A DNA stretch of 64,000 nt from Candidatus Omnitrophota bacterium (lineage in GTDB: Bacteria; Omnitrophota; Gorgyraeia; Duberdicusellales; 4484-171), in NCBI GenBank assembly GCA_021735445.1, contig JAIPHA010000003.1:903-64902 (forward strand), in the 5' to 3' direction. Below are positions 1-64,000 of the stretch, in pieces. Position 1 is the first letter of the stretch. Every line of letters begins with the position of its first letter. The notes below the pieces were generated by a model, which searched no databases, had not been told where the DNA came from, and saw only the letters and a program-made list of their open reading frames with translations. A program made the translations under genes and the position numbers.

Positions 1-98
1 TACTCGTTTAGAAATAAAACGAGTGATAAATTAATTTTTCTTTCTCTGTGTTCTCTGTAAAGCATGTTATTGACTGGATTTTGTGCAATTTGTGGCTT
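1..98 (+). repeat. Conserved tRNA-upstream flank, copy A (tail of a GxxExxY-type ORF reading TRLEIKRVIN-stop at 2-34, then a spacer running up to the tRNA)
   Basis: nt 1-72 are identical to 55570-55641 and nt 73-98 are about two-thirds identical to 55642-55668. Both copies end at the first base of a tRNA gene (Gly here, Arg there). Confidence 0.9.
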
Positions 99-171
99 GC
101 GGGTGTAGCTCAGCTGGTAGAGCGTCACGTTGCCAACGTGAAGGTCGGGGGTTCGAAACCCCTCGCCCGCT
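99..171 (+). tRNA. tRNA-Gly (anticodon GCC)
   Basis: Cloverleaf read by eye: acceptor GCGGGTG/CGCCCGC, D arm GCTC-AGCTGGTA-GAGC, anticodon stem TCACG/CGTGA with loop TTGCCAA, T arm GGGGG-TTCGAAA-CCCCT. No CCA is encoded. Confidence 0.95.
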
Positions 172-174
172 TTT

Positions 175-306
175 TCTGTTTTTTGATTATAAGAGGTTTT
201 GAGATAGCCGGAGGCAATTCGGGAGAGTTTTTCGGCAACAATTATTGTCCCTTCGGGACGCTTCGCCTGCGGCGAAGATTGTTTGCGAAACCCCTCGCCC
301 GCTTTT
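175..306 (+). repeat. tRNA-trailer module A: 111-nt insert (175-285) ending in a 7-bp hairpin (261-277), then a second copy of the tRNA-Gly 3' segment (286-306)
   Basis: The 21-nt exact direct repeat cgaaacccctcgcccgctttt occurs at 154-174 and 286-306. The insert is homologous to 55762-55863 downstream of tRNA-Arg (shared ttcggYaaYaRttat and gcttcgSctgcgScgaagatt blocks). Confidence 0.85.
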
Positions 307-363
307 CCATTATAAAATGGTTAATTGGTGAGTAGTTAATTAACCAATTAACTAATTAACTAA

Positions 364-840
364 TTGAATATGAATGTAGTTAACTACCTTGATAAAGACA
401 GTATCCTTTTTAGCTCTAAGCAAAGAGATAAAAAAAATATCATCTCTTTTATGCTGGATAATTTGGTGTCTTGCGGCAAAATAAACAAAAAAAATAAAAA
501 AAATATCTTAGCTACTATAATTCAAAGGGAAGAGATGGGTTCAACCGCGATAGGCGGCAATATTGCTCTTCCTCATGCCCGGATTAATTCGGTCAAAAGC
601 ATTCTTCTTTCTTTATCTATCACCAAGGAAGGGGTTGATTTTGATTCGCTTGACGAAAAACCGGTTAATATCATAGTTTTACTCCTTTCAAATAAAATGC
701 AGGCAGGCGCTCATCTTAAGGCTTTGGCCTTTTTAGCCAGGATGCTAAGAGATAATTTTTTTGTCCAGAGCTTGAAGAAAGCAAAAGACAAAGAAGAAGT
801 CTTGAGCTTATTGAACAAGCAGCAACAGGCTGTTAGTTAA
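364..840 (+). CDS. ptsN: PTS EIIA type-2 domain protein, nitrogen-regulatory PtsN-like
   Basis: GSTAIGGNIALPHARI phospho-His motif; clustered with ptsH and ptsI. The start is TTG at 364, with ATG at 370 also possible. Confidence 0.8.
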   Translation: MNMNVVNYLDKDSILFSSKQRDKKNIISFMLDNLVSCGKINKKNKKNILATIIQREEMGSTAIGGNIALPHARINSVKSILLSLSITKEGVDFDSLDEKPVNIIVLLLSNKMQAGAHLKALAFLARMLRDNFFVQSLKKAKDKEEVLSLLNKQQQAVS

Positions 841-848
841 TTTTTCCA

Positions 849-2114
849 ATGAAAAAATTCATAAAATTCATAAAATGGTTTTATCCGGGTTTACGGGTGA
901 AAAGATGGGTGAGCTTACTTTTAATTAGTTTGTTTTTTCTTGTTTTTTCCGCGGTCCGCCTTTCTTTCGATACTATTTTACTGTTAAAAATTTTTGATGT
1001 CTGCCTTCTCTTTATCTCTTTTATAGGAGTAATCGTAGGGTTTTCTTCATTGATGCATAGCTTTTTTCAAGTGGTTTACCCTCAAAACCAACGCGGGATG
1101 ATTGATCTTATCTATGAAAAAAGGTTTTTATCGAAAGGGCCCAGGATTGTCGCGATTGGAGGCGGGACCGGGCTTTCGACCCTGCTTGAGGGGCTAAAAA
1201 AATACACCGCAAATATTACCGCTATTGTTACCGTAGCTGACGAAGGAGGTTCTTCCGGCCGCCTGCGTGAAGAGTTTGGAATATTGCCTCCGGGCGATAT
1301 CAGAAATTGCCTTGTTTCTTTAGCTGAAACCCCTCAACTTATGCGTGATTTATTCCAATACCGTTTTAAAGAGGGAGAAGGGATGAAAGGCCACAGTTTT
1401 GGCAATATCTTTATTACCGCCATGACTCAGGTTAGCGGAAATTTTAAAGATGCAATCAAAGAGTCCAGTATTGTTTTAGCGATAAGAGGAAAAGTTTTGC
1501 CTTCTTCGCTTTTAAGCTTACGAATTAAAGCTGATTATTTGGATGGGACCACTATTAAAGGCGAAGACAGGATTCCTAAAAATAAAAGCAATATCAAAAA
1601 GTTATATTTAATGCCGGAAGACGCAAAATCTAATCCGGAAGCAATAGCGGCGGTTAACCAAGCCGATATAATAATTTTTGGGCCAGGCAGTTTATTTACA
1701 AGCGTAATTCCCAATCTACTGCTTAAAGATTTAGGCGATGCGATTTCCCGGCGGCAGGTGATGAAACTTTATATTTGTAATGTAATGACCCAAAAAGGAG
1801 AAACTGACGACTATACCGCATCTGACCACTTACGGCAAATTATATCTCATACCAATAAAAATATTATTAACTGTTGTTTAGTAAATTCGGGGAGGTTAAC
1901 TTCGGATTTATTATCTAAATACGCCAAGCAGAAATCATTTCCCGTTTTGTTTGACCGTAAGCGGTTAAGAGAAATGGGGATATCCGTTTATGAGGCAGAT
2001 GTAATAAACAGGACTGATTATCTAAGGCATAATCCTTATAAGACAGCCCGTGAAATAATCCGTATTTATAATAAAAGAAGGAAAAAATGGCTAGGCTTGA
2101 GAAACAAGTTTTAA
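849..2114 (+). CDS. yvcK: YvcK/CofD-like gluconeogenesis-factor family protein with an N-terminal membrane extension
   Basis: IVAIGGGTGLSTLLEGLK, VADEGGSSGRLR and PPGDIRNCL motifs. The first ~95 aa contain two hydrophobic helices that are absent from typical ~320-aa YvcK proteins. Confidence 0.85.
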   Translation: MKKFIKFIKWFYPGLRVKRWVSLLLISLFFLVFSAVRLSFDTILLLKIFDVCLLFISFIGVIVGFSSLMHSFFQVVYPQNQRGMIDLIYEKRFLSKGPRIVAIGGGTGLSTLLEGLKKYTANITAIVTVADEGGSSGRLREEFGILPPGDIRNCLVSLAETPQLMRDLFQYRFKEGEGMKGHSFGNIFITAMTQVSGNFKDAIKESSIVLAIRGKVLPSSLLSLRIKADYLDGTTIKGEDRIPKNKSNIKKLYLMPEDAKSNPEAIAAVNQADIIIFGPGSLFTSVIPNLLLKDLGDAISRRQVMKLYICNVMTQKGETDDYTASDHLRQIISHTNKNIINCCLVNSGRLTSDLLSKYAKQKSFPVLFDRKRLREMGISVYEADVINRTDYLRHNPYKTAREIIRIYNKRRKKWLGLRNKF

Positions 2115-2350
2115 TAAAACGAAAACATGGATTGCATGCAAGGCCGGCTACCTTATTTGTACAATTAGCTAACAAGTTTGATTCTTCGGTAAAAGTAAAA
2201 GCTGGCAAGGAAACCATTGACGCAAAATCGATAATAGCTATCTTAAGTTTAGGATTAAATAAGGATGCAAAGATTACTATTATAGCCGAAGGCGAAGACG
2301 CAAAAGAAGCCTTAGGGGAGTTGGCAAATTTTATCGAAGAAGAAGAATAG
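2087..2350 (+). CDS. ptsH: Phosphocarrier protein HPr
   Basis: 87 aa with KHGLHARPATLFV (His-15 region); lies directly upstream of ptsI. Confidence 0.9.
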   Translation: MARLEKQVLIKRKHGLHARPATLFVQLANKFDSSVKVKAGKETIDAKSIIAILSLGLNKDAKITIIAEGEDAKEALGELANFIEEEE

Positions 2351-2413
2351 CCGCCTAAGGCTATTTGATCCGGGTATTAATTAATTATACCTGATATTAT
2401 ACCAGGGGGTTTT

Positions 2414-4171
2414 ATGGTTAAGTATAAAGGAATTGTTGCTTCTGGAGGCGTGGGAATAGGCGAAACTTATCTGATAAGAGAAGATGAGCTTTTTGTTCCT
2501 AAGAAAAAAATAGATTATAGCAAAATATCACGGGAAATTTATAGATTTGAAGAAGCTTTAATCAAAACCCGGCGTCAAATATCAAGCATACAGGAGAAGA
2601 TATCTAAAGAAATAGGTTTTGACCATGGCAGGATCTTTGAAGCTCATTTTTTAGTTTTAGAAGATAGGATGTTAATTGAAGATGTAATAAAACAGATAAA
2701 AAATAACCGGGTAAATGTAGAATACGCTTTTTCCCAAAGCATAAAAAAATATATAGATACTCTGCTTAAGCTTAACGATGAATACCTGAGGGAAAGAGTC
2801 GTGGACATAAAAGATATTGCCCGCCGGGTGATAAAGGTGATGCTTAAGGAGAAAAGCGCGAGTTTGATAAATTTGAAAAACAAAAGAGTTATTGTCGCTC
2901 ATGACTTAACTCCTTCCCAAACAGCTGATATTCCTAAAGAAAAAGTTGTAGCCTTTATTACCGATGTAGGCGGAAGAACTTCTCATACTGCGATAATCGC
3001 AAGAAGTTTGGGTATTCCGGCTGTGGTAGGGCTTAAAAATATTTCAAAGAAGATAAATGAAAATGATAAGGTAATAGTTGACGGATTTTCCGGCACGGTA
3101 ATAGTTAAACCCAGCAAAAAAATAGTCGGTGATTATAAGAAAAAGATAGCGAAATACTCTAAAGAGATAAAAGCAGCTAAAAAACCTAAAATTGGCAAGG
3201 CAGTTACCAAAGACGGTAAGCAAATAGATGTTTCGGCAAATATAGAATTACCGGAGGAGTTGAATTTAGTTAAAAAATATGGGGCTGACGGGATCGGGCT
3301 TTACCGGACAGAGTACATTTTTTTAGGCAAAAGAAAGCTGCCCACAGAAGAAGAGCAATACAAAGCTTATTCCAATGTTGCAAAAAAAAGCAAGCCTGAA
3401 TCAGTGATAATCAGAACTATCGATATCGGCGGGGATAAATTCTTATCGCGTCCTGATGTGCCTCAAGAGATGAGCCCTTTTTTAGGCTGGAGAGCAATAA
3501 GGTTTTGTTTAGCCCGGCCGGCAATATTTAAGGCTCAAATTAGGGCAATCCTCAGGGCTTCCGCCGAAGGAAACGTTAAAATGATGTTTCCGATGATTTC
3601 CGGCGTCGAAGAACTGCTTAAGGCAAAAAAAATGGTTTCTCTTTGTAAGAAAGAGCTCTCCGGAGAAAAGAAAAAATTTGATAAGAATATTAAGATCGGA
3701 GCGATGATTGAAGTTCCTTCAGCGGCTTTAACCGCCGATGTCTTGGCAAAAGAATGCGATTTTTTTAGTATTGGCACCAATGATTTAATTCAATACTCCC
3801 TGGCTGTTGACCGGGCAAATGAAAAAGTTGCTTATTTATACGAACCAGGCCATCCAGGGGTTTTGCGGTTAATCAAAAATATTATTAACGGCGCCTATGG
3901 AGCCAAGATTTGGGTGGGGATGTGCGGAGAGATGTCTGCGGAGCCTAGCCTGGCTTTTTTACTTTTAGGATTGGGGCTTGACGAGTTCAGCATGCCGCCT
4001 CCGCAGGTATTAAAGATCAAAGAGTTGATTCAAAGAGTAACTTTTAAAGATGCTCAGGCTGCCGCGGAGAAGGCTCTGAATCTTTCTACGGCTAAAGAAA
4101 TAGAAAAATACTTAAAAGGACGGTTGAGAAAATTATTAGATAAAGATTTTTTTAACTTCCTGAATATATAG
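2414..4171 (+). CDS. ptsI: Phosphoenolpyruvate-protein phosphotransferase (Enzyme I)
   Basis: 585 aa with the GGRTSHTAIIARSLGIPAVVG active-site His region and a C-terminal PEP-utilising domain (GTNDLIQY, MCGE). Confidence 0.95.
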   Translation: MVKYKGIVASGGVGIGETYLIREDELFVPKKKIDYSKISREIYRFEEALIKTRRQISSIQEKISKEIGFDHGRIFEAHFLVLEDRMLIEDVIKQIKNNRVNVEYAFSQSIKKYIDTLLKLNDEYLRERVVDIKDIARRVIKVMLKEKSASLINLKNKRVIVAHDLTPSQTADIPKEKVVAFITDVGGRTSHTAIIARSLGIPAVVGLKNISKKINENDKVIVDGFSGTVIVKPSKKIVGDYKKKIAKYSKEIKAAKKPKIGKAVTKDGKQIDVSANIELPEELNLVKKYGADGIGLYRTEYIFLGKRKLPTEEEQYKAYSNVAKKSKPESVIIRTIDIGGDKFLSRPDVPQEMSPFLGWRAIRFCLARPAIFKAQIRAILRASAEGNVKMMFPMISGVEELLKAKKMVSLCKKELSGEKKKFDKNIKIGAMIEVPSAALTADVLAKECDFFSIGTNDLIQYSLAVDRANEKVAYLYEPGHPGVLRLIKNIINGAYGAKIWVGMCGEMSAEPSLAFLLLGLGLDEFSMPPPQVLKIKELIQRVTFKDAQAAAEKALNLSTAKEIEKYLKGRLRKLLDKDFFNFLNI

Positions 4172-4183
4172 CTGGGAGGCGGT

Positions 4184-5242
4184 ATGGAAATTGATCCTAT
4201 CAGAGAAAAAATAGACAAGATTGATGAAAAAATATTAAATAACCTCAACCAAAGGGCTAAGCAGGTTTTGAAAATATCAAATATTAAGAAAAAGAAAAAA
4301 ATAAGAAGGTATTCTCCGGAACGGGAAAGTAAGATCCTGAAAAAATTAAGCAGAATCAATAAAGGGCCTCTCGGGGCCGAAGATATAAGAAATATATTTA
4401 CTGAGATTCTTTCTGTTTCGAGGTCGCAAAAAGGCCAGCTCGATATAGCTTATCTTGGCCCGGAAGGGACCTTTACCCATTTAGCGGCCAGAAAAAAGTT
4501 TGGCAAAAAATGCCGGTATTTACCCGCAGAAGGGATATCAGACGTATTTTATGAAATAGAAAAAGGAAAAGCTGATTTTGGGGTAGTGCCTGTAGAAAAT
4601 TCTACCGAGGGAGTGGTCAACCATACTCTCGATATGTTTTTTACCTCTAATTTAAGCATTTGCGCAGAAATTACTTTAAATATTTCTCATTTTCTCCTGG
4701 GCAGGCTTAACTCTAAGATAAAAAGAGTTTATTCTAATCCACAGGTTTTTTCACAATGCAGAAGATGGCTTGCCGCCAACTTGCCTGAGGCGGAGTTAAT
4801 TTCCGCTAGTTCAACCGCGGCCGCGGCAAAAAAAGCTAAAAGTGACCGTTGGGGGGCTTGTATCGGAGGTAAGATTTTGGCTGATTTATACGGGCTAGAT
4901 TTAATAGCCAGCTCAATTGAAGATTTATCTTCTAACTATACAAGGTTTTTGATTATAGCTTCTTGTGATAGCGCTGTTTCGGGGTCTGATAAAACTTCTT
5001 TATTGTTTTCTGTAAAAGATGAGGTAGGGGCTTTATATGATGTTTTGTCTTTTTTTCGGCAGCATAATATAAATCTTACCAAAATTGAATCCCGTCCTTC
5101 TAAGAAAAAACCGTGGGAATATTATTTTTTTGTAGATTTAGAAGGCCATCGGGAATCAACCCGGCTTAAAAAATCCTTAGAAGATTTAAACAAAAAGTGT
5201 GTTTTTGTTAAAGTATTGGGTTCGTACCCTCGTGAAAAATAA
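4184..5242 (+). CDS. pheA: Bifunctional chorismate mutase / prephenate dehydratase (P-protein)
   Basis: N-terminal CM type-2 helix region, a prephenate dehydratase core (IAYLGPEGTFTH) and a C-terminal ACT domain (ESRPSKKKPWEYYFFVD). Confidence 0.9.
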   Translation: MEIDPIREKIDKIDEKILNNLNQRAKQVLKISNIKKKKKIRRYSPERESKILKKLSRINKGPLGAEDIRNIFTEILSVSRSQKGQLDIAYLGPEGTFTHLAARKKFGKKCRYLPAEGISDVFYEIEKGKADFGVVPVENSTEGVVNHTLDMFFTSNLSICAEITLNISHFLLGRLNSKIKRVYSNPQVFSQCRRWLAANLPEAELISASSTAAAAKKAKSDRWGACIGGKILADLYGLDLIASSIEDLSSNYTRFLIIASCDSAVSGSDKTSLLFSVKDEVGALYDVLSFFRQHNINLTKIESRPSKKKPWEYYFFVDLEGHRESTRLKKSLEDLNKKCVFVKVLGSYPREK

Positions 5243-5251
5243 AATAGATTT

Positions 5252-6340
5252 ATGCAATACCGGAAAGAACTAGATAAAATCAACAGTTACAAACCAGGCA
5301 AGCCCATTGAAGAATTAAGGCGGCAGAAAAAGTTAACTAAAATTTATAAATTAGCTTCTAATGAAATACCTTTTCAGCCGGCCTTTATCAAAAATGTGGT
5401 TAATAAGGAGTTAAAGAATATAAATCGTTATCCGGAAAGCACTTGTTTTTATTTAAGGGATAAGCTGGCTAAAAATTTTAAAATAAATCCGGATTCAATA
5501 GTATTTGGAAATGGTTCGGATGAAATTATTACTTTGGCTTTGAAGGCTTTTATCGATAAAAAAGATGAAGTGATAATAGCTTATCCTTCTTTTTTGGTTT
5601 ATCAAATTCAGGCAGAAATTTTCGGAGCTAAGGTAATAAAGGTACCTTTGGAAAATTATTCGTATTGTTTAGGAAAAATAGCAAAAAAAATAACAAAAAA
5701 AACCAAAATTATTTTTATTGCTAATCCGGATAACCCTACCGGAACTTATATTAACCAAGAGAAGATGGATGATTTCTTAAAAAAGGTTCCTAAAGATGTG
5801 CTTTTATTTTTTGATGAGGCTTATTTTGAGTTTGCGCCCGAAGATTTTCCAAAATCGATTGAGATTCTCACTCGGAGAAAAAATATGATAATAGCCAGAA
5901 CTTTTTCTAAGGCTTACGGCTTGGCTGGTTTAAGGATTGGTTACGGGATAACCAGCAAAAAAATAGCTCAATTACTTAATAAAGTCAGAGAACCTTTTAA
6001 TGTAAATCGTATCGCTCAAGTTTCAGCTCAAGCTGCATTGGAAAATAAAGATTTTGTGAAAAAAGTGGTTAGTTTTATCAATAAAGAAAAATCTTATCTT
6101 TATAAAAATTTAGATAGGCTGGGTGTTTTTTACCCAAAGAGCGCTACTAATTTTATTTTAGTAGATTTTAAAAAAGACACTAAGAAGCTTTATGAATATA
6201 TGCTCGACCAAGGCATAATTATAAGGGAATTAAGCGGATGGGGTTTAGGCAATTTTTTTAGGGTTACTGTAGGGACAAGGACTCAAAATAGAAAGTTTAT
6301 TAAATCTTTTGAGAATTACATAAGGAGGATCAGGAAATGA
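5252..6340 (+). CDS. hisC: Histidinol-phosphate/aromatic aminotransferase (class II)
   Basis: NPDNPTG and TFSKAYGLAGLRIGY (PLP-Lys) motifs. It sits inside an aromatic amino-acid operon, so it may serve both pathways. Confidence 0.85.
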   Translation: MQYRKELDKINSYKPGKPIEELRRQKKLTKIYKLASNEIPFQPAFIKNVVNKELKNINRYPESTCFYLRDKLAKNFKINPDSIVFGNGSDEIITLALKAFIDKKDEVIIAYPSFLVYQIQAEIFGAKVIKVPLENYSYCLGKIAKKITKKTKIIFIANPDNPTGTYINQEKMDDFLKKVPKDVLLFFDEAYFEFAPEDFPKSIEILTRRKNMIIARTFSKAYGLAGLRIGYGITSKKIAQLLNKVREPFNVNRIAQVSAQAALENKDFVKKVVSFINKEKSYLYKNLDRLGVFYPKSATNFILVDFKKDTKKLYEYMLDQGIIIRELSGWGLGNFFRVTVGTRTQNRKFIKSFENYIRRIRK

Positions 6341-7353
6341 TTATTGTTTTAAAAAAAGGCACAGAACAAAAAGACATCGATAATTTATTAAAAAAGGTAA
6401 AAAGTTTAGGGCTTAAGCCAATGGTTTCCCAAGGGCAAGAAAGGACAATTATCGGAGTAATCGGCCCGGAAGATGTGATTCGCTTTCAGCCACTTGAGGC
6501 TTATCCCGGTGTAGATAAAGTAATGCCGGTGTTGGCGCCTTATAAGCTGGTTTCCAGAGAATTTAAGCAACAAGATAGTGTAGTTAAAGTAAAGGACTCG
6601 CTTGAGTTTGGTTCAGAAAAAATAAATATTGTTGCCGGGCCCTGTTCAATTGAAACAAAGGCGCAGCTTCAAGAAATAGCCGGTAAGATTAAGGATTCGG
6701 GGGCTTCTTTGATTCGCGGAGGAGCTTTTAAGCCAAGGACTTCTCCTTATAGTTTTCAGGGTTTAGGCGAAGAAGGGTTAAAAATTTTACAGGATGTTTC
6801 CAACCAGTTTGGCATAGCAGCTGTTACCGAAGTTATGGATACAAGAGATGTCGAGCTTGTTGCCCGTTATGCGGATGTGCTCCAAATAGGCGCCCGGAAT
6901 ATGCAGAATTTTAATTTGCTAAAAGAAGTAGGCCAGACTAAAAAGCCGATTATTTTAAAAAGAGGGTTAAGCGCTACCGTAAAAGAACTTTTGATGAGCG
7001 CAGAGTATATCTTATCCGAAGGTAATTTTAACGTAATTCTCTGCGAAAGGGGAATTAGGACTTTTAGCGAATTTACCCGTAATACTTTGGATATAAGCGC
7101 TGTGCCGGTTATTAAAATGTGTTCTCATTTGCCGGTCATCGTTGACCCTTCTCATGCTGCCGGTAAGTGGGGTTTAGTTAACCCCTTAAGCAAGGCAGCC
7201 GTGGCAGCCGGAGCCGACGGGCTTTTGGTTGAGGTGCATCCTAATCCTAAAGAAGCTTTAAGTGATGGCCCTCAGCAGTTATTGCCGGAAAATTTTGCAA
7301 TTTTGATGAAGGAATTAAAGCAGGTAGCTGAATCGGTGGGAAGAGAATTATAA
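6337..7353 (+). CDS. aroF: 3-deoxy-7-phosphoheptulonate (DAHP) synthase, type I-beta, with an N-terminal ferredoxin-like regulatory domain
   Basis: 338 aa with GPCSIE, KPRTSPYSFQGLG and VDPSHA motifs; ATGA overlap with hisC. Confidence 0.88.
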   Translation: MIIVLKKGTEQKDIDNLLKKVKSLGLKPMVSQGQERTIIGVIGPEDVIRFQPLEAYPGVDKVMPVLAPYKLVSREFKQQDSVVKVKDSLEFGSEKINIVAGPCSIETKAQLQEIAGKIKDSGASLIRGGAFKPRTSPYSFQGLGEEGLKILQDVSNQFGIAAVTEVMDTRDVELVARYADVLQIGARNMQNFNLLKEVGQTKKPIILKRGLSATVKELLMSAEYILSEGNFNVILCERGIRTFSEFTRNTLDISAVPVIKMCSHLPVIVDPSHAAGKWGLVNPLSKAAVAAGADGLLVEVHPNPKEALSDGPQQLLPENFAILMKELKQVAESVGREL

Positions 7354-7402
7354 GTAATAAGTAATAAGTCATAGGTCATATGACTTATGGACTTATGACA
7401 TA
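7354..7402. repeat. Heptamer-periodic array in palindromic arrangement (gtaataa gtaataa gtcatag gtcatat / gacttat ggactta tgacata)
   Basis: The 7-nt register was read directly, with the symmetry centre at catatg near 7380. It fills the aroF-tyrA spacer. Confidence 0.75.
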
Positions 7403-7407
7403 ATGTT

Positions 7408-8244
7408 ATGGAACTTAAAAAAATTAAAAAAGTAGGTATCATCGGAGTTGGGTTTATGGGGGGTTCTCTGGCCCTAGCCCTTAAGAAAAGTTTTAGTAAC
7501 TTTGAGATTATAGGGCATGCCAGAAGCGATAAGGCATTTAGGCGCCTTAAGAAAGTTAAAGTTTTAGATAGGATAGAAAGATCCGGTAAAAAGATAGCCA
7601 AAGAGGCAGATATCTTGATTTTAGCTACTCCAGTTGGAGTCATTATTGATTTTTTAAAAAGAGCAGGCTCCTGTTTAAAAAAAGGATCAATTGTTTTTGA
7701 TTTAGGAAGCACTAAAGAGGAGATAGAAAAAGTGGCTAAGAAGAAACTTCCTAAAGGAGTTTCTTTTGTGGGTTGTCATCCTTTTTGTGGTTCGGAAAAG
7801 GAAGGAGTAGAGGAAGCCAGGGAAGACCTTTATCGAGGTTCATTGTGTTTTATTACCTCAGCCAATAGAAGTTCCTATCTGGTTGAAAGAATTTGGAAAA
7901 AAGTTGGATCTAAAGTCGTCCGGACTACTCCGGCCGGCCACGACAGAATTGTTGGTTTTGTGTCCCACCTGCCTCACCTTATTTGTTTTTCTTTAACTAA
8001 TGCGATACCAGCTAAATATCTAGAATTTAGTTCTTCAGGTTTTCGTGATTTAACCAGAATTGCATCTTCTTCTTCTGATTTGTGGGCAGATATTTTTTTA
8101 ACTAATGCAGCTAAAATGCTAAAAGATATAGATAAATACAACGAGAGTTTAAATGAATTCAGGGATTTAATCGTCAAAAGAGATAGGCAAAAATTAAAAA
8201 GGCTGATAAAAAAAGCCAATAAAAGACGGGGTAAGTTATCATGA
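7408..8244 (+). CDS. tyrA: Prephenate (arogenate) dehydrogenase
   Basis: N-terminal Rossmann VGIIGVGFMGGSLA and the GCHPFCG / SHLPH motifs of the TyrA family. Confidence 0.85.
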   Translation: MELKKIKKVGIIGVGFMGGSLALALKKSFSNFEIIGHARSDKAFRRLKKVKVLDRIERSGKKIAKEADILILATPVGVIIDFLKRAGSCLKKGSIVFDLGSTKEEIEKVAKKKLPKGVSFVGCHPFCGSEKEGVEEAREDLYRGSLCFITSANRSSYLVERIWKKVGSKVVRTTPAGHDRIVGFVSHLPHLICFSLTNAIPAKYLEFSSSGFRDLTRIASSSSDLWADIFLTNAAKMLKDIDKYNESLNEFRDLIVKRDRQKLKRLIKKANKRRGKLS

Positions 8245-8885
8245 TTGTAGCGATAGACGGGCCGGCCGGTTCCGGTAAAACTACGGTGGCTGAACAACTG
8301 GCCAAACGGTTAAGTTTTTCTTTTTTAGATACCGGAGCGACTTACCGGGTTTTAACCTATGCTGTGTTAGAGAAAGGCGTTAATCCAGAGGATGAAGAGG
8401 GGTTAACCAATCTGGCTAAGAGCCTGGATTTAAAAATAGATAATAATAAAGTATATTTAAAAGACGCAGATATCAGCAAAGAGATTCGTAAACCGCGGAT
8501 AGATAAAAATATTTCTAAGATAGTAGGGTTTAAAAGGGTGAGAGAAATTATGAATGGGCTACAGAGAAAAGAAGCTGCCGGGAAAAATTATGTTGTTGAA
8601 GGCAGAGACATAACTACAGTAGTTTTCCCGGATGCTGAATTCAAATTTTATCTTGACGCTAATCAAAAAATAAGAATTGAGAGAAGAGTCCAGCAGCTTT
8701 TAAAAGAAGGTGAAGTTGTTAACCAGCAAGAAGTTGCCGATGACTTGGTAAAAAGGGATAAGGCAGATAAGAACCGCGAAGTAGGGTCGCTTAGATTGAC
8801 CGAAGGCACTCGCTATATCGACACAACTCATCTTTTAATCCCGGAAGTAATCGAGAAATTATTTGCTATTATCAAAGAAAAATAA
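8241..8885 (+). CDS. cmk: Cytidylate kinase
   Basis: IAIDGPAGSGKTTVA P-loop and typical Cmk length (214 aa). Confidence 0.9.
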   Translation: MIVAIDGPAGSGKTTVAEQLAKRLSFSFLDTGATYRVLTYAVLEKGVNPEDEEGLTNLAKSLDLKIDNNKVYLKDADISKEIRKPRIDKNISKIVGFKRVREIMNGLQRKEAAGKNYVVEGRDITTVVFPDAEFKFYLDANQKIRIERRVQQLLKEGEVVNQQEVADDLVKRDKADKNREVGSLRLTEGTRYIDTTHLLIPEVIEKLFAIIKEK

Positions 8886-8887
8886 AA

Positions 8888-10681
8888 ATGGAACAAAAAA
8901 GAAAAACCAGGAATTTTTGCATTATAGCCCATATAGACCATGGTAAATCTACCTTAGCGGATAGATTTTTAGAAATTGCCGGAACCGTTAAAGGAAAAAT
9001 TTCTCAGCAGATGCTAGACAGTATGGAATTAGAAAGAGAAAGAGGGATTACGATTAAGGCAAAAGCAGTGCGCTTGGTCTATTCTTCCGGCGGAGATAGT
9101 TATATTTTAAATTTAATCGATACTCCCGGCCATGTTGATTTCAGTTATGAAGTCGCAAAATCTTTAAAAGGCTGTGAGGGAGCAATTCTTTTAGTTGATG
9201 CCGCTCAGGGAGTTGAAGCGCAAACCGTAGCTAACTTTCATTTAGCTTTAGAAGGCAATTTAAAAATTATTCCTGTTCTTAACAAAATAGACTTACCCGG
9301 CGCGGATTTAGAAAAAGGGTACCGGCAGTTGTTTGATATTTTTGGTTTTAAAAAGGAAGAAGTCTCGGCGGTTTCTGCTAAAGACGGGTCTGGGGTAGGA
9401 GAGTTGCTGGATAGGTTAATCAAAGAAATTCCCCCGCCTTCCGGAGATCCGGAAAAACCAACCAGAGCAGTACTTTTTGATTCTGCTTATGATTTATACC
9501 GGGGCGTTGTACTTTTTTTAAGAATTTTTGACGGGAAAATTAAACAAGGCGACAGAATTTTATTGATGCACCAAAAGAAAGAATACCGGGTCGAGGAGAT
9601 AGGTATTTTTTCACCTCAACCTGTAAAAAAGGAGAGTCTTGCTTGCGGCCAGGTTGGTTATATTTGCTGCAACATAAAAAATCCTAACGAGGTTGATGTG
9701 GGAGATACCGTTACCTTAAGTGCAAATCCCGCTTCTTCTCCTTTCGAAAGTTATCAGAAAATGTCGCCGATGGTTTTTGCGGGGATATTCCCTTCTTCCT
9801 CGCAGGACTATATAAGTTTGCGTGAAGCTATCGAAAAGCTAAATCTTTCCGACTCCTCTTTTAGCTATGAGCCGGATAGTTTAGGCGGCCTGGGCCATGG
9901 GTTCCGCTGCGGCTTTTTAGGCCTTCTCCATATGGATATTGTCCAGGAAAGGCTGGAGAGAGAATATGATCTTGATCTTATAGTTACATCGCCTAATGTT
10001 AAATATAAAATAAGACAAAAAGGGTCTAGGAAAACCAAAGAGATTGAAAGCGCTCATCAATTTCCCGATTTGCAAGAAATTGACCACGTTTATGAACCAT
10101 TTGTCACCGCTACGATTATGGTGCCGGTTGATTTTATTGATTCGGTGTGTGATTTAGCTAAGTCAAGGCGAGGGAATTTTAAAAAAATGGATTATCTGGG
10201 CAAAGACCGCCTTAACATAATGTTTGACATACCTTTATCTGAAATAGTTATTGATTTTTATGATAAAATAAAGTCTGTGACTCGCGGATACGGTTCTTTT
10301 GATTATGAGTTTACAGGGTATAAGGAAACAGATATCGTTCAGCTGGATATTCTTTTTAATCAAAAAAAAGTAGATGCTTTTTCTCTTTTAGTTCATAGAA
10401 CCAAAGCAGAGAGTAAAGGGCGGGCTGTGGCAGAGAAGTTAAAAGAGCTAATCCCCCGCCAGATGTATGAGGTTAAAGTGCAAGCTGCTATAGGCTCAAA
10501 AATAATAGCTTCTGCTAAGGTCCGGGCTATGAAAAAGAATGTTACGGCAAAATGTTACGGTGGCGATGTGAGCAGAAAAAGAAAACTTTGGGAAAAACAA
10601 AAAAAAGGCAAAAAGAAGATGAAACAGCTGGGAAATGTTTCTGTACCCCGGGGGGCTTTTTTGGAAGTCCTGAAGATGTAA
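8888..10681 (+). CDS. lepA: Translation elongation factor 4 (LepA)
   Basis: 597 aa with NFCIIAHIDHGKSTLADR, DTPGHVDF and NKID GTPase motifs and the LepA-specific C-terminal domain. Confidence 0.97.
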   Translation: MEQKRKTRNFCIIAHIDHGKSTLADRFLEIAGTVKGKISQQMLDSMELERERGITIKAKAVRLVYSSGGDSYILNLIDTPGHVDFSYEVAKSLKGCEGAILLVDAAQGVEAQTVANFHLALEGNLKIIPVLNKIDLPGADLEKGYRQLFDIFGFKKEEVSAVSAKDGSGVGELLDRLIKEIPPPSGDPEKPTRAVLFDSAYDLYRGVVLFLRIFDGKIKQGDRILLMHQKKEYRVEEIGIFSPQPVKKESLACGQVGYICCNIKNPNEVDVGDTVTLSANPASSPFESYQKMSPMVFAGIFPSSSQDYISLREAIEKLNLSDSSFSYEPDSLGGLGHGFRCGFLGLLHMDIVQERLEREYDLDLIVTSPNVKYKIRQKGSRKTKEIESAHQFPDLQEIDHVYEPFVTATIMVPVDFIDSVCDLAKSRRGNFKKMDYLGKDRLNIMFDIPLSEIVIDFYDKIKSVTRGYGSFDYEFTGYKETDIVQLDILFNQKKVDAFSLLVHRTKAESKGRAVAEKLKELIPRQMYEVKVQAAIGSKIIASAKVRAMKKNVTAKCYGGDVSRKRKLWEKQKKGKKKMKQLGNVSVPRGAFLEVLKM

Positions 10682-10728
10682 ATTTTGCTAAAAACGAAAA
10701 AGAATAATGTTGTGTTAACAGGAGAAAA

Positions 10729-11316
10729 ATGAAGAAAAAAAGTTCAACAAGAGAATGGATTGAATCAATAGTAGTTGCCGCGCTTTTAGTCGTAGTTTTA
10801 AAAACATTTTTTTTCCAAATGTATAAGATTCCTACTACTTCAATGGTTCCTACTCTTAAGCCTAAAGATAAGATATTTGTAAGCAAGTTAAGCTATGGGC
10901 CGAAGATGCCTTTTAATTTAGGCCGGCTGCCTGGATTCGCTGATCCGGAGAGAGGAGATGTGATAGTTTTTATACCGCCTCAAGAGGTAAAACAACCTTG
11001 GTATAGAAGAAAACCATATATAAAAAGAGTTGTTGGCTTACCCGGGGAGACTATCGAAATAAATAAAGGAAATATTCAGATTAACGGCGAGGAAGTTATT
11101 ATGCCGGAAGTTGCGGCTTTTTTTTATTATAACCAAGGCGAATACGCAAGAACAGGCAAAAAAGTAGTTGTTCCGGAGAAAAAATATTTTTGTTTGGGAG
11201 ATAATAGCATTAGTTCCAAGGATAGCCGTTACTGGGGTTTTGTCGATAAAGAGCAAATTATCGGAGAAGCAATTTTTATCTGGTGGCCGCCAAAAAGGAT
11301 CGGGATGATAGAATGA
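10729..11316 (+). CDS. lepB: Signal peptidase I
   Basis: N-terminal TM helix, catalytic Ser in the IPTTSMVPTL region, and GDNSISSKDSRYWGFV box E. Confidence 0.9.
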   Translation: MKKKSSTREWIESIVVAALLVVVLKTFFFQMYKIPTTSMVPTLKPKDKIFVSKLSYGPKMPFNLGRLPGFADPERGDVIVFIPPQEVKQPWYRRKPYIKRVVGLPGETIEINKGNIQINGEEVIMPEVAAFFYYNQGEYARTGKKVVVPEKKYFCLGDNSISSKDSRYWGFVDKEQIIGEAIFIWWPPKRIGMIE

Positions 11317-11633
11317 TTAAAAGTCCAACGTCTGAAGTCCAAAGTCTGAAGTCAATAAAGAATATTGGGTTATTGTTAGTGATCGGTTTGTTTTTAGCCG
11401 GTTGCGTCACAACTCAGGAATATGTCTATGAAGATGATGTTTTCAGAAAGAAGAGCGAGGTTTTAGACGAAAATCAAATTAAAGAAAAAAAGAAAGAGTG
11501 GATAGGCTCCTATTTAAAAGAAGATAGTTTGCCTAAACAGTGCCCAGTGTGCCGGAGAAGATATCAAATTTCTTTAGAAAAATGCCCTTATGATGGTACT
11601 GAGTTAGAGGAAATAGCAGAGGATAAACTCTGA
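11313..11633 (+). CDS. Hypothetical lipoprotein with a C-terminal CxxC...CxxxG zinc-ribbon-like motif
   Basis: Lipobox LFLAGC. The ATG at 11313 overlaps the lepB stop (ATGA), whereas the ORF-track start at 11283 lies inside lepB. The N-terminal 13 codons are encoded by a heptamer array. Confidence 0.45.
   Translation: MIKSPTSEVQSLKSIKNIGLLLVIGLFLAGCVTTQEYVYEDDVFRKKSEVLDENQIKEKKKEWIGSYLKEDSLPKQCPVCRRRYQISLEKCPYDGTELEEIAEDKL
11323..11353. repeat. Heptamer array gtccaac gtctgaa gtccaaa gtctgaa gtc
   Basis: The 7-nt register was read directly. It lies at the lepB/lipoprotein junction and is translated as SPTSEVQSLKS. Confidence 0.8.
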
Positions 11634-11682
11634 ATCCCAAATATTAAACTTTAAATAAACTCAAAGCTAGGGGGTAACTAAT

Positions 11683-12234
11683 ATGAGTTTTGCCGATAAA
11701 ATTAGCTCGATAAGAATAATTCTTATTCCTGTTTTTGTGTCTTTGCTTATTTATTCTGAAACTCACCCGGCTATGAGATATTTTGCTGTGGCAGTTTTTG
11801 TTTTAGCAGTTTTAAGTGATTTTTTTGACGGGATGGTAGCCAGGATAAAGAAAGAAAAATCTGAATTAGGCCAGATTATCGATCCGTTAGCAGACAAACT
11901 CCTTCTTCTAACTGCCTTTATAACATTGTTGCTTTTAAAAGAATATCCTATGTATTTATGGCTGGTTTTAATTGTGGTAAGCAGGGATTTGATTATATCG
12001 TTTGGTTTCGCAATTTTAAAAATGCTCAAAATAGAAATAGAAATTTCTCCTTCATTTTGGGGAAAATTCACAACCTTTTCTCAAATGATAACTATTTTTT
12101 GGATTTTATTAAAAGTACCTTATCACTTTTATATCTCGCTGGTGGCCGCAGCTTTTACATTAATATCCGGTTTAGATTATTTTTTACGGGGGGTAAGAGC
12201 ATTAAATGCTAAAATCAATCCTTCTTCTCGCTAG
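11683..12234 (+). CDS. pgsA: CDP-diacylglycerol--glycerol-3-phosphate 3-phosphatidyltransferase (CDP-alcohol phosphatidyltransferase family)
   Basis: The DFFDGMVAR...G...DPLADK signature of CDP-alcohol phosphatidyltransferases; polytopic membrane protein. Confidence 0.85.
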   Translation: MSFADKISSIRIILIPVFVSLLIYSETHPAMRYFAVAVFVLAVLSDFFDGMVARIKKEKSELGQIIDPLADKLLLLTAFITLLLLKEYPMYLWLVLIVVSRDLIISFGFAILKMLKIEIEISPSFWGKFTTFSQMITIFWILLKVPYHFYISLVAAAFTLISGLDYFLRGVRALNAKINPSSR

Positions 12235-12805
12235 TTTTTTCCTGGGGTCTATCCCCTTTGGATATATTGCCGCCCGAAAGATTAAACATATCGATATTCG
12301 CAGTTATGGCTCCGGTAATATCGGAGCGACTAATGTTTTTAGGGTGGTTGGCAAAAAATGGGGCATATTTGTATTTTTCTTTGATTTTTTAAAAGGGTTT
12401 ATAGTTCCTTTTTTAGTTTATTTTTTCGGTCATTTCGAATCTTATTTTTTAATTATTTTAGGAGCCGCAGCAATCGCAGGCCATAATTGGCCGCCTTTTT
12501 TAAAATTTAAAGGAGGCAAGGGGGTGGCTACCAGCCTTGGGGTGCTGGCTGCTTTGTGTTTTTCGTTTGTTTCTTTAAAAATAATATTATTGATTAGTTT
12601 AATAACTTGGTTAATTATATTTTTATTAACCAGAATAGTTTCTTTAGCTTCTATTTTAGCCTCTTTTTCTTTTGTAATTTTTTCTTTTATTTTATCTCAA
12701 GCAACGGAGTTGAAAGTATTAGGCGTTTTGCTTTTTTTATTTATTGTAATCAGGCATAAAAAAAATATAAAAATGATTTTGAAAGGCAAGGAGAATAAAT
12801 TTTAA
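12206..12805 (+). CDS. plsY: Glycerol-3-phosphate acyltransferase PlsY
   Basis: GSGNIGATNVFR and KGGKGVAT motifs; ~200-aa membrane protein. Confidence 0.9.
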   Translation: MLKSILLLASFFLGSIPFGYIAARKIKHIDIRSYGSGNIGATNVFRVVGKKWGIFVFFFDFLKGFIVPFLVYFFGHFESYFLIILGAAAIAGHNWPPFLKFKGGKGVATSLGVLAALCFSFVSLKIILLISLITWLIIFLLTRIVSLASILASFSFVIFSFILSQATELKVLGVLLFLFIVIRHKKNIKMILKGKENKF

Positions 12806-12842
12806 TTTCACAGATTGTTCTTTAGGGCAGACGCAGGGAAGT

Positions 12843-12871
12843 TTGACACTTTAGTTTTGTAAAGGTATAAT
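12843..12871 (+). promoter_or_regulatory. Sigma-70-type promoter upstream of recA (TTGACA-17 nt-TATAAT)
   Basis: TTGACA at 12843-12848 and TATAAT at 12866-12871 with a 17-nt spacer, both consensus hexamers. Confidence 0.6.
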
Positions 12872-12934
12872 TCTAAATACAAACTGTATGGCGGAAGCTA
12901 AAAACGTCAAATATTAAATTCTCGATAGATTAAA

Positions 12935-12974
12935 GTTAAGACACTTCGCTAAATAAAATCATTTTCAATGGAGG
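12935..12974 (+). promoter_or_regulatory. 40-nt conserved leader/RBS block, copy 1 (upstream of recA)
   Basis: gttaagacacttcgctaaataaaatcattttcaatggagg matches 24341-24380 at 37 of 40 positions. It ends in the GGAGG Shine-Dalgarno sequence. Confidence 0.7.
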
Positions 12975-12979
12975 TATGT

Positions 12980-14017
12980 ATGGCTCAAAAACAAAAGAAA
13001 ATAAACAATCAGGATGGTAAAAAAAAGGCGTTGAATTTGGCCCTTTCACAAATTGAAAAACAATTTGGCAAGGGCGCAATTATGAGAATGGGTGAGGGCC
13101 GCAGCCTGGATGTGTCGGTAATACCTACCGGAATCTATTCCTTAGACGAAGCCTTGGGAGCCGGAGGCTTGCCGCGCGGCAGAGCGATGGAGATTTACGG
13201 CCCGGAAGGTTCGGGTAAAACCACTCTCACTTTAAGCATTATCGCTGAAGCTCAAAAGAATGATGGGGTAGCTGCTTTTATTGATGCTGAGCATAGTTTT
13301 GACCCTAAATACGCAAAATTAATCGGAGTTAAATTGGATGATCTTTTAATCTCTCAGCCCGATACCGGAGAACAGGCTTTAGATATAGTAGAGGCTTTGG
13401 TGCGTTCAAATGCAGTGGATATGATAGTGGTGGATTCGGTAGCAGCGCTTGTTCCTAAGGCTGAAATCGAAGGCCAGATGGGAGATTCCCAGATTGCCCT
13501 TCAAGCCAGGCTAATGAGCCAGGCTATGCGCAAGTTAACCGCGGTGGTAAGCAAATCAAAGACTTGTGTTGTTTTCATTAACCAGATTAGGGAAAAAGTT
13601 GGTGTTATGTTTGGCTCTCCTGAGGTAACTCCGGGTGGCAGGGCGTTAAAGTTTTATTCATCGGTGAGAATTGATCTTAGGAAAAGAGCAACTTTGACTA
13701 CGAGCGAAGGCGTTGTGGGAATGAGAGTCCGGGCAAAAATTGTTAAAAATAAAGTAGCGCCTCCTTTCCGTGAAGCTATGTTTGAAATCATGTATGACGA
13801 AGGCGTTTCTAAAACCGGCGCTTTAATCGATGCCGCGATGGAAAAAGGGATATTAAAGCAATCCGGAAGCTGGTTTTCCTGGAAGGATGAAAATGTAGCC
13901 CAAGGTAAGGAAAATTTACGCAAAGTCCTCAAAGAAAATAATCAACTAAAAGAAAAACTGGAAAAAGAGCTAACCAAAGAAATGGCAAGCGAAGAGACAG
14001 AGGGCAAGGAGGGGTAA
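12980..14017 (+). CDS. recA: Recombinase RecA
   Basis: [12 protein letters not shown] Walker A motif and the full-length RecA pattern. ATG at 12980 follows GGAGG at 12970-12974; the ORF-track start at 12968 overlaps the RBS. Confidence 0.97.
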
Positions 14018-14018
14018 T

Positions 14019-15431
14019 ATGAAAAAAATAATCATCACTTTAATTTTAACGGGTTGCTTTATCCAAACCGGTTACTCTGCCAGAGCGGTAGGGCTGGAGG
14101 AGGCAACCGTAAAGGTCGCTGAAGATGTCGGTAAATCGGTTGTGTCGATAAGTTCTGTGATTAAGGAAAAAGTTGGCACTCAGTTTTATTTTGGGTCTCC
14201 TTTTGAAGGAGAGACTGATGACCCTTTCCAAAAGTTTTTCGAAGATTTTTTCGAAAGATCTCCCGAACGGGAATATGAAAGAATGGGGCTGGGCAGCGGT
14301 GTAATTATTAAAAAAGACGGTTATATCCTTACTAATGCGCATGTGGTTTCTAAAGCTGAAGATGTAGTAGTTAAATTGTCAGATGGCAGGGAGTTTGACG
14401 CCGAGGTAGCCGGAGTCGACCCTAAAAGCGATTTAGCTGTGATAAAGATAGATGCCGATGACCTTCCTGTTTCTGATTTAGGAGATTCATCTGATTTAAA
14501 AATAGGAAATTGGGTAGTTGCAATTGGAAACCCTTTTGGTTTTGCGATTGAAAACCCTGAACCAACCGTTACTGTCGGAGTAGTTAGCGCACTGCAGAGA
14601 TATCTACCGGCTTTGGGAGACCGGAGGATTGGCTATGATGGTTTAATCCAGACCGATGCCGCAATTAATCCCGGCAATAGCGGAGGGCCGCTTGTTAATT
14701 TAAAAGGGGAAGTGGTAGGGATAAACGTAGCTATTCTTACCCGTACCGGAGGTTATCAAGGCCTTGGTTTTGCGATTCCGATAAATAAAGCTAAAAAAAT
14801 AATCGACAAGCTTATAAAAGGCCAGGAAGTATTATACGGATGGTTAGGGGTAAGCATTCAGGATTTAAACCAGGATTTGCGCAACTATTTTGGCATAAAG
14901 AAAAAAGAAGGGGTGATAATTGTTAAAGTTTACCAAGATTCTCCGGCTAAAAAAGCCGGCTTAAAAGAAGGAGATTTGATTTTAACTTATAATCAAAAAT
15001 CAGTAAAAACCACCCGGGATTTAGTAAGAATGGTCACCGATAGCGAGGTCGGCCAAAAGGCGAATTTAGTAATTTTGCGGAATGGAAAGGAAAAAAATAT
15101 CGATATAGAAGTTGGTAAAAGGCCCGAAGATGTTAGAAGGCTTAAGCAGTTAACCAACCAAGATAAAGCTAATTTTCGGGGAATGTCAGTTAAAAACCTG
15201 GATTCTTATCTTAAGCAAAAGCTAGGGGTTAAGCAGAATTCAGGAGTTGTTGTTATTGAGTTAGAAGATGATTCTCCTGCCGAGGCTAGTGGTTTGCAGC
15301 GTGGGGATTTAATCGAAGAGATCGAAAACAAAGATATAAAGAATATCCAGAACTTTAAAGAAGTTACGGATTCAGTCAAGGGCAGTTGTTTAATTAAGAC
15401 CAACAGAGGCTATATAGTCCTTAAAGAATAG
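14019..15431 (+). CDS. htrA: HtrA/DegP-family periplasmic serine protease with two PDZ domains
   Basis: Signal peptide, the His/Asp/Ser triad (TNAHV, DLAVIK, GNSGGPL) and two PDZ-like repeats. Confidence 0.9.
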   Translation: MKKIIITLILTGCFIQTGYSARAVGLEEATVKVAEDVGKSVVSISSVIKEKVGTQFYFGSPFEGETDDPFQKFFEDFFERSPEREYERMGLGSGVIIKKDGYILTNAHVVSKAEDVVVKLSDGREFDAEVAGVDPKSDLAVIKIDADDLPVSDLGDSSDLKIGNWVVAIGNPFGFAIENPEPTVTVGVVSALQRYLPALGDRRIGYDGLIQTDAAINPGNSGGPLVNLKGEVVGINVAILTRTGGYQGLGFAIPINKAKKIIDKLIKGQEVLYGWLGVSIQDLNQDLRNYFGIKKKEGVIIVKVYQDSPAKKAGLKEGDLILTYNQKSVKTTRDLVRMVTDSEVGQKANLVILRNGKEKNIDIEVGKRPEDVRRLKQLTNQDKANFRGMSVKNLDSYLKQKLGVKQNSGVVVIELEDDSPAEASGLQRGDLIEEIENKDIKNIQNFKEVTDSVKGSCLIKTNRGYIVLKE

Positions 15432-15435
15432 TAAA

Positions 15436-15918
15436 TTGAAAAGTTTCAGCAAGGCTTTAAGTTATGCCTACCTGCTCCTTCGCTATCGGCCAAGGAGTGA
15501 ATATGAAATTCGCCTGCGCCTAAGAAAAAAAGAGTTTTCTAAAGCAATTATCAGAAAAGTAGTCAGAAGCCTAAAAGATTATAATTATATAGATGATCAA
15601 GAGTTTGTAAAAAATTATGTTGAGAGTTCTGTTGCTAAAGGCTGGGGGCCGGTAAAGGTTGAATTTAACCTGAAAAAATTTAAGGTTGCAGCTAGATTAC
15701 GGAAGAAAGCTTTAGAGGAAATAGAAAGCCAAAGCGATAAGCTAATAGAAAAACTTTTTAAAGAAAAAATTTATTCTCTAAAGAAAAGTAAACCGGATCT
15801 AGATCAAAAAAAGCTAAAAGAAAAGGCAATAAGGTTTTTAGCAAATAAAGGGTTTTATTATAAAGATATATTTGTTTATTTAAACAGAATCGACCGGCAA
15901 GCAGATGAAAACAGATAA
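15436..15918 (+). CDS. recX: RecA regulator RecX
   Basis: LLRYRPRSEYEIRLRL and repeated three-helix modules; recA-linked position. TTG start. Confidence 0.8.
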   Translation: MKSFSKALSYAYLLLRYRPRSEYEIRLRLRKKEFSKAIIRKVVRSLKDYNYIDDQEFVKNYVESSVAKGWGPVKVEFNLKKFKVAARLRKKALEEIESQSDKLIEKLFKEKIYSLKKSKPDLDQKKLKEKAIRFLANKGFYYKDIFVYLNRIDRQADENR

Positions 15919-18580
15919 ATTACGCCAAGAATATATAGATTTTTTTAAAGAAAAAAACCATAAATTTTTTCCTTCGGATAGTTTGGTACCCGGCGATGCG
16001 TCGGTTCTTTTTACTTCAGCCGGCATGAACCGCTTTAAGCCTTATTTCTTAGGCGAAGTTAAAGGAGTAGGTTCTGCGGTATCTTGTCAACGATGTTTGC
16101 GGACCGGCGATATCGAAAGAGTCGGCAAGACTCCTTATCATCATACTTTTTTTGAGATGCTAGGTAATTTTTCCTTTGGGGATTACTTTAAGAAAGAAGC
16201 GATTGAGATGGCCTGGGAGTTTTTGGTTGAAAAGTTAAGGATTAATAAGGAAAATCTTTGGGTTTCTGTATATAAAAATGACCAGGAATCTTTTGATATC
16301 TGGAAAGATAAGATAGGAATTCCGGTTGATAAAATCGTAAAGTTTGGCCAAAGCGAAAATTTTTGGCCGGCTAATGTTATCGACGCCGGCCCCTGCGGAC
16401 CCTGCGGCCCCTGCGCCGAGATTTTTTTTGACCGGGGTAAAAACAAAGGGTGCCAGAAAGATTCTTGCAATCCCTCTTGTGGTTGCGCTAGATTTGTCGA
16501 AATTTGGAATCTTGTTTTCACTCAGTTTGACCGGCAGCCGGATGGAAGCCTTAAGGCATTGCCACAGAAAAATATCGATACCGGCATGGGATTGGAAAGA
16601 ATGGCTTCAGTTTTGCAAAATAAAGATTCTAATTTTGAAATCGATATACTGGCTCCGGCTTGCGCTAAGGTAAAAGAAATTTTAGGATTGTCAGCTGATT
16701 TTAATAAAGATTATTTAGTTAATTCTATAGTTGACCATGCCAGAGCTGTTATCTTTTCGGTAGCAGACGGAGTTTATCCTTCTAATGAAGAGCGCGGTTA
16801 TGTGGTCCGTAAGTTGTTAAGAAAAGCTTTGTGGGCTGCTAATCTTATAGGCTATAAAAGGGCGTTTATTTATCAATTAATACCTTTGTTTGTTGAGTTG
16901 ATGCAGGGGGCTTATCCTTTTATTGCGGAAAAAGCGCAGATAGTAGAAAAAGTGGTAAAGGCAGAAGAGGAGAAATTCATATTAACCCTTGATGAAGGTA
17001 AAAGTAAACTTAAGGAATACCTGGATCAGCTAAAAAAAGAAAAGAAAAAAATATTATCGGCTGATAAACTTTTTTTTCTTTATGATACCTACGGATTCCC
17101 TTTTGAATTGAGTGAAGCTGCTGCTGGGGAATTTGGGGCGGAGATAGATAAAAAAGGGGCAATTAAGCTTTTAGCCAAACAAAAAGAACGTTCCCGGGCC
17201 GGAAGCAAATTTTCTCCGGAGATATTTAAAAAAGGTTGCCCTTTGTTGGCTGAAAAAGAGGCTACTCAATTTACCGGATACGAAAACTGTGAAATTTCTG
17301 CTAAGATAACTGATATTTTTCCCTTAAAAGGCACAAAAGTCAATTGGGAAGATAAACGAGAATGCCTTGAAAAAGGGCAAAAGGGGGTAGTGATTTTAGA
17401 TAAAACTCCTTTTTATACTGAATCCGGCGGCCAGCTTTCCGACCGGGGAATTATTAAAACAAATCAAGGTAAATTTTATGTTAAAAATGCTTATAGGATA
17501 GGGGCCGAATCCGTTGCGCTTCATCAAGGCGAGGTTATAGAGGGCGTAATTAAAGAAGAGAAAGCAAGGGCAAGGGTAGACAACAAAAGGAGAAAAGCGT
17601 TATCCCGGGCCCATACCGCAACCCATCTCCTCCAGGCATCTTTACGGGAAGTTTTGGGAGAACACGTAAGCCAGCAGGGTTCGTTGGTTGATGAAGACCG
17701 TCTTCGTTTTGATTTTACCCACTTTAAAGGGTTGGATTTTTTTCAAATAGAAAAGATTGAAAATTTAGTAAATTTTTATATTTTAAAAGCAGATAAGGTT
17801 TGTAAAGAGAATTTATCTTTTCAAACAGCTAAGGAAAAAGGCGCTTTGGCGTTTTTTAAAGAAAAATATGACAATGAAGTAAGAATGGTATCTATATCAG
17901 ATTATAGCAAGGAATTATGCGGCGGCACACACCTTGATAATAGTTCAGAGATAGCGGGTTTTATGATAGTTTCCGAAGGCTCGGTAAGCAGCGGAATAAG
18001 AAGGATTGAGGCGGTAGTCGGCAGCAAATTTTACCAGGCCTTTAAAGATCAAAAGAATAAACTGATTGAGCTAGCTAAAATGCTTAAATCTAGTACCGCT
18101 AAGATTAAACCGGCCTTAGAAAAAGAATTAAAAAGTTATAAAGATTGCAAGAGCAGAGTAGTAAAATTAGAAAAAGAGAAAGTATCGGGCATTGCCAAAA
18201 AGTTAATTGACAAGCACCTAGAGCAGGCTGCCGGAAAAAATTTATTAATTTATGATTTTACAGAAATTAATAGTCTCGATTTAAATTATTCGAATTTTTT
18301 TGATTTAGCTGATTTGCTTAAGGATAAATTAGATTCTTTTTTTGCTTTTTTTATTGGCAAACAAAACAATAAATTGAGATTTTTATCTTTTTGTTCAAAA
18401 AAATTAAATGACCAGGGAATAAGTTGTAAAGATTTTATAGACAGCGTTAAGGATGATCTGTCCTTAAAAGGCGGGGGGACTGATAAGCTGGTTCAGGGAG
18501 TAGTTGCCAAAAAAGAGGCAGGCTTAACGCTTAAAATTAAAAGTTATTTTGTGAGGTTTTTAAACAATGAGAGTAATTAG
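15905..18580 (+). CDS. alaS: Alanine--tRNA ligase
   Basis: 891 aa with class II core motifs, GPCGPC-type zinc region, HTATHLL editing domain and a C-terminal DHHA1-like region. Confidence 0.97.
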   Translation: MKTDKLRQEYIDFFKEKNHKFFPSDSLVPGDASVLFTSAGMNRFKPYFLGEVKGVGSAVSCQRCLRTGDIERVGKTPYHHTFFEMLGNFSFGDYFKKEAIEMAWEFLVEKLRINKENLWVSVYKNDQESFDIWKDKIGIPVDKIVKFGQSENFWPANVIDAGPCGPCGPCAEIFFDRGKNKGCQKDSCNPSCGCARFVEIWNLVFTQFDRQPDGSLKALPQKNIDTGMGLERMASVLQNKDSNFEIDILAPACAKVKEILGLSADFNKDYLVNSIVDHARAVIFSVADGVYPSNEERGYVVRKLLRKALWAANLIGYKRAFIYQLIPLFVELMQGAYPFIAEKAQIVEKVVKAEEEKFILTLDEGKSKLKEYLDQLKKEKKKILSADKLFFLYDTYGFPFELSEAAAGEFGAEIDKKGAIKLLAKQKERSRAGSKFSPEIFKKGCPLLAEKEATQFTGYENCEISAKITDIFPLKGTKVNWEDKRECLEKGQKGVVILDKTPFYTESGGQLSDRGIIKTNQGKFYVKNAYRIGAESVALHQGEVIEGVIKEEKARARVDNKRRKALSRAHTATHLLQASLREVLGEHVSQQGSLVDEDRLRFDFTHFKGLDFFQIEKIENLVNFYILKADKVCKENLSFQTAKEKGALAFFKEKYDNEVRMVSISDYSKELCGGTHLDNSSEIAGFMIVSEGSVSSGIRRIEAVVGSKFYQAFKDQKNKLIELAKMLKSSTAKIKPALEKELKSYKDCKSRVVKLEKEKVSGIAKKLIDKHLEQAAGKNLLIYDFTEINSLDLNYSNFFDLADLLKDKLDSFFAFFIGKQNNKLRFLSFCSKKLNDQGISCKDFIDSVKDDLSLKGGGTDKLVQGVVAKKEAGLTLKIKSYFVRFLNNESN

Positions 18581-19805
18581 AAATATCGATAGCCTGCGAA
18601 AAATAATTAAGAAAAGAAGAGTCCGTAGAGATAGTGTTGATCTTAAAGTTTCTAAGATTATAGATAAAGTAAAGGACTGCGGGGATAAGGCGCTAATTGA
18701 CTACACCAAAAAGTTCGATAAAGTAAAAATATCCGCTAAAAATATTCAAGTTAGCGAATCGGAGATAAGCGCGGCTTTTGGAGACTTAAATTCATCGCTT
18801 ATCTCGAGTTTTAAGGTGGCTATTGAAAATATTACTAAATTCTATAAGAGCCAAATTCCTAAAACCAAAAGAGTAAAGGACCCAAATGGCAAAAAGCTTA
18901 TTAGCCGCTATATTCCTTTAGCCAGGGTCGGAGTTTATATCCCGGCCGGGACCGCTCCTTTGGTTTCTTCGGTCTATATGTCTGTAATCCCAGCTTTGGT
19001 AGCTGGTGTTGGTGAAGTTGTTTTAGTCTCTCCTCCTGATCAGGAAGGAAGAGTTAACCCTTTTATTTTAGCTATTGCTTCTCTTTTAAAAATAAAAAAA
19101 ATATATCGAGCCGGTGGGGCTCAAGCTATTGCAGCTATGGCTTACGGCACAGAAACCATTCAAAGAGTCGATAAAATTATCGGGCCGGGGAATGAATATG
19201 TGACTGAGGCAAAAAGACAGGTTTTTGGCCAGGTAGATATCGATATGTTGGCCGGCCCCTCTGAGGTTGTGGTGGTTGCCTCCAGCAATTCAAATGTAGA
19301 TTATATAATTGCTGATTTAGAAGCCCAGATAGAGCACCATAAGGGCTTAGGTATTGTGGTTACGAATTCAAAACGAATTATCAGGGCTTTGCGCCGGAGT
19401 AAAGTCAAAGGGTATGCCTTGCGGGTGAGGAATTTAGATAAGGCGGCCCAGATTGTAAATGAAATTGCTCCCGAGCATCTAGCCATTCTGACTAAAAAGC
19501 CACATGCTTTGGTTTCAAAAATTAAAAATGCCGGAGCCATATTTTTAGGAGATTATAGTCCGGTTGCATTAGGTGATTATACCGCTGGCCCTTCACATGT
19601 TTTGCCGACCGGAGGAAGCAGCCGGTTTTTTTCTACACTCTCAGTTAAAGATTTTTTAAAAGAAAATCACATTATTCGCTATACAAAAAAGGCTGTGTTA
19701 GAGGAGTATGAAATCTTAGAAAAAATTGCCGGTTTAGAAGGTATGAAGAAACATATTGAGAGCGTGCGCAAGCGGATAGAAAACGAGCTAAACAAAGGAG
19801 CATAA
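18567..19805 (+). CDS. hisD: Histidinol dehydrogenase
   Basis: 412 aa with the GPGNEYV, AGPSE and IAPEHL motifs. Confidence 0.95.
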
Positions 19806-20434
19806 TGTTTAATAAAAAAAGGCAAACGCAATTACAAAGAAAAACCAATGAAGTGGATATCCGGGGCCGATTTAGTTTAGAGGGAGCAGGAAATGCTAAA
19901 ATAGACACCGGTTTTGAGCCATTAAACCATTTACTTGCTTTGTTTGCTTTTCATGGTTTTTTTGATCTAGAGCTTAAAGCTGAGGGTGACCTTCAGCATC
20001 ATATAATTGAGGATATTGGGATCGCCTTAGGCAAAGGCTTAAAAGAATCGTTAGGAGATAAACAAGGGATAAATAGGTATGGCAGTTTTTCTGTTACTAT
20101 GGATAAAGTGGTAGTCGAAGCCAATCTTGATATTAGCGGCAGGCCTTCTTTATTGAAAAAAGTATCTTTTGGGGATAAAGAGATGGTCGATGCTTTGTTG
20201 GCCAATAGCAGATTTGATGATACAAAATTTGGTTTTAGCCATGCAGAAGAGTTTCTGGAAGCCTTTATCCAGCATTCGGGGCTAAGCCTGGTTTATATAA
20301 TTAAATCCGGTGAAGGGGATCTGCATCATATACTTGAAGCTTTATTTAAGGCTTTAGGTAAATCTTTAGATCAAGCTACTCAAGTTGATTCACGCCGCCG
20401 TGGTATCCCCTCAACTAAAGGAATTATTGATTAA
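19805..20434 (+). CDS. hisB: Imidazoleglycerol-phosphate dehydratase
   Basis: GFFDLELKAEGDLQHHIIEDIGIALG and HHILEALFKALG (both His-rich IGPD motifs). Confidence 0.92.
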   Translation: MFNKKRQTQLQRKTNEVDIRGRFSLEGAGNAKIDTGFEPLNHLLALFAFHGFFDLELKAEGDLQHHIIEDIGIALGKGLKESLGDKQGINRYGSFSVTMDKVVVEANLDISGRPSLLKKVSFGDKEMVDALLANSRFDDTKFGFSHAEEFLEAFIQHSGLSLVYIIKSGEGDLHHILEALFKALGKSLDQATQVDSRRRGIPSTKGIID

Positions 20435-20437
20435 AAA

Positions 20438-20451
20438 GTCCAAAGTCCTAT
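20438..20451. repeat. Heptamer pair gtccaaa gtcctat at the left edge of the hisB-hisH insert
   Basis: Read directly. The inverted partner gactttagac lies at 20792-20801 (reverse complement gtctaaagtc). Confidence 0.65.
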
Positions 20452-20491
20452 GTTGGATGTATAATTCAGTAGATGTGTTTACAAATACTCA

Positions 20492-20700
20492 AGAAACAAA
20501 ATTTTTTCGCACTGGTATGATTTTTTCTCTAAGTTTTAGCTGGAAACACAGAAAAATGCCTAAAAATCTCCTCCCAGCGCTTCGCGGCTCGTCGATGCTT
20601 CGATAATACTCAGCATCGACCCTGAGCGAAGTCGAATGGGTCGATTTTTTTAACGGCATTTTACTGTTAAAATCATAGAGCGCTCAAAAATTTGTTTTTT
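20492..20700. repeat. Long imperfect palindrome (~210 nt; MITE-like insert or structured RNA) between hisB and hisH
   Basis: Nested inverted repeats: 20492-20512 with 20678-20697, 20549-20568 with 20643-20666, cttcgc 20580-85 with gcgaag 20626-31, and tcgatgct 20592-99 with agcatcga 20612-19. Confidence 0.7.
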
Positions 20701-20791
20701 ATAACTTCGTTTCTTTTGTTTGTCAACATTAGCTGTGAATAGTACATGTTGGAAAAATAATTAAGAAAGTTTTTATAAAATATAAAAAGAT

Positions 20792-20801
20792 GACTTTAGA
20801 C
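20792..20801. repeat. Inverted heptamer-family motif gactttagac at the right edge of the hisB-hisH insert
   Basis: The reverse complement gtctaaagtc matches gtccaaagtc at 20438-20447 in 9 of 10 positions. Confidence 0.6.
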
Positions 20802-20809
20802 TAAGTATT

Positions 20810-21442
20810 ATGATAGTAATTATTGACTATGGGATGGGTAATTTAGAAAGCGTAAAAAATGCTGTTTTATTTTTGGGGAAGGAAGCAGTTGTTACCGCTT
20901 CACCCGAAAGGCTACAATCTGCCAAAAAAATAATTTTTCCCGGGGTGGGTCATTTTGCCCAAGCCGTCAAGCAGTTAGAATCAAGAAGGTTGATTGATCC
21001 TCTAAAGGAAAAGATAAAAGAGGGAGTGCCTTTTTTGGGGATTTGTTTAGGGATGCATCTGTTGTTTGAAAAAAGCAGTGAAGCGCAAGGTGTTTCGGGC
21101 CTGGGGGTTATAAAAGGAAAAGTATCAAGATTTGACGATAACGGCTTGATTGTACCGCATATGGGTTGGAATCAAATTAAAAAAGTCCAAAGTCCAAAGT
21201 CCAAAGTCCAAAGTCAAGATGAAATGGTAGATTTGTTTGAAGGGATAGAAGATGGCAGTTATTTTTATTTTGCTCACTCTTATTTTTGCCAACCCCGCGA
21301 GAAAGTTGCCTTAGCGACTACCGATTACGGCCAAGAGTTTGTTTCTGCCCTGGGGAAGAAAAATATTTGGGGGATTCAGTTCCATCCGGAGAAAAGCCAA
21401 AAAAAAGGCTTAAAAGTGTTAGAAAATTTTTTAAAGGCTTAG
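20810..21442 (+). CDS. hisH: Imidazole glycerol phosphate synthase, glutamine amidotransferase subunit
   Basis: Class I GATase triad context (GICLGMHLL, PHMGWN, FHPEKS). It contains a ~10-aa insertion encoded by a heptamer array. Confidence 0.92.
   Translation: MIVIIDYGMGNLESVKNAVLFLGKEAVVTASPERLQSAKKIIFPGVGHFAQAVKQLESRRLIDPLKEKIKEGVPFLGICLGMHLLFEKSSEAQGVSGLGVIKGKVSRFDDNGLIVPHMGWNQIKKVQSPKSKVQSQDEMVDLFEGIEDGSYFYFAHSYFCQPREKVALATTDYGQEFVSALGKKNIWGIQFHPEKSQKKGLKVLENFLKA
21185..21215 (+). repeat. Perfect tandem (GTCCAAA)x4 plus gtc inside the hisH coding sequence
   Basis: gtccaaagtccaaagtccaaagtccaaagtc read directly; translated in frame as VQSPKSKVQS. Confidence 0.95.
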
Positions 21443-21453
21443 GACTAGAAAAA

Positions 21454-22164
21454 ATGATAATAATTCCCGCTATTGATTTATATCAAAAAAAAGTAGTAAG
21501 ATTGACTAAAGGAAATAAATCTGACTGTAAGGTTTACGGCCGGGATCCGGTTTCTTTTGCAAAAAAATGGCAGCAAAAAGGGGCCGGTTGGATTCATTTG
21601 GTAGACTTGTCTGCTGCTTTTTCTGAAGGAGATAACAAAGATATTATAGCAAATATTATTTCTGAGCTAAGCATCCCGGTTGAGGTCGGCGGCGGGATAA
21701 GGAGCCTGGATAGAGTAAGAGAACTTCTTGCGATTGGAGTAGAAAGGCTGATTATCGGGACCAAGGCGGTTGATCCCGGTTTTTTAAAAAAAGCCCTAAA
21801 AATCGGCGGTTCTAAAATTGCAGTTGCTGTAGATGAATCAGAAGGAAGGTTGGCGATAAAAGGCTGGCAAAAAAACACTGATTTACCAATAATGCAATAT
21901 TTAAAATATTTAAAAGACCAGGGAGTGAGTTGGGTTATCTATACCGATATCTCCAGAGACGGTACTCTGGAAGGTTTTAATTTAAGTAGAATAAAAGAAC
22001 TTTCAGAGGCCAGCCAATTTAATTTGATTTTTTCCGGAGGGGTTTCGTCTCTCGAAGATATAAAAAAGCTAAAAAAAATTGCTCCGCAAGCAGCCGGCGT
22101 AATCGTGGGAAAAGCTTTATATGAGCAAAATTTTAGTTTGGAGCAGGCAATTGCCTGCCAATAG
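21454..22164 (+). CDS. hisA: ProFAR isomerase HisA
   Basis: MIIIPAIDLYQKKVVRL start, VGGGIRS and GVIVGKALY motifs. The ORF-track start at 21286 is an upstream extension overlapping hisH. Confidence 0.9.
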   Translation: MIIIPAIDLYQKKVVRLTKGNKSDCKVYGRDPVSFAKKWQQKGAGWIHLVDLSAAFSEGDNKDIIANIISELSIPVEVGGGIRSLDRVRELLAIGVERLIIGTKAVDPGFLKKALKIGGSKIAVAVDESEGRLAIKGWQKNTDLPIMQYLKYLKDQGVSWVIYTDISRDGTLEGFNLSRIKELSEASQFNLIFSGGVSSLEDIKKLKKIAPQAAGVIVGKALYEQNFSLEQAIACQ

Positions 22165-22182
22165 GTAAAATCTAAGTTTAGC

Positions 22183-22210
22183 TTGACAAGACTCTAAAAT
22201 ATGGTATAAA
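22183..22210 (+). promoter_or_regulatory. Sigma-70-type promoter upstream of rplM (TTGACA-16 nt-TATAAA)
   Basis: TTGACA at 22183-22188 and TATAAA at 22205-22210. Only 8 nt separate the -10 hexamer from the rplM ATG, and there is no SD sequence. Confidence 0.5.
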
Positions 22211-22218
22211 AAGTGCCT

Positions 22219-22650
22219 ATGCGTAAGACTAAGTTTTATAAAAAAGATGATAAAGATTGGGTTTTAATTAATGCTCAAGGAAAAATTTTGGGCCGTCTGG
22301 CTACCCGTATCGCTAAAATATTACAAGGCAAGCACAAAGCAGATTATACTCCTAATTCTATTTGCGGGGATAAAGTAGTTGTTATTAACGCTAAGAAGAT
22401 AAAGGTAACCGGCAAAAAAGAGAAAGATAAAAAATATGATAAATATTCAGGTTATCCCGGCGGCAGGAAGGAAATCAGCCTAGAGGAACTATCGGAAAAG
22501 AATCCCAGCAAAGTTTTATTTTATGCAGTGGGGGGGATGTTGCCTAAGAATTTATTAAGAAAAAATATGCTCAGATCTCTAAAGATTTATCCTGACTCTA
22601 ACCATGAACAAACAGCTCAACAACCAAAAGAGATTTATCCTGTAAAATAA
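22219..22650 (+). CDS. rplM: 50S ribosomal protein L13
   Basis: WVLINAQGKILGRLATRIAKILQGKHK, typical of L13. ATG at 22219 is preferred over GTG at 22213. Confidence 0.95.
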   Translation: MRKTKFYKKDDKDWVLINAQGKILGRLATRIAKILQGKHKADYTPNSICGDKVVVINAKKIKVTGKKEKDKKYDKYSGYPGGRKEISLEELSEKNPSKVLFYAVGGMLPKNLLRKNMLRSLKIYPDSNHEQTAQQPKEIYPVK

Positions 22651-22670
22651 TTTTTAAAAATAAGGTTAAG

Positions 22671-23075
22671 ATGGAAAAAAAAGAACAAAAAAAATATAGC
22701 GCTACCGGCAGGCGGAAGGAGTCGGTAGCAAGAGTTAAATTAATACCGGAAGCGACCGGTGCTATGAAAGTAAACGGTAAAGAAATAGATAGCTATTTTA
22801 CTACTGTTGATAGCCGGAATCAGGCAAAAAGGCCTTTAATAGCAACAGAGCTGGATAAAAAAGTAGACGTAGAAGCAAAGGTAACCGGCGGAGGCTTAAG
22901 CGGCCAGGCTGGTTCGATATCTTTAGGGATAGCCCGTTGTTTAATTGATTGGAGGCCTGAGTTGAAGGCTGTTTTAAAAGAACAAAGTTTTCTTACCCGC
23001 GACCCACGCGCAAAAGAACGCAAGAAATATGGCCGTAAAGGCGCCCGCAAAAGATTTCAGTGGACAAAACGATAA
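22671..23075 (+). CDS. rpsI: 30S ribosomal protein S9
   Basis: GGGLSGQAGSISLGIARCL and the C-terminal KKYGRKGARKRFQWTKR. Confidence 0.95.
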   Translation: MEKKEQKKYSATGRRKESVARVKLIPEATGAMKVNGKEIDSYFTTVDSRNQAKRPLIATELDKKVDVEAKVTGGGLSGQAGSISLGIARCLIDWRPELKAVLKEQSFLTRDPRAKERKKYGRKGARKRFQWTKR

Positions 23076-23100
23076 TCTTTCCTCTCAAAACGCAAAGTAC

Positions 23101-23129
23101 TTGACAACTTTTACCTTGTGAGTTAGAGT
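23101..23129 (+). promoter_or_regulatory. Sigma-70-type promoter upstream of ribBA (TTGACA-17 nt-TAGAGT)
   Basis: TTGACA at 23101-23106 and TAGAGT at 23124-23129. Only 10 nt separate the -10 hexamer from the ATG, and there is no SD sequence. Confidence 0.45.
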
Positions 23130-23139
23130 ATTTGACTCT

Positions 23140-24327
23140 ATGACTAATACGATTGAAGAAATTATTGAAGATATTAAAAAAGGCAAACCGGTGATTGTGG
23201 TTGATGATGAATCCCGCGAGAACGAAGGGGATATTGTCATTGCAGCTCAATTTGCGACTCCTGAGATTATTAATTTTATGATCAAGGAGGCAAGAGGCTT
23301 GGTGTGTGTGCCTTTGACGAAACAACGGATAGCCGAACTTCAGCTGAATCCGATGGCGGATAAAGGTTCGTCGGATAAGTTCGAAACTGCCTGGCGGATT
23401 TCAGTGGATGCAAAGGCGGGAGTTACAACCGGAATTTCCGCTTATGACCGGGCCAGGACAATTAAGGTATTAATCGATCCAAAAAGCAATCCTGATTCTT
23501 TTAACAAACCCGGACATCTTTTTCCGCTTGAAGCTCAGGATGGAGGGGTTTTAGTTAGAGCAGGGCATACCGAAGCTGCAGTTGACCTTGCAAGGTCAGC
23601 CGGCCTTAATCCGGCCGGAGTTATTTGTGAGATAATCAAAGCAGATGGATCGATGGCAAGGTTCCCTGATTTAGTTGAGTTTTCCAGGAAGTACGAATTA
23701 AAGATTTGTACTATTGCTTCCCTGATTGAATATCGAAGGAGGAAGGAAAAACTGGTTAGTTTGCTGGAAAAAGTAAACCTCCCTACTTCCTATGGAGATT
23801 TTTCTTTATTTCTCTATCAGTCCAGGATAGATAAAAGCCAACATCTTGCTTTGACAAAAGGGTTAAAAAAAGATAAACCTACTCTGGTGCGGGTTCATTC
23901 GGAATGCTTGACCGGAGATGTGCTTTCTTCATTACGCTGCGATTGCGGAAATCAACTTAATACATCATTAAAGATGATTGGTGAGTCCGGGGGTGTACTT
24001 TTATATATGCGCCAAGAAGGCAGGGGAATTGGTTTAGCTAATAAGATCAGGGCTTATAAACTACAAGAGGAAGGCAAAGATACGGTTGAAGCTAATACTG
24101 ATTTAGGATTTGAGCCTGATTTGCGGGATTATGGAATTGGGGCTCAAATTCTTGAGGATTTAGGAGTTAAAAAGATACGGCTTTTGACGAATAATCCGCG
24201 AAAAATCGTAGGCCTTGAAGGCTATGGTTTAGAGATAGCCGAAAGAGTGCCGATGAAAATAAAATCTTGCAAAGATAACAGCCATTATTTAAATACAAAA
24301 AAAGATAAATTAGACCATATCTTGTGA
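23140..24327 (+). CDS. ribBA: Bifunctional 3,4-dihydroxy-2-butanone-4-phosphate synthase / GTP cyclohydrolase II
   Basis: [10 protein letters not shown] and GHTEAAVDL (RibB half); VHSECLTGD...CDCG and RQEGRGIGL (RibA half). Confidence 0.95.
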
Positions 24328-24340
24328 TATAATTTTGTTT

Positions 24341-24380
24341 GTTAAGGTACTTTGCTAAATAAAATCATTTTCAATGGAGG
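24341..24380 (+). promoter_or_regulatory. 40-nt conserved leader/RBS block, copy 2 (upstream of ribH)
   Basis: gttaaggtactttgctaaataaaatcattttcaatggagg matches 12935-12974 at 37 of 40 positions. Confidence 0.7.
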
Positions 24381-24385
24381 GGGCT

Positions 24386-24844
24386 ATGAAACAACTCAAA
24401 GGAAAATTTGACGGTAGAGGTAAAAAAATAGCAATAGTGGTTTCTCGTTTTAATGAAGTAATCAGCAAGCGGCTGCTGGAAGGCTGTATGGATACTTTAA
24501 AAAAATGCGGCACAGATGATAAAAATATTTCTCTCTACTGGTCTCCGGGGTCTTTTGAAATTCCCCAAATTTTATCAAAATTACAGGTCAACAAATTTGA
24601 TGCAGTAATAACCTTAGGCGCGGTTATAAGGGGCGATACTCCTCATTTTGAATATATATCATCCGAGGTAACAAAAGGTATAGCTAAAATAGCCCAAGAC
24701 AAAAAAATTCCTATAGCCTTTGGAATAATTACAGCTGATACTATCGAACAGGCAACGGAAAGATCCGGGACCAAACAAGGGAATAAAGGTTCTGATGCAG
24801 CTTTTTCAGCTCTTGAAATGGCAAATTTATACAGCCAACTATAA
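24386..24844 (+). CDS. ribH: 6,7-dimethyl-8-ribityllumazine synthase
   Basis: IAIVVSRFNE, PGSFEIP and GAVIRGDTPHFEY motifs. The ATG at 24386 follows the GGAGGG RBS. Confidence 0.95.
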   Translation: MKQLKGKFDGRGKKIAIVVSRFNEVISKRLLEGCMDTLKKCGTDDKNISLYWSPGSFEIPQILSKLQVNKFDAVITLGAVIRGDTPHFEYISSEVTKGIAKIAQDKKIPIAFGIITADTIEQATERSGTKQGNKGSDAAFSALEMANLYSQL

Positions 24845-24847
24845 AAA

Positions 24848-24878
24848 GTCCTAGGTCCAACGTCCAATGTCCAAAGTC
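24848..24878. repeat. Heptamer array gtcctag gtccaac gtccaat gtccaaa gtc (left arm)
   Basis: The 7-nt register was read directly. The inverted partner array lies at 24915-24945 across an AT-only 36-nt spacer. Confidence 0.85.
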
Positions 24879-24914
24879 AAAAAATAATCTTTATTATTTA
24901 TTTTTAAAAATAAT

Positions 24915-24945
24915 GACTTAGGACTTCGGACATAAGACTATGGAC
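24915..24945. repeat. Inverted heptamer array gac ttaggac ttcggac ataagac tatggac (right arm)
   Basis: The reverse complement reads gtccata gtcttat gtccgaa gtcctaa gtc, the same GTCNNNN register as the left arm. Confidence 0.85.
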
Positions 24946-24970
24946 TAGTTAATTAACTTTCGTTCTAAAT

Positions 24971-25387
24971 ATGAGATCTCGATCCAAAGCACGTGATATT
25001 GCTCTCTGCCTCCTTTACCAGATAGAGTTATCTAAAATCACTCCCCAGGATGCCCTCCTAAGCAGCTTAGCTGCAACTATAGAAGATGAGTCAATAGTTA
25101 TTTTTTTTTCCCGATTAATTAAAGGAGTAGACTCTAATAAAGGGAAAATCGATTCTATAATCAAAAAATATGCAAAAAATTGGGAGATTAGCCGAATGGC
25201 AGTTATCGATAGAAATATTTTGAGGTTAGCAGTTTTTGAGCTATTTTTTTTAGACGATATCCCTCCCAAAGTTTCAATCAATGAAGGAATTGAATTAGCC
25301 AAGCGTTATGGTGATTTGGATTCAGCCCGTTTTGTAAATGGTATTTTAGATAAGATCTATAAAACCGAAAAATCAATAAAAAAATAA
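24971..25387 (+). CDS. nusB: Transcription antitermination factor NusB
   Basis: 138 aa with the ARDIALCLLYQ start and the AVIDRNILRLAVFEL / INEGIELAKRYG motifs; rib-linked, as in many bacteria. Confidence 0.9.
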   Translation: MRSRSKARDIALCLLYQIELSKITPQDALLSSLAATIEDESIVIFFSRLIKGVDSNKGKIDSIIKKYAKNWEISRMAVIDRNILRLAVFELFFLDDIPPKVSINEGIELAKRYGDLDSARFVNGILDKIYKTEKSIKK

Positions 25388-25397
25388 GAGTTAATAA

Positions 25398-26264
25398 GTG
25401 GGTAAAAAATCAAAAAAAAGATGTGATTTGCATTTGCACTCCTTTTATTCGGACGGGTCTCTTTCTCCTCAAGAATTAGTCAAGGAAGCCTTAAGAAAAG
25501 AAGTATTTTGTATATCTATAACTGATCACGACAGCATTAAAGCTATTAAAGAGCTTAAAGGCAAAGGCTATCCGGATTGCTTAAAGCTGATAGAAGGGGT
25601 TGAGTTGACAGCGTCTTATCAGGATAATGAGCTCCATATTTTAGGCTATTTAATAGATAGTGAAAATGATTATTTAAATAAAGGGCTGGCAGAGGCTTAT
25701 CAGGTTAGGCAGACTAGGTTTAGGGAGATGTCAGAAAGATTAGCTTTGCAAGGGGTAAGAATTGATAAAGAAAGCTTATTTGAAGATATAAAAAATATTA
25801 CGCCAACCCGGCTGCATCTGGCCGAATACCTCCTTAAAACAAGGCAGGTTAATTCTATCTATGAGGCTTTTAAAAGGTATCTTAATCCTAAGAAGCCCGG
25901 CTATGTTTGCAGAAGCCGGTTTGGCCTAAAAGAGGCCATAGATTTTATTCATCGTTGCCGGGGCTTAGCTTTTTTAGCCCATCCTCATAAGTTAGCAAAT
26001 CAAGATTGGATACCTAGATGCGTATCCTTTGGCATAGATGGTTTTGAAGTTTCTTATCCTACGATGAGCAGTCAGGAGCAGTCTTTTTATAAAAAATACG
26101 CTTTGGAAAACAAACTTTTATTAAGCGGAGGATCTGACTTTCATCAATTCTTTAATAAATCCCGTGAAATCGGATCTGTGGATGTCCCTTATCAGTGGGT
26201 TTTAGAAATGGAGAAAAAAAGGAGAAAAATAATCGAATCAAAAGAAGCTGTGAAGATAAAATGA
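25398..26264 (+). CDS. PHP-domain phosphoesterase (TrpH/YciV-like)
   Basis: CDLHLHSFYSDGS metal-binding start, ITDHDS, AHP and GSDFH motifs. GTG start. Confidence 0.8.
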   Translation: MGKKSKKRCDLHLHSFYSDGSLSPQELVKEALRKEVFCISITDHDSIKAIKELKGKGYPDCLKLIEGVELTASYQDNELHILGYLIDSENDYLNKGLAEAYQVRQTRFREMSERLALQGVRIDKESLFEDIKNITPTRLHLAEYLLKTRQVNSIYEAFKRYLNPKKPGYVCRSRFGLKEAIDFIHRCRGLAFLAHPHKLANQDWIPRCVSFGIDGFEVSYPTMSSQEQSFYKKYALENKLLLSGGSDFHQFFNKSREIGSVDVPYQWVLEMEKKRRKIIESKEAVKIK

Positions 26265-27334
26265 AAGAACGTGATATCTCTTTTATGCAAAAGGCTATAA
26301 GGCTAGCCAGGAAAGGGGCAGGGAGCGTTTCTCCCAATCCTTTAGTCGGGGCGGTAGTTGTTAAAAATAATAAAATAATCTCAGAGGGTTTTCACAGGAA
26401 AGCCGGTTTGGCCCACGGGGAAGCTGAGGCTTTAGATAAGGCGGGTCTTTATGCCCAGAAAGCGACTTTGTACGTCAATCTTGAGCCATGTTGCTATTTT
26501 GGCAGAACGCCGCCTTGTGTGGATAAGATAATTAAAGCTGGCATAAAGAGAGTAGTTATTGGGACAAAAGACCCTAATCCTAAAGTTGACGGACGGTCTA
26601 TTAGAAAATTAAGAGACCACAAAATAGAGGTAACTAACGGTGTTTGCCGAGAAGAGGCAAAAAAAATAAATGAAGTTTTTTTTAAAAATATGAAAGAAAG
26701 GCTCCCTTTTGTTGTTGCTAAAACAGCACAAACTCTGGATGGAAAAATCGCAACCAGCTTAGGCCAGTCAAAATGGATAACTACAGATAAATCTAGAAAA
26801 TTTTCTCGTAAACTCCGCGATAGGTATGATGCGGTTTTAATAGGGGCAAAAACCCTGCGGGAGGATAACCCGAAACTTAACGGTTTGAAAAAGAAACCTT
26901 ATAAAGTTATAATTTCATCTAGCTTGGATCTGCCTAAAAATTCATATATTTTAAAAAATTTTGCCGATAAAACCATTATTTTTACTTTATCAAAATTAAA
27001 GACAAAAGGTGATTTGCCCGGCCCGGTAAAAATTTTTACTTTAAAGAAAATTAAAAAAGGCATTTCTTTAAAGCAAGTTTTAAAAAAATTATATTCTTAT
27101 GGAATTATGTCTGTGTTTGTCGAGGGAGGCTCTTATACTCTGGGTAGATTTTTTGAGGAAAAAATGGTTGATAAAGTTTATTTTTTTATCGCCCCTAAGA
27201 TTTGCGGCGGAAAAAATTCTATAACTTCGGTGGGGGCAACCGGAGTTAAAAAAATCGAAAAGTGCCTTAGAATTCAAAAATTAAAAATAAAGAAGATAGG
27301 CGAAGACATCCTTATTCGGGGGTATTTACGGTAA
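26261..27334 (+). CDS. ribD: Bifunctional riboflavin biosynthesis deaminase/reductase RibD
   Basis: HGEAEAL...PCCYFGRTPPC deaminase zinc motif plus the reductase half. ATG at 26261 overlaps the PHP stop (ATGA); the ORF-track start at 26195 is an extension. Confidence 0.92.
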   Translation: MKERDISFMQKAIRLARKGAGSVSPNPLVGAVVVKNNKIISEGFHRKAGLAHGEAEALDKAGLYAQKATLYVNLEPCCYFGRTPPCVDKIIKAGIKRVVIGTKDPNPKVDGRSIRKLRDHKIEVTNGVCREEAKKINEVFFKNMKERLPFVVAKTAQTLDGKIATSLGQSKWITTDKSRKFSRKLRDRYDAVLIGAKTLREDNPKLNGLKKKPYKVIISSSLDLPKNSYILKNFADKTIIFTLSKLKTKGDLPGPVKIFTLKKIKKGISLKQVLKKLYSYGIMSVFVEGGSYTLGRFFEEKMVDKVYFFIAPKICGGKNSITSVGATGVKKIEKCLRIQKLKIKKIGEDILIRGYLR

Positions 27335-28017
27335 TGGATGAATTTGACCAATTAGTTAAGGTTGTAAAAATATTACGTTCTCCGGATGGTTGCCCCTGGG
27401 ACCGGGCTCAAACAATAGCTGACATGAAAAAATATTTACTTGAAGAAACCTATGAACTTATTGATGCTTTATCGGATAAAGATTACAAAGCAGCAGAAGA
27501 AGAGCTGGGGGATGTAATATTGATAATTATTGTGATGGCCGAAATGCTGGATAAAGAAGGAAAGGCAAATCTTAAAAAAATACTACAATTGGTAAAAGAT
27601 AAGATGGTTCTCCGCCATCCCCATGTATTTTCAGAAAATAAATTAGGCACTAAAGAAGAAGTTTTAAAAGTTTGGGTGGACAAGAAGGCTAATGATAAAA
27701 ATCGAAAATCGGTAAAAGACAGATTGCCCAAAATGGCTCCTGCTTTATTGTTATCTTATCTATTTTTAAAAGAATATAAAGTTTTAGGAAAAAAGGTTAA
27801 TGATTTAAAGGATTTTGAAGATATTGCCTTGACAATATCCGCTAAGTTAGATAAGCTTAAAAAAGAAACAAAAGGCAAACAAAAGGGGCTGTTAATTTCA
27901 GAGATATTATTTTATGTTACAAAATTATCATTTATTTCCGGCCTAGACCCCGAAGAGCTTCTTCGGCAAAAAATATTCAGGGAGGCGGAAAAAGTTTCTT
28001 ATGGCAAGGATAAATAA
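27334..28017 (+). CDS. mazG: Nucleoside triphosphate pyrophosphohydrolase MazG
   Basis: LRSPDGCPWDRAQT and EETYELIDA...EELGDV MazG motifs. Confidence 0.85.
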   Translation: MDEFDQLVKVVKILRSPDGCPWDRAQTIADMKKYLLEETYELIDALSDKDYKAAEEELGDVILIIIVMAEMLDKEGKANLKKILQLVKDKMVLRHPHVFSENKLGTKEEVLKVWVDKKANDKNRKSVKDRLPKMAPALLLSYLFLKEYKVLGKKVNDLKDFEDIALTISAKLDKLKKETKGKQKGLLISEILFYVTKLSFISGLDPEELLRQKIFREAEKVSYGKDK

Positions 28018-28046
28018 ACCGGGTAATTATGCTATAATTTATTGTT

Positions 28047-28397
28047 ATGGATAATCAAAGAAGGTTAATTAGATTAGATTCTTCTGATTTTTTGCAAATT
28101 CAGCCGGTAAATGAGGTAGGTGAAATTTATGAGGCGGAAGCTCAGGATTTTACCTTTATGGGTATTTGTTTTTGTTCTTCAATTGAATGGAAAAAAGGGC
28201 AAGTACTTGCGCTAAACTATTTTATTCCCGAAGACAACGAACCGGTGAAGATGAAAATGGTAGTAATTTGGTCTGAGTTTATCAGTTCAAGCCAGGGTTA
28301 TTTTTGCGGCGGCCAAATTACAGATATCGAAGAAAAAAGCCAAGCCCAATTCGCTCATTACTACTACAAGAAACTTAAAGAAAAATTTTCGCAATAG
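28047..28397 (+). CDS. PilZ-domain-like protein (putative c-di-GMP receptor)
   Basis: N-terminal RRLIR (RxxxR) followed by DFTFMG (a D/NxSxxG-like motif) with the spacing expected for PilZ; 116 aa. Confidence 0.5.
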   Translation: MDNQRRLIRLDSSDFLQIQPVNEVGEIYEAEAQDFTFMGICFCSSIEWKKGQVLALNYFIPEDNEPVKMKMVVIWSEFISSSQGYFCGGQITDIEEKSQAQFAHYYYKKLKEKFSQ

Positions 28398-28505
28398 ATT
28401 GATATCTAAGTTTGATTTCCTCCTGATTTTTTAAGGTCTTTCTGCCTTTAACTAACTTTTTTAATAAAGCAGGTAATTGTTACAGCTGATGCCCGCAGTA
28501 GAGTT

Positions 28506-31500
28506 ATGACAGAAAATAAAGATTCTTTGCGATTTAGGCCTCCTCAAATAGCTATTGTCGAGGCTTCTGCCGGATCAGGAAAAACTTATGCTTTAGCTAA
28601 ACGTTTTCTCCAACTTTTAATCAATCGTTCTGACCCTCCTGCCAGCGATTTAAGCACAATTTTAGCGATTACTTTTACCAATAAAGCTGCTTGTGAGATG
28701 AAAGAAAGGATATTGGAAATCCTTAAAAACCTCGCTCTTGATTCTTTTGCGGCCCCAGATCAAAAAAAAGATATTATCGACAGTTTGGGAGTTGAATATG
28801 ATTTTGCCCGCCGCAAAGCTCATCTATTAATCGAAGAAGTTATCCGTCATTACAGCTTTTTTGGAGTTAAAACTATAGATAGTTTTATTAATTCTTTGTT
28901 GTTGGGATGTTCGTTGCATATCAGCCGTTCAGCATCTTTTCGAATAAAGAGAAACTATAGAGAAGCTCTCCTTTATTCTCTTGATACTTTAATAGATAAA
29001 TCATTAACCGATCCAGGCTTAGGCAAAGACCTAAATACCTTTTTACGCCATTATTTATTTGTAGAAAATAGAGGCAGCTGGTTTCCTAAGGACCAAATTC
29101 TGGAATTGATGACAGCTCTTTTTGAGTTAGTGAACCGGTACGGTAAAGGCTTCTCTAAGTATGAAATTGATATAGATTCTTTATTTAAGGGAAAAAGCGA
29201 TATATATAAAGATATTAAGGAATTAGCAGAAATTTTGCCTTCTAATATTAATAAACGCAGCAGAAAATCTATTTTAAGTTTTCTTCAGAAAGAGGAGCAT
29301 CAATTTGAAATAAGTAATTTACCCAATAGTTTAGCTAAGCCGGAGCCTCCTTTAAATAAAGGGGAAACGGCCAGCGATGATTTCCTAAAACAATGGGGCC
29401 GGATTTACCGGAAAATCAAAAAAATGGTGGAATTGGAAGCGGAAGTTTCCTATAATCCTTATATTGGGTTGTTTAATAAGGTAAAAGATATTTTTGAATC
29501 TTTTTCGGAAAAAGAAGATGTTTTATTTTTAAATCAACTCAACCATCAAGCCCGTTTTCTTTTTTCCCGGCAAGGCATAACGGTTGCTGAGCTTTATTAT
29601 CGCTTGGCTACCCAATTCCGGCATTATTTGATTGATGAATTTCAGGATACCAGTTGTCTTCAATGGAATAATTTGGAAAAAATGGTTGAAGAAGGCTTGT
29701 CTACCGGCGGCACTCTCTTTTATGTAGGAGATAAAAAACAAGCAATTTATCGATTTCGCGGCGGGCAAAGTCAGCTTTTCGGGGAAATCAAAAATAAATT
29801 CCAACATTATAATCCTGTTACTTTGTCTTTACAGAAGAATTGGCGGAGCCATAAACAAATAGTTGAATTTAATAATTTTATTTTTTCTTCTCAAAATATC
29901 CTCAGGTTTTTAAAAAAATCAAAAATATCAGAAAAGCTGGAAGAAGATAAATATCTAGAGCCAATTGTTGATAATTTTTCCGATTCAGGGCAAAGCCACA
30001 AAGAAGGTAATGACTGTGGTTATGTTTACGCCGAAAAGTTAAATGAAGCCAACCAAACTGAACGGGATAAAGTAGTTAGAAAGAAGATAGTAAATTTGAT
30101 TAATGAGTTAAAGAAGCGTTTTTCTTTAGCCGACATAGCTTTGTTGACTCGGGATAATCGCGAGCTGGAGCTTTTGACGGGTTGGCTGTTGGAAGAAGGG
30201 TTTTCTGTTGAATCCGAAAAAACTCTGAATGTGTTAAAACATCCACAAATTAAAGAAATAATTAGTTTTTTGCAATTTCTTCATTCTCCGGTAGATGATT
30301 TAAGTTTTGCTTCATTTATCTTGGGAGATATTTTTAACAAAAAAACTGAACTGGGCAAGGATGAAATAAAAAAATTTCTTTTTAGGCTAAATAGGAATAA
30401 AAAAAAGGCAAAAATTAATCTTTACCGAAAATTTGCGGATCAATTTCCCGAAATTTGGACGAGAGAAATCGCTCCCTTTTTTAAAACTGTGGGGTTCATT
30501 TCGCCTTATCAGCTGCTTATCGCCGTTTATAGGCAGTTTGAACTTTCGAAAAATTTTCCTCAAGTTCAAGCTTTTTTTAAAAAATTCCTCCAACTTTGTA
30601 AGGATAGCCAAGAAGAAGAGTCCGGGCTTTGGGGGTTTTTATCTTACCTTAAAGAGCCTGATCCTGAAAAGCCCTATGTTAAGATAGTCGCAAAAAACTC
30701 CTTGAAGATTTTAACTATCCATAAATCAAAAGGTTTAGAATTCCCGGTAGTAATAATACCGTTTTTAAAAATGAGCATTTCTGCAGAGACAGGTACAACC
30801 GGGACGAAATCTTATCTGGAAGAAAGGGGGCAAGGCAGCGATTTAAAATTACATCTTTTAAGGATCACCAAGGAGTACCGGCGTTATTCGAGGCGCTTAA
30901 GCAGGATTTATCAAAGCAGTTATCAGCAAAGCTGCATTGATGAGCTTAATAATATCTATGTAGCCTTAACCAGGCCAAAAAATGAGTTGTATATTTTTAT
31001 TCCTCGAAAAAGCGGAAACTCCATTAATCAGGCTTCATTTTTGCTGGATCAAGAAACAATAGAGAAAGGTAAAAAGATTAAATATCCCTCGCCGCAGTTT
31101 TGGCCAAAGATAGAAAAAATAGAAGCTTCGCTTTATAAAGATTGGGCTAAGTGTTTAAGCGAAGATTTTAGCGGCCAAGTTTTGGGCCAGCAAAGAGCCG
31201 AGGCCAAAGAAGGCATAATTCTTCATCGGGCTTTGTCGGTTATAGGAGATTGTTCCAAAGGTAATCTCGAAGCCTATATTGACGCTGCGCTAACTCAAAT
31301 AAAGAATATTTTTTTTATTAAAAATATCAGTATTTACCGGGATAAGCTAAAAAAGATTGTAACTAGTAAAAATTTAAAAGAGATATTCTTTCAGCCACAA
31401 GCCGTCTGTTATTGCGAAAAAGAATTAGTTGATAAAATGGGTTTCACCAAAAGGATAGACCGGCTTTTGGTTTTTGAAAATAAAGCAGTTATTATTGATT

Positions 31501-31643
31501 ATAAAAAAAACCGCGGCTTTGAAGAAAAACATTATAACCAACTGAAAGATTATGCTAAAGCTGTAGCTGATATCTATCCCGGCAAGATAGTAAAAGGGGT
31601 TGTTGTTTATTTAGAAGAGCTAGAAAAAGAATATTTATTTTAA
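28506..31643 (+). CDS. addA: UvrD-type helicase with a C-terminal PD-(D/E)XK nuclease (AddA/RecB-like)
   Basis: ASAGSGKTYALAKRF Walker A, DEFQDTS and YRFRGG helicase motifs, and the C-terminal IDRLLV...IIDYKKN nuclease motif. Confidence 0.8.
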   Translation: MTENKDSLRFRPPQIAIVEASAGSGKTYALAKRFLQLLINRSDPPASDLSTILAITFTNKAACEMKERILEILKNLALDSFAAPDQKKDIIDSLGVEYDFARRKAHLLIEEVIRHYSFFGVKTIDSFINSLLLGCSLHISRSASFRIKRNYREALLYSLDTLIDKSLTDPGLGKDLNTFLRHYLFVENRGSWFPKDQILELMTALFELVNRYGKGFSKYEIDIDSLFKGKSDIYKDIKELAEILPSNINKRSRKSILSFLQKEEHQFEISNLPNSLAKPEPPLNKGETASDDFLKQWGRIYRKIKKMVELEAEVSYNPYIGLFNKVKDIFESFSEKEDVLFLNQLNHQARFLFSRQGITVAELYYRLATQFRHYLIDEFQDTSCLQWNNLEKMVEEGLSTGGTLFYVGDKKQAIYRFRGGQSQLFGEIKNKFQHYNPVTLSLQKNWRSHKQIVEFNNFIFSSQNILRFLKKSKISEKLEEDKYLEPIVDNFSDSGQSHKEGNDCGYVYAEKLNEANQTERDKVVRKKIVNLINELKKRFSLADIALLTRDNRELELLTGWLLEEGFSVESEKTLNVLKHPQIKEIISFLQFLHSPVDDLSFASFILGDIFNKKTELGKDEIKKFLFRLNRNKKKAKINLYRKFADQFPEIWTREIAPFFKTVGFISPYQLLIAVYRQFELSKNFPQVQAFFKKFLQLCKDSQEEESGLWGFLSYLKEPDPEKPYVKIVAKNSLKILTIHKSKGLEFPVVIIPFLKMSISAETGTTGTKSYLEERGQGSDLKLHLLRITKEYRRYSRRLSRIYQSSYQQSCIDELNNIYVALTRPKNELYIFIPRKSGNSINQASFLLDQETIEKGKKIKYPSPQFWPKIEKIEASLYKDWAKCLSEDFSGQVLGQQRAEAKEGIILHRALSVIGDCSKGNLEAYIDAALTQIKNIFFIKNISIYRDKLKKIVTSKNLKEIFFQPQAVCYCEKELVDKMGFTKRIDRLLVFENKAVIIDYKKNRGFEEKHYNQLKDYAKAVADIYPGKIVKGVVVYLEELEKEYLF

Positions 31644-31647
31644 AATC

Positions 31648-34479
31648 ATGAAAGATTCTAAAGTATTTAATTATAGTTTTGGTTGTGACCTTATCGAAGA
31701 AATTGCAGATGTTTTATATAAGGATTTTTATAAAAATAATAGATCGTTAGAAAGGGTAGCTTGTGTATTTGGGGGTAAACGCCCGGGTTTATTTTTAAAA
31801 GACAGGCTTTGGCGGAAAATAAAGAAGAGTTTTATCCCGCCGGTCATTTTTTCTATGGATCAGTTTATGCATTATATAGTATCTAAGCAAAGCCCTGTCA
31901 CCAAGATGCCTGATTTAGAACTTTATCATTTTATCTATCAGGTTTCCAGGAAAAAACTAAAATTTTTAAATAGCAAACAGTTAAATTTTTCTAAATTTCT
32001 AAGCTGGGCAAAAGAAATAGCCGCTTTTATAGAACAACTTGATTTAGAAGGGATAAAAGACGTTTCTTTGCTGGATGTTCAAAAAAGCGCGGCAATTGGA
32101 TATGAAATACCCGAAAGCATGAATTATCTTTTAAAAAATATCGTATCAGTCAGGAAGGATTACCATAAATATTTACGAAAAAATAAGCTATATTCGCGGG
32201 GGATGATCTATTTAGAGGCTGCAAACCGGGCTAATAAAGAAAAACTTAAAGAGTTTGATCAAATATTTTTTTGTGATCTTTTTTATCTTCATAAGACCGA
32301 AAAAGAAGTTGTAAATAAATTTTATAAAACCGGAAAAACTAGCTGTGTTTTTCAAGGTTCCAACAAAAGGTGGCCTATCTTGGATAAAAATTTTAAATTA
32401 TTGGCAGAACCGGTAAAATTTTCTAAAAAAACCCAAAGCCATTGTAGGTTAAAATTCTATCAAGGATTTGATTCACAATCCCAGGTTGGCTTGGCCAAAA
32501 AGATATTAAAAAGCATAAAAAATAAGGATGAAACTTTAATTTTGCTTCCTAATCCGGAAACTTTAATTCCTTTACTTTCGGAAGCAAGTTGTCAGCTTGA
32601 TGAATTTAACGTATCGTTGGGTTATCCTTTGGCCAAAACCTCTTTGGCGGCTCTTTTTAGCTATCTGTTTGATGTTCATCATCAACCGAAGGCAGGCAGC
32701 TATTATGCTAAAGATTATTTAAAAGTATTAAGGCATCCTTTAATCAAAAATATATCGATAAAAGAAGCCTCTTTAACAACTCGAATACTGGTGCATAAAA
32801 TAGAGGAGGCATTAACCGGAACGATTAAATCTTCGATTGGAGGAAGTCTTTTTATATCGCTTAGCTCTATAGAAAACGATCAGGATATCTACAATGAATA
32901 TAAAAAAACTCTTAATTCGCTTGGTTATGGCTTAAATAAATCTGATTATTATAAAACAATTAAGCAAATTCATAATTTATTTTTTCGAAATTGGGAAAAG
33001 GTCGATAGTTTCGGTAAATTTTCAAAACAACTTAAAACAACCCTGGATTGCTTATCTACCCATCAGCTGCTTGCAAAATTTCCTCTTGAATTGAAAAGTT
33101 TGGATGCTTTATATAAAATCGAAGAAAATTTTAGTTCTTTATCCTTTGCGGTAGAGGCTTTCGGCGCCGAACAGATTTGGAATATTTTTAAACAAAGCGT
33201 TGAAGCAACACAAATATCTTTTATTGGTTCTCCTTTACGGGGGGCTCAAATTTTGGGTTTATTCGAAACAAGAGCCTTGCAATTTAAAAATGTTATCGTT
33301 TTAGACGCTAATGAGGGAATCTTGCCCAAGCTGAAAATAACCGAGCCTTTGGTTCCAGCGGAGGTAAAGATGAGCTTGGGGTTGCCTGCTTTGGGCAAGG
33401 AAGAGGAGATTCAACGTTATCATTTTATGCGTCTTGTTGAATCTGCAGAAAATGTATTTTTGATTTGGGCCAAAAACCAGGCTTTAGAAAAGAGCAGGTT
33501 TATCGAAAAGATAATTTGGAACCGGCAGAAAAAAGAAAATAAAATTGATCTGGACTCAATACCCCAGGCTTCTTTTTTATTGTCTTTCCCCAAGCCTGCT
33601 AAGCCGGTTAAAAAGAATTCTCAAATTATAAAATTTCTAAAAAACTCGACTTATTCGGCTTCCCGGATTAATACTTATCTAAATTGCCCTTTGCAGTTTT
33701 ATTATAAATATGTATTGGGGCTGGCCGAAAAAGAAAATTTATTAGAAGGGGTAAAAGATTCACAGATTGGGAACTTTATCCATCAATTCCTTTTCGAAGC
33801 TTATAGTAAATTTTTAGGGAAAAAGCCGGTTTTTGACCAAAAGTTTAATAAATACTTTCAAGAAAATTTTAACCGGAAATACGAAAAAGAATTAAAACCC
33901 CGGATGCAATCCGATTCTTTTTTGCTTAAAGAAATTATTAAAGCCCGGATCGATAAATTTTTTCAGGAAGAAAGAGAAAGAGCTGTAGATATTGTCAGAA
34001 TTGAGGCTTTAGAACAAGAGTGTTTTGACCAGCTGGAACTGGGAAAATTGACTTTAGATTTCAGGTATACTGTTGACAGGATAGATTTGTTTAAAGGAAA
34101 TCGCCTTTGCGTGATAGATTATAAAACCGGCGGCAGTGATGTAATTCCGGCTAAGCTAAATAATTTAGAAAAAATGGATTATTGCCGGAAAGAGATAAAA
34201 AATAAAATTAAATCATTTCAATTGCCTCTCTATTATTATTTTACCCAAAAGAATTTTAAAGAAAAAGAAGTGAATGCCTATATTTATAATTTACGGACCG
34301 CAGAAAGAAAGCCTTTTATCTCTTACCGGGATTATCAGAAAAAAGATAAAGTTCTTGACTATTGCCTAAATGCCCTTAAATTTATATTTAATCAGATGTT
34401 TGATCCCAATATAGATTTTGAAGCGGATAAAGATTCAAGAAGGTGTAATTATTGCCCTTTTTATAGCTTATGTAGTTAA
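31648..34479 (+). CDS. addB: AddB-like helicase-nuclease subunit (PD-(D/E)XK nuclease with a Cys cluster)
   Basis: C-terminal DRIDL...VIDYKTG nuclease motif flanked by Cys residues (YLNCPLQFY ... CNYCPFYSLC), as in iron-sulfur AddB; adjacent to addA. Confidence 0.75.
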   Translation: MKDSKVFNYSFGCDLIEEIADVLYKDFYKNNRSLERVACVFGGKRPGLFLKDRLWRKIKKSFIPPVIFSMDQFMHYIVSKQSPVTKMPDLELYHFIYQVSRKKLKFLNSKQLNFSKFLSWAKEIAAFIEQLDLEGIKDVSLLDVQKSAAIGYEIPESMNYLLKNIVSVRKDYHKYLRKNKLYSRGMIYLEAANRANKEKLKEFDQIFFCDLFYLHKTEKEVVNKFYKTGKTSCVFQGSNKRWPILDKNFKLLAEPVKFSKKTQSHCRLKFYQGFDSQSQVGLAKKILKSIKNKDETLILLPNPETLIPLLSEASCQLDEFNVSLGYPLAKTSLAALFSYLFDVHHQPKAGSYYAKDYLKVLRHPLIKNISIKEASLTTRILVHKIEEALTGTIKSSIGGSLFISLSSIENDQDIYNEYKKTLNSLGYGLNKSDYYKTIKQIHNLFFRNWEKVDSFGKFSKQLKTTLDCLSTHQLLAKFPLELKSLDALYKIEENFSSLSFAVEAFGAEQIWNIFKQSVEATQISFIGSPLRGAQILGLFETRALQFKNVIVLDANEGILPKLKITEPLVPAEVKMSLGLPALGKEEEIQRYHFMRLVESAENVFLIWAKNQALEKSRFIEKIIWNRQKKENKIDLDSIPQASFLLSFPKPAKPVKKNSQIIKFLKNSTYSASRINTYLNCPLQFYYKYVLGLAEKENLLEGVKDSQIGNFIHQFLFEAYSKFLGKKPVFDQKFNKYFQENFNRKYEKELKPRMQSDSFLLKEIIKARIDKFFQEERERAVDIVRIEALEQECFDQLELGKLTLDFRYTVDRIDLFKGNRLCVIDYKTGGSDVIPAKLNNLEKMDYCRKEIKNKIKSFQLPLYYYFTQKNFKEKEVNAYIYNLRTAERKPFISYRDYQKKDKVLDYCLNALKFIFNQMFDPNIDFEADKDSRRCNYCPFYSLCS

Positions 34480-34487
34480 TTAAAATT

Positions 34488-35516
34488 ATGTCAAAAGCAA
34501 AAATTATCGCTACTTTAGGGCCTGCCAGCCGGGACAAGGCCACTATATCTGAAATGGCCTGCCAGGGGATGGATGTTGTGCGCCTTAACTTTTCTCATGG
34601 GTCAAGAGAATCCCACCTTCGGAAAATTAAAGCTATCTCTGCGCTCAATAAAAAAAGGGAAAAAAAGATAAAAATAATGCAGGATTTAGAAGGGTACCGG
34701 ATAAGGGTGGGAAAACTAAAGAATGAAAAGGTATTTTTAAAAAATAACTCGATAGTTTATCTTAGCCAGGAAGATCTAATAGGAAACCAGAGGATCATAC
34801 CTTTTGATTACAGAGGGTCTTTAGAAGGGATTAAAAAAGAAAATGCTGTTTATATAGATGATGGGAAAATTATAGTCAAAATACAAGCTGTCGGCAGAAA
34901 AAGGATTAAAGGTAAAGTCATAAGGGGCGGGGAAGTTGGGGAAAAAAAAGGAATTAATATAGTTGGCGCAGAATTGGAATTTGACCCTCTAACTGAAAAA
35001 GATAAGAAAGATTTAGGTTTTACCCGGAATTACCCAATTGATTATATTGCTCAATCTTTTGTAAGAAGCAAGGAAGATTTATTAATTTTAAAACAATTAT
35101 TAAAAAGTCAAAAAAGAACTCCTAAGGTATTTGCTAAGGTCGAAAGCCTTCAGGGCTTAGCTAATATTGATGAGCTCATAGATGAGGCCGATGGGATAAT
35201 TGTAGCCAGGGGGGATTTAGGTATTTGCCTTCCTATCTATAAGGTGCCTTATTTTCAGAAAAAGATATTAGAAAAAACCAAAAAAGTTCAGCGGCTTTCT
35301 GTAGTTGCAACTCAGATGTTAGAAAGTATGACTAAAAATATGATTCCTACCCGGGCTGAGGTGTCTGATGTTGCCAATGCGATTTTAGACGGAGCAGATT
35401 TTTTATTATTTTCAGGTGAAACAGCTATAGGTAAATATCCGGTTGAGGTCGTCAAAATAGCTAAAAGTATTATCGATTATACCAGCCGGGGCCAACCAAA
35501 AGATTTATTCAAATGA
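34488..35516 (+). CDS. pyk: Pyruvate kinase, short form lacking the C-terminal regulatory domain
   Basis: KIIATLGPAS, VVRLNFSHG, ARGDLG and MLESM motifs. The protein ends after the A-domain (342 aa against ~470 aa typical). Confidence 0.85.
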   Translation: MSKAKIIATLGPASRDKATISEMACQGMDVVRLNFSHGSRESHLRKIKAISALNKKREKKIKIMQDLEGYRIRVGKLKNEKVFLKNNSIVYLSQEDLIGNQRIIPFDYRGSLEGIKKENAVYIDDGKIIVKIQAVGRKRIKGKVIRGGEVGEKKGINIVGAELEFDPLTEKDKKDLGFTRNYPIDYIAQSFVRSKEDLLILKQLLKSQKRTPKVFAKVESLQGLANIDELIDEADGIIVARGDLGICLPIYKVPYFQKKILEKTKKVQRLSVVATQMLESMTKNMIPTRAEVSDVANAILDGADFLLFSGETAIGKYPVEVVKIAKSIIDYTSRGQPKDLFK

Positions 35517-36259
35517 GTCCGGTTATTTCATCTCTTCAAAAAGGCAGGGGAAAAGTAAAATTAAGAGGAAAAGTCAGGACTGTTTATAAGCAAATGGGTA
35601 AAGCCATCTATAATTATAAGATGCTTGCTCCCGAAGATAGGGTTTTGGTCGCTGTATCCGGCGGGGCAGACAGTTTAGCTTTGCTTAAGCTTTTTTTGAT
35701 GCGGCAAAGAAGAGTCCCCTTTAATTTTGAAATTATTGCTTGTTTTGTTGACACAAATTTTGTAAAAGTAGACAAAGATCTGCTTATACAATATTTTAAG
35801 GATAACGGAATTAATTATCTAATTAAAGAATTGGAGATTGAAGAGGAAAACCGGAATTGTTTTTGGTGTTCTTGGTCAAGGCGAAAAATATTATTTGAAA
35901 CAGCTAAGCGCTTTAGCTGCAATAAAATTGCCTTAGGCCATAATTTAGATGATATAACGGAAACAATTTTGATGAATATGTTTTTCTTTTCCCAAATTAG
36001 CTCTGCGCCTCCGGCTCTGGATATGTTTTCCGGCCGAGTTAAATTGATTAGGCCTTTGGCTTATTTAAAAAAGAAAGATATTTTGGAGTTTGCCCGGCAA
36101 CTTTTGCTGCCCTTTGCAAGCCATAACTGTATCTATGGGGAAGGGACCCGCCGGGAAAAGGTAAAAAATTTAATTAATGATTTAGAAGGTATTTGCCCTC
36201 AAGTAAAAAAGAATATTTTTCGTTCTTTGGGTAAAATAAGAAAAGATTATTTAGTTTAA
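35513..36259 (+). CDS. ttcA: PP-loop ATPase, TtcA-like tRNA 2-thiocytidine synthetase family
   Basis: VAVSGGADSLALL PP-loop, CFWCSWSRR Cys motif and LGHNLDD. Confidence 0.75.
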   Translation: MSPVISSLQKGRGKVKLRGKVRTVYKQMGKAIYNYKMLAPEDRVLVAVSGGADSLALLKLFLMRQRRVPFNFEIIACFVDTNFVKVDKDLLIQYFKDNGINYLIKELEIEEENRNCFWCSWSRRKILFETAKRFSCNKIALGHNLDDITETILMNMFFFSQISSAPPALDMFSGRVKLIRPLAYLKKKDILEFARQLLLPFASHNCIYGEGTRREKVKNLINDLEGICPQVKKNIFRSLGKIRKDYLV

Positions 36260-36263
36260 AATT

Positions 36264-36878
36264 ATGGAAATATTAATTACAGCCGGGCCTACCTGGGCGC
36301 AAATCGATAAGGTGAGAATTTTAACCAACCGATTTACGGGTAAAACCGGTCTTTACCTAGCCAATAAGCTAACGGCAGCAGGCCATAAGGTTACTTTGAT
36401 CGTAAACCCTTATTCACTCGGTAAGGTTGCAGGTATAAAAAGTTATTATTTTCATTATTTTGATCAGTTTAAAGATAAAATAACGGATTTGTTAAAAAAT
36501 AATAAATTTGATGCGGTAGTGCATATGGCAGCAGTAAGCGATTATTTACCTAAGTTTAAAGGCGAAGGAAAAATTCCTTCCGGGAAAAAAGATTTTGATA
36601 TTTCTTTGGTTCCGGCTCCAAAAATAATTAAAATTATTCGTAAACTGGCTAAAGAATCTATATTAATTCAATTTAAACTGGAAGTAGAAGAAAAAGGTAT
36701 TATTGATAAGGCCTACGAAAGCCTTAAAAAAAACGATTCAGATTATGTAGTAGCCAATGCTTTAGAATCTTTGGAAGAAGGCTATCAAGCACAATTGATC
36801 GATAAGCAAAAAAATATAATTAGAATCAACTCAAAAGACGATTTAGCCAAAGAAATTAATAACCTCTTAGCTCTATAA
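36264..36878 (+). CDS. coaB: Phosphopantothenate--cysteine ligase (stand-alone CoaB)
   Basis: ITAGPTWAQIDKVRILTNRFTGKTG and AAVSDY motifs of the CoaB half of Dfp. Confidence 0.85.
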   Translation: MEILITAGPTWAQIDKVRILTNRFTGKTGLYLANKLTAAGHKVTLIVNPYSLGKVAGIKSYYFHYFDQFKDKITDLLKNNKFDAVVHMAAVSDYLPKFKGEGKIPSGKKDFDISLVPAPKIIKIIRKLAKESILIQFKLEVEEKGIIDKAYESLKKNDSDYVVANALESLEEGYQAQLIDKQKNIIRINSKDDLAKEINNLLAL

Positions 36879-36880
36879 CC

Positions 36881-36915
36881 TACCAACTGTCCACACCCGG
36901 TGTGGACAGTTGGTA
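36881..36915. repeat. REP-like perfect hairpin (16-bp stem, 3-nt loop) upstream of the RAYT gene
   Basis: taccaactgtccacac ccg gtgtggacagttggta, with the arms exactly complementary. Confidence 0.9.
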
Positions 36916-36937
36916 TCAGGGGTGGGTAGGAGTAATT

Positions 36938-37597
36938 ATGGCGCAAAGAAAAGTACCTTTAGAGATCGGGCGAGTTTATCATCTGTTTTCAAAAAGCATC
37001 GCTGGGTTTACGATATTTCGGAATAATTCGGAATATCAAAGGATGAGAGATTTACTCATTTATTATAATTTTATAAATTTACCTTGGAAATTTTCTCGTT
37101 TTTGCGAGAGGAAAGACAAAGAAATTGCCTATGACAGATATTTTACCAAAACGGAGAAGTTGGTAGATATAATTGGTTACTGTATAATGCCTACCCATAT
37201 CCATTTAATCCTAAGGAATTTAGATTATAAGGCAATATCAACCTTTATGAGAAAAATCCTTAATAGTTACGCTAAATATTTTAATATTAAAACTAAAAGA
37301 AGAGGGCCTTTATGGCAATCTCGTTTTAAGAACGTTCTTGTTGAAACCGATCAACAACTTATTCATTTAACCAGGTATCTGCATTTAAATCCCGTAACAG
37401 CCCGTTTGGTGGATCAACCAGAAAATTGGGGTTTTTCATCTTACAAAGAATTTTTAGATGATATAGAGAAAAATAAAAGAATTTGCAGTTATTCAGGCAT
37501 TCTAAATATAAACCCTAAAGAATATAAGGATTTCGTAAATTCCCAGATAAATTATCAGAAAGAGCTGGCTGAATTGAAAAAAATGTGGATAGAATAA
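36938..37597 (+). mobile_element. REP-associated tyrosine transposase (RAYT; IS200/IS605 Y1 HUH family)
   Basis: HUH motif CIMPTHIHLIL and the catalytic-Tyr region LTRYLHLNPVTARLV...WGFSSY. It is flanked by related hairpins. ATG at 36938 is preferred, because the GTG at 36902 lies inside the hairpin. Confidence 0.85.
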
Positions 37598-37600
37598 GAC

Positions 37601-37634
37601 CTTACTGTCTGCACCCGGTGTGGACAGTGGTAGG
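37601..37634. repeat. REP-like imperfect hairpin downstream of the RAYT gene
   Basis: cttactgtctgcac ccg gtgtggacagtggtagg. The right arm is near-identical to the right arm of the 36881-36915 hairpin. Confidence 0.8.
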
Positions 37635-37674
37635 GGTTTACAGAGGGGGCCGGAGGTATTAGAATAGGATTGCT

Positions 37675-38235
37675 ATGAAGAAGAAAGGGAATATTTTGAT
37701 TGGGATTTGTGGGGGGATAGCTGCTTACAAAATATGTCAGTTGGTGAGGCTTTTGGTAAAGAATGGCTATTTAGTTAAGGTAATGATGACTCCTGCGGCA
37801 ACTGAATTCATCCGGCCGTTGGTATTTAAAGAATTAACAGGCCAGCCGGTTTACCAAAAGATGTTTTCTTTAGGCAATCAGGATGCCCAGCATATAAGTT
37901 TATCAGAGTGGGCAGACCTGGCGATTATCGCTCCTTTGTCAGCCAATACGCTTTCAAAAGTGGCTTGCGGAATTTGTGACAATTTATTAACCTCAGTTGT
38001 TTGCGCGCTAACTTCTTCGAAGCCAGTTTTACTTGCGCCCGCGATGAATGAAGGTATGTGGAAAAATCCTCTAATTCAAGAAAATTTATTTCGTTTAAAA
38101 AAAATAAAAAATTATACAGTTCTTTCTCCCGAGAGAGGAGAACTTGCTTGTAAAACTATAGGAATTGGCAGGATGGCTGAACCAGGCAAAATTTATAAAA
38201 AGGCCGAAGCCATTCTTAAAAAACCTAAAAGCTGA
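37675..38235 (+). CDS. coaC: Phosphopantothenoylcysteine decarboxylase flavoprotein (stand-alone CoaC)
   Basis: ILIGICGGIAAYK, MTPAATEFI and APLSANTLSKVACGICDNLL motifs. Confidence 0.88.
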   Translation: MKKKGNILIGICGGIAAYKICQLVRLLVKNGYLVKVMMTPAATEFIRPLVFKELTGQPVYQKMFSLGNQDAQHISLSEWADLAIIAPLSANTLSKVACGICDNLLTSVVCALTSSKPVLLAPAMNEGMWKNPLIQENLFRLKKIKNYTVLSPERGELACKTIGIGRMAEPGKIYKKAEAILKKPKS

Positions 38236-38263
38236 TTAAATCTGTTTTAATTGATAGCTTAAT

Positions 38264-39202
38264 ATGAATATACTTTTTTTTGCTGTTGTAATTTTTATCC
38301 TCTTGGTAATCCTTGTGATTTTGCTGGTTTTCTTAAAGAAGAATCCCAGAGAAGATTTTATTGGAAAAATTGATTCTTTAAAAGAGGAGTTTTCAAAAAG
38401 CTTAAATCAAGCCCAAACAAATCAACTGAATTCTTTTAATTCTATTTTTTCTCAGTTATCCGGGCTGTATGAAAAATTAGGCGGCCTGGATAAAGAGAGT
38501 AAAGAAATTCATAGCCTTACCAAGGCTTTCCAAAATATTTTAATACCTACCAAGAAACGGGGAACTCTGGGGGAAAACCTGGTTGAAAATTTATTACGGG
38601 AAGTGTTACCGGATGAAACTATATTAAGCCAGCATACGTTTCGAGACGGGAAAAGGGTTGATTTTGTAATTAAACTGCCGGATGCTTTAGTCCCTATTGA
38701 TGCGAAGTTCTCTTTGGATACTTTTAGAAGCTACATAGAGGCAGACCAGGGAGAAAAGAAACAAAGACGCAAGGTGTGTATAGATAGTATCAAAAAAAGA
38801 ATCCTGGAAACTTCTCAATATATTTATCCTGACGAAGGAACGGTTGATTTTTCTTTAATGTATGTTCCTTCCGAGGCGGTATATTATTTCATAATCACAG
38901 ATACTAATTTATTGGAGTTTGCCCGGCGGAAGAAAGTGTTTATCGCCGGCCCAAACACCTTATATACTTATCTTAAAACTTTATGTATTGGCTTTCGGGC
39001 TTTAAAGATAGAAAAGAGCGCTAAGCAAATTTATGATATTTTAGGCAGGCTGGAGAAAGATGTGGAATCTTTTATAAAAGAATACAATGTTTTAGGAACC
39101 CATTTGCGTTCAGCGACTTCAAAATATCAGGAGCTTAACCGAAAAATCGAAAATGTGGCCTTACAACTAAATAATATTGAAAATAAAAGAAGTGAAGCTT
39201 AA
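38264..39202 (+). CDS. rmuC: DNA recombination protein RmuC
   Basis: N-terminal TM helix and coiled coil; RGTLGENLVENLL...VDFVIKLPD...IDAKF nuclease-like core. Confidence 0.88.
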   Translation: MNILFFAVVIFILLVILVILLVFLKKNPREDFIGKIDSLKEEFSKSLNQAQTNQLNSFNSIFSQLSGLYEKLGGLDKESKEIHSLTKAFQNILIPTKKRGTLGENLVENLLREVLPDETILSQHTFRDGKRVDFVIKLPDALVPIDAKFSLDTFRSYIEADQGEKKQRRKVCIDSIKKRILETSQYIYPDEGTVDFSLMYVPSEAVYYFIITDTNLLEFARRKKVFIAGPNTLYTYLKTLCIGFRALKIEKSAKQIYDILGRLEKDVESFIKEYNVLGTHLRSATSKYQELNRKIENVALQLNNIENKRSEA

Positions 39203-39410
39203 GATAAGAGTTATCCCGAATGCCAAAAAAATTAAAGTAAAACTATCCGGGGACTCAGCCAGAATTTACCTTACTGCTCAGGCTAAAGACGGAGCAGCCA
39301 ATAAGCAATTAAAAAAGGTTTTAGCTGATTACTTAAATACCAAAAAGAGCAATGTTCATATAGCCAGAGGCCAGAAATCCCGGGATAAGGTCGTTGAGAT
39401 AAATAAATAG
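39177..39410 (+). CDS. DUF167 (YggU-like) small protein
   Basis: KIRVIPNAKK...AQAKDGAANKQLKKVLADYL...GQKSRDKVVEI matches the YggU family pattern. The start is uncertain (TTG at 39177 or GTG at 39192). Confidence 0.7.
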   Translation: MKIKEVKLKIRVIPNAKKIKVKLSGDSARIYLTAQAKDGAANKQLKKVLADYLNTKKSNVHIARGQKSRDKVVEINK

Positions 39411-39432
39411 ATATTTTGTTCCAAAATGATAA

Positions 39433-40107
39433 ATGTTCAATAAAGGTATTAAGCTAAACGAAACTAGGTTTTGTTTTTTTATTGAAAACCTCTTCTCTCC
39501 TAATATAATTTCCGGTTTCAGCAAATCTTCCCTGCCCGGGGAGCTCCCCGGTGATTTTAATAAATTAATATCATATATAGGTAAGAAAAACAGTTTTAGT
39601 TACATGGACCAGAAGCATTCAGCCGGGTTGGCTTTAGCCCAAAAACCGGGCCTTTATGACGCCGATGGTTTGTTTACCAAGGATAAGAATCATTTTTTGG
39701 TGGTAAAAACGGCTGATTGCCTCCCTTTACTTTTAGCAAATGGAGATGGTTTAGCCGGGGTTATTCATATGGGATGGCGTTCAGCAAAGAAAGGGATATT
39801 AAAGAACATCTCTTTTGATTTAACTGATTTCAAGGTAGTAGCCGGATTAGGTTTAAGAAGCTGCTGTTATCAGGTTGGGGCTGAGTTTAGAGAGTTTAGT
39901 GAACTATCTTCTTATTTAAGAACGACCCCAAAGGGAGTTTTTTTTGAGCCGGTTCGATTTGCCCGGGATAAGTTAATTGCTCAAGGTTTAAAAAAAGATA
40001 ATTTTTTTGACCTCAGTTTGTGCAGCTATTGTTCAGGAGGTGATTTTTTTTCTTACCGAAGAGATAAAACCAGTAAACGTAATTTGTCTTTTATTGGATT
40101 GAGGTAA
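39433..40107 (+). CDS. pgeF: YfiH/PgeF family (laccase-domain) protein
   Basis: TADCLPLLL, HMGWRS and CSYC...FFSYRRD motifs. Confidence 0.85.
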   Translation: MFNKGIKLNETRFCFFIENLFSPNIISGFSKSSLPGELPGDFNKLISYIGKKNSFSYMDQKHSAGLALAQKPGLYDADGLFTKDKNHFLVVKTADCLPLLLANGDGLAGVIHMGWRSAKKGILKNISFDLTDFKVVAGLGLRSCCYQVGAEFREFSELSSYLRTTPKGVFFEPVRFARDKLIAQGLKKDNFFDLSLCSYCSGGDFFSYRRDKTSKRNLSFIGLR

Positions 40108-40210
40108 AGAATTTATAAAATTATTAATTATCGATAACCCAAGATATTGGGGGGTTGTCCAAAACTATACAATATATAGTAAAGTTATTAAAAATTATAC
40201 TAAATTATAC

Positions 40211-40241
40211 TTGACAAGGTTTAATATAACGTTTTTAATAT
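40211..40241 (+). promoter_or_regulatory. Possible promoter of the pilus cluster (TTGACA plus an AT-rich -10 region)
   Basis: TTGACA at 40211-40216; -10 candidates are tttaat at 40234-39 and taatat at 40236-41. Confidence 0.35.
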
Positions 40242-40264
40242 AAACATAGGAAAAAAGGTAAAAA

Positions 40265-40447
40265 ATGAAAAAGAAAAGACTACCAAGATTAATGACGGTC
40301 GAAGAGCTAGCTGATTATCTGGGCTTGCAGAAGCAGACTATCTATAATTGGCTGCATCAAAAAAAGATTTCCGGAATCAAAATTGGAAAAGTATGGAGAT
40401 TCGACAGAAAATATATCGATAAATGGCTTAAGGAGATGCAAAAATAG
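40265..40447 (+). CDS. Excisionase-family (MerR-like) helix-turn-helix DNA-binding protein
   Basis: TVEELADYLGLQKQTIYNWLHQKKISGIKIGKVWRFDRKYIDKWL; 60 aa and the first gene of the pilus cluster. Confidence 0.75.
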   Translation: MKKKRLPRLMTVEELADYLGLQKQTIYNWLHQKKISGIKIGKVWRFDRKYIDKWLKEMQK

Positions 40448-40450
40448 AAA

Positions 40451-41947
40451 ATGGCTAAAAAAGAACAAGTAGGATTGTATTTGGGCGTAAATTCTGTAGC
40501 AGCTTCTTTGGTAGAAGCAAAAAAGCTGGTGTCTTCTTCTTATGCCGAGGTGTCTTCTGACCAGGATTCAGTTGAAAAACTCCAAGAAAATGTGAGAATT
40601 CAGGCTTCTTTGAATAAAATAATGCGGGAAGCGCATATCGAAAGTAAAAAAATCCATTTGTCTGCTGCCGATAAAAATTTTATTTTCCGTTACCTGGAAT
40701 TACCTTTAATGAGAAAAAAGGATATAGAATCAGCTTTATTTTTTGAAATAGAAAAATATATTCCTTTTAAGACCAAAGAGCTGATTTGGGATTATCAATA
40801 TGTCCAGTCCAGAAGAGACAAAAAAACAAAAGTTTCTTTTGTGGGGATGAGAGAAAGTAATTACAAACAAATCGGAGAGATACTTTCACAATTAGATTTA
40901 TCTTTGCAATCCCTGGAGCCTGCGTCTATTTCTTTGGCTCGTTTGGTTAAATCTAATAAAAATTTTTCTAAAGATAAAGACTTTGTTATTTTAGATGTAA
41001 GCTATCATGAAGGTTACCTTACTTTTTTCCAGGATGATTTACCCGTTTTTAACCGCCACTTTGATGTTTCGAAAACAGAAGGTAAGTTTGATAAAGATAA
41101 GTTTGTTGAAGCGGTTAATTATTCATTCCAATATTTTCGAAGAGAATACAAAAAGGCCGATATCGGGAAAATTATAGCTGTTGGTAATGTTTTAGATGAA
41201 GAAGTAATAGGTTCTTTAGAGGAAACTCTTCGCTTAGAAGTAAAAAAAGTGTCTTCTTTAGATTTAATTCCTTTCCAAAAAGAACTTTCCGTTGAAGAGG
41301 TCAAATCCTCCGGCGTTGCCTTAAGAAAAACTTTAGCTTATAAATTTGATCCCATTTTAGAAGAAAGGGAGGAAACAGCTGCAACCGAAACAGTCAAGGT
41401 TGTAGATGTTACAGCTGGTTGGCGTTATGGATTATTAGTTGGATTGTTGATTGCCGGCCTCTTAGGTTCTTATTTTTTATGGTCCCGGTTGAATCAGCGG
41501 GTGTGGGCTAAGAAAGAACGCATAATTACCGAAGAAAAGAGCATAGAGGTAACCGATAGCCTGGTAGGCCTCAGCAAGCAGGCAGTAGAAGAAAAGGTAG
41601 CCGAGAAAAAAGAACAAATCGAACATCTAAAAGGCAATGAATCTTCTGATTTAGAAATTTGGCCTTTTTTAGATTTTTTAAGACAAAAAGAAAATATCCC
41701 TCAACAGCTTTGGCTGGAAAGATTAAACATTGAGCAGGCAGGAAACGAATACCGGGGTGAAATGTCAGGGTATGTTTATTTTCAGGATAGTGTAAAAGAA
41801 AGCACTGCGGTAGATGAATTTGTAAGGAACCTAAAAAATGATAGAAGCATTGGCAATATCTTTTCCAGAATTCAGTTAAATTCTGTAAGAAAAGAAAAAT
41901 TAAATAATTATTCTGTAACAAATTTTAAAATTGATTTTAAAAAATAA
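40451..41947 (+). CDS. PilM-like actin-fold protein fused to a PilN-like transmembrane/periplasmic region
   Basis: N-terminal ~320 aa are PilM-like (GLYLGVNSVAASLVE...), followed by a single TM helix (WRYGLLVGLLIAGLLGSYFLW) and a ~150-aa tail. It lies upstream of pilO/Q/B/C. Confidence 0.6.
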   Translation: MAKKEQVGLYLGVNSVAASLVEAKKLVSSSYAEVSSDQDSVEKLQENVRIQASLNKIMREAHIESKKIHLSAADKNFIFRYLELPLMRKKDIESALFFEIEKYIPFKTKELIWDYQYVQSRRDKKTKVSFVGMRESNYKQIGEILSQLDLSLQSLEPASISLARLVKSNKNFSKDKDFVILDVSYHEGYLTFFQDDLPVFNRHFDVSKTEGKFDKDKFVEAVNYSFQYFRREYKKADIGKIIAVGNVLDEEVIGSLEETLRLEVKKVSSLDLIPFQKELSVEEVKSSGVALRKTLAYKFDPILEEREETAATETVKVVDVTAGWRYGLLVGLLIAGLLGSYFLWSRLNQRVWAKKERIITEEKSIEVTDSLVGLSKQAVEEKVAEKKEQIEHLKGNESSDLEIWPFLDFLRQKENIPQQLWLERLNIEQAGNEYRGEMSGYVYFQDSVKESTAVDEFVRNLKNDRSIGNIFSRIQLNSVRKEKLNNYSVTNFKIDFKK

Positions 41948-41958
41948 AAGGAATTGAT

Positions 41959-42459
41959 ATGAGTGACCTTACCCAAATGGATGTAAAAGACCTTCTTTAT
42001 TATAAAAATACTCTGGCAACAATAGCTATAGTGGTTATTTTTGGATTGGTTGCTAAGAATATCGTCGCTGATTATAACCAAAAGATGGCGTCTTTAGATG
42101 AAGAAAAGAAGAAAAACCAAGAATATAAATGGGCGGTGGAGGAGTATAATAGCTTAAAATCCCGTTATGATAGTTTAGCTGAAAAATATTTCCAGAAAGA
42201 TAGCATGGCTTTAAAGAATTACGTTGAAAGGGCCGCAGTTAATCAAGGTATTCAAATTAGTTCTTTGCGGCCAACCCGGGAAGAAGAAGGTTTTTATTGG
42301 GTGGATAAAATAGCTATAGAGATTGACGCTTCTTACTATAACTTTGTCCAATTCGTAAAAGATTTAGAAAGTAAGAAAATAGAAGTGGAAAAAGCACAGA
42401 TGACTCAAAAGGGCGATCAAGTAAGTGTGCAATTATTTATAAAAACGATTAGTTTATGA
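41959..42459 (+). CDS. PilO/GspM-like pilus alignment protein
   Basis: N-terminal TM helix, a coiled coil, then a ferredoxin-like C-terminal region (YYNFVQFVKDLES...VSVQLFIKT), plus operon position. Confidence 0.5.
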   Translation: MSDLTQMDVKDLLYYKNTLATIAIVVIFGLVAKNIVADYNQKMASLDEEKKKNQEYKWAVEEYNSLKSRYDSLAEKYFQKDSMALKNYVERAAVNQGIQISSLRPTREEEGFYWVDKIAIEIDASYYNFVQFVKDLESKKIEVEKAQMTQKGDQVSVQLFIKTISL

Positions 42460-42815
42460 TGAAAACACGATTGAGCCTATTTTTATTTTTTATTTTTTCG
42501 GTTACTGCCGGTTATGCTCAAACCGATTACAAGAACCCTTTTGAATCGGGGCTGCCTCAGGAAGCAGTTGAGGCCGAGACTACTGAATCGACCCAAGAGG
42601 TAGGAGGCAGCGTAGGGAGCTTGCCGGAAGGGATTACTATAGAAGGGGTTTTATGGGGCAGTGAAATGCCGCAGGCGATAATCAATGGAGGGGTATACAA
42701 GCAGGGTGATAAATTAAAAGATAATAAAAGTGTTTCTATTTTTAATATCAAGGATAATACAGTATTCTTTTCATATCAAGGTAAGATTTTTAAAAAAAAG
42801 CCTACAAAACAATAG
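42456..42815 (+). CDS. Secreted PilP/GspC-HR-like small protein
   Basis: Signal peptide and a C-terminal beta-rich block (ITIEGVLWGSEMPQAIINGGVYKQGDKL...) resembling secretin-binding PilP/GspC HR domains; immediately upstream of the secretin gene. Confidence 0.4.
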   Translation: MMKTRLSLFLFFIFSVTAGYAQTDYKNPFESGLPQEAVEAETTESTQEVGGSVGSLPEGITIEGVLWGSEMPQAIINGGVYKQGDKLKDNKSVSIFNIKDNTVFFSYQGKIFKKKPTKQ

Positions 42816-42833
42816 AATAAGGGAGGCGGTAAG

Positions 42834-44384
42834 ATGAAAAAAATAGTATTGATAATATTAGTTGCTCTGGTTTTTATTCCGGGTAAAGTTTTCGCCAAAG
42901 AAAGTAGTTATGACAGTTATTTTTTCGATAGCGAGAAAAGCACTGGCTTAATTTCAGACGATATTTTTGGAGATTATCTTCTATTTAGCAAGGAGCAAAC
43001 AGTTTCTTTGGATTTAGAAGGGGCAAAGTTAGTGAATGTGTTAAAAATGCTTTCTCAGCAGACAGGGCTTAATTTTATCTCGACCGATGCAGTGCGTGGC
43101 AGAGAAATGACCCTTTATATTCAAAATGTGCCCTTGAAAAAGGCAATGGATATAATTTTTCAATCTAACAATTTAAGTTATGATTTTTACCCTGAAGCCG
43201 AGATGTTTGTGATAAAAGAAATGGGCAAGCCCAGCCTTGAGCTTAAAACCAAGGTATACCATCTAAAATACGCCCGGGTTTTAAGTTCGAACATGCAAAA
43301 AGAAATTGACCAAATTCTAAAAGAGATAAAAGAAGGCGGCGCCGCCGGCGGAGGCAGCAGCGGAGGCAGCGGAGCAGCAAGAACCGGGATAAAAAAAGTA
43401 ATCGAGCAAGCATTGAGCGAGTCAGGAAGAGTTGTCGTAAACCAGGCTACCAACTCGATAGTTGTAATCGATGTTCCGTCACAGTTTCCTGTTATCGATG
43501 ATCTTGTTGCCAGGCTGGACACCCCTCCCCAGAAGATTATGATTGAAGTTGAAATTCTCGATGTAAGCAAGGATGTAATCGATAAAATAGGGATTAAACA
43601 TGATGGAAGCGTACGAAGCGGGATTTCCGGTTTATTTACGCCTTTTCCTAATGTTTTTAACCCGAATAAGGGGCCGGTTCCCTGGCGGACTTCAACCATT
43701 GACCTTAGCGATATTAATATAGTTGCTCAGCTTTATAAGCAAGATATGACTGCTAAAATTCTTGCCCGGCCGAGGATTATAACCCTTAACAACGAAACCG
43801 CCGAGATTGATGTTGTAACCGATGAAGTAATTGGTACTAAAATAGAGTATGACGATGACGGGAATATCCAATCAAGCGAAGCTAAAAGAATTTCCGATGT
43901 AGGAGGTTATAAAGGTTCCGGTGTAACTTTAAGAGTCACCCCTCAGGTTAGCCCTTTGACTAATGAGATTACCTTAATAGTATACCCTTCGGTAGTAGAT
44001 ACTACCGCTTCAACTTTTACAGACGAACAGGGCAATACCTATAGAAATATCGAAGACAGAAGCACCCGTTCGGTAGTCAGGCTTGATGAAGGAGAAACTT
44101 TGCTTTTAGGCGGCCTGATAAAAAATGATGAAAAAGCAACCGTAACTAAAGTCCCTTTTTTAGGGGATATTCCTTTATTGGGAGCTTTATTCCGTCATAA
44201 AGACACTACCGGAAGCGGGGATAGAGAGTTACTTGTGTTTTTGACCCCAAGAATTATTAAAGGAAAAAGCTTTAGAGGCAAGACCGATAAAAGGGCCTTT
44301 CTTAGCCGGGAACAGTCAAATCCGGAAAAAGAATTTGCTGTCGACAATACTTTAAACAGATACATGCTGAAAAGAAGAGATTGA
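42834..44384 (+). CDS. pilQ: Secretin (PilQ/GspD family)
   Basis: N-terminal STN-like domain, a Gly/Ser linker, and a C-terminal secretin core with VPFLGDIPLLGALFRHK. Confidence 0.88.
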   Translation: MKKIVLIILVALVFIPGKVFAKESSYDSYFFDSEKSTGLISDDIFGDYLLFSKEQTVSLDLEGAKLVNVLKMLSQQTGLNFISTDAVRGREMTLYIQNVPLKKAMDIIFQSNNLSYDFYPEAEMFVIKEMGKPSLELKTKVYHLKYARVLSSNMQKEIDQILKEIKEGGAAGGGSSGGSGAARTGIKKVIEQALSESGRVVVNQATNSIVVIDVPSQFPVIDDLVARLDTPPQKIMIEVEILDVSKDVIDKIGIKHDGSVRSGISGLFTPFPNVFNPNKGPVPWRTSTIDLSDINIVAQLYKQDMTAKILARPRIITLNNETAEIDVVTDEVIGTKIEYDDDGNIQSSEAKRISDVGGYKGSGVTLRVTPQVSPLTNEITLIVYPSVVDTTASTFTDEQGNTYRNIEDRSTRSVVRLDEGETLLLGGLIKNDEKATVTKVPFLGDIPLLGALFRHKDTTGSGDRELLVFLTPRIIKGKSFRGKTDKRAFLSREQSNPEKEFAVDNTLNRYMLKRRD

Positions 44385-44387
44385 TAT

Positions 44388-46103
44388 ATGGCCAGATATA
44401 AGAGATTAGGAGATGTGCTAATATCCGAAGGCATGATTACCGATGCCCAACTTGGCGAAGCTTTAAAAAAGCAGGAAGGCGGCGGCGGGAAGCTGGGTGA
44501 GTTATTGGTAAAACTGGAATATGTCGATGAAAAGCAAATCGCTGTTGCATTAAGCAAGCAGTTAGGCATTGCCTATATTTCCAAAACTTCCGGCAAACTT
44601 AAACCGGTTTCCGACCAGAACTTAGAAGAGTTAATCCCGCATGATTTTGCTATAAAGAATGTAGTTTTGCCTTTATCCCGCAGCCTGAACTCGATAACTG
44701 TAGTTATGGCTGACCCCCTGGATTTGATTTTAATCGATAATATTAAGAAAATGACCGGTTGTGAGGTTAATATTGTTGTTTCAATTAGGCAGGATATCTT
44801 AGAAGCAATCGAAAAATTTTATGGAAAGGAAAAAATGCTTCGTTCTGCCATTGAAGCCAGCAAGGATGATGAAAGCGAAGGCCTTGGCATAAAAGAGATA
44901 TCATCAGAAGAAACCGATTTAAGTTTAGATAAAATGGTGGCGCAAGCCGAGGAAGCGCCGGTTGTTAAATTAGTAGATTTAATTATTAGGCAAGCTATCG
45001 AAGAAGATGCTTCCGATATTCATATTGAACCGCATCATAATGATCTTAAATTACGTTATCGGATAGATGGTGTGCTTTATGATATGCCGTCACCCTCGGT
45101 GGCTTTATATTTGCCGATAGTTTCAAGAATTAAAATACTTTCCCGGATGGATATAGCTGAGAAACGCCTGCCCCAAGATGGCGGTTTTATGGTAAAAATT
45201 AATAAAAGATTAATTGATTTAAGGGTTTCGATGCTTCCTACTATCTATGGGGAAAAGGCAGTTTTAAGAATTTTAGATAAAAGCAGAGTCCCTCTTGATT
45301 TAGCTAAATTAGGGTTTTTCCCTGAAGAATTAGAGTTAATTCGCAAAGGGATAAAATCTTCCTATGGCCTGGTCCTTCTTACCGGCCCTACTGGTTCCGG
45401 TAAGTCAACAACTCTTTATGCGTCATTAGCCGAAATAAAATCCGCTAAAACCAATATTATTACCGCTGAAGATCCGGTCGAGTATAGGATTGAAGGCATT
45501 AACCAGGTTCAGGTGAAGCCAGATATTGGGCTTACTTTCGCTAATGCTTTAAAGAGCTTTTTGCGCCAGGATCCGGATATAATTTTGGTGGGAGAAACCA
45601 GGGATTTAGAAACTGCCGAGATGACTATTCGAGCCGCTTTAACCGGCCATTTAGTTTTTTCTACTTTGCATACAAATGACGCTCCTTCAACTATCAACCG
45701 TTTGGTAGATATCGGTTTACCAGCCTATTTGGTAACGGCATCATTAAAATTGATTATTGCACAAAGGTTGGCTAGAAAATTATGCCCTCATTGCAAGGAA
45801 CCTTACGAAATCGATAAGGTTGATTTACCGGAAGGAGTTGAATTAGATTCCCAAGTTATTTATCGGCCGAAGGGGTGTGATAAATGTAATTCTATCGGCT
45901 ATAAAGGAAGGACGATAATTTCGGAAGTTATATTGCTTGATGAAGAGACTAAACGTTTAATTCACCAAGGGGCTACTCCTCCTCAGATTATGGAATCGGC
46001 TAAAAAGAAAGGATCTTATACTTTGCTGGAAAGCGGGTTAAAAAGGGTTACCGAGGGGATAACCTCTCTGGAAGAAGTAATTTCCATAGCAGCAGCCACT
46101 TAA
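44388..46103 (+). CDS. pilB: GspE/PilB-family assembly ATPase with an N-terminal MshEN domain
   Basis: RLGDVLISEGMITDAQLGEALKKQ N-domain, GPTGSGKSTT Walker A, GETRD and a tetracysteine motif (CPHC...CDKC). Confidence 0.92.
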   Translation: MARYKRLGDVLISEGMITDAQLGEALKKQEGGGGKLGELLVKLEYVDEKQIAVALSKQLGIAYISKTSGKLKPVSDQNLEELIPHDFAIKNVVLPLSRSLNSITVVMADPLDLILIDNIKKMTGCEVNIVVSIRQDILEAIEKFYGKEKMLRSAIEASKDDESEGLGIKEISSEETDLSLDKMVAQAEEAPVVKLVDLIIRQAIEEDASDIHIEPHHNDLKLRYRIDGVLYDMPSPSVALYLPIVSRIKILSRMDIAEKRLPQDGGFMVKINKRLIDLRVSMLPTIYGEKAVLRILDKSRVPLDLAKLGFFPEELELIRKGIKSSYGLVLLTGPTGSGKSTTLYASLAEIKSAKTNIITAEDPVEYRIEGINQVQVKPDIGLTFANALKSFLRQDPDIILVGETRDLETAEMTIRAALTGHLVFSTLHTNDAPSTINRLVDIGLPAYLVTASLKLIIAQRLARKLCPHCKEPYEIDKVDLPEGVELDSQVIYRPKGCDKCNSIGYKGRTIISEVILLDEETKRLIHQGATPPQIMESAKKKGSYTLLESGLKRVTEGITSLEEVISIAAAT

Positions 46104-46116
46104 AACAAATTATTTT

Positions 46117-47343
46117 ATGCCAAGGTTCAATTATAAAGTTAAAAATAAATCCGGTGATACTTTAAAAGACTCTCAAGAAGCGATCTCTAAGGCGGAGATG
46201 ATTTCACGCTTGAGGCGGGAAGGGTATTTTATAATATCTATATCGGAAGAAAAAAGCAAAAAGAAAAAAAGATCCTCTCTTTTTAAAAAAAAGCAAAAAA
46301 AGCGCCAATCGGTGAAACTTGCCGACTTAACTTTTTTAGCCCGGAATTTGGCCACTACCTTATCTAGCGGGATTACTCTATTAAGAGGCCTTGAGCTTGT
46401 GTCGTATCAATCACAAAGCGGAAAACTTGAATCTATTTTAAAGGAGTGTTCTGCCCATATTCGGGATGGATTGAGTTTGGCCGAGGCGATTGCCAAATAT
46501 CCTAAAATCTTTTCTCAGTTTTGGCTGGGTATTGTCAAAGTGGGGGAATCATCCGGTAACCTTCCTTTTGTTTTGAACCAGCTGGCAGATTATCTTGAAA
46601 TGAGGATGGAGTTTGAGAGAAAGATTCAAAGCGCTTTGGTTTATCCGGTCATTTTAAGCGTCGCCGCTGTGGCTGCGGTATTTGTTTTTTTAAAATTTAT
46701 TTTCCCAAAATTTGGCGAACTTTTTGAATCTTTTGATATAGAGCTGCCTGCTCTTACTCAATGGATTTTTTCTTTGAGTAAATTTGTCGAACATAATTGG
46801 TTTATTATTTTTGCTGCTTTGGCCGGAGCATATTTTGTATTTAGAAATTTACGGCACAGGCCGGAAGTAAAAAAGATTATCGACCGGATAATTTTTAAAA
46901 TTCCTATTTTTGGAAACATTATTTTTTTAATATATATTGAAAGGTTTACTTCAATAGTTCATATTATGCTTGAAAGCGGTTTAACTCTGGTTTATACTTT
47001 AGATATTACCGCCGACAGCATCGGCAATACTGTTTTTCAAAAGAAACTCCGTTTGGCGGCGGAAAAAGTAAGGGAAGGCGGATCTCTTTCTGAACAGCTT
47101 TCTCAAGAGGGGATTTTCCCCCTTCTTGTTTCGGAGATGTCGAAAATAGGCGAAGAAACCGGGACTATGCCGGATGTTTTTAAAAAAGTAAGCGATTATT
47201 ACCTTAAAGAGCTTAGCTCGAAGGTTGAAAGTTTGGTGGCGGCTTTTGAGCCTATAATGATTGTCGTAATGGGAATTACGATTGGAATTTTAGTTATAGC
47301 TTTATTTTTACCCTTATTTAAGTTGTCTAGTTTAGGCGTATAG
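46117..47343 (+). CDS. pilC: Type IV pilus / T2SS platform protein (PilC/GspF family)
   Basis: 408 aa with two GspF repeats (LATTLSSGITLL..., MLESGLTLV...) and three TM segments. Confidence 0.92.
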   Translation: MPRFNYKVKNKSGDTLKDSQEAISKAEMISRLRREGYFIISISEEKSKKKKRSSLFKKKQKKRQSVKLADLTFLARNLATTLSSGITLLRGLELVSYQSQSGKLESILKECSAHIRDGLSLAEAIAKYPKIFSQFWLGIVKVGESSGNLPFVLNQLADYLEMRMEFERKIQSALVYPVILSVAAVAAVFVFLKFIFPKFGELFESFDIELPALTQWIFSLSKFVEHNWFIIFAALAGAYFVFRNLRHRPEVKKIIDRIIFKIPIFGNIIFLIYIERFTSIVHIMLESGLTLVYTLDITADSIGNTVFQKKLRLAAEKVREGGSLSEQLSQEGIFPLLVSEMSKIGEETGTMPDVFKKVSDYYLKELSSKVESLVAAFEPIMIVVMGITIGILVIALFLPLFKLSSLGV

Positions 47344-47352
47344 CCTTATCTA

Positions 47353-47381
47353 TTGACATTAGAGATTAAATATGCTATATA
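47353..47381 (+). promoter_or_regulatory. Sigma-70-type promoter of the major pilin gene (TTGACA-17 nt-TGc-TATATA)
   Basis: TTGACA at 47353-47358, extended -10 tgcTATATA at 47373-47381. This predicts a ~120-nt leader before the ATG at 47509. Confidence 0.55.
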
Positions 47382-47508
47382 AAAATTGGGTAAGGTTTAT
47401 AGAGATGGGTTTATTGGTGCAAGCTGGGCCATTGGAAAAAGTATTAATAGTAGGTACAGTCAGGTATAGTCCAGCGGATGCCTGATAGTTATTTGAAAGG
47501 AGGTTTAG

Positions 47509-47901
47509 ATGAGAAAAGGGTTTACCTTAATTGAGCTTATAGTCGTAGTTATTGTAATTGCGATTCTGGCTAGCTTTGCCGTGCCTCAGTATATAACGTC
47601 AATTGAGCGGGCTAAAAAAGCAAAGGCTGAAAATGCGTTAGGTATTATTGCTCAGGCAGAAAAGATGTATCGAGCCGAAAATGATACTTATGTAAATTTT
47701 GCGTCCGGGGCTGCTGACGCGACATTAGGGAGTTATGTGGAGCTTGATGAAGTAGATAATGATACTGATTGGAATTATCAAGTAACAGGCGCAACAACTA
47801 CCGCTTTTACTGCGACCGCGACAAGAAGCGGCGGAAGCAATAACGGAGAAACTGTTACCGTGGATCAATCCGGAAATTGGGGCGGCGATTTTACTCCTTG
47901 A
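47509..47901 (+). CDS. Type IV pilin / pseudopilin (probable major subunit)
   Basis: Prepilin leader MRKG|FTLIELIVVVIVIAILA with Glu+5; strong RBS (AAGGAGG); own promoter and a downstream hairpin. Confidence 0.88.
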   Translation: MRKGFTLIELIVVVIVIAILASFAVPQYITSIERAKKAKAENALGIIAQAEKMYRAENDTYVNFASGAADATLGSYVELDEVDNDTDWNYQVTGATTTAFTATATRSGGSNNGETVTVDQSGNWGGDFTP

Positions 47902-47933
47902 TTTTTTACTTAGATAAGCGAAAAAAATAATTT

Positions 47934-47960
47934 AGCAGCATTGGAAACAATGCTGCTTTT
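47934..47960 (+). terminator. Rho-independent terminator/attenuator after the major pilin gene
   Basis: 10-bp stem agcagcattg/caatgctgct with a GAAA loop, followed by ttt. The next gene starts 7 nt later, so termination is probably partial. Confidence 0.6.
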
Positions 47961-47966
47961 AATATT

Positions 47967-48338
47967 GTGATAAAAACTAAAAAAGCAGTATCTTTAATGG
48001 AAATTTTAGCTGCGGCATTAATTTTATCTTTTGTCGTAGGAGGCGTTGTTTCAGCTTTTCTAAGCGTAAGAAGATATATCCGGCATGCTAAAGAGAGGGC
48101 TACAGCGACAGATCTTGCCCGCAGCCATTCAAGGACCCTGCTTAACGAGGTGAGAGCCGATAGCTGGGATTCAGGCGGCCTGGCTCACGGTACAAGCCAA
48201 AGCTTGCCAACTGGCAGCGAAGATTGGACTGACATCGATAACGTTGATTACGAAGACGCAAATACTCAATACCAGGTAAATAATCAGCCTGGCCAAGACT
48301 ATCGCCGGGCAGATATAACAATTGAATATCCTGATTAA
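47967..48338 (+). CDS. Minor pilin-like protein with a degenerate prepilin N-terminus
   Basis: KKA|VSLMEILAAALILSFVVGGV retains Glu+5 and the hydrophobic helix. GTG start. Confidence 0.45.
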   Translation: MIKTKKAVSLMEILAAALILSFVVGGVVSAFLSVRRYIRHAKERATATDLARSHSRTLLNEVRADSWDSGGLAHGTSQSLPTGSEDWTDIDNVDYEDANTQYQVNNQPGQDYRRADITIEYPD

Positions 48339-48340
48339 CT

Positions 48341-48901
48341 ATGTTTGTTAAAAAAACCTTAACTTTAATAGAGCTTCTTATTTCAATGGTTTTATTCGGG
48401 ATAGTTATTCTGGGGGTTTTCGGGCTTTATAATACAACGTCTAAATTTTTTACTTCATCAAAAACAAAATCAATGGTATTAAATGATTTAACTTATGTCC
48501 TAGACCACCTCGATAAAAATGTTTATTTGTCAACCGGTTGGCTGGGTGATCCCGCGATAAGTGTTGTTAGCCCAAGCGCGGGTTTTTTCCGTATTTATTT
48601 AAATCAAGACACCAGTGACACTCCGATTGATTTTTCCGACGATACGACAGTCAGGTATAATTTTAATAGTTCTACCAATAGGATTAGGTTTAGAGATTTA
48701 TCGGGTAGCTGGAATATATTAACCGAGAGGCTGGTAAATACTGCCGGGTTGCTGATAACCTATGATTCAGCTGAAGGTGTTTTATCTGTAGATAACCTTT
48801 GTTTGCGCCGGGACCCTTCTAAGCCCTACGACGCTAAAACTAATCCAGAGATTTGTATTACCGGCCAGAAATTCAGTACTTCAATGCAATCCCTACAATA
48901 A
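48341..48901 (+). CDS. Minor pilin / pseudopilin (prepilin-type N-terminal domain)
   Basis: KKT|LTLIELLISMVLFGIVILGVF N-terminal methylation-type motif. Confidence 0.6.
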   Translation: MFVKKTLTLIELLISMVLFGIVILGVFGLYNTTSKFFTSSKTKSMVLNDLTYVLDHLDKNVYLSTGWLGDPAISVVSPSAGFFRIYLNQDTSDTPIDFSDDTTVRYNFNSSTNRIRFRDLSGSWNILTERLVNTAGLLITYDSAEGVLSVDNLCLRRDPSKPYDAKTNPEICITGQKFSTSMQSLQ

Positions 48902-48910
48902 ACATAACTA

Positions 48911-49450
48911 ATGAAAAAAGAACTACTTGATTTATTAAAGCAAAAGGCTTACCGGAAAAAAGAAGTAAGGCTTTCTTCGGGAAAGGTTAGCGATTTCTAT
49001 ATCGATGTAAGGAAAGTTTCTTTGAGTTCAAGAGGGATATATCTGATTTCACAACTATTTTTTCAACATATAGTTAAAAAAGAAGCTGTAGCTTTTGGCG
49101 GCCCTACTTTAGGGGCAGATCCAATAGTGGGGGGCGTGTGTTTTTTGGCGCAAAGCAGTAATAAAGATTTACCGGGTTTTTTAATTCGAAAGAGCCCTAA
49201 AAAACATGGAGAACAAAGATTAATCGAAGGGCCAAATCTTAAAAATGGTTCAAAGGTAATCCTTTGTGATGATGTTGCCACCAGCGGAGGCTCTCTGCTC
49301 CAGGCTAAAAAAGCCTTAGATAGCGAAGGTGTTGGGGTAGAAGAGGTAATGGTAGTCGTTGACCGGGATGAAGGCGCCCGGGAAGCCTTAGCGAAAGCTG
49401 GCTGCAACCTTTTTTCTTTATTTACTAAGAATGATTTCCTAATTAAATGA
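48911..49450 (+). CDS. pyrE: Orotate phosphoribosyltransferase
   Basis: SSGKVSDFYID and the PRPP-binding VILCDDVATSGGSL motif. Confidence 0.88.
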   Translation: MKKELLDLLKQKAYRKKEVRLSSGKVSDFYIDVRKVSLSSRGIYLISQLFFQHIVKKEAVAFGGPTLGADPIVGGVCFLAQSSNKDLPGFLIRKSPKKHGEQRLIEGPNLKNGSKVILCDDVATSGGSLLQAKKALDSEGVGVEEVMVVVDRDEGAREALAKAGCNLFSLFTKNDFLIK

Positions 49451-50238
49451 GAAAGGTATTTTTTCTATTTTCTAACTTCTACTTTCTAATTTCTATTTTC
49501 TCAATCTCCGGCTGCATGACTACCGAATATAATCTTGGGACTCATAGCCAAGATATCTATTTTTTTTCAAGCGAAAAAGAGGCCGCAATGGGGAGAAATA
49601 TTTCGCGGCAGGTTGCAAAAGAGTTTGAGATATCGGCTAATCCTTACGATTTAGAGAGAGTGGAAAAAATCGCCGGCAATATAATCGAGGTTTCCGACAG
49701 AGGAGAGCTTAATTATTACTTTTACGTAATCGATAAAAAAGAGAAAAAAGAAGAAATAATTAACGCTTTTAGTTTGCCGGGTGGTTATATTTATATTTTT
49801 AAGGATTTATTGGATATCTTAGATGAGGATGAACTTGCTTTTGTCTTATGCCACGAGATGGCCCATATCGTAAGCCGGCATCATATAAAGAGGCTTCAGG
49901 CGGCAATGGGGTATAACCTGGCCCTTGTTGCTTCGGCCGCGGCGCCTTCAGACGATAATTTTACCGGCGGGCTTTCCTTTGCTTTAGCCCAGATTATATC
50001 TGCCTATTCCCGTCAAGATGAATTTAATGCCGATAGCCTGGCAGTTAAATATTGTAAAAAGGCCGGTTATAATCCAAAAGCCGGCTTAAGAGTATTGGAG
50101 AAGCTTTATGAAAAAAGTAAAGAAAAAATAAGGCCTCTTTCCTATTTTAAAACCCATCCTTATCCAGCTCAACGGATTGGAAATATAAAAAGACAACTTT
50201 ACCTTCCTTTAGATGCGGAAGATTACATCAATCAATAA
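49447..50238 (+). CDS. M48-family zinc metalloprotease lipoprotein
   Basis: HEMAHIVSRH zinc motif and lipobox SISGC. Confidence 0.85.
   Translation: MRKVFFLFSNFYFLISIFSISGCMTTEYNLGTHSQDIYFFSSEKEAAMGRNISRQVAKEFEISANPYDLERVEKIAGNIIEVSDRGELNYYFYVIDKKEKKEEIINAFSLPGGYIYIFKDLLDILDEDELAFVLCHEMAHIVSRHHIKRLQAAMGYNLALVASAAAPSDDNFTGGLSFALAQIISAYSRQDEFNADSLAVKYCKKAGYNPKAGLRVLEKLYEKSKEKIRPLSYFKTHPYPAQRIGNIKRQLYLPLDAEDYINQ
49463..49502 (+). repeat. Heptamer array ttctatt ttctaac ttctact ttctaat ttctatt ttctc within the M48 signal-peptide codons
   Basis: The 7-nt TTCTANN register was read directly; it lies just after the pyrE/M48 junction. Confidence 0.8.
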
Positions 50239-50248
50239 AAAATAAAAG

Positions 50249-51196
50249 CTAGATTTTAGTCCCTAAGAAAAACAAAAGGGTTACGGCATTATGGAGCGCG
50301 TGGAAGGCAAAAGCTGTGCCTATTTTTTGAGTTGTTTCGTAAACATAACAGAGAGTAAAGCTTATTGCAAAAAGTCCGATTGTTCCTGAAGGGGAGCGGT
50401 GGAGGAAGGAAAAGAACAAAGATACAGCGGCAGCAGAGATAAAAAAAGAATATTTTTTCCGCAGCAATTTATAAAAGATGCCCCGGAAAATTAATTCTTC
50501 CGCAAAAGGAGCGATAAGGATTACCTGAAGCGCAAAAAGAAAAAGGGCTATTTTTGTGTTAATTAACGGCATTAGTTTTATTAGAGGAGAAGGGGGAGGC
50601 GTTATCCCCAAAGATTTAAGGAGAAATAAATTAATAAAAATGGATGCAACTAAAATCGGAGCAAGGGCAGTATAGGTTTCCAGAAGGAAACCTAATTCTT
50701 TTTTTTCTAAGCGGAAGTCAAAAAAATCAGGTTTTATATAATAGAATATAATAAAAACCGTTCCAATTTGGAATAGATAGTTTGCTCCCAGTATTATATA
50801 TATCGGATTTAATCCGCTAAGTGATAGAAAAGGGCCGGGCAAAAGGTAAGTCAACAGCGTTAAAAGGCTGATTGAAAAGATTAACTCCGCAATTTTATCC
50901 TGGCTTAAAGGCAATTTCTTTTTGGGATAGTTTAGATTAGTAATGGGATAACCATTTATCTTGCGGATAAAAAAGAGCCCTAGGTTGATCAAGCCGGCAA
51001 AAAAAATGAAAGCATACAGAAGGCTGGCAAAAATGAGGATAGGGTTTTTGAAACCGAAAGCAGCGGGGATTTTTTGAGCAGAAATTGAGCTGATCTTTTT
51101 AAAGGAAGGAGAAGGTGCGCTGGGAAAATTATTCAGTAATATTAGCGAAAGGATACAAAGGACAGTTAAAATAATATATCTATTTCGTTTTCGCAT
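50249..51196 (-). CDS. CPBP-family intramembrane glutamic endopeptidase (CAAX protease-like)
   Basis: PFAEELIFRG, FSFLHR and AFHALHNA motifs; polytopic membrane protein. Confidence 0.8.
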   Translation of the reverse strand: MRKRNRYIILTVLCILSLILLNNFPSAPSPSFKKISSISAQKIPAAFGFKNPILIFASLLYAFIFFAGLINLGLFFIRKINGYPITNLNYPKKKLPLSQDKIAELIFSISLLTLLTYLLPGPFLSLSGLNPIYIILGANYLFQIGTVFIIFYYIKPDFFDFRLEKKELGFLLETYTALAPILVASIFINLFLLKSLGITPPPSPLIKLMPLINTKIALFLFALQVILIAPFAEELIFRGIFYKLLRKKYSFFISAAAVSLFFSFLHRSPSGTIGLFAISFTLCYVYETTQKIGTAFAFHALHNAVTLLFFLGTKI

Positions 51197-51246
51197 TTTT
51201 ATTGCGCTGCTGTTATTTAACGAGGTAAAAATTAATTTTAAAATAT

Positions 51247-51338
<92 letters not shown>

Positions 51339-51341
51339 GTA

Positions 51342-51426
51342 TGCCCTCGAGAGGATTCGAACCTCCATTTCCTTTTAGGAAACTAGCTCCTGAAGCTAGC
51401 GTGTCTGCCAGTTCCACCACGAGGGC
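51342..51426 (-). tRNA. tRNA-Leu (anticodon CAG)
   Basis: The reverse complement gives acceptor GCCCTCG/CGAGGGC, anticodon stem CTAGC/GCTAG with loop TTCAGGA, a long variable arm TTTCCTAAAAGGAAA and T arm GGAGG-TTCGAAT-CCTCT. It lies 3 nt from tRNA-Ser. Confidence 0.93.
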
Positions 51427-51435
51427 GCAAATAAA

Positions 51436-51470
51436 GTCCATAGTCAACGGTCTATTGTCCATAGTCAAAG
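51436..51470. repeat. Heptamer array gtccata gtcaacg gtctatt gtccata gtcaaag
   Basis: The 7-nt GTCNNNN register was read directly; it lies immediately upstream (in gene sense) of tRNA-Leu. Confidence 0.8.
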
Positions 51471-51495
51471 AATATTAATTTACAAGATTTCAGGC

Positions 51496-51513
51496 ATTGG
51501 ACTTAGGACTTAT
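51496..51513. repeat. Inverted heptamer units attggac ttaggac ttat
   Basis: The reverse complement reads gtcctaa gtccaat. It faces the 51436-51470 array across an AT-rich spacer. Confidence 0.65.
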
Positions 51514-51573
51514 TTCTTTATAGCCAAGTTTATTGTTTTTGTCAATAAAATATCCTATGTTATAATTTTAACT

Positions 51574-52521
51574 ATGATTATTATCTCAATGTCGGTTATA
51601 AAATTGTCGTTGATTGCTTGTTTTGGATTTATCCTTTATAAGCAGAGAATTATTGACAAAAGAGTGTTGAAATTTTTAACTTCATTTGTAATTAATTTTT
51701 CAATACCCTGTTTATTTTTCTCCCAACTGGTTAAGGACTATAAAACAGTTTTGTCGTATCCGGTTTGGGTTTTTTTGGCAGCGAGTTTGGCTATATTTTT
51801 GATAGGGTTGGTTTTAGGTATTTTAATTAGCCTAGGACGAAAAAAGAATTTACGAAGAGAGTTTTTCAGCGTAGTTAGTTTTCAAAATGCCGGTTATTTA
51901 CCGATGAATATCGCGCTTTTTCTTTTTAGCAAGGCTCTAAGAGACGAATTCCTGATTTACGTTTTTCTTTTTCTTCTTGGTTTTAACATCCTAATGTGGT
52001 CAATTGGGACTTTCTTTATCTTTAAAAGAAAAGATGAGCCTTTTAGCTTTAAAACTCTATTGAATCCACCGGTTACGGCAACCCTTGCGGCTTTATTTTT
52101 TATATACACAAATTTAGCCCGGTTTGTGCCGGCAGTATTGCTTAACCCGATGGAAATGGTTGGAGAAACTAGTTTTGTTTTATCGATGCTTGTCCTGGGG
52201 TGCTGGCTGGCAAAAGTTGAGCTGCAGGATATTTATAAAAGATGGTTTATCCTTTTAGAAGCCAGCTTTCTAAAATTAGTAATTCTGCCTTTGTTAGTAT
52301 TTCTGATTGTGCTAAGGTTTGAACTTTTTTCTCTTTTTGGTTTATTTATAATATTAGAGGCTGCTATGCCTTCGGCTGCGTCACTTCCGATTATTGTGGA
52401 TATAAGAGGCGCAGATAGCAAATTTGTATCTCAGTGCGTATTTATTACTCACCTTTTTAGCGTAGTAACGGTTCCTTTGTGGTTGGGACTATACTTAAAA
52501 TTTACGCCTTATTCTTTATAA
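51574..52521 (+). CDS. AEC (auxin efflux carrier) family transporter
   Basis: ~10 TM segments with the Mem_trans-like blocks FQNAGYLP and AAMPSAASLPIIV. Confidence 0.7.
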   Translation: MIIISMSVIKLSLIACFGFILYKQRIIDKRVLKFLTSFVINFSIPCLFFSQLVKDYKTVLSYPVWVFLAASLAIFLIGLVLGILISLGRKKNLRREFFSVVSFQNAGYLPMNIALFLFSKALRDEFLIYVFLFLLGFNILMWSIGTFFIFKRKDEPFSFKTLLNPPVTATLAALFFIYTNLARFVPAVLLNPMEMVGETSFVLSMLVLGCWLAKVELQDIYKRWFILLEASFLKLVILPLLVFLIVLRFELFSLFGLFIILEAAMPSAASLPIIVDIRGADSKFVSQCVFITHLFSVVTVPLWLGLYLKFTPYSL

Positions 52522-52545
52522 CTAGTTTAAAATATCATAAAAAAG

Positions 52546-52998
52546 ATGCAAATAGCCGGCCAAAATAAAAAAGCAAAAAGAGATTATAATATTCTCCAGA
52601 CCTTTGAGGCAGGAATTGTGCTTTACGGCGATGAGGTAAAATCTCTTCGTTCAAAAAGCTGTTCCCTCCAGGATAGTTTTGCCAGAGTCGAAGGCGAAGA
52701 AGCGTATTTATATAATATGCATATCCCGGAGTTCGGCCAAAGCTCTTACTTTAAAAGCGAACCGAAAAGAAGGAGAAAACTTCTTTTACATAAAAAAGAA
52801 ATTAAAAAACTTATGGGCCGCACTACTCAACAGGGATTAACTATTGTGCCTTTAAAGGTTTATCTTAACAAAAGAGGGTTGGTTAAGGTAGAAATCGCCC
52901 TGGCTAAGGGCAGGCATACCTACGACAAAAGAAGGAAACTAAAAGAAAAAGCAGAAAAAAGGGAAGCTCAAAGAGAGATGAAAGACTTTAACCGATAG
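52546..52998 (+). CDS. smpB: SsrA-binding protein SmpB
   Basis: NKKAKRDYNILQTFEAGIVLYGDEVKSLR and the basic C-terminal tail. Confidence 0.93.
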   Translation: MQIAGQNKKAKRDYNILQTFEAGIVLYGDEVKSLRSKSCSLQDSFARVEGEEAYLYNMHIPEFGQSSYFKSEPKRRRKLLLHKKEIKKLMGRTTQQGLTIVPLKVYLNKRGLVKVEIALAKGRHTYDKRRKLKEKAEKREAQREMKDFNR

Positions 52999-53051
52999 AA
53001 AGCAAAGGTTGAGATAAAGCAGGATAAAAAACTTATAGAAAGGGGGCAAGG

Positions 53052-53846
53052 ATGTCTGAAATTTTAGATACAGCGATAGCGGCGGCTCAAGAAGCGGGGG
53101 ACTTTTTATTGGATAATTTTGGGAAAGTTGATAAGGTGGAATCTAAAGGCGATAGAAATTTAGTTACTAATTTAGATAAGAAAGCAGAAACCATGATTCG
53201 GGCAAAAATCGAGAGTAAATTTTCAAATCATGGCATACTTGGCGAAGAAGACGGTAAAAAAAACGGAGAGAGTGATTATCTTTGGATCATAGACCCTCTA
53301 GACGGAACTCATAACTATATTAGAAAGATAAATATTTTTGGAGTTTCGATTGGCATTGTTTATAAAGATAAATTTGTAGGCGGAGTTGTTTATATGCCAA
53401 AAGACGGTGAAATGTATTGGGCAGAATCCGGGGCGGGAGCTTATAAAAATGGAGAAAAGATTTCTGTATCCTCTCATGGCAGGTTAAAAGATTTATCAAT
53501 TGCTTTTGATTCCAGTATCCGTTATTCTCCCGAAATCATGCTAAAGGTGCTAGGTGATTTATCCAAAGAAGTTTTTAATGTAAGGATGTTTGGTTCATCA
53601 GTGAGGACTTTAACTTATTTAGCCGAAGGGGTTCTTGATTGTGCGGTGGAATTTCACGATCGTCCCTGGGATTTTTCAGGAAGTGTTGCCATAATCGAAG
53701 AGGCGGGAGGCAAAATTGCTGATTTACGGAAAAACCCGCTTACTTATAAAACTATTGGTTATGTTGCCGCCAACAAGGAAGCCTATGATCAGGTATCAGA
53801 AATAGTAACAGGTTATTTAAATATTAATAGGCTTGACAAAAAATAA
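53052..53846 (+). CDS. suhB: Inositol monophosphatase family protein
   Basis: LGEEDG and WIIDPLDGTHNY motifs, and WDFSGS. Confidence 0.85.
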   Translation: MSEILDTAIAAAQEAGDFLLDNFGKVDKVESKGDRNLVTNLDKKAETMIRAKIESKFSNHGILGEEDGKKNGESDYLWIIDPLDGTHNYIRKINIFGVSIGIVYKDKFVGGVVYMPKDGEMYWAESGAGAYKNGEKISVSSHGRLKDLSIAFDSSIRYSPEIMLKVLGDLSKEVFNVRMFGSSVRTLTYLAEGVLDCAVEFHDRPWDFSGSVAIIEEAGGKIADLRKNPLTYKTIGYVAANKEAYDQVSEIVTGYLNINRLDKK

Positions 53847-53869
53847 TTTTTTGCTAATATAATTTTATC

Positions 53870-54364
53870 ATGTGGTTTGTAATTTTATTTGTATTTATAG
53901 GAATATCGGCTCGGCTTATTCCCCATATTCCTAATTTTGCCCCGATTGCGGCAGTTGCGCTTTTTTCGGGAGTTTATTTTAGGAAAAAGCATGGGTGGCT
54001 ATTGCCGTTAGGTATTTATATGGTTTCGAATTTAATAGTTGGCCTGCATCAGACTATATTTTTTACCTGGGGTTCCATTATACTCATTTATTTTTTAGGC
54101 AAGATTTTACAAACCAAAAAAACAGTTGCTAATGTAGCTGTCTTTGGTTTGGCGTCTTCATTTATATTTTTTCTAATTACTAATTTCGGTGTTTGGCTGA
54201 TTGGTTGGTATCCTAAAAATTTAGCCGGGTTCATCAGCTGTTACATAAACGCCCTTCCTTTTTTCAGAATGTCACTTGTTTCAAACATGGCATATATGGC
54301 AGTTTTTTTTGGTGCTTATGAATATTGCATGAGAAAGACCAAACTCGCCTGCAAAGTTCTTTAG
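53870..54364 (+). CDS. Small polytopic membrane protein (DUF6580-like; function unknown)
   Basis: Five predicted TM helices. The N-terminal ARLIPHIPNFAPIAAVALFSG resembles the DUF6580 family signature, recalled from memory and not searched. Confidence 0.35.
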   Translation: MWFVILFVFIGISARLIPHIPNFAPIAAVALFSGVYFRKKHGWLLPLGIYMVSNLIVGLHQTIFFTWGSIILIYFLGKILQTKKTVANVAVFGLASSFIFFLITNFGVWLIGWYPKNLAGFISCYINALPFFRMSLVSNMAYMAVFFGAYEYCMRKTKLACKVL

Positions 54365-54396
54365 AGATGTTCCAATTTTTTCTTTATTAATCAGCA

Positions 54397-55104
54397 ATGG
54401 AAGTTAAGCTATTATCTTATACCCTTAATCCGAAAAAGGTAATTTATTCAGCGGCCCGCCAGTGTTATTCAAAAATATCTGCTTATAAAATTTATACTAA
54501 TCAAGAGAAACTGGATTTAGAAAAATTAAAAAAATTTATTAGCCATTTGGTAAAAAGAGGGCATCTTTCCCCTCTTGAGCATGTTAACTTTACTTATTCG
54601 GCAACAGGTATTTCCCGGGTATGCACTCATCAACTAGTAAGGCACAGAATTGCTTCCTATTCTCAGCAAAGCCAGCGGTATGTTAGCATGGATGATTTTC
54701 AGTATGTAGTTCCTAAGGCGGTTAAAGAGAATAAAGAAGCAGAAGAAAATTTTATAGAGGCAGTTAACTATTTAAAAGGTAAGTGCCGGCAGATTCGGGA
54801 AATTTTGAAAAAAAATCCGCAATTAGACAAAGAAAAAATAAATCAAGACTTACGTTTTCTTCTTCCCCAAGCCTGCCAGACTAAAATCGTAATAACCATG
54901 AATACTCGCCAGCTTCTCCATTTTTTTTCAGAGCGTTTATGTTTGCGAGCCCAGTGGGAAATAAGAGAATTATCAGCCAGGATGCTTCCTTTGGCTAAAG
55001 AAGTTTTGCCGGAAGTCTTTGATCTAGCCGGCCCCAAATGCAAAAAATTAGGTTTTTGCCCTGAATCAGCCGATGATTGCCCCCTTAATCCCCAGAAGAA
55101 GTGA
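54397..55104 (+). CDS. thyX: FAD-dependent thymidylate synthase ThyX
   Basis: ThyX signature RHRIASYSQQSQRY. Confidence 0.93.
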   Translation: MEVKLLSYTLNPKKVIYSAARQCYSKISAYKIYTNQEKLDLEKLKKFISHLVKRGHLSPLEHVNFTYSATGISRVCTHQLVRHRIASYSQQSQRYVSMDDFQYVVPKAVKENKEAEENFIEAVNYLKGKCRQIREILKKNPQLDKEKINQDLRFLLPQACQTKIVITMNTRQLLHFFSERLCLRAQWEIRELSARMLPLAKEVLPEVFDLAGPKCKKLGFCPESADDCPLNPQKK

Positions 55105-55311
55105 TTTGTATGGCTGTATTATAAAATATCTTTACACTCAATAAAATACCGATATAATAAAATTCTAATTTAAGTTGAAGATGCTTCAATGAGACTTATC
55201 CGCCACAGGCGGATGAAGTATCTCATTTTAAGTATTTAGGCACTTCGCCGGGGAAATCGGCTCAGTGCCGATTGTCATTAAGGGAAAACGCCTGGATAAA
55301 TGCATGATAAT

Positions 55312-55387
55312 CGGGAGGTGGCGCAGTTTGGTTTAGCGCACTTGCTTTGGGAGCAAGGGGTCGTGGGTTCGAATCCCACTCTCCCGA
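55312..55387 (+). tRNA. tRNA-Pro (anticodon TGG)
   Basis: Acceptor CGGGAGG/TCTCCCG, anticodon stem CTTGC/GCAAG with loop TTTGGGA, and T arm GTGGG-TTCGAAT-CCCAC. Confidence 0.93.
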
Positions 55388-55392
55388 TTACC

Positions 55393-55627
55393 ACAGAGAA
55401 CACAAAATGCAGGGGGCAGCCGTTTTACAGAAGACACAGATAAGGTGTTGGCGTAGATGGTACAGATTGCAAGAGATAATTTAGATAGCCTTAATAAACT
55501 TACAGAGAAAATAATTGGGTTAGCAATAGAGGTAGATAAAAAAATAGGGCTAATATTAAATTTTGCAAATACTCGTTTAGAAATAAAACGAGTGATAAAT
55601 TAATTTTTCTTTCTCTGTGTTCTCTGT
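55393..55627 (+). repeat. Inverted-repeat-bounded cassette holding the GxxExxY gene remnant
   Basis: acagagaacaca at 55393-55404 is the exact reverse complement of tgtgttctctgt at 55616-55627. The right repeat recurs at window nt 47-58. Confidence 0.7.
55498..55603 (+). pseudogene. Remnant of a GxxExxY-family (PD-(D/E)XK-like) gene: N-terminal and C-terminal ends joined, with a frameshift
   Basis: It reads LTEKIIGLAIEVDKKIGLILNF, then shifts +1 in the T-run at 55561-64 to ANTRLEIKRVIN-stop. The ~90 central codons that carry the GxxExxY motif in intact family members are missing. Confidence 0.6.
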
Positions 55628-55668
55628 AAAGCATGTTATTGTTCGGATTCAGTGTAATCTGTGAGTTA
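55570..55668 (+). repeat. Conserved tRNA-upstream flank, copy B
   Basis: 55570-55641 is identical to window nt 1-72, and the remainder is partly conserved up to the tRNA-Arg start. Confidence 0.9.
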
Positions 55669-55742
55669 GCGCCCGTAGCTCAATCGGATAGAGCATCGGC
55701 CTTCTAAGCCGAGGGTTGCAGGTTCGATTCCTGCCGGGCGCG
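55669..55742 (+). tRNA. tRNA-Arg (anticodon TCT)
   Basis: Acceptor GCGCCCG/CGGGCGC, D arm GCTC-AATCGGATA-GAGC, anticodon stem TCGGC/GCCGA with loop CTTCTAA, and T arm GCAGG-TTCGATT-CCTGC. Confidence 0.95.
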
Positions 55743-55761
55743 TGTTCATTTTAGTTTGATA

Positions 55762-55902
55762 AGCGTTTTGCCAAGTGAGGCTTGATTTTGTTCGGTAATA
55801 GTTATCGGAACAAATAAAATCAGTTAAGGTAAGCAGGAAGCTTCGGCTGCGCCGAAGATTTGTTTCGATTCCTGCCGGGCGCGTGTTCATTTTAGTTTGA
55901 TA
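55762..55902 (+). repeat. tRNA-trailer module B: 102-nt insert (55762-55863) with hairpin 55841-55857, then a second copy of the tRNA-Arg 3' part plus its 3' flank (55864-55902)
   Basis: The 39-nt exact direct repeat ttcgattcctgccgggcgcgtgttcattttagtttgata occurs at 55723-55761 and 55864-55902. A copy of the T-stem 5' strand (gcagg) also lies at 55833-55837, 26 nt before the repeated T-loop. Confidence 0.88.
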
Positions 55903-55932
55903 GCCGATAAACTATCAGAAGGAGGAGAAAAA

Positions 55933-57168
55933 GTGAAAAATTTTTTTATAGCTATTTTAGTGGTCTTGTTTATAGTTGCGGTTTTATATATCGGCCTTTT
56001 CGCTCTCATAAATACAAAGGGAAAAGATATAGCAATCAACAGAATAGAAGATTCTTTAGGAGTAAGGCCAAAGATTGGCTCGGTTAGTTTACGTTTTCCT
56101 TTTATTTTAGAAATTGTTGATTTCCGCCTTGAGAATTTATCTTTTTCAGATGCCGAAATCTATTTTGGGGGTTTTAACCTATTTAAGCCTTCTTTGAAGT
56201 TGGAGAGGGTTTATTTAGAGAGATTAAATGTTGAAGTAACTAAAAAAGATGGAAAAATCAGAGCGGGAGGGATCCCTTTAAAGGAAGCTACTGGCAAGGG
56301 CCAATCAGAAGAGAATCAAGAAAGTAAAAACGGATCAGATGAAAAAACCAGAGAAGGAGTTAATAAAAAAGAAAACAAAAATATTTCTATAGAGGTAAAA
56401 AATTTCTACCTTAACGATAGTACAATCAAATACAGTGATCAGAGCCGCCCTGAGCCGGTTGATTTGGCATTATTAGACGTAAACCTGACGGCTAAAAATA
56501 TTTCTTATCCAAAACTTTCAAAGCTATCCTTTTATTTTTCCTCTTCCTTAAAAACAGATATAGTTTTAAAAGATTTAATTGCGGCAAAGGGATGGATAAA
56601 TTATCTTGATAAAAGCATGGATGTTGATTTGACAGTTGATTCATTTAAATACAGTGCTGTTTCTGATTTTTGCCCTTCTCCTTGGCGTGCTGAAAATTTG
56701 GGTATTGAAGAAGCGTTTCTATCTTTAGAATCGAAACTTAAAGCCGAAGAGAATAATCTTATAGTTGACAGTACTTTGATTTTAGATGAGATTGAATTTA
56801 TGGAAATAAAAGAAGAAAATAAAAAAGTATTGTCACGGCAAAGGTTTGCCAAAACCGTTGTCGCTTTGCTCAAAGATGAACAAGATGTAGCTAAAATACG
56901 GATAAAATTAACGACAAAAATGGATAAGCCGGAATTAAAGATCAGTTCGATTCAAAAGAGTTTGCGAAAATCTTTACCGATTGGAGCCGGAGTAATCACC
57001 GGGCAGTTAATGCATAAAACCGGAGATGCTGTTAAGGGAGGATTCGGCAAGGCAAAAGATATACCGAAAAATACGTTGGAGGCAACAGTAGATACAATCA
57101 AAGATACGCTGGGTAGAATAAAAGACATCATCGTCGGTCCGAAACCAGACGATAAGCAATCAGAATAA
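55933..57168 (+). CDS. AsmA-like/DUF748-like membrane-anchored protein
   Basis: N-terminal TM anchor followed by repetitive beta-rich segments. GTG at 55933 follows AGGAGG; the ORF-track start at 55897 lies inside the tRNA repeat. Confidence 0.45.
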   Translation: MKNFFIAILVVLFIVAVLYIGLFALINTKGKDIAINRIEDSLGVRPKIGSVSLRFPFILEIVDFRLENLSFSDAEIYFGGFNLFKPSLKLERVYLERLNVEVTKKDGKIRAGGIPLKEATGKGQSEENQESKNGSDEKTREGVNKKENKNISIEVKNFYLNDSTIKYSDQSRPEPVDLALLDVNLTAKNISYPKLSKLSFYFSSSLKTDIVLKDLIAAKGWINYLDKSMDVDLTVDSFKYSAVSDFCPSPWRAENLGIEEAFLSLESKLKAEENNLIVDSTLILDEIEFMEIKEENKKVLSRQRFAKTVVALLKDEQDVAKIRIKLTTKMDKPELKISSIQKSLRKSLPIGAGVITGQLMHKTGDAVKGGFGKAKDIPKNTLEATVDTIKDTLGRIKDIIVGPKPDDKQSE

Positions 57169-57192
57169 AGAGGCAAATCCAGAGGAAATAAA

Positions 57193-58170
57193 ATGCGAAT
57201 AGTTTTTTTAGGTTTTCAAAAATGGGGCTGGGCAGCCTTAAAAGGTTTAATAGAGTCAAGGCATCAAGTGAGCCTGGTTGTAACCCATCCTCAAAATAAA
57301 TCTATTTATAAAGGTTCTTTTATCGATAAATCAGTAAGAGAGCTGGCTGAATCAAATAATATAGCGACCTCAGAATGCCGAAGGCTGGATCAAAAGGAAA
57401 TAATTGATGAGATAAAAGATGCTAAGCCAGACGTTATTGTTTCTTCTGATTGGGAAACCTGGATTGCCCCCGAGGTTACGGGATTAGCGAAGAAGGCGGC
57501 AATTAATATTCATGATGCGTTATTGCCAAAATACGCTGGTTTTTCTCCGGTAAATTGGGCAATAATCAATGGAGAAAAAGAGGTAGGAATTACAGTTCAT
57601 TATATTGAAAAGATACTTGATCAGGGGAAAATCATATTGCAGGAAGCAGTGCTGGTCCAGGAGAGTGATACGGTCGTTGAAGTCCTTGAGAAAATATTTG
57701 AAAAAATACCGGATGTAACCTTAAAATCTTTAGATTTGATAGAAAATGATAAAGTAGAAGCTAAAAAGCAAGATCTTAACCAAGCTTCTTTTTATCACAA
57801 GATTACAGGAAAGGATTGCGAAATTAACTGGCAGAGCCCCTATCAGGCTGTCTACAATTTTATTCGCGCTTTATTTGACCCATTTTCTAATGCTTATACC
57901 TATTTTCAAGGTAAAAAAATAAAGATAAAAAAAGCTTCAATTCCTAAAAAAATATATTGTGGCATTCCCGGGCGTTTGGCTTGCCGGCAAGAAAGCGGGG
58001 TAGTTGCTTTATGTGGCAATACCGGCGCTAATCAGCCCCAAGGCATAGTAATAGAAGAGGTTGAAGATGAGCAAGGTAAGCTAATACCGGCTAACCGTTA
58101 TTTCTTAAAGATGGGGGGATATTTGGGAAGAGCCGCCGGAATCGAAAATATAAAAAGTAAAAATTTCTGA
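57193..58170 (+). CDS. Formyltransferase family protein (Fmt-like)
   Basis: N-terminal formyl-transferase fold with INIHDALLPKYAGFSP (Asn/His) and LDQGKII (Asp), plus a C-terminal Fmt-type beta-barrel. The SLLP/RG motif is divergent, so the substrate is uncertain. Confidence 0.6.
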   Translation: MRIVFLGFQKWGWAALKGLIESRHQVSLVVTHPQNKSIYKGSFIDKSVRELAESNNIATSECRRLDQKEIIDEIKDAKPDVIVSSDWETWIAPEVTGLAKKAAINIHDALLPKYAGFSPVNWAIINGEKEVGITVHYIEKILDQGKIILQEAVLVQESDTVVEVLEKIFEKIPDVTLKSLDLIENDKVEAKKQDLNQASFYHKITGKDCEINWQSPYQAVYNFIRALFDPFSNAYTYFQGKKIKIKKASIPKKIYCGIPGRLACRQESGVVALCGNTGANQPQGIVIEEVEDEQGKLIPANRYFLKMGGYLGRAAGIENIKSKNF

Positions 58171-58178
58171 AATAATAG

Positions 58179-58207
58179 TTGACTTTGATTAATCAATATA
58201 GTAGATT
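58179..58207 (+). promoter_or_regulatory. Candidate promoter TTGACT-17 nt-TAGATT
   Basis: TTGACT at 58179-58184 and TAGATT at 58202-58207; it would drive the 58.21-58.43 kb micro-ORF transcript. Confidence 0.4.
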
Positions 58208-58327
58208 TTGTTTAGCTTAGATAATAATATTTCTCTTAAGCTTGTTAAGGATCCGGAATTATATCATGCCTCTTGAGGGAGAGGAAAGTTGCCCTCAACA
58301 TTAACCTTCTAAGTTAAGGAGGTAGAG

Positions 58328-58372
58328 ATGGCAGGAAAACGCAAGCCGAAGAAAGAAAAAGATAAAAAATAG
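58328..58372 (+). CDS. 14-codon lysine-rich micro-ORF (MAGKRKPKKEKDKK)
   Basis: A perfect AAGGAGG sequence lies 5 nt upstream of the ATG. A candidate promoter lies upstream and a terminator downstream. There is no homology evidence. Confidence 0.3.
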   Translation: MAGKRKPKKEKDKK

Positions 58373-58389
58373 GAAGTCTGATTTTCCAA

Positions 58390-58430
58390 AAAGGGCAGCT
58401 TTTTTTAAAGTTGCCCTTTTTATTTTTTAT
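58390..58430 (+). terminator. Rho-independent terminator
   Basis: 10-bp stem aaagggcagc/gttgcccttt (one G-U pair) followed by a T-rich tract, ttattttttat. Confidence 0.6.
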
Positions 58431-58450
58431 CAAAAGACAGATTCCTTCCT

Positions 58451-58478
58451 TTACAGTTTTATTAAATATATGTATAAT
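58451..58478 (+). promoter_or_regulatory. Candidate promoter of tRNA-His (TTACAG-16 nt-TG-TATAAT)
   Basis: TTACAG at 58451-56 and extended -10 tgTATAAT at 58471-78, ~70 nt upstream of the tRNA. Confidence 0.45.
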
Positions 58479-58549
58479 ATTTTCACTTTAGCCTATAGTT
58501 ATTAGCTATAATTTAATTGGTAAGGAATATTCTCAATAAATTCATTTTC

Positions 58550-58625
58550 GGTGGGTGTAGCTCAGGGGCAGAGCTCTTGATTGTGGTTCAAGTGGCCGGG
58601 GGTTCAAATCCCCTCACCCACCCCA
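58550..58625 (+). tRNA. tRNA-His (anticodon GTG) with encoded G-1 and CCA
   Basis: GGTGGGT/ACCCACC acceptor including the G-1:C73 pair, anticodon stem CTTGA/TCAAG with loop TTGTGGT, T arm with TTCAAAT loop, and a terminal CCA. Confidence 0.93.
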
Positions 58626-60101
58626 GTTTGGATACAAGGAGCGTTCAGCCAATAGGTTGAACGCTTTTTTGTAATGTGGGTTTAGTTTTTTTCCATCGAG
58701 GGTGCAGTTCGAAAGTACGATATTTAACATTTTAGCTCTTTCGAACTTATTTTGGCGTAAATAGAGGGGGAGGATCTTATTGGCAAATTCAAGAATCTTT
58801 AATCCTTCTTCTGTATAATCAAAATCTTTATTTTGATAATTTATAAGTTTTTCATTGATATTCTTTAATTCTTCCTGCCAATCCGAGCTTAAACTATCAT
58901 AAGTTTCTTCGGGTATTTTTCCGTCTATCTTATCAACATAAATTTTCTCAAGGCGTTTTTTAAGTAAATTCTTTCTTTTTTCAAGATTTTCTGATTGAGC
59001 TTTCCGGTATTCACATTGATCTTTATTTTCATTTTTAAAAACTTTCCGGCAATGATTTAATAATTCTTCATCTATACTTATTTTTTTTATTGCCTGAAAC
59101 AACATATCTGCGATCTTTTCTTCTCTTACATAAGTTAACTTACAGCCTCTATAACCTGTACAGCGATAATAAATAAATTTTTCTTTATGTATTTCTGCAG
59201 TAATAGAGGAACCACATTTAGCGCACTTTAGAAGGCCGGCATAGGCAAACCTCCTTTTTCGTAGTCTATGGGGCTTATTGAAGCGCTGAAATGATTTTTG
59301 GACCATATTAAAAAGCTTCTTAGATATCAGAGGAATATGCTTTCCTTGGCAAAGTTTTCCACTCCAATAGAAAGAACCAGTATAAAAAATATTTTTTAGC
59401 ATTTTATCAATAAAAGAAGTATGGATTTTTTTACCGGTCCTTGAACGAAGGCCTTCTTCATTAGCTATATCTCTCATCCTTTTAAGCGAATATTGTCCTG
59501 TAGAATATAATTCAAATAATCTCTTTATAAGGGGAGCTCGAGTTTGATCAATTTCAATTGTTTTTAAAACCCGATCATTTTCTTTTTTAGTTACATTTTT
59601 ATAACCTAGTGGAGCAAGGCCGGGGAATATTCCTTCCTGGGCTTTTTGATTCATCCCTTTCTTGCTTTCTTCAGAAAGGTTATCAATATAATGTTTAGCT
59701 ATTAAAGCTTTAAAGCCAAACATAAGTTTATCGCTTGATCTGGAATGTTTATCTAAAACAAAATTCTCTTTTACTAAGATGATTTTTATATCGGATTCAT
59801 TAATTAATGAATCTAATGTAGCTATATCTTTGAAATTGCGAGATAGCCGATCAGTTTTTTCACAAAGAACAATTTTAATTTGACGATTTTTCTTTAAGAA
59901 CTTGACCATATCAACAAAATTTTTCCGTCCGGATTGTTTTGCTGATTCTATATCAACAAATTCTTTAACTACAGAATATTTATTTTTTAATGCATGATCA
60001 TAAAGATATTTTTTCTGGGCAGGAATAGAATAACCTTCTTGTTCTTGCTCTTTGCTTGAAACTCGGGCATATAGGATTGCTTTTTCCATCTTAATTTGCA
60101 T
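58614..60101 (-). CDS. Large serine recombinase (integrase)
   Basis: N-terminal resolvase domain with catalytic Ser (AILYARVSSKEQ), a recombinase domain, a zinc ribbon (CAKCGSS...YYRCTGYRGC) and a coiled coil. The last 12 nt lie inside tRNA-His. Confidence 0.9.
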   Translation of the reverse strand: MQIKMEKAILYARVSSKEQEQEGYSIPAQKKYLYDHALKNKYSVVKEFVDIESAKQSGRKNFVDMVKFLKKNRQIKIVLCEKTDRLSRNFKDIATLDSLINESDIKIILVKENFVLDKHSRSSDKLMFGFKALIAKHYIDNLSEESKKGMNQKAQEGIFPGLAPLGYKNVTKKENDRVLKTIEIDQTRAPLIKRLFELYSTGQYSLKRMRDIANEEGLRSRTGKKIHTSFIDKMLKNIFYTGSFYWSGKLCQGKHIPLISKKLFNMVQKSFQRFNKPHRLRKRRFAYAGLLKCAKCGSSITAEIHKEKFIYYRCTGYRGCKLTYVREEKIADMLFQAIKKISIDEELLNHCRKVFKNENKDQCEYRKAQSENLEKRKNLLKKRLEKIYVDKIDGKIPEETYDSLSSDWQEELKNINEKLINYQNKDFDYTEEGLKILEFANKILPLYLRQNKFERAKMLNIVLSNCTLDGKKLNPHYKKAFNLLAERSLYPNWGG

Positions 60102-60140
60102 TATATTAATTTAATTATTTATATCAAGTTTAATTTATTT

Positions 60141-60437
60141 TTAAAAGCAAGGCCAAATATCATTTTTAATTTCTTCACACCTTAAACATTTTTTGCTATT
60201 GCAACCTTTTTTGTCTAAATATGCTAGTCTAATTTCTCCTTTTTGACTTAATTTATACCTACCAAAGCAATCTTTTTTAACTAGATTTTGTTTTTCTAAA
60301 AAAAGTAAATAAGATATTGCTCCTGATTTACTATGGTTAAAGTCTTTTATAATGTCTTTATAGTCTATAACTTCTTTTTCGTTTATAAAAGCTAAAACCA
60401 AATGTTTAATTTTTTTATTTTGTTTTTGCATTTTCAT
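60141..60437 (-). CDS. Small winged-helix DNA-binding protein with a C-terminal Cys cluster
   Basis: MarR/ArsR-like recognition region (GAISYLLFLEKQNLVKKDCFGRYKLSQKGE) and CNSKKCLRCEE...WPC. Confidence 0.5.
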   Translation of the reverse strand: MKMQKQNKKIKHLVLAFINEKEVIDYKDIIKDFNHSKSGAISYLLFLEKQNLVKKDCFGRYKLSQKGEIRLAYLDKKGCNSKKCLRCEEIKNDIWPCF

Positions 60438-60484
60438 ACCTCCTTTTAAGCTAGTTTAATTTTCTATATTAAATCGATTTATTT

Positions 60485-61267
60485 TTAATTAAGATTTATA
60501 TTTTTGTAATCATTTTTATTTAAGCGAAAGTCTTTTAATTCTTTTTCTAATTCAAATTCAATTATCCAACTATCGTTCCCACATTTTTCACATTTGAGTT
60601 TACTTTTTAAAGGTTTATTGCCATACAAGCTTCCAAATGGTTGTATCAAACGACTTTTCTTAAGAACTCTGTTATATACTTCTTCTTTTCCGTTTACTTT
60701 AGGTGGTTTAAAAAAATACTTAAGAATATACTTAAGGCCTTTTTTAGGGGTATGAGCTTTTCTTATATCTACTATGGGGCTGTCTCCAGTTAATTCTAAC
60801 CAATCCCTTGATATTTTTTGTTGGGGAAGATATCCTTCCTTTTTTGAGCTAGCTTCAATTAGAGCATGAATATGAATATTCCAACCTCGTCCTTTATTCG
60901 TTATTTCAATTACATACAGTCCGCCTTTGATTCTTCTTTTATAATATTTTTTTCTTAAGAACTTGTTAAAACATTTTCTAATAAACTTTATATCTTTTTT
61001 ATCTAAATAAGATTTATTTTTAATAGTTAAAGTTAACAATTTCGGATTAACCATAGGTTTAACTAATTCCAACCAACCTTTTAAAAGTTTAAAATAAGTT
61101 CTTCTGCGACATTCCGGACAAGTTCGATCGCTGCATTTAAGTTTTACCATTACCGGTTCTCCACATTGTCCACAATAGAGAGTTATAGTCCGATGTGAAC
61201 TTATTCCAGTATTATCAAGTGAAGAACTATTATCATTATTAATTAATTTAAATTCATCTGTAATCAT
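60485..61267 (-). CDS. HUH rolling-circle replication initiator-like endonuclease with zinc ribbons
   Basis: The three RCR motifs occur in order: KLLTLTIKN (motif 1), WNIHIHALIE (HUH) and LKYILKYFFKP (YxxxY). There is an N-terminal CGQCG...CPEC and a C-terminal CEKCG. Confidence 0.65.
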   Translation of the reverse strand: MITDEFKLINNDNSSSLDNTGISSHRTITLYCGQCGEPVMVKLKCSDRTCPECRRRTYFKLLKGWLELVKPMVNPKLLTLTIKNKSYLDKKDIKFIRKCFNKFLRKKYYKRRIKGGLYVIEITNKGRGWNIHIHALIEASSKKEGYLPQQKISRDWLELTGDSPIVDIRKAHTPKKGLKYILKYFFKPPKVNGKEEVYNRVLKKSRLIQPFGSLYGNKPLKSKLKCEKCGNDSWIIEFELEKELKDFRLNKNDYKNINLN

Positions 61268-61282
61268 AATATAGCCTCACTG

Positions 61283-61392
61283 AAGGGATTCTTTTGGGCC
61301 AATGCACCCGGAAAGCCCTGGCGGGCTCCCCGGGTCCCTGCATTGACCGGCCACCCCAATTGGGTCTGGCCCCTTCGGGAGAGAAGATCCCT
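61283..61392. other. GC-rich structured island (candidate ncRNA/leader, or double-strand origin for the adjacent Rep)
   Basis: Closing stem aagggat 61283-89 with atccctt 61386-92; a three-tier hairpin at 61297-61352 (agccc-tggc-gggct tip); palindrome cccaattggg at 61355-64; a c-ttcg-g mini-hairpin near 61373-78. The base composition is far more GC-rich than the flanks. Confidence 0.6.
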
Positions 61393-61417
61393 TTTAGAAA
61401 CTCTGTCCGAAGGATTT

Positions 61418-61693
61418 TTAATTTTTACTGTTTTCATATTCTTCTAGGATGTCTTTTGTTAATTCTGCTTTTAAGCCTTTGCTTAATTCCAGAAGATCAA
61501 AGTATTTAGTTTGTCCATTTTTTCGGTAAACTATTTGAGGAAAACCAACCCAGGGGCCGGAGCCTTCTCCTTCAATAACCCGGAAGCTTTTAATACTTAT
61601 CTCTCCCTGTTCTGTAATCCAGGAAACACTAGCAAAAGCCTTAAGTGCTCCTGAATTTTCTAATCTTTTTAAACTTATTGTTTTGTTTTTCAT
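61418..61693 (-). CDS. SpoVG-like nucleic-acid-binding protein
   Basis: LKAFASVSW...FRVIEGEGSGPWVGFP...LTKDILEEY aligns by eye with the B. subtilis SpoVG pattern RMRAIASITL...IRVIDGNNGLFVAMP...AVLNEY. Confidence 0.6.
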   Translation of the reverse strand: MKNKTISLKRLENSGALKAFASVSWITEQGEISIKSFRVIEGEGSGPWVGFPQIVYRKNGQTKYFDLLELSKGLKAELTKDILEEYENSKN

Positions 61694-61773
61694 TTTTTCT
61701 CCTTTTTTAAAATTAGTTATTATTTTTAATCCTAAAAATTAACGGGGGATGGAGGTGACCTTATACAATACAT

Positions 61774-61923
61774 TTAATCTCCTTTTTTGCTTTGCCATTC
61801 GATTAACAACTTGATAAACTCCAGACAGTCCCGATTTATTTCTTCCGCCTCAGCTTCTGAAATACGATAGCCAAGCCGGCGTGAGAAAATTTCGATTGTT
61901 TTTTGAATAAGTTTTTGATTCAT
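61774..61923 (-). CDS. 49-aa hypothetical protein (below the ORF-track size cut-off)
   Basis: The minus strand reads MNQKLIQKTIEIFSRRLGYRISEAEAEEINRDCLEFIKLLIEWQSKKGD-stop. It is co-directional with, and lies between, two element genes. Confidence 0.4.
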   Translation of the reverse strand: MNQKLIQKTIEIFSRRLGYRISEAEAEEINRDCLEFIKLLIEWQSKKGD

Positions 61924-62017
61924 TTTTTACCAAAGAATTATTTATCCCTCGGTAAAAAATATATCATCTGAATAGGATATTGAAGAGGTGATAGTAAGGG
62001 GAGGGGGGTTATTTTTC

Positions 62018-62851
62018 TTAAATTAGATCTTTGTAGCCGCTATTTATTAAATCAAGACACTTGTTATAACCAATCATAACTTTTCTTTTAGTATTCTCCG
62101 GAAATATTTCTTTAGGATATACTTTCTTTGCTATTTTTCTCCAACCTATACCGGATTCTCTTAGATCGTAGATAGCGAGGTAATTAAGGTATTCTTCAAG
62201 TCTTGCCCTTGTATTTTTTTTCTTTGGTTGGCTTCTTTTGGCACTATCTATAAAAAATTCAACTGTGGCTAAAATCATCGGTTTTGGATATTTTAAATTT
62301 ATAGAAACATTCAGGATATTTTGATTTGTCTTTTTTTTGTTCATTAGATGAGGAAGAATTATAAAAGCCGGTAAAATTGCATTATCTCCTAAAGAAGTTT
62401 TTTGCGCACTTTGTAAAAATCCCATAAGTAGAAAGAAAAAATACTCGAACTTATCAATAAAAATGGTTTCCCCCAAATTGGTTACCCATTTTTCAGGATC
62501 GTCAATAACAAGTTCATCTATGTTTTCAATTCCAAAAGAGGGGCTAAATAAAACAGGCATTTCCCATTTTTTTAGTAATTCTAAATAACGGGTGAGAGCT
62601 TTCTCCCATTGTCGGTGATCTCCGAAAATTTTTTCCCATTGCTGCATTTGTTCGAATGGAGGTGTTTTATTCTTGTAAGAGCTATTAACTATTTTTTTTA
62701 TCTTTTTTCTATCTATTTTTACGTTACCAAAAAATTCATCTATAGGTTTAAAGTCTTTTATAAAATCAGTGTTTCTCCTTAAAAATTCCCATTTATACAG
62801 AAAAACTAGTAATTCACGTTTCCCGGCTTCAATCTTTTCTTTTTTACGCAT
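62018..62851 (-). CDS. Mobile-element regulator-like protein with an N-terminal WEFLRRN motif and a C-terminal HTH-like region
   Basis: YKWEFLRRNTDF resembles the DUF6499-type motif of ICE regulators. The C-terminal LEEYLNYLAIYDLRESGIGWRKIAKKV resembles a DUF2285-type HTH. Both are recalled family patterns and were not searched. Confidence 0.4.
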   Translation of the reverse strand: MRKKEKIEAGKRELLVFLYKWEFLRRNTDFIKDFKPIDEFFGNVKIDRKKIKKIVNSSYKNKTPPFEQMQQWEKIFGDHRQWEKALTRYLELLKKWEMPVLFSPSFGIENIDELVIDDPEKWVTNLGETIFIDKFEYFFFLLMGFLQSAQKTSLGDNAILPAFIILPHLMNKKKTNQNILNVSINLKYPKPMILATVEFFIDSAKRSQPKKKNTRARLEEYLNYLAIYDLRESGIGWRKIAKKVYPKEIFPENTKRKVMIGYNKCLDLINSGYKDLI

Positions 62852-63066
62852 ATTTATTATTATAGCAATATTTCATATTATTTAAACTAGCTTATAAGTA
62901 TACAAAATTTATTATTTTTTAGGGTTTGAGCTTTAGATGTAAAGGTGGTAAAATTAACAAAAAGCATGTTTTTTGATTACATTCAGTTATGGGAGTAGGG
63001 TTTTTATTGCTTTGTTTAAAATTTGAGCATCTGGATTTTATTTTTTATAAGTAATAATATATTATT

Positions 63067-64000
63067 ATGGCAAAAAAAAGAATAGCGCTTGTAACTCCAT
63101 CAGTTTTAAAATGGGCTAGAAAATATAGAAATTTTTCTGAAGAAGAAGTTGCCAAGAGATTAAAGCGCTCAAAAAAAGAAATTATAGCCTGGGAGGGGGG
63201 TAAAGATAGCCCTTCTCTTGCTCAAGCTCGCAGAATTTCTGAAATATATAAAGTTCCATTAGCTGTATTTTACTTACAATCTCCTCCTAAGAAATTTTCG
63301 ATATTAAAAGATTATAGAAAAGTACCAACTGATTATCCAAGGAAAGACACTCCTCAATTATCTTTCCTAATTAGTGAACTCGAAAACAAGCAGGCGTGGC
63401 TTAAAGAATATTTCTCTTTTGAACAAAAAAAGAAGCTAAATTTTATAGGGAGCGCTAAGCAGGAGGATCCGATCCGATCCGTAGTAAAAAGTATGCGTAA
63501 GAATTTATCAATTTCTGTATCTAACCAAATAAAGATATCAAAAAAAAGTGATTTTCTAAGATTTCTGATCAGAAAAATAGAAGAAGCTGGGATATCAGTA
63601 TCTAGGCAAGGAAGAGTGGGGAGGACAAGAATAGAATGCATTGAAATCAGAGGTCTTGCTATATGCGATCAATTAGCTCCTTTTATTTTTATTAATTCAA
63701 ATGATGCAAAATCAGGTCAGATTTTTACTCTAATTCATGAATTAGCACACCTTTGGATTAATAAATCTGGTATATCAAATATTTCATATATCGATAGAAA
63801 AAATTTTAATTCAATTGAAATTTACTGCAATAAAGTTGCTGCTGAATTCTTAATGGATTCTGATTATTTTTGGGATATGTACAATCATGAAAAGAATAAA
63901 TTGCCCCTTTTAAAACTCATCGAAAAAATAAGTGATAAATTTAAAGTTAGCCCCGAAGCAGTATCTTTAAAACTAAAAAACAAAGGAAAAATAAGTTCAG
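63067..64000 (+). CDS. XRE-type HTH fused to an ImmA/IrrE-family zinc metallopeptidase (3' end beyond the window)
   Basis: ATG at 63067, open to the window end (311 codons), hence absent from the ORF track. It has an N-terminal HTH (SEEEVAKRLKRSKKEIIAWEGGKDSPSLAQARRISEIYKV) and the HEXXH motif FTLIHELAHLW. Confidence 0.8.
   Translation, partial: MAKKRIALVTPSVLKWARKYRNFSEEEVAKRLKRSKKEIIAWEGGKDSPSLAQARRISEIYKVPLAVFYLQSPPKKFSILKDYRKVPTDYPRKDTPQLSFLISELENKQAWLKEYFSFEQKKKLNFIGSAKQEDPIRSVVKSMRKNLSISVSNQIKISKKSDFLRFLIRKIEEAGISVSRQGRVGRTRIECIEIRGLAICDQLAPFIFINSNDAKSGQIFTLIHELAHLWINKSGISNISYIDRKNFNSIEIYCNKVAAEFLMDSDYFWDMYNHEKNKLPLLKLIEKISDKFKVSPEAVSLKLKNKGKISS

Follow-up and report, generated by a model that had tools for sequence, protein, structure and literature searches.

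A conserved, non-coding folded element beside the rolling-circle initiator gene of an integrative element in Candidatus Omnitrophota, most likely a cis-acting part of its origin

The window analysed here, a whole stretch of 64,000 nucleotides from a Candidatus Omnitrophota bacterium (assembly GCA_021735445.1, contig JAIPHA010000003.1, positions 903 to 64,902), contains an integrative element of about 4.3 kb. An independent contig of 4318 nt (L114) corresponds exactly to positions 62951-58634 of the window, which sets the limits of the element and identifies it as a discrete 4.3-kb unit. Its genes are all encoded on the minus strand, in the order 277-aa ORF, 49-aa ORF, SpoVG-like gene, the island described here, Rep, a small winged-helix (wHTH) protein gene, and serine recombinase. 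The main features are as follows.

58634-62951, minus strand: whole integrative element, about 4.3 kb
58551-58625: tRNA-His, adjoining the recombinase end of the element
58614-60101, minus strand: large serine recombinase (Pfam match)
60485-61267, minus strand: Rep, an HUH (HIHAL) rolling-circle initiator with two tyrosines (YILKY) and an N-terminal zinc ribbon (Pfam match)
61200-61223, minus strand: predicted double-strand-origin nick region TTCACTTG/ATAATACTGGAATAAG (the slash marks the predicted nick), inside rep codons 15-22 (SSLD), its motif conserved in all relatives
61283-61413, minus strand: the island
61418-61693, minus strand: SpoVG-like gene, directly upstream of the island, with conserved synteny

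A preliminary description of this DNA, made from the sequence alone, had named the genes flanking the island as SpoVG-like and Rep, and Pfam agreed on both (PF04026, E 1.3e-7, for the former; Rep_1, PF01446, E 3.6e-12, and REP_ORF2-G2P, E 2.6e-8, for the latter). Residues H132 and H134 of the HUH motif and both tyrosines, Y180 and Y184, were invariant across the Rep homologues. No att direct repeats were found at the element, as expected for a serine recombinase, and no phage structural genes were found in it. Searches of PHROGs and PDB with the neighbouring proteins were uninformative.

A Rep_1-type nick motif, TTCACTTGATA, occurs at 61213-61223, in the first codons of rep and 64 nt 3' of the island; together with the following N6 GGAATAAG (61223-61200), it encodes the SSLD conserved near the Rep N-terminus. 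Rep_1 proteins recognise CTTGATA as their nick site (PMC10378824), and binding and nicking by RepA at the double-strand origin (dso) of the related plasmid pTS236 have been shown experimentally (PMC3715749). On the basis of this sequence motif, the nick is predicted between 61216 and 61215, i.e., at TTCACTTG/ATA. The DNA motif was present in every relative, and in every member of the family that carries the folded domain it was found on the domain's own strand, 35-182 nt to the 3' side. In one relative (L003), it is located upstream of the rep ATG, where it is non-coding, which points to a signal in the DNA rather than a constraint on the protein. The consensus CTTGATA is absent from 61283-61413. 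The preliminary description had proposed the island itself as the nick site or double-strand origin for Rep, a proposal that has to be abandoned: the nick consensus is separate from the island and lies downstream of it in rep, the hairpin loops have no conserved sequence, and the island is neither the nick site nor the double-strand origin proper.

The island stands out in both composition and folding. The GC content was 0.63 at 61300-61399, compared with 0.16-0.35 in the flanks, and the surroundings of 61283-61413 were at about 0.25. When the region 61270-61410 was folded as RNA, the minus strand (the rep sense) reached -71.2 kcal/mol (z -4.72), a value equalled by none of 200 dinucleotide shuffles, and the plus strand reached -59.6 (z -2.59). 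With DNA parameters, the minus strand of the 131-nt unit 61283-61413 came to -34.8 (z -4.25) and folded into exactly the three hairpins H1, P2, and P3 listed below; the plus strand came to -31.6 (z -3.29). In sliding windows, the island was the top structured stretch across the entire 4.3-kb element. Read 5' to 3' on the minus strand, the unit is composed of a 5' hairpin (H1), two GC hairpins (P2 and P3), an A-rich linker, and a 7-nt tail complementary to the H1 loop.

61407-61413, minus strand: H1 outer stem, 5' strand CCTTCGG, paired with 61372-61378 in the RNA and DNA folds and covarying in 10 homologues
61387-61393, minus strand: pseudoknot 5' arm AAGGGAT in the H1 apical loop, complementary to 61283-61289
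61372-61378, minus strand: H1 outer stem, 3' strand CCGAAGG (RNA and DNA folds, covariation)
61349-61371, minus strand: hairpin P2, GGCCA-GA-CCC-AATT-GGG-G-TGGCC (RNA and DNA folds; outer pairs covary)
61297-61348, minus strand: long two-tier hairpin P3, 10 + 12 bp, loop GCCA (folds; compensatory changes)
61290-61296, minus strand: A-rich linker CAAAAGA, CAAAAAGA-like in all members
61283-61289, minus strand: pseudoknot 3' arm ATCCCTT, with the rep Shine-Dalgarno (SD) sequence beginning 4 nt further downstream

The pairing of tail and H1 loop makes this fold a pseudoknot. H1, which has an inner stem in addition to the outer one, begins (61407) 4 nt past the stop codon of the SpoVG-like gene; at the other end of the unit, the rep SD sequence GAGG lies at 61275-78 and the rep ATG at 61265-67. 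The preliminary description had correctly recognised a GC-rich, strongly folded island, and had placed it at 61283-61392, which is too short on the 5' side. Its closing stem exists as a pairing, but the partner of the tail is 61387-93 and not 61386-92, one base off, and the pairing is really that between loop and tail. The three-tier hairpin that it drew at 61297-61352 corresponds to P3, from which 61349-52 must be removed to P2; the palindrome cccaattggg (61355-64) is present as reported and forms the tip of P2. A segment described as a UUCG-type mini-hairpin (61372-78) is also there, but as the 3' strand of H1, whose 5' partner lay outside the earlier limits. The two-way pairing of ggcc at 61349-52, taken as a possible switch, can be drawn in the window sequence but was not kept in the relatives. 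Finally, the unit does not end about 15 nt before the Rep ribosome-binding site (RBS) on the minus strand, as had been stated, but 4 nt before the SD sequence and 15 nt before the ATG.

No known RNA family accounts for this structure, in agreement with the earlier impression. A scan of the window against Rfam 15 at the gathering threshold returned tRNAs only, and a scan of 61150-61550 at E<=10 returned noise, the best match being RT-3 (16.5 bits against a gathering threshold of 40.5), outside the island. A search for intrinsic terminators (a GC hairpin followed by a U-run) found no terminator-like site inside the island, where P3 is followed by CAAAAGA.

The Rep protein used alone as the query against genomes and viral contigs retrieved no loci, and an alignment query was needed; IMG/VR contained essentially none of these integrative elements. 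The homologous contigs shared a conserved synteny (250-277-aa ORF, small ORF, SpoVG-like gene, non-coding gap, Rep, small HTH, and serine recombinase), and their Rep proteins were 47-62% identical. A unit of 105-139 nt was found in ten distinct elements (WIN, the window itself, and L102, L099, L100, L101, L103, L109, L113, L003, and L107), all of which retained H1, P2, P3, and the pseudoknot with many compensatory changes. In the pseudoknot, the tail varied in length from 6 to 9 nt and was complementary to a block in the H1 apical loop, and 8 different arm sequences were counted in the 10 homologues, all of them complementary (arm pairs recorded: AAGGGAT/ATCCCTT, AAGGGT/ACCCTT, AAGATTT/AAATCTT, GACGAT/ATCGTC, GACTAT/ATAGTC, AACGATT/AATCGTT, GACAATCT/AGATTGTC, GGGAGGTCT/AGACCTCCC, and CGGGGGAT/ATCCCCCG). 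A test in which loop and tail were compared with shuffled sequences gave a combined p of about 6e-9.

Furthermore, when RNAalifold was applied to plain MAFFT alignments of two subgroups, the pseudoknot stem and P3 were predicted independently, with compensatory changes; on the MAFFT alignment of all members, which is not structural, it predicted no structure. In a hand alignment, the four helices paired in 98-100% of cells, compared with 12-63% when slid, figures that were computed in Python and are to be read as fitted because the alignment itself was made to fit by hand. The window sequence alone was then used to build a covariance model, which recovered relatives at 92 bits (L001), 70 bits (L099), E 5e-5 (L100), and E 8e-4 (L003). 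In the alignment fitted to the model, 96% of cells paired, with double changes in 36 of 41 pairs and 38-65% pairing in the slid controls; none of 500 shuffles reached this pairing, a comparison to be read in the light of the fitting. The hairpin loops and junctions contained few invariant bases. Neither G-T counts nor fold energies showed a consistent strand bias across the family (24 vs 24). Some relatives, such as L004 and L106, lacked the full domain: L004 still has Rep and the nick motif, and L106 has a shortened version of the domain inside the called rep ORF. In L100, L101, and L109, two direct and one inverted copies of a sequence block were present (CCACGGTTGG / GGTTAGGG / CTAACCGTGG).

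A loose descriptor scan yielded hundreds of chance matches, and a stricter one recovered all known members, with only two extras, L018 and L028, which inspection showed to have a different, simpler hairpin. A blastn search of the island against the PLSDB plasmids gave no match at E<=1 except chance AT-rich ones.

Two ORFs cross the island, one of 57 aa (61264-61437, minus strand) and one of 71 aa (61294-61509, plus strand), so that a coding function has to be weighed, together with the possibility that the island is a chance GC-rich patch. The ORFs had no Pfam match, no frame was open in all members (L101 has stops in all six), the unit lengths were not all multiples of three, and the substitutions in the helices were compensatory. 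A chance patch is difficult to reconcile with z-scores of -4.3 to -4.7. We give these explanations practically no credence. The preliminary description had allowed that its proposal would fall if the ORF at 61294-61509 proved to be a conserved protein; the frame was not kept among the homologues, and since no reading frame is conserved, this objection fails. The search for homologues and covariation that it had suggested came out in favour of the structure. The island is real as a folded element, it is conserved and does not code for protein, and it goes together with the HUH Rep.

The position of the domain in the window clade suggests a role in RNA. Wedged between the stop codon of the SpoVG-like gene and the RBS of rep, it inevitably forms part of the leader of the rep mRNA, and it may be a cis-acting mRNA pseudoknot that gates the translation of Rep and hence copy number. 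On reaching the stop codon upstream, a terminating ribosome would melt H1, and the folding would set access or structure-mediated re-initiation, with folding or unfolding possibly aided by the SpoVG-like protein, Rep, or a ligand. In nine of the ten members, the stop codon lies -6 to +5 nt from H1, including L107, in which the upstream gene is not SpoVG; in eight, the pseudoknot ends 8-20 nt before the rep ATG, and in five, the SD sequence begins 3-4 nt after it. The other intergenic gaps in the 4.3-kb element are 39-94 nt long and unstructured, the A-rich linker and a U-rich loop segment suit an H-type RNA pseudoknot, and the domain belongs to a co-directional operon with no promoter room before rep. 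However, the domain is 61 nt (L003) and 112 nt (L107) from the rep ATG in the remaining two members, no upstream ORF ends nearby in L003, the shortened version in L106 is within the called rep ORF, and two members have no SD sequence. The scarcity of invariant bases in the loops and junctions is unlike riboswitch aptamers, and no conserved antisense promoter or terminator was found.

There are precedents for such a leader in theta plasmids. Asano & Mizobuchi (1998) and Praszkier & Pittard (2002) are said to have described a pseudoknot in the rep leaders of IncI1/IncB plasmids that depends on translation of an upstream ORF. A discussion that cites both papers states that IncI1/IncB rep translation requires a pseudoknot beside the rep RBS, and it also points to a dependence on upstream ORF translation in IncI1/IncB/IncK plasmids (PMC8053102). 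In these systems (repY-repZ and repB-repA), as in the island, an upstream hairpin loop pairs just 5' of the rep RBS; this arrangement was found in eight of the ten window-clade members and not in L003, L107, or the distant clades described below. There are also differences: IncI1/IncB/IncK plasmids replicate by the theta mode, their Rep is unrelated, and they have a short leader peptide with a stop near the rep start and an antisense Inc RNA, whereas in the window two large GC hairpins lie within the pseudoknot, there is no evident antisense RNA, and in distant relatives the island-type domain goes with the nick site.

These distant relatives bear on what the domain belongs to. In six distant Rep loci, the model built from the window sequence alone gave weak matches (E 0.04-3), which without exception lay on the rep strand and downstream of rep. 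At least 25 distant Rep loci contained a GC-rich, strongly folding domain directly 5' of the motif (C/T)NACTTGAT, which itself lay 230-650 nt downstream of rep. The folded domain was 130-650 nt downstream of rep, with >60 nt between it and the next start codon, and the 110 nt 5' of the motif had a GC content of 0.63-0.74 and folded at about -0.5 to -0.6 kcal/mol per nt. The order of the module was hairpin X, linker GGGGATATAC, a variable hairpin, hairpin Z, an A-run, and a tail complementary to the X loop, followed by a spacer, a GC hairpin N, and the nick motif. Here also the pseudoknot arms covaried between subclades (ACCCTT/AAGGGT, CCCCT/AGGGG, TCAGACT/AGTCTGA, and CCCGTTT/AAACGGG). A model of one subclade recovered a further 16 loci at E<=5.5e-4, each of them on the rep strand and downstream of the gene, and in the eight of these that were inspected, the nick motif followed wherever the flanking sequence sufficed. 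Block repeats occurred in the distant clade as well (CGGGGAGGG twice plus CCCTCCCCG). The distant module was also considered as coding sequence and rejected, as frames switch between close relatives and none is consistent. The bins of the distant members were assigned to Rokubacteria, NC10, Aminicenantes, Thermoplasmatota, and Nanoarchaeia, and the element in the window is one of a wide range of integrative Rep_1 elements, apparently not described before, from uncultivated bacteria and archaea.

The GC hairpin N and the nick were nearly identical in L003, L004, L106, and L107 of the window clade and in L037 and L039 of the distant clade, which ties the two arrangements together. In the reciprocal test, the covariance model of the distant clade found no significant match to the window-clade islands, so the homology of the two clades' domains rests on architecture; judged by this, the domains may be homologous, the alternative being convergence. 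As the domain lies beside the nick wherever rep is placed, its constant partner is the nick site or origin and not the rep start codon. The mRNA-leader reading is weakened accordingly, because the distant equivalents, lying downstream of rep, always adjoin the nick motif rather than the rep start; we regard it as the main rival to an origin role and give it minority weight. The suggestion of a cis-regulatory leader in the preliminary description thus describes the position beside the stop codon and RBS in the window clade, but not the distant equivalents.

A rolling-circle replicon needs a second origin, read by the host, namely a single-strand origin (sso). The reading that we prefer, with about even confidence, is that the island supplies the origin module with its strand-specific, single-stranded part, most probably the sso; we infer that it acts as DNA rather than RNA and that its activity is priming. 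After excision of the 4.3-kb element by the serine recombinase, Rep would nick the rep-sense strand at TTCACTTG/ATA (61213-61223), and the nicked strand would be displaced. Located immediately 5' of the nick on the same strand, the island would be the last stretch to become single-stranded and exposed. H1, P2, P3, and the loop-tail pseudoknot would remain folded in an otherwise AT-rich, SSB-coated strand, and the folded domain would serve as an entry signal for host RNA polymerase or primase to prime the complementary strand. A possible additional role would be to help Rep recognise the regenerated nick site at termination. The sso and mRNA-leader readings are compatible and not mutually exclusive, and the island may have a secondary effect on Rep translation.

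The sso's known so far measure about 160-340 nt, are orientation-specific and multi-hairpin, and depend on structure more than sequence (PMC5703833, PMC4595007). The island shares with the individual examples (ssoA, ssoU, ssoT, ssoW, the three-stem-loop sso of pBAA1, and sso1 of ICEBs1) a non-coding unit of roughly 100-200 nt with several stem-loops, in which structure outweighs sequence (PMC4595007, PMC5703833), located beside the dso of a Rep_1-type replicon; one of these cases is likewise an element that lives integrated. Extensive intrastrand structure was found in the island with DNA parameters (z -4.25), its helices covary, and it has no conserved ORF. It occurs on the displaced (nicked) strand in one fixed orientation, always 5' of TTCACTTGATA on the same strand, including in the distant clades. 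In contrast to known sso's, it has no RSB- or CS-6-type motif; CS-6 (TAGCGT/A) was absent from all 10 members, and no similarity to ssoA/U/T/W was found. A covarying loop-tail pseudoknot and A-rich linker have not been described for sso's, the position of the island is fixed and not flexible, and its sso activity is putative.

Some properties of the domain are more typical of RNA and speak against an sso. A loop-tail pseudoknot of 6-7 bp, often AT-rich, would have only marginal stability in DNA; the combination of a pseudoknot, a conserved A-rich linker, and a U/T-rich loop segment is typical of RNA pseudoknots; and in the window clade, the domain is placed relative to translation signals (stop codon, SD, and ATG).

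Proximity to the nick could also mean that the domain is an accessory of the double-strand origin, with Rep, perhaps through its zinc ribbon, binding the folded or extruded domain or its blocks during loading or termination, in the manner of the hairpins that relaxases bind 5' of nic, or of the pMV158 bind locus. The constant presence of the domain near the nick motif on the same strand is consistent with this, as are the GC hairpin 6-10 nt 5' of the nick in the GC-rich members and pPP81, the two direct and one inverted block copies in several members, and the covariation of the domain with the Rep lineage. However, in the AT-rich members, the island is 48-87 nt from the nick, with rep coding sequence in between, the minimal dso of Rep_1 plasmids is short, and L004 has Rep and the nick motif without the domain. 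What is conserved is structure, not sequence, and the pseudoknot implies intrastrand folding. Because recognition of a duplex requires neither covarying helices nor a pseudoknot, we consider an accessory role in the dso distinctly unlikely.

In rolling-circle plasmids, counter-transcripts are encoded between a small upstream gene and rep, and the island sits at the same place. It might accordingly be a small RNA in its own right, or else serve as target or template for an antisense copy-control RNA comparable to RNAII of pMV158 or that of pT181, and both strands do fold well; moreover, the plus-strand reading of H1 in the window is followed by ATTTTTAATTTTT. However, this antisense T-run was not kept in the other members, promoter-like sites occurred at chance frequency (21 found vs 20.6 expected), there was no Rfam match, and the link to the nick motif in the distant clades would be unexplained, making an RNA of this kind very improbable.

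The island fits no Rfam family and no known sso class, and in kind it is most likely a folded, cis-acting component of a rolling-circle origin; if not, it would be a rep leader. A further proposal, which we think rather unlikely and offer as speculation, is a new class of pseudoknotted elements that is used twice: as the ssDNA complementary-strand origin of a widespread, so far undescribed integrative rolling-circle family of uncultivated bacteria and archaea and, in the window clade, as an RNA that links termination at the upstream ORF with initiation of Rep, or that binds a ligand or the SpoVG-like protein, thereby setting copy number; alternatively, it would be purely a new riboswitch-like regulator of Rep. 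To our knowledge, few sso classes have been recognised, almost all in plasmids of Firmicutes, and we know of none for the small integrative Rep_1 elements of uncultivated lineages, which are common in metagenomes. A pseudoknotted, origin-adjacent domain supported by covariation would provide a searchable marker for such elements and their origins, and the island together with a defined nick site would supply cis-elements for vectors in untractable hosts. It would also allow one to test whether pseudoknots and other tertiary folds function in ssDNA. If the island acts as RNA instead, it would represent an unannotated structured leader controlling a replication initiator.

Comparable arrangements exist in other rolling-circle systems. 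In the intergenic region of the Ff phages (M13/f1), hairpins B and C of the minus-strand origin lie immediately 5' of the nick site of the gene II protein. The window element resembles this in having a hairpin cluster on the plus strand (in the phage sense) directly upstream of the initiator nick, and its Rep matches Pfam REP_ORF2-G2P, a family that includes gene II proteins. There is no sequence similarity, however, the element has no phage structural genes, and the promoter-mimic features of hairpins B and C are not evident in the island. The small Gram-negative Rep_1 plasmids pPP81 and pTS236/Sphinx 2.36 are another case, with Rep proteins 30-33% identical to that of the window (31% for pPP81) and the same nick motif, TTTACTTGATA N5 GAAACAA, between small upstream ORFs and rep. 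In pPP81, the top structured window is GC-rich and located immediately 5' of TTTACTTGATA; it consists of a single 65-nt hairpin abutting the nick, unlike the H1-P2-P3-pseudoknot unit of the island, and the covariance model of the window gave a partial, weak match on this plasmid.

The element of the window that carries rep, the gene of the Rep_1-type HUH rolling-circle initiator, is a discrete integrative element of 4.3 kb adjoining a tRNA gene. An independent metagenome contig of 4318 nt, found in two samples (L114), has ends identical to those of the window element. No long att direct repeat was found at the window element, as expected for an element with a serine recombinase. The features concerned are as follows:
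58551-58625, tRNA-His
58634-62951, integrative element
61200-61223, minus strand, Rep_1 nick consensus TTCACTTG|ATA N6 GGAATAAG, within rep codons 15-22

The protein motif SSLD, which is conserved in Rep, is probably a by-product of this nick DNA signal. In L003, a contig of the window clade, the nick motif is present outside the coding sequence, and in the distant Rep clades it is located 3' of rep. These distant clades (L038-L068, L015-L034, and others) also carry, 3' of rep, a highly conserved non-coding module of approximately 200 nt (e.g., L049:1098-1288 and L025:3751-3990), with the invariant blocks GGGGATATACGGGGAGGG, CCCTCCCCGG, TTAAAAAGGG, CCCGGGGGCTTCCCCCGGG, and ACTTGATT..TACAACATC. 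The module contains two copies of CGGGGAGGG, which share one complementary CCCTCCCCG, and the pairing shows G-C to A-T covariation between subclades; the repetition and the covariation suggest alternative pairings or iteron-like repeats. In the distant clade (L015, L018, L025, and L019), all that lies between rep and the ORF upstream of it is a simple, terminator-like GC hairpin set between runs of A and T, and the complex module is situated elsewhere in the element.

Repeats also occur inside the island, the GC-rich folded domain 5' of rep. In the islands of L100, L101, and L109 (e.g., L101:276-345), the hairpin P2 block CCACGGTTGG repeats the 5' strand of hairpin P3, whose 3' strand, CTAACCGTGG, is complementary to it; these blocks give either pairings that exclude one another or repeats in direct and inverted orientation. 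The window island has a weaker form of the P2/P3 repeat (CCAATTG versus CCAATGC). After the island, the window element is most structured at 61862-62031 (z of about -4.1 with mononucleotide shuffles), a stretch that covers the gap between a 277-aa ORF and a 49-aa ORF and includes the G-run aaggggaggggggtt on the plus strand at about 61988-62003.

In GC-rich relatives, the called Rep runs through the structured region, giving non-conserved N-terminal extensions (L106:4001-4918, protein P0008; also P0011 and P0016). The called rep start in L106 is only putative, because the stretch from the truncated domain to the SLD codons contains no ATG. Elsewhere in the window, ARAGORN called a 91-nt tRNA-Phe (anticodon aaa) at 36540-36630, where the Rfam tRNA model gave no match at the gathering score; the call is probably spurious, or else the tRNA is unusual or contains an intron.

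Anti-phage-defence-type genes lie alongside or within related elements (L090, L093, L103, L109, and L113):
GmrSD_N, HNH/SAD_SRA, and DUF4411 with Peptidase_M78
ThsB_TIR, SLATT, and HEPN_Apea
RVT_1 with STM3845
AAA_15/21 with DUF4276

Some related elements carry an Ion_trans_2 channel gene, absent from the window element, between the small winged-helix (wHTH) gene and the recombinase gene.
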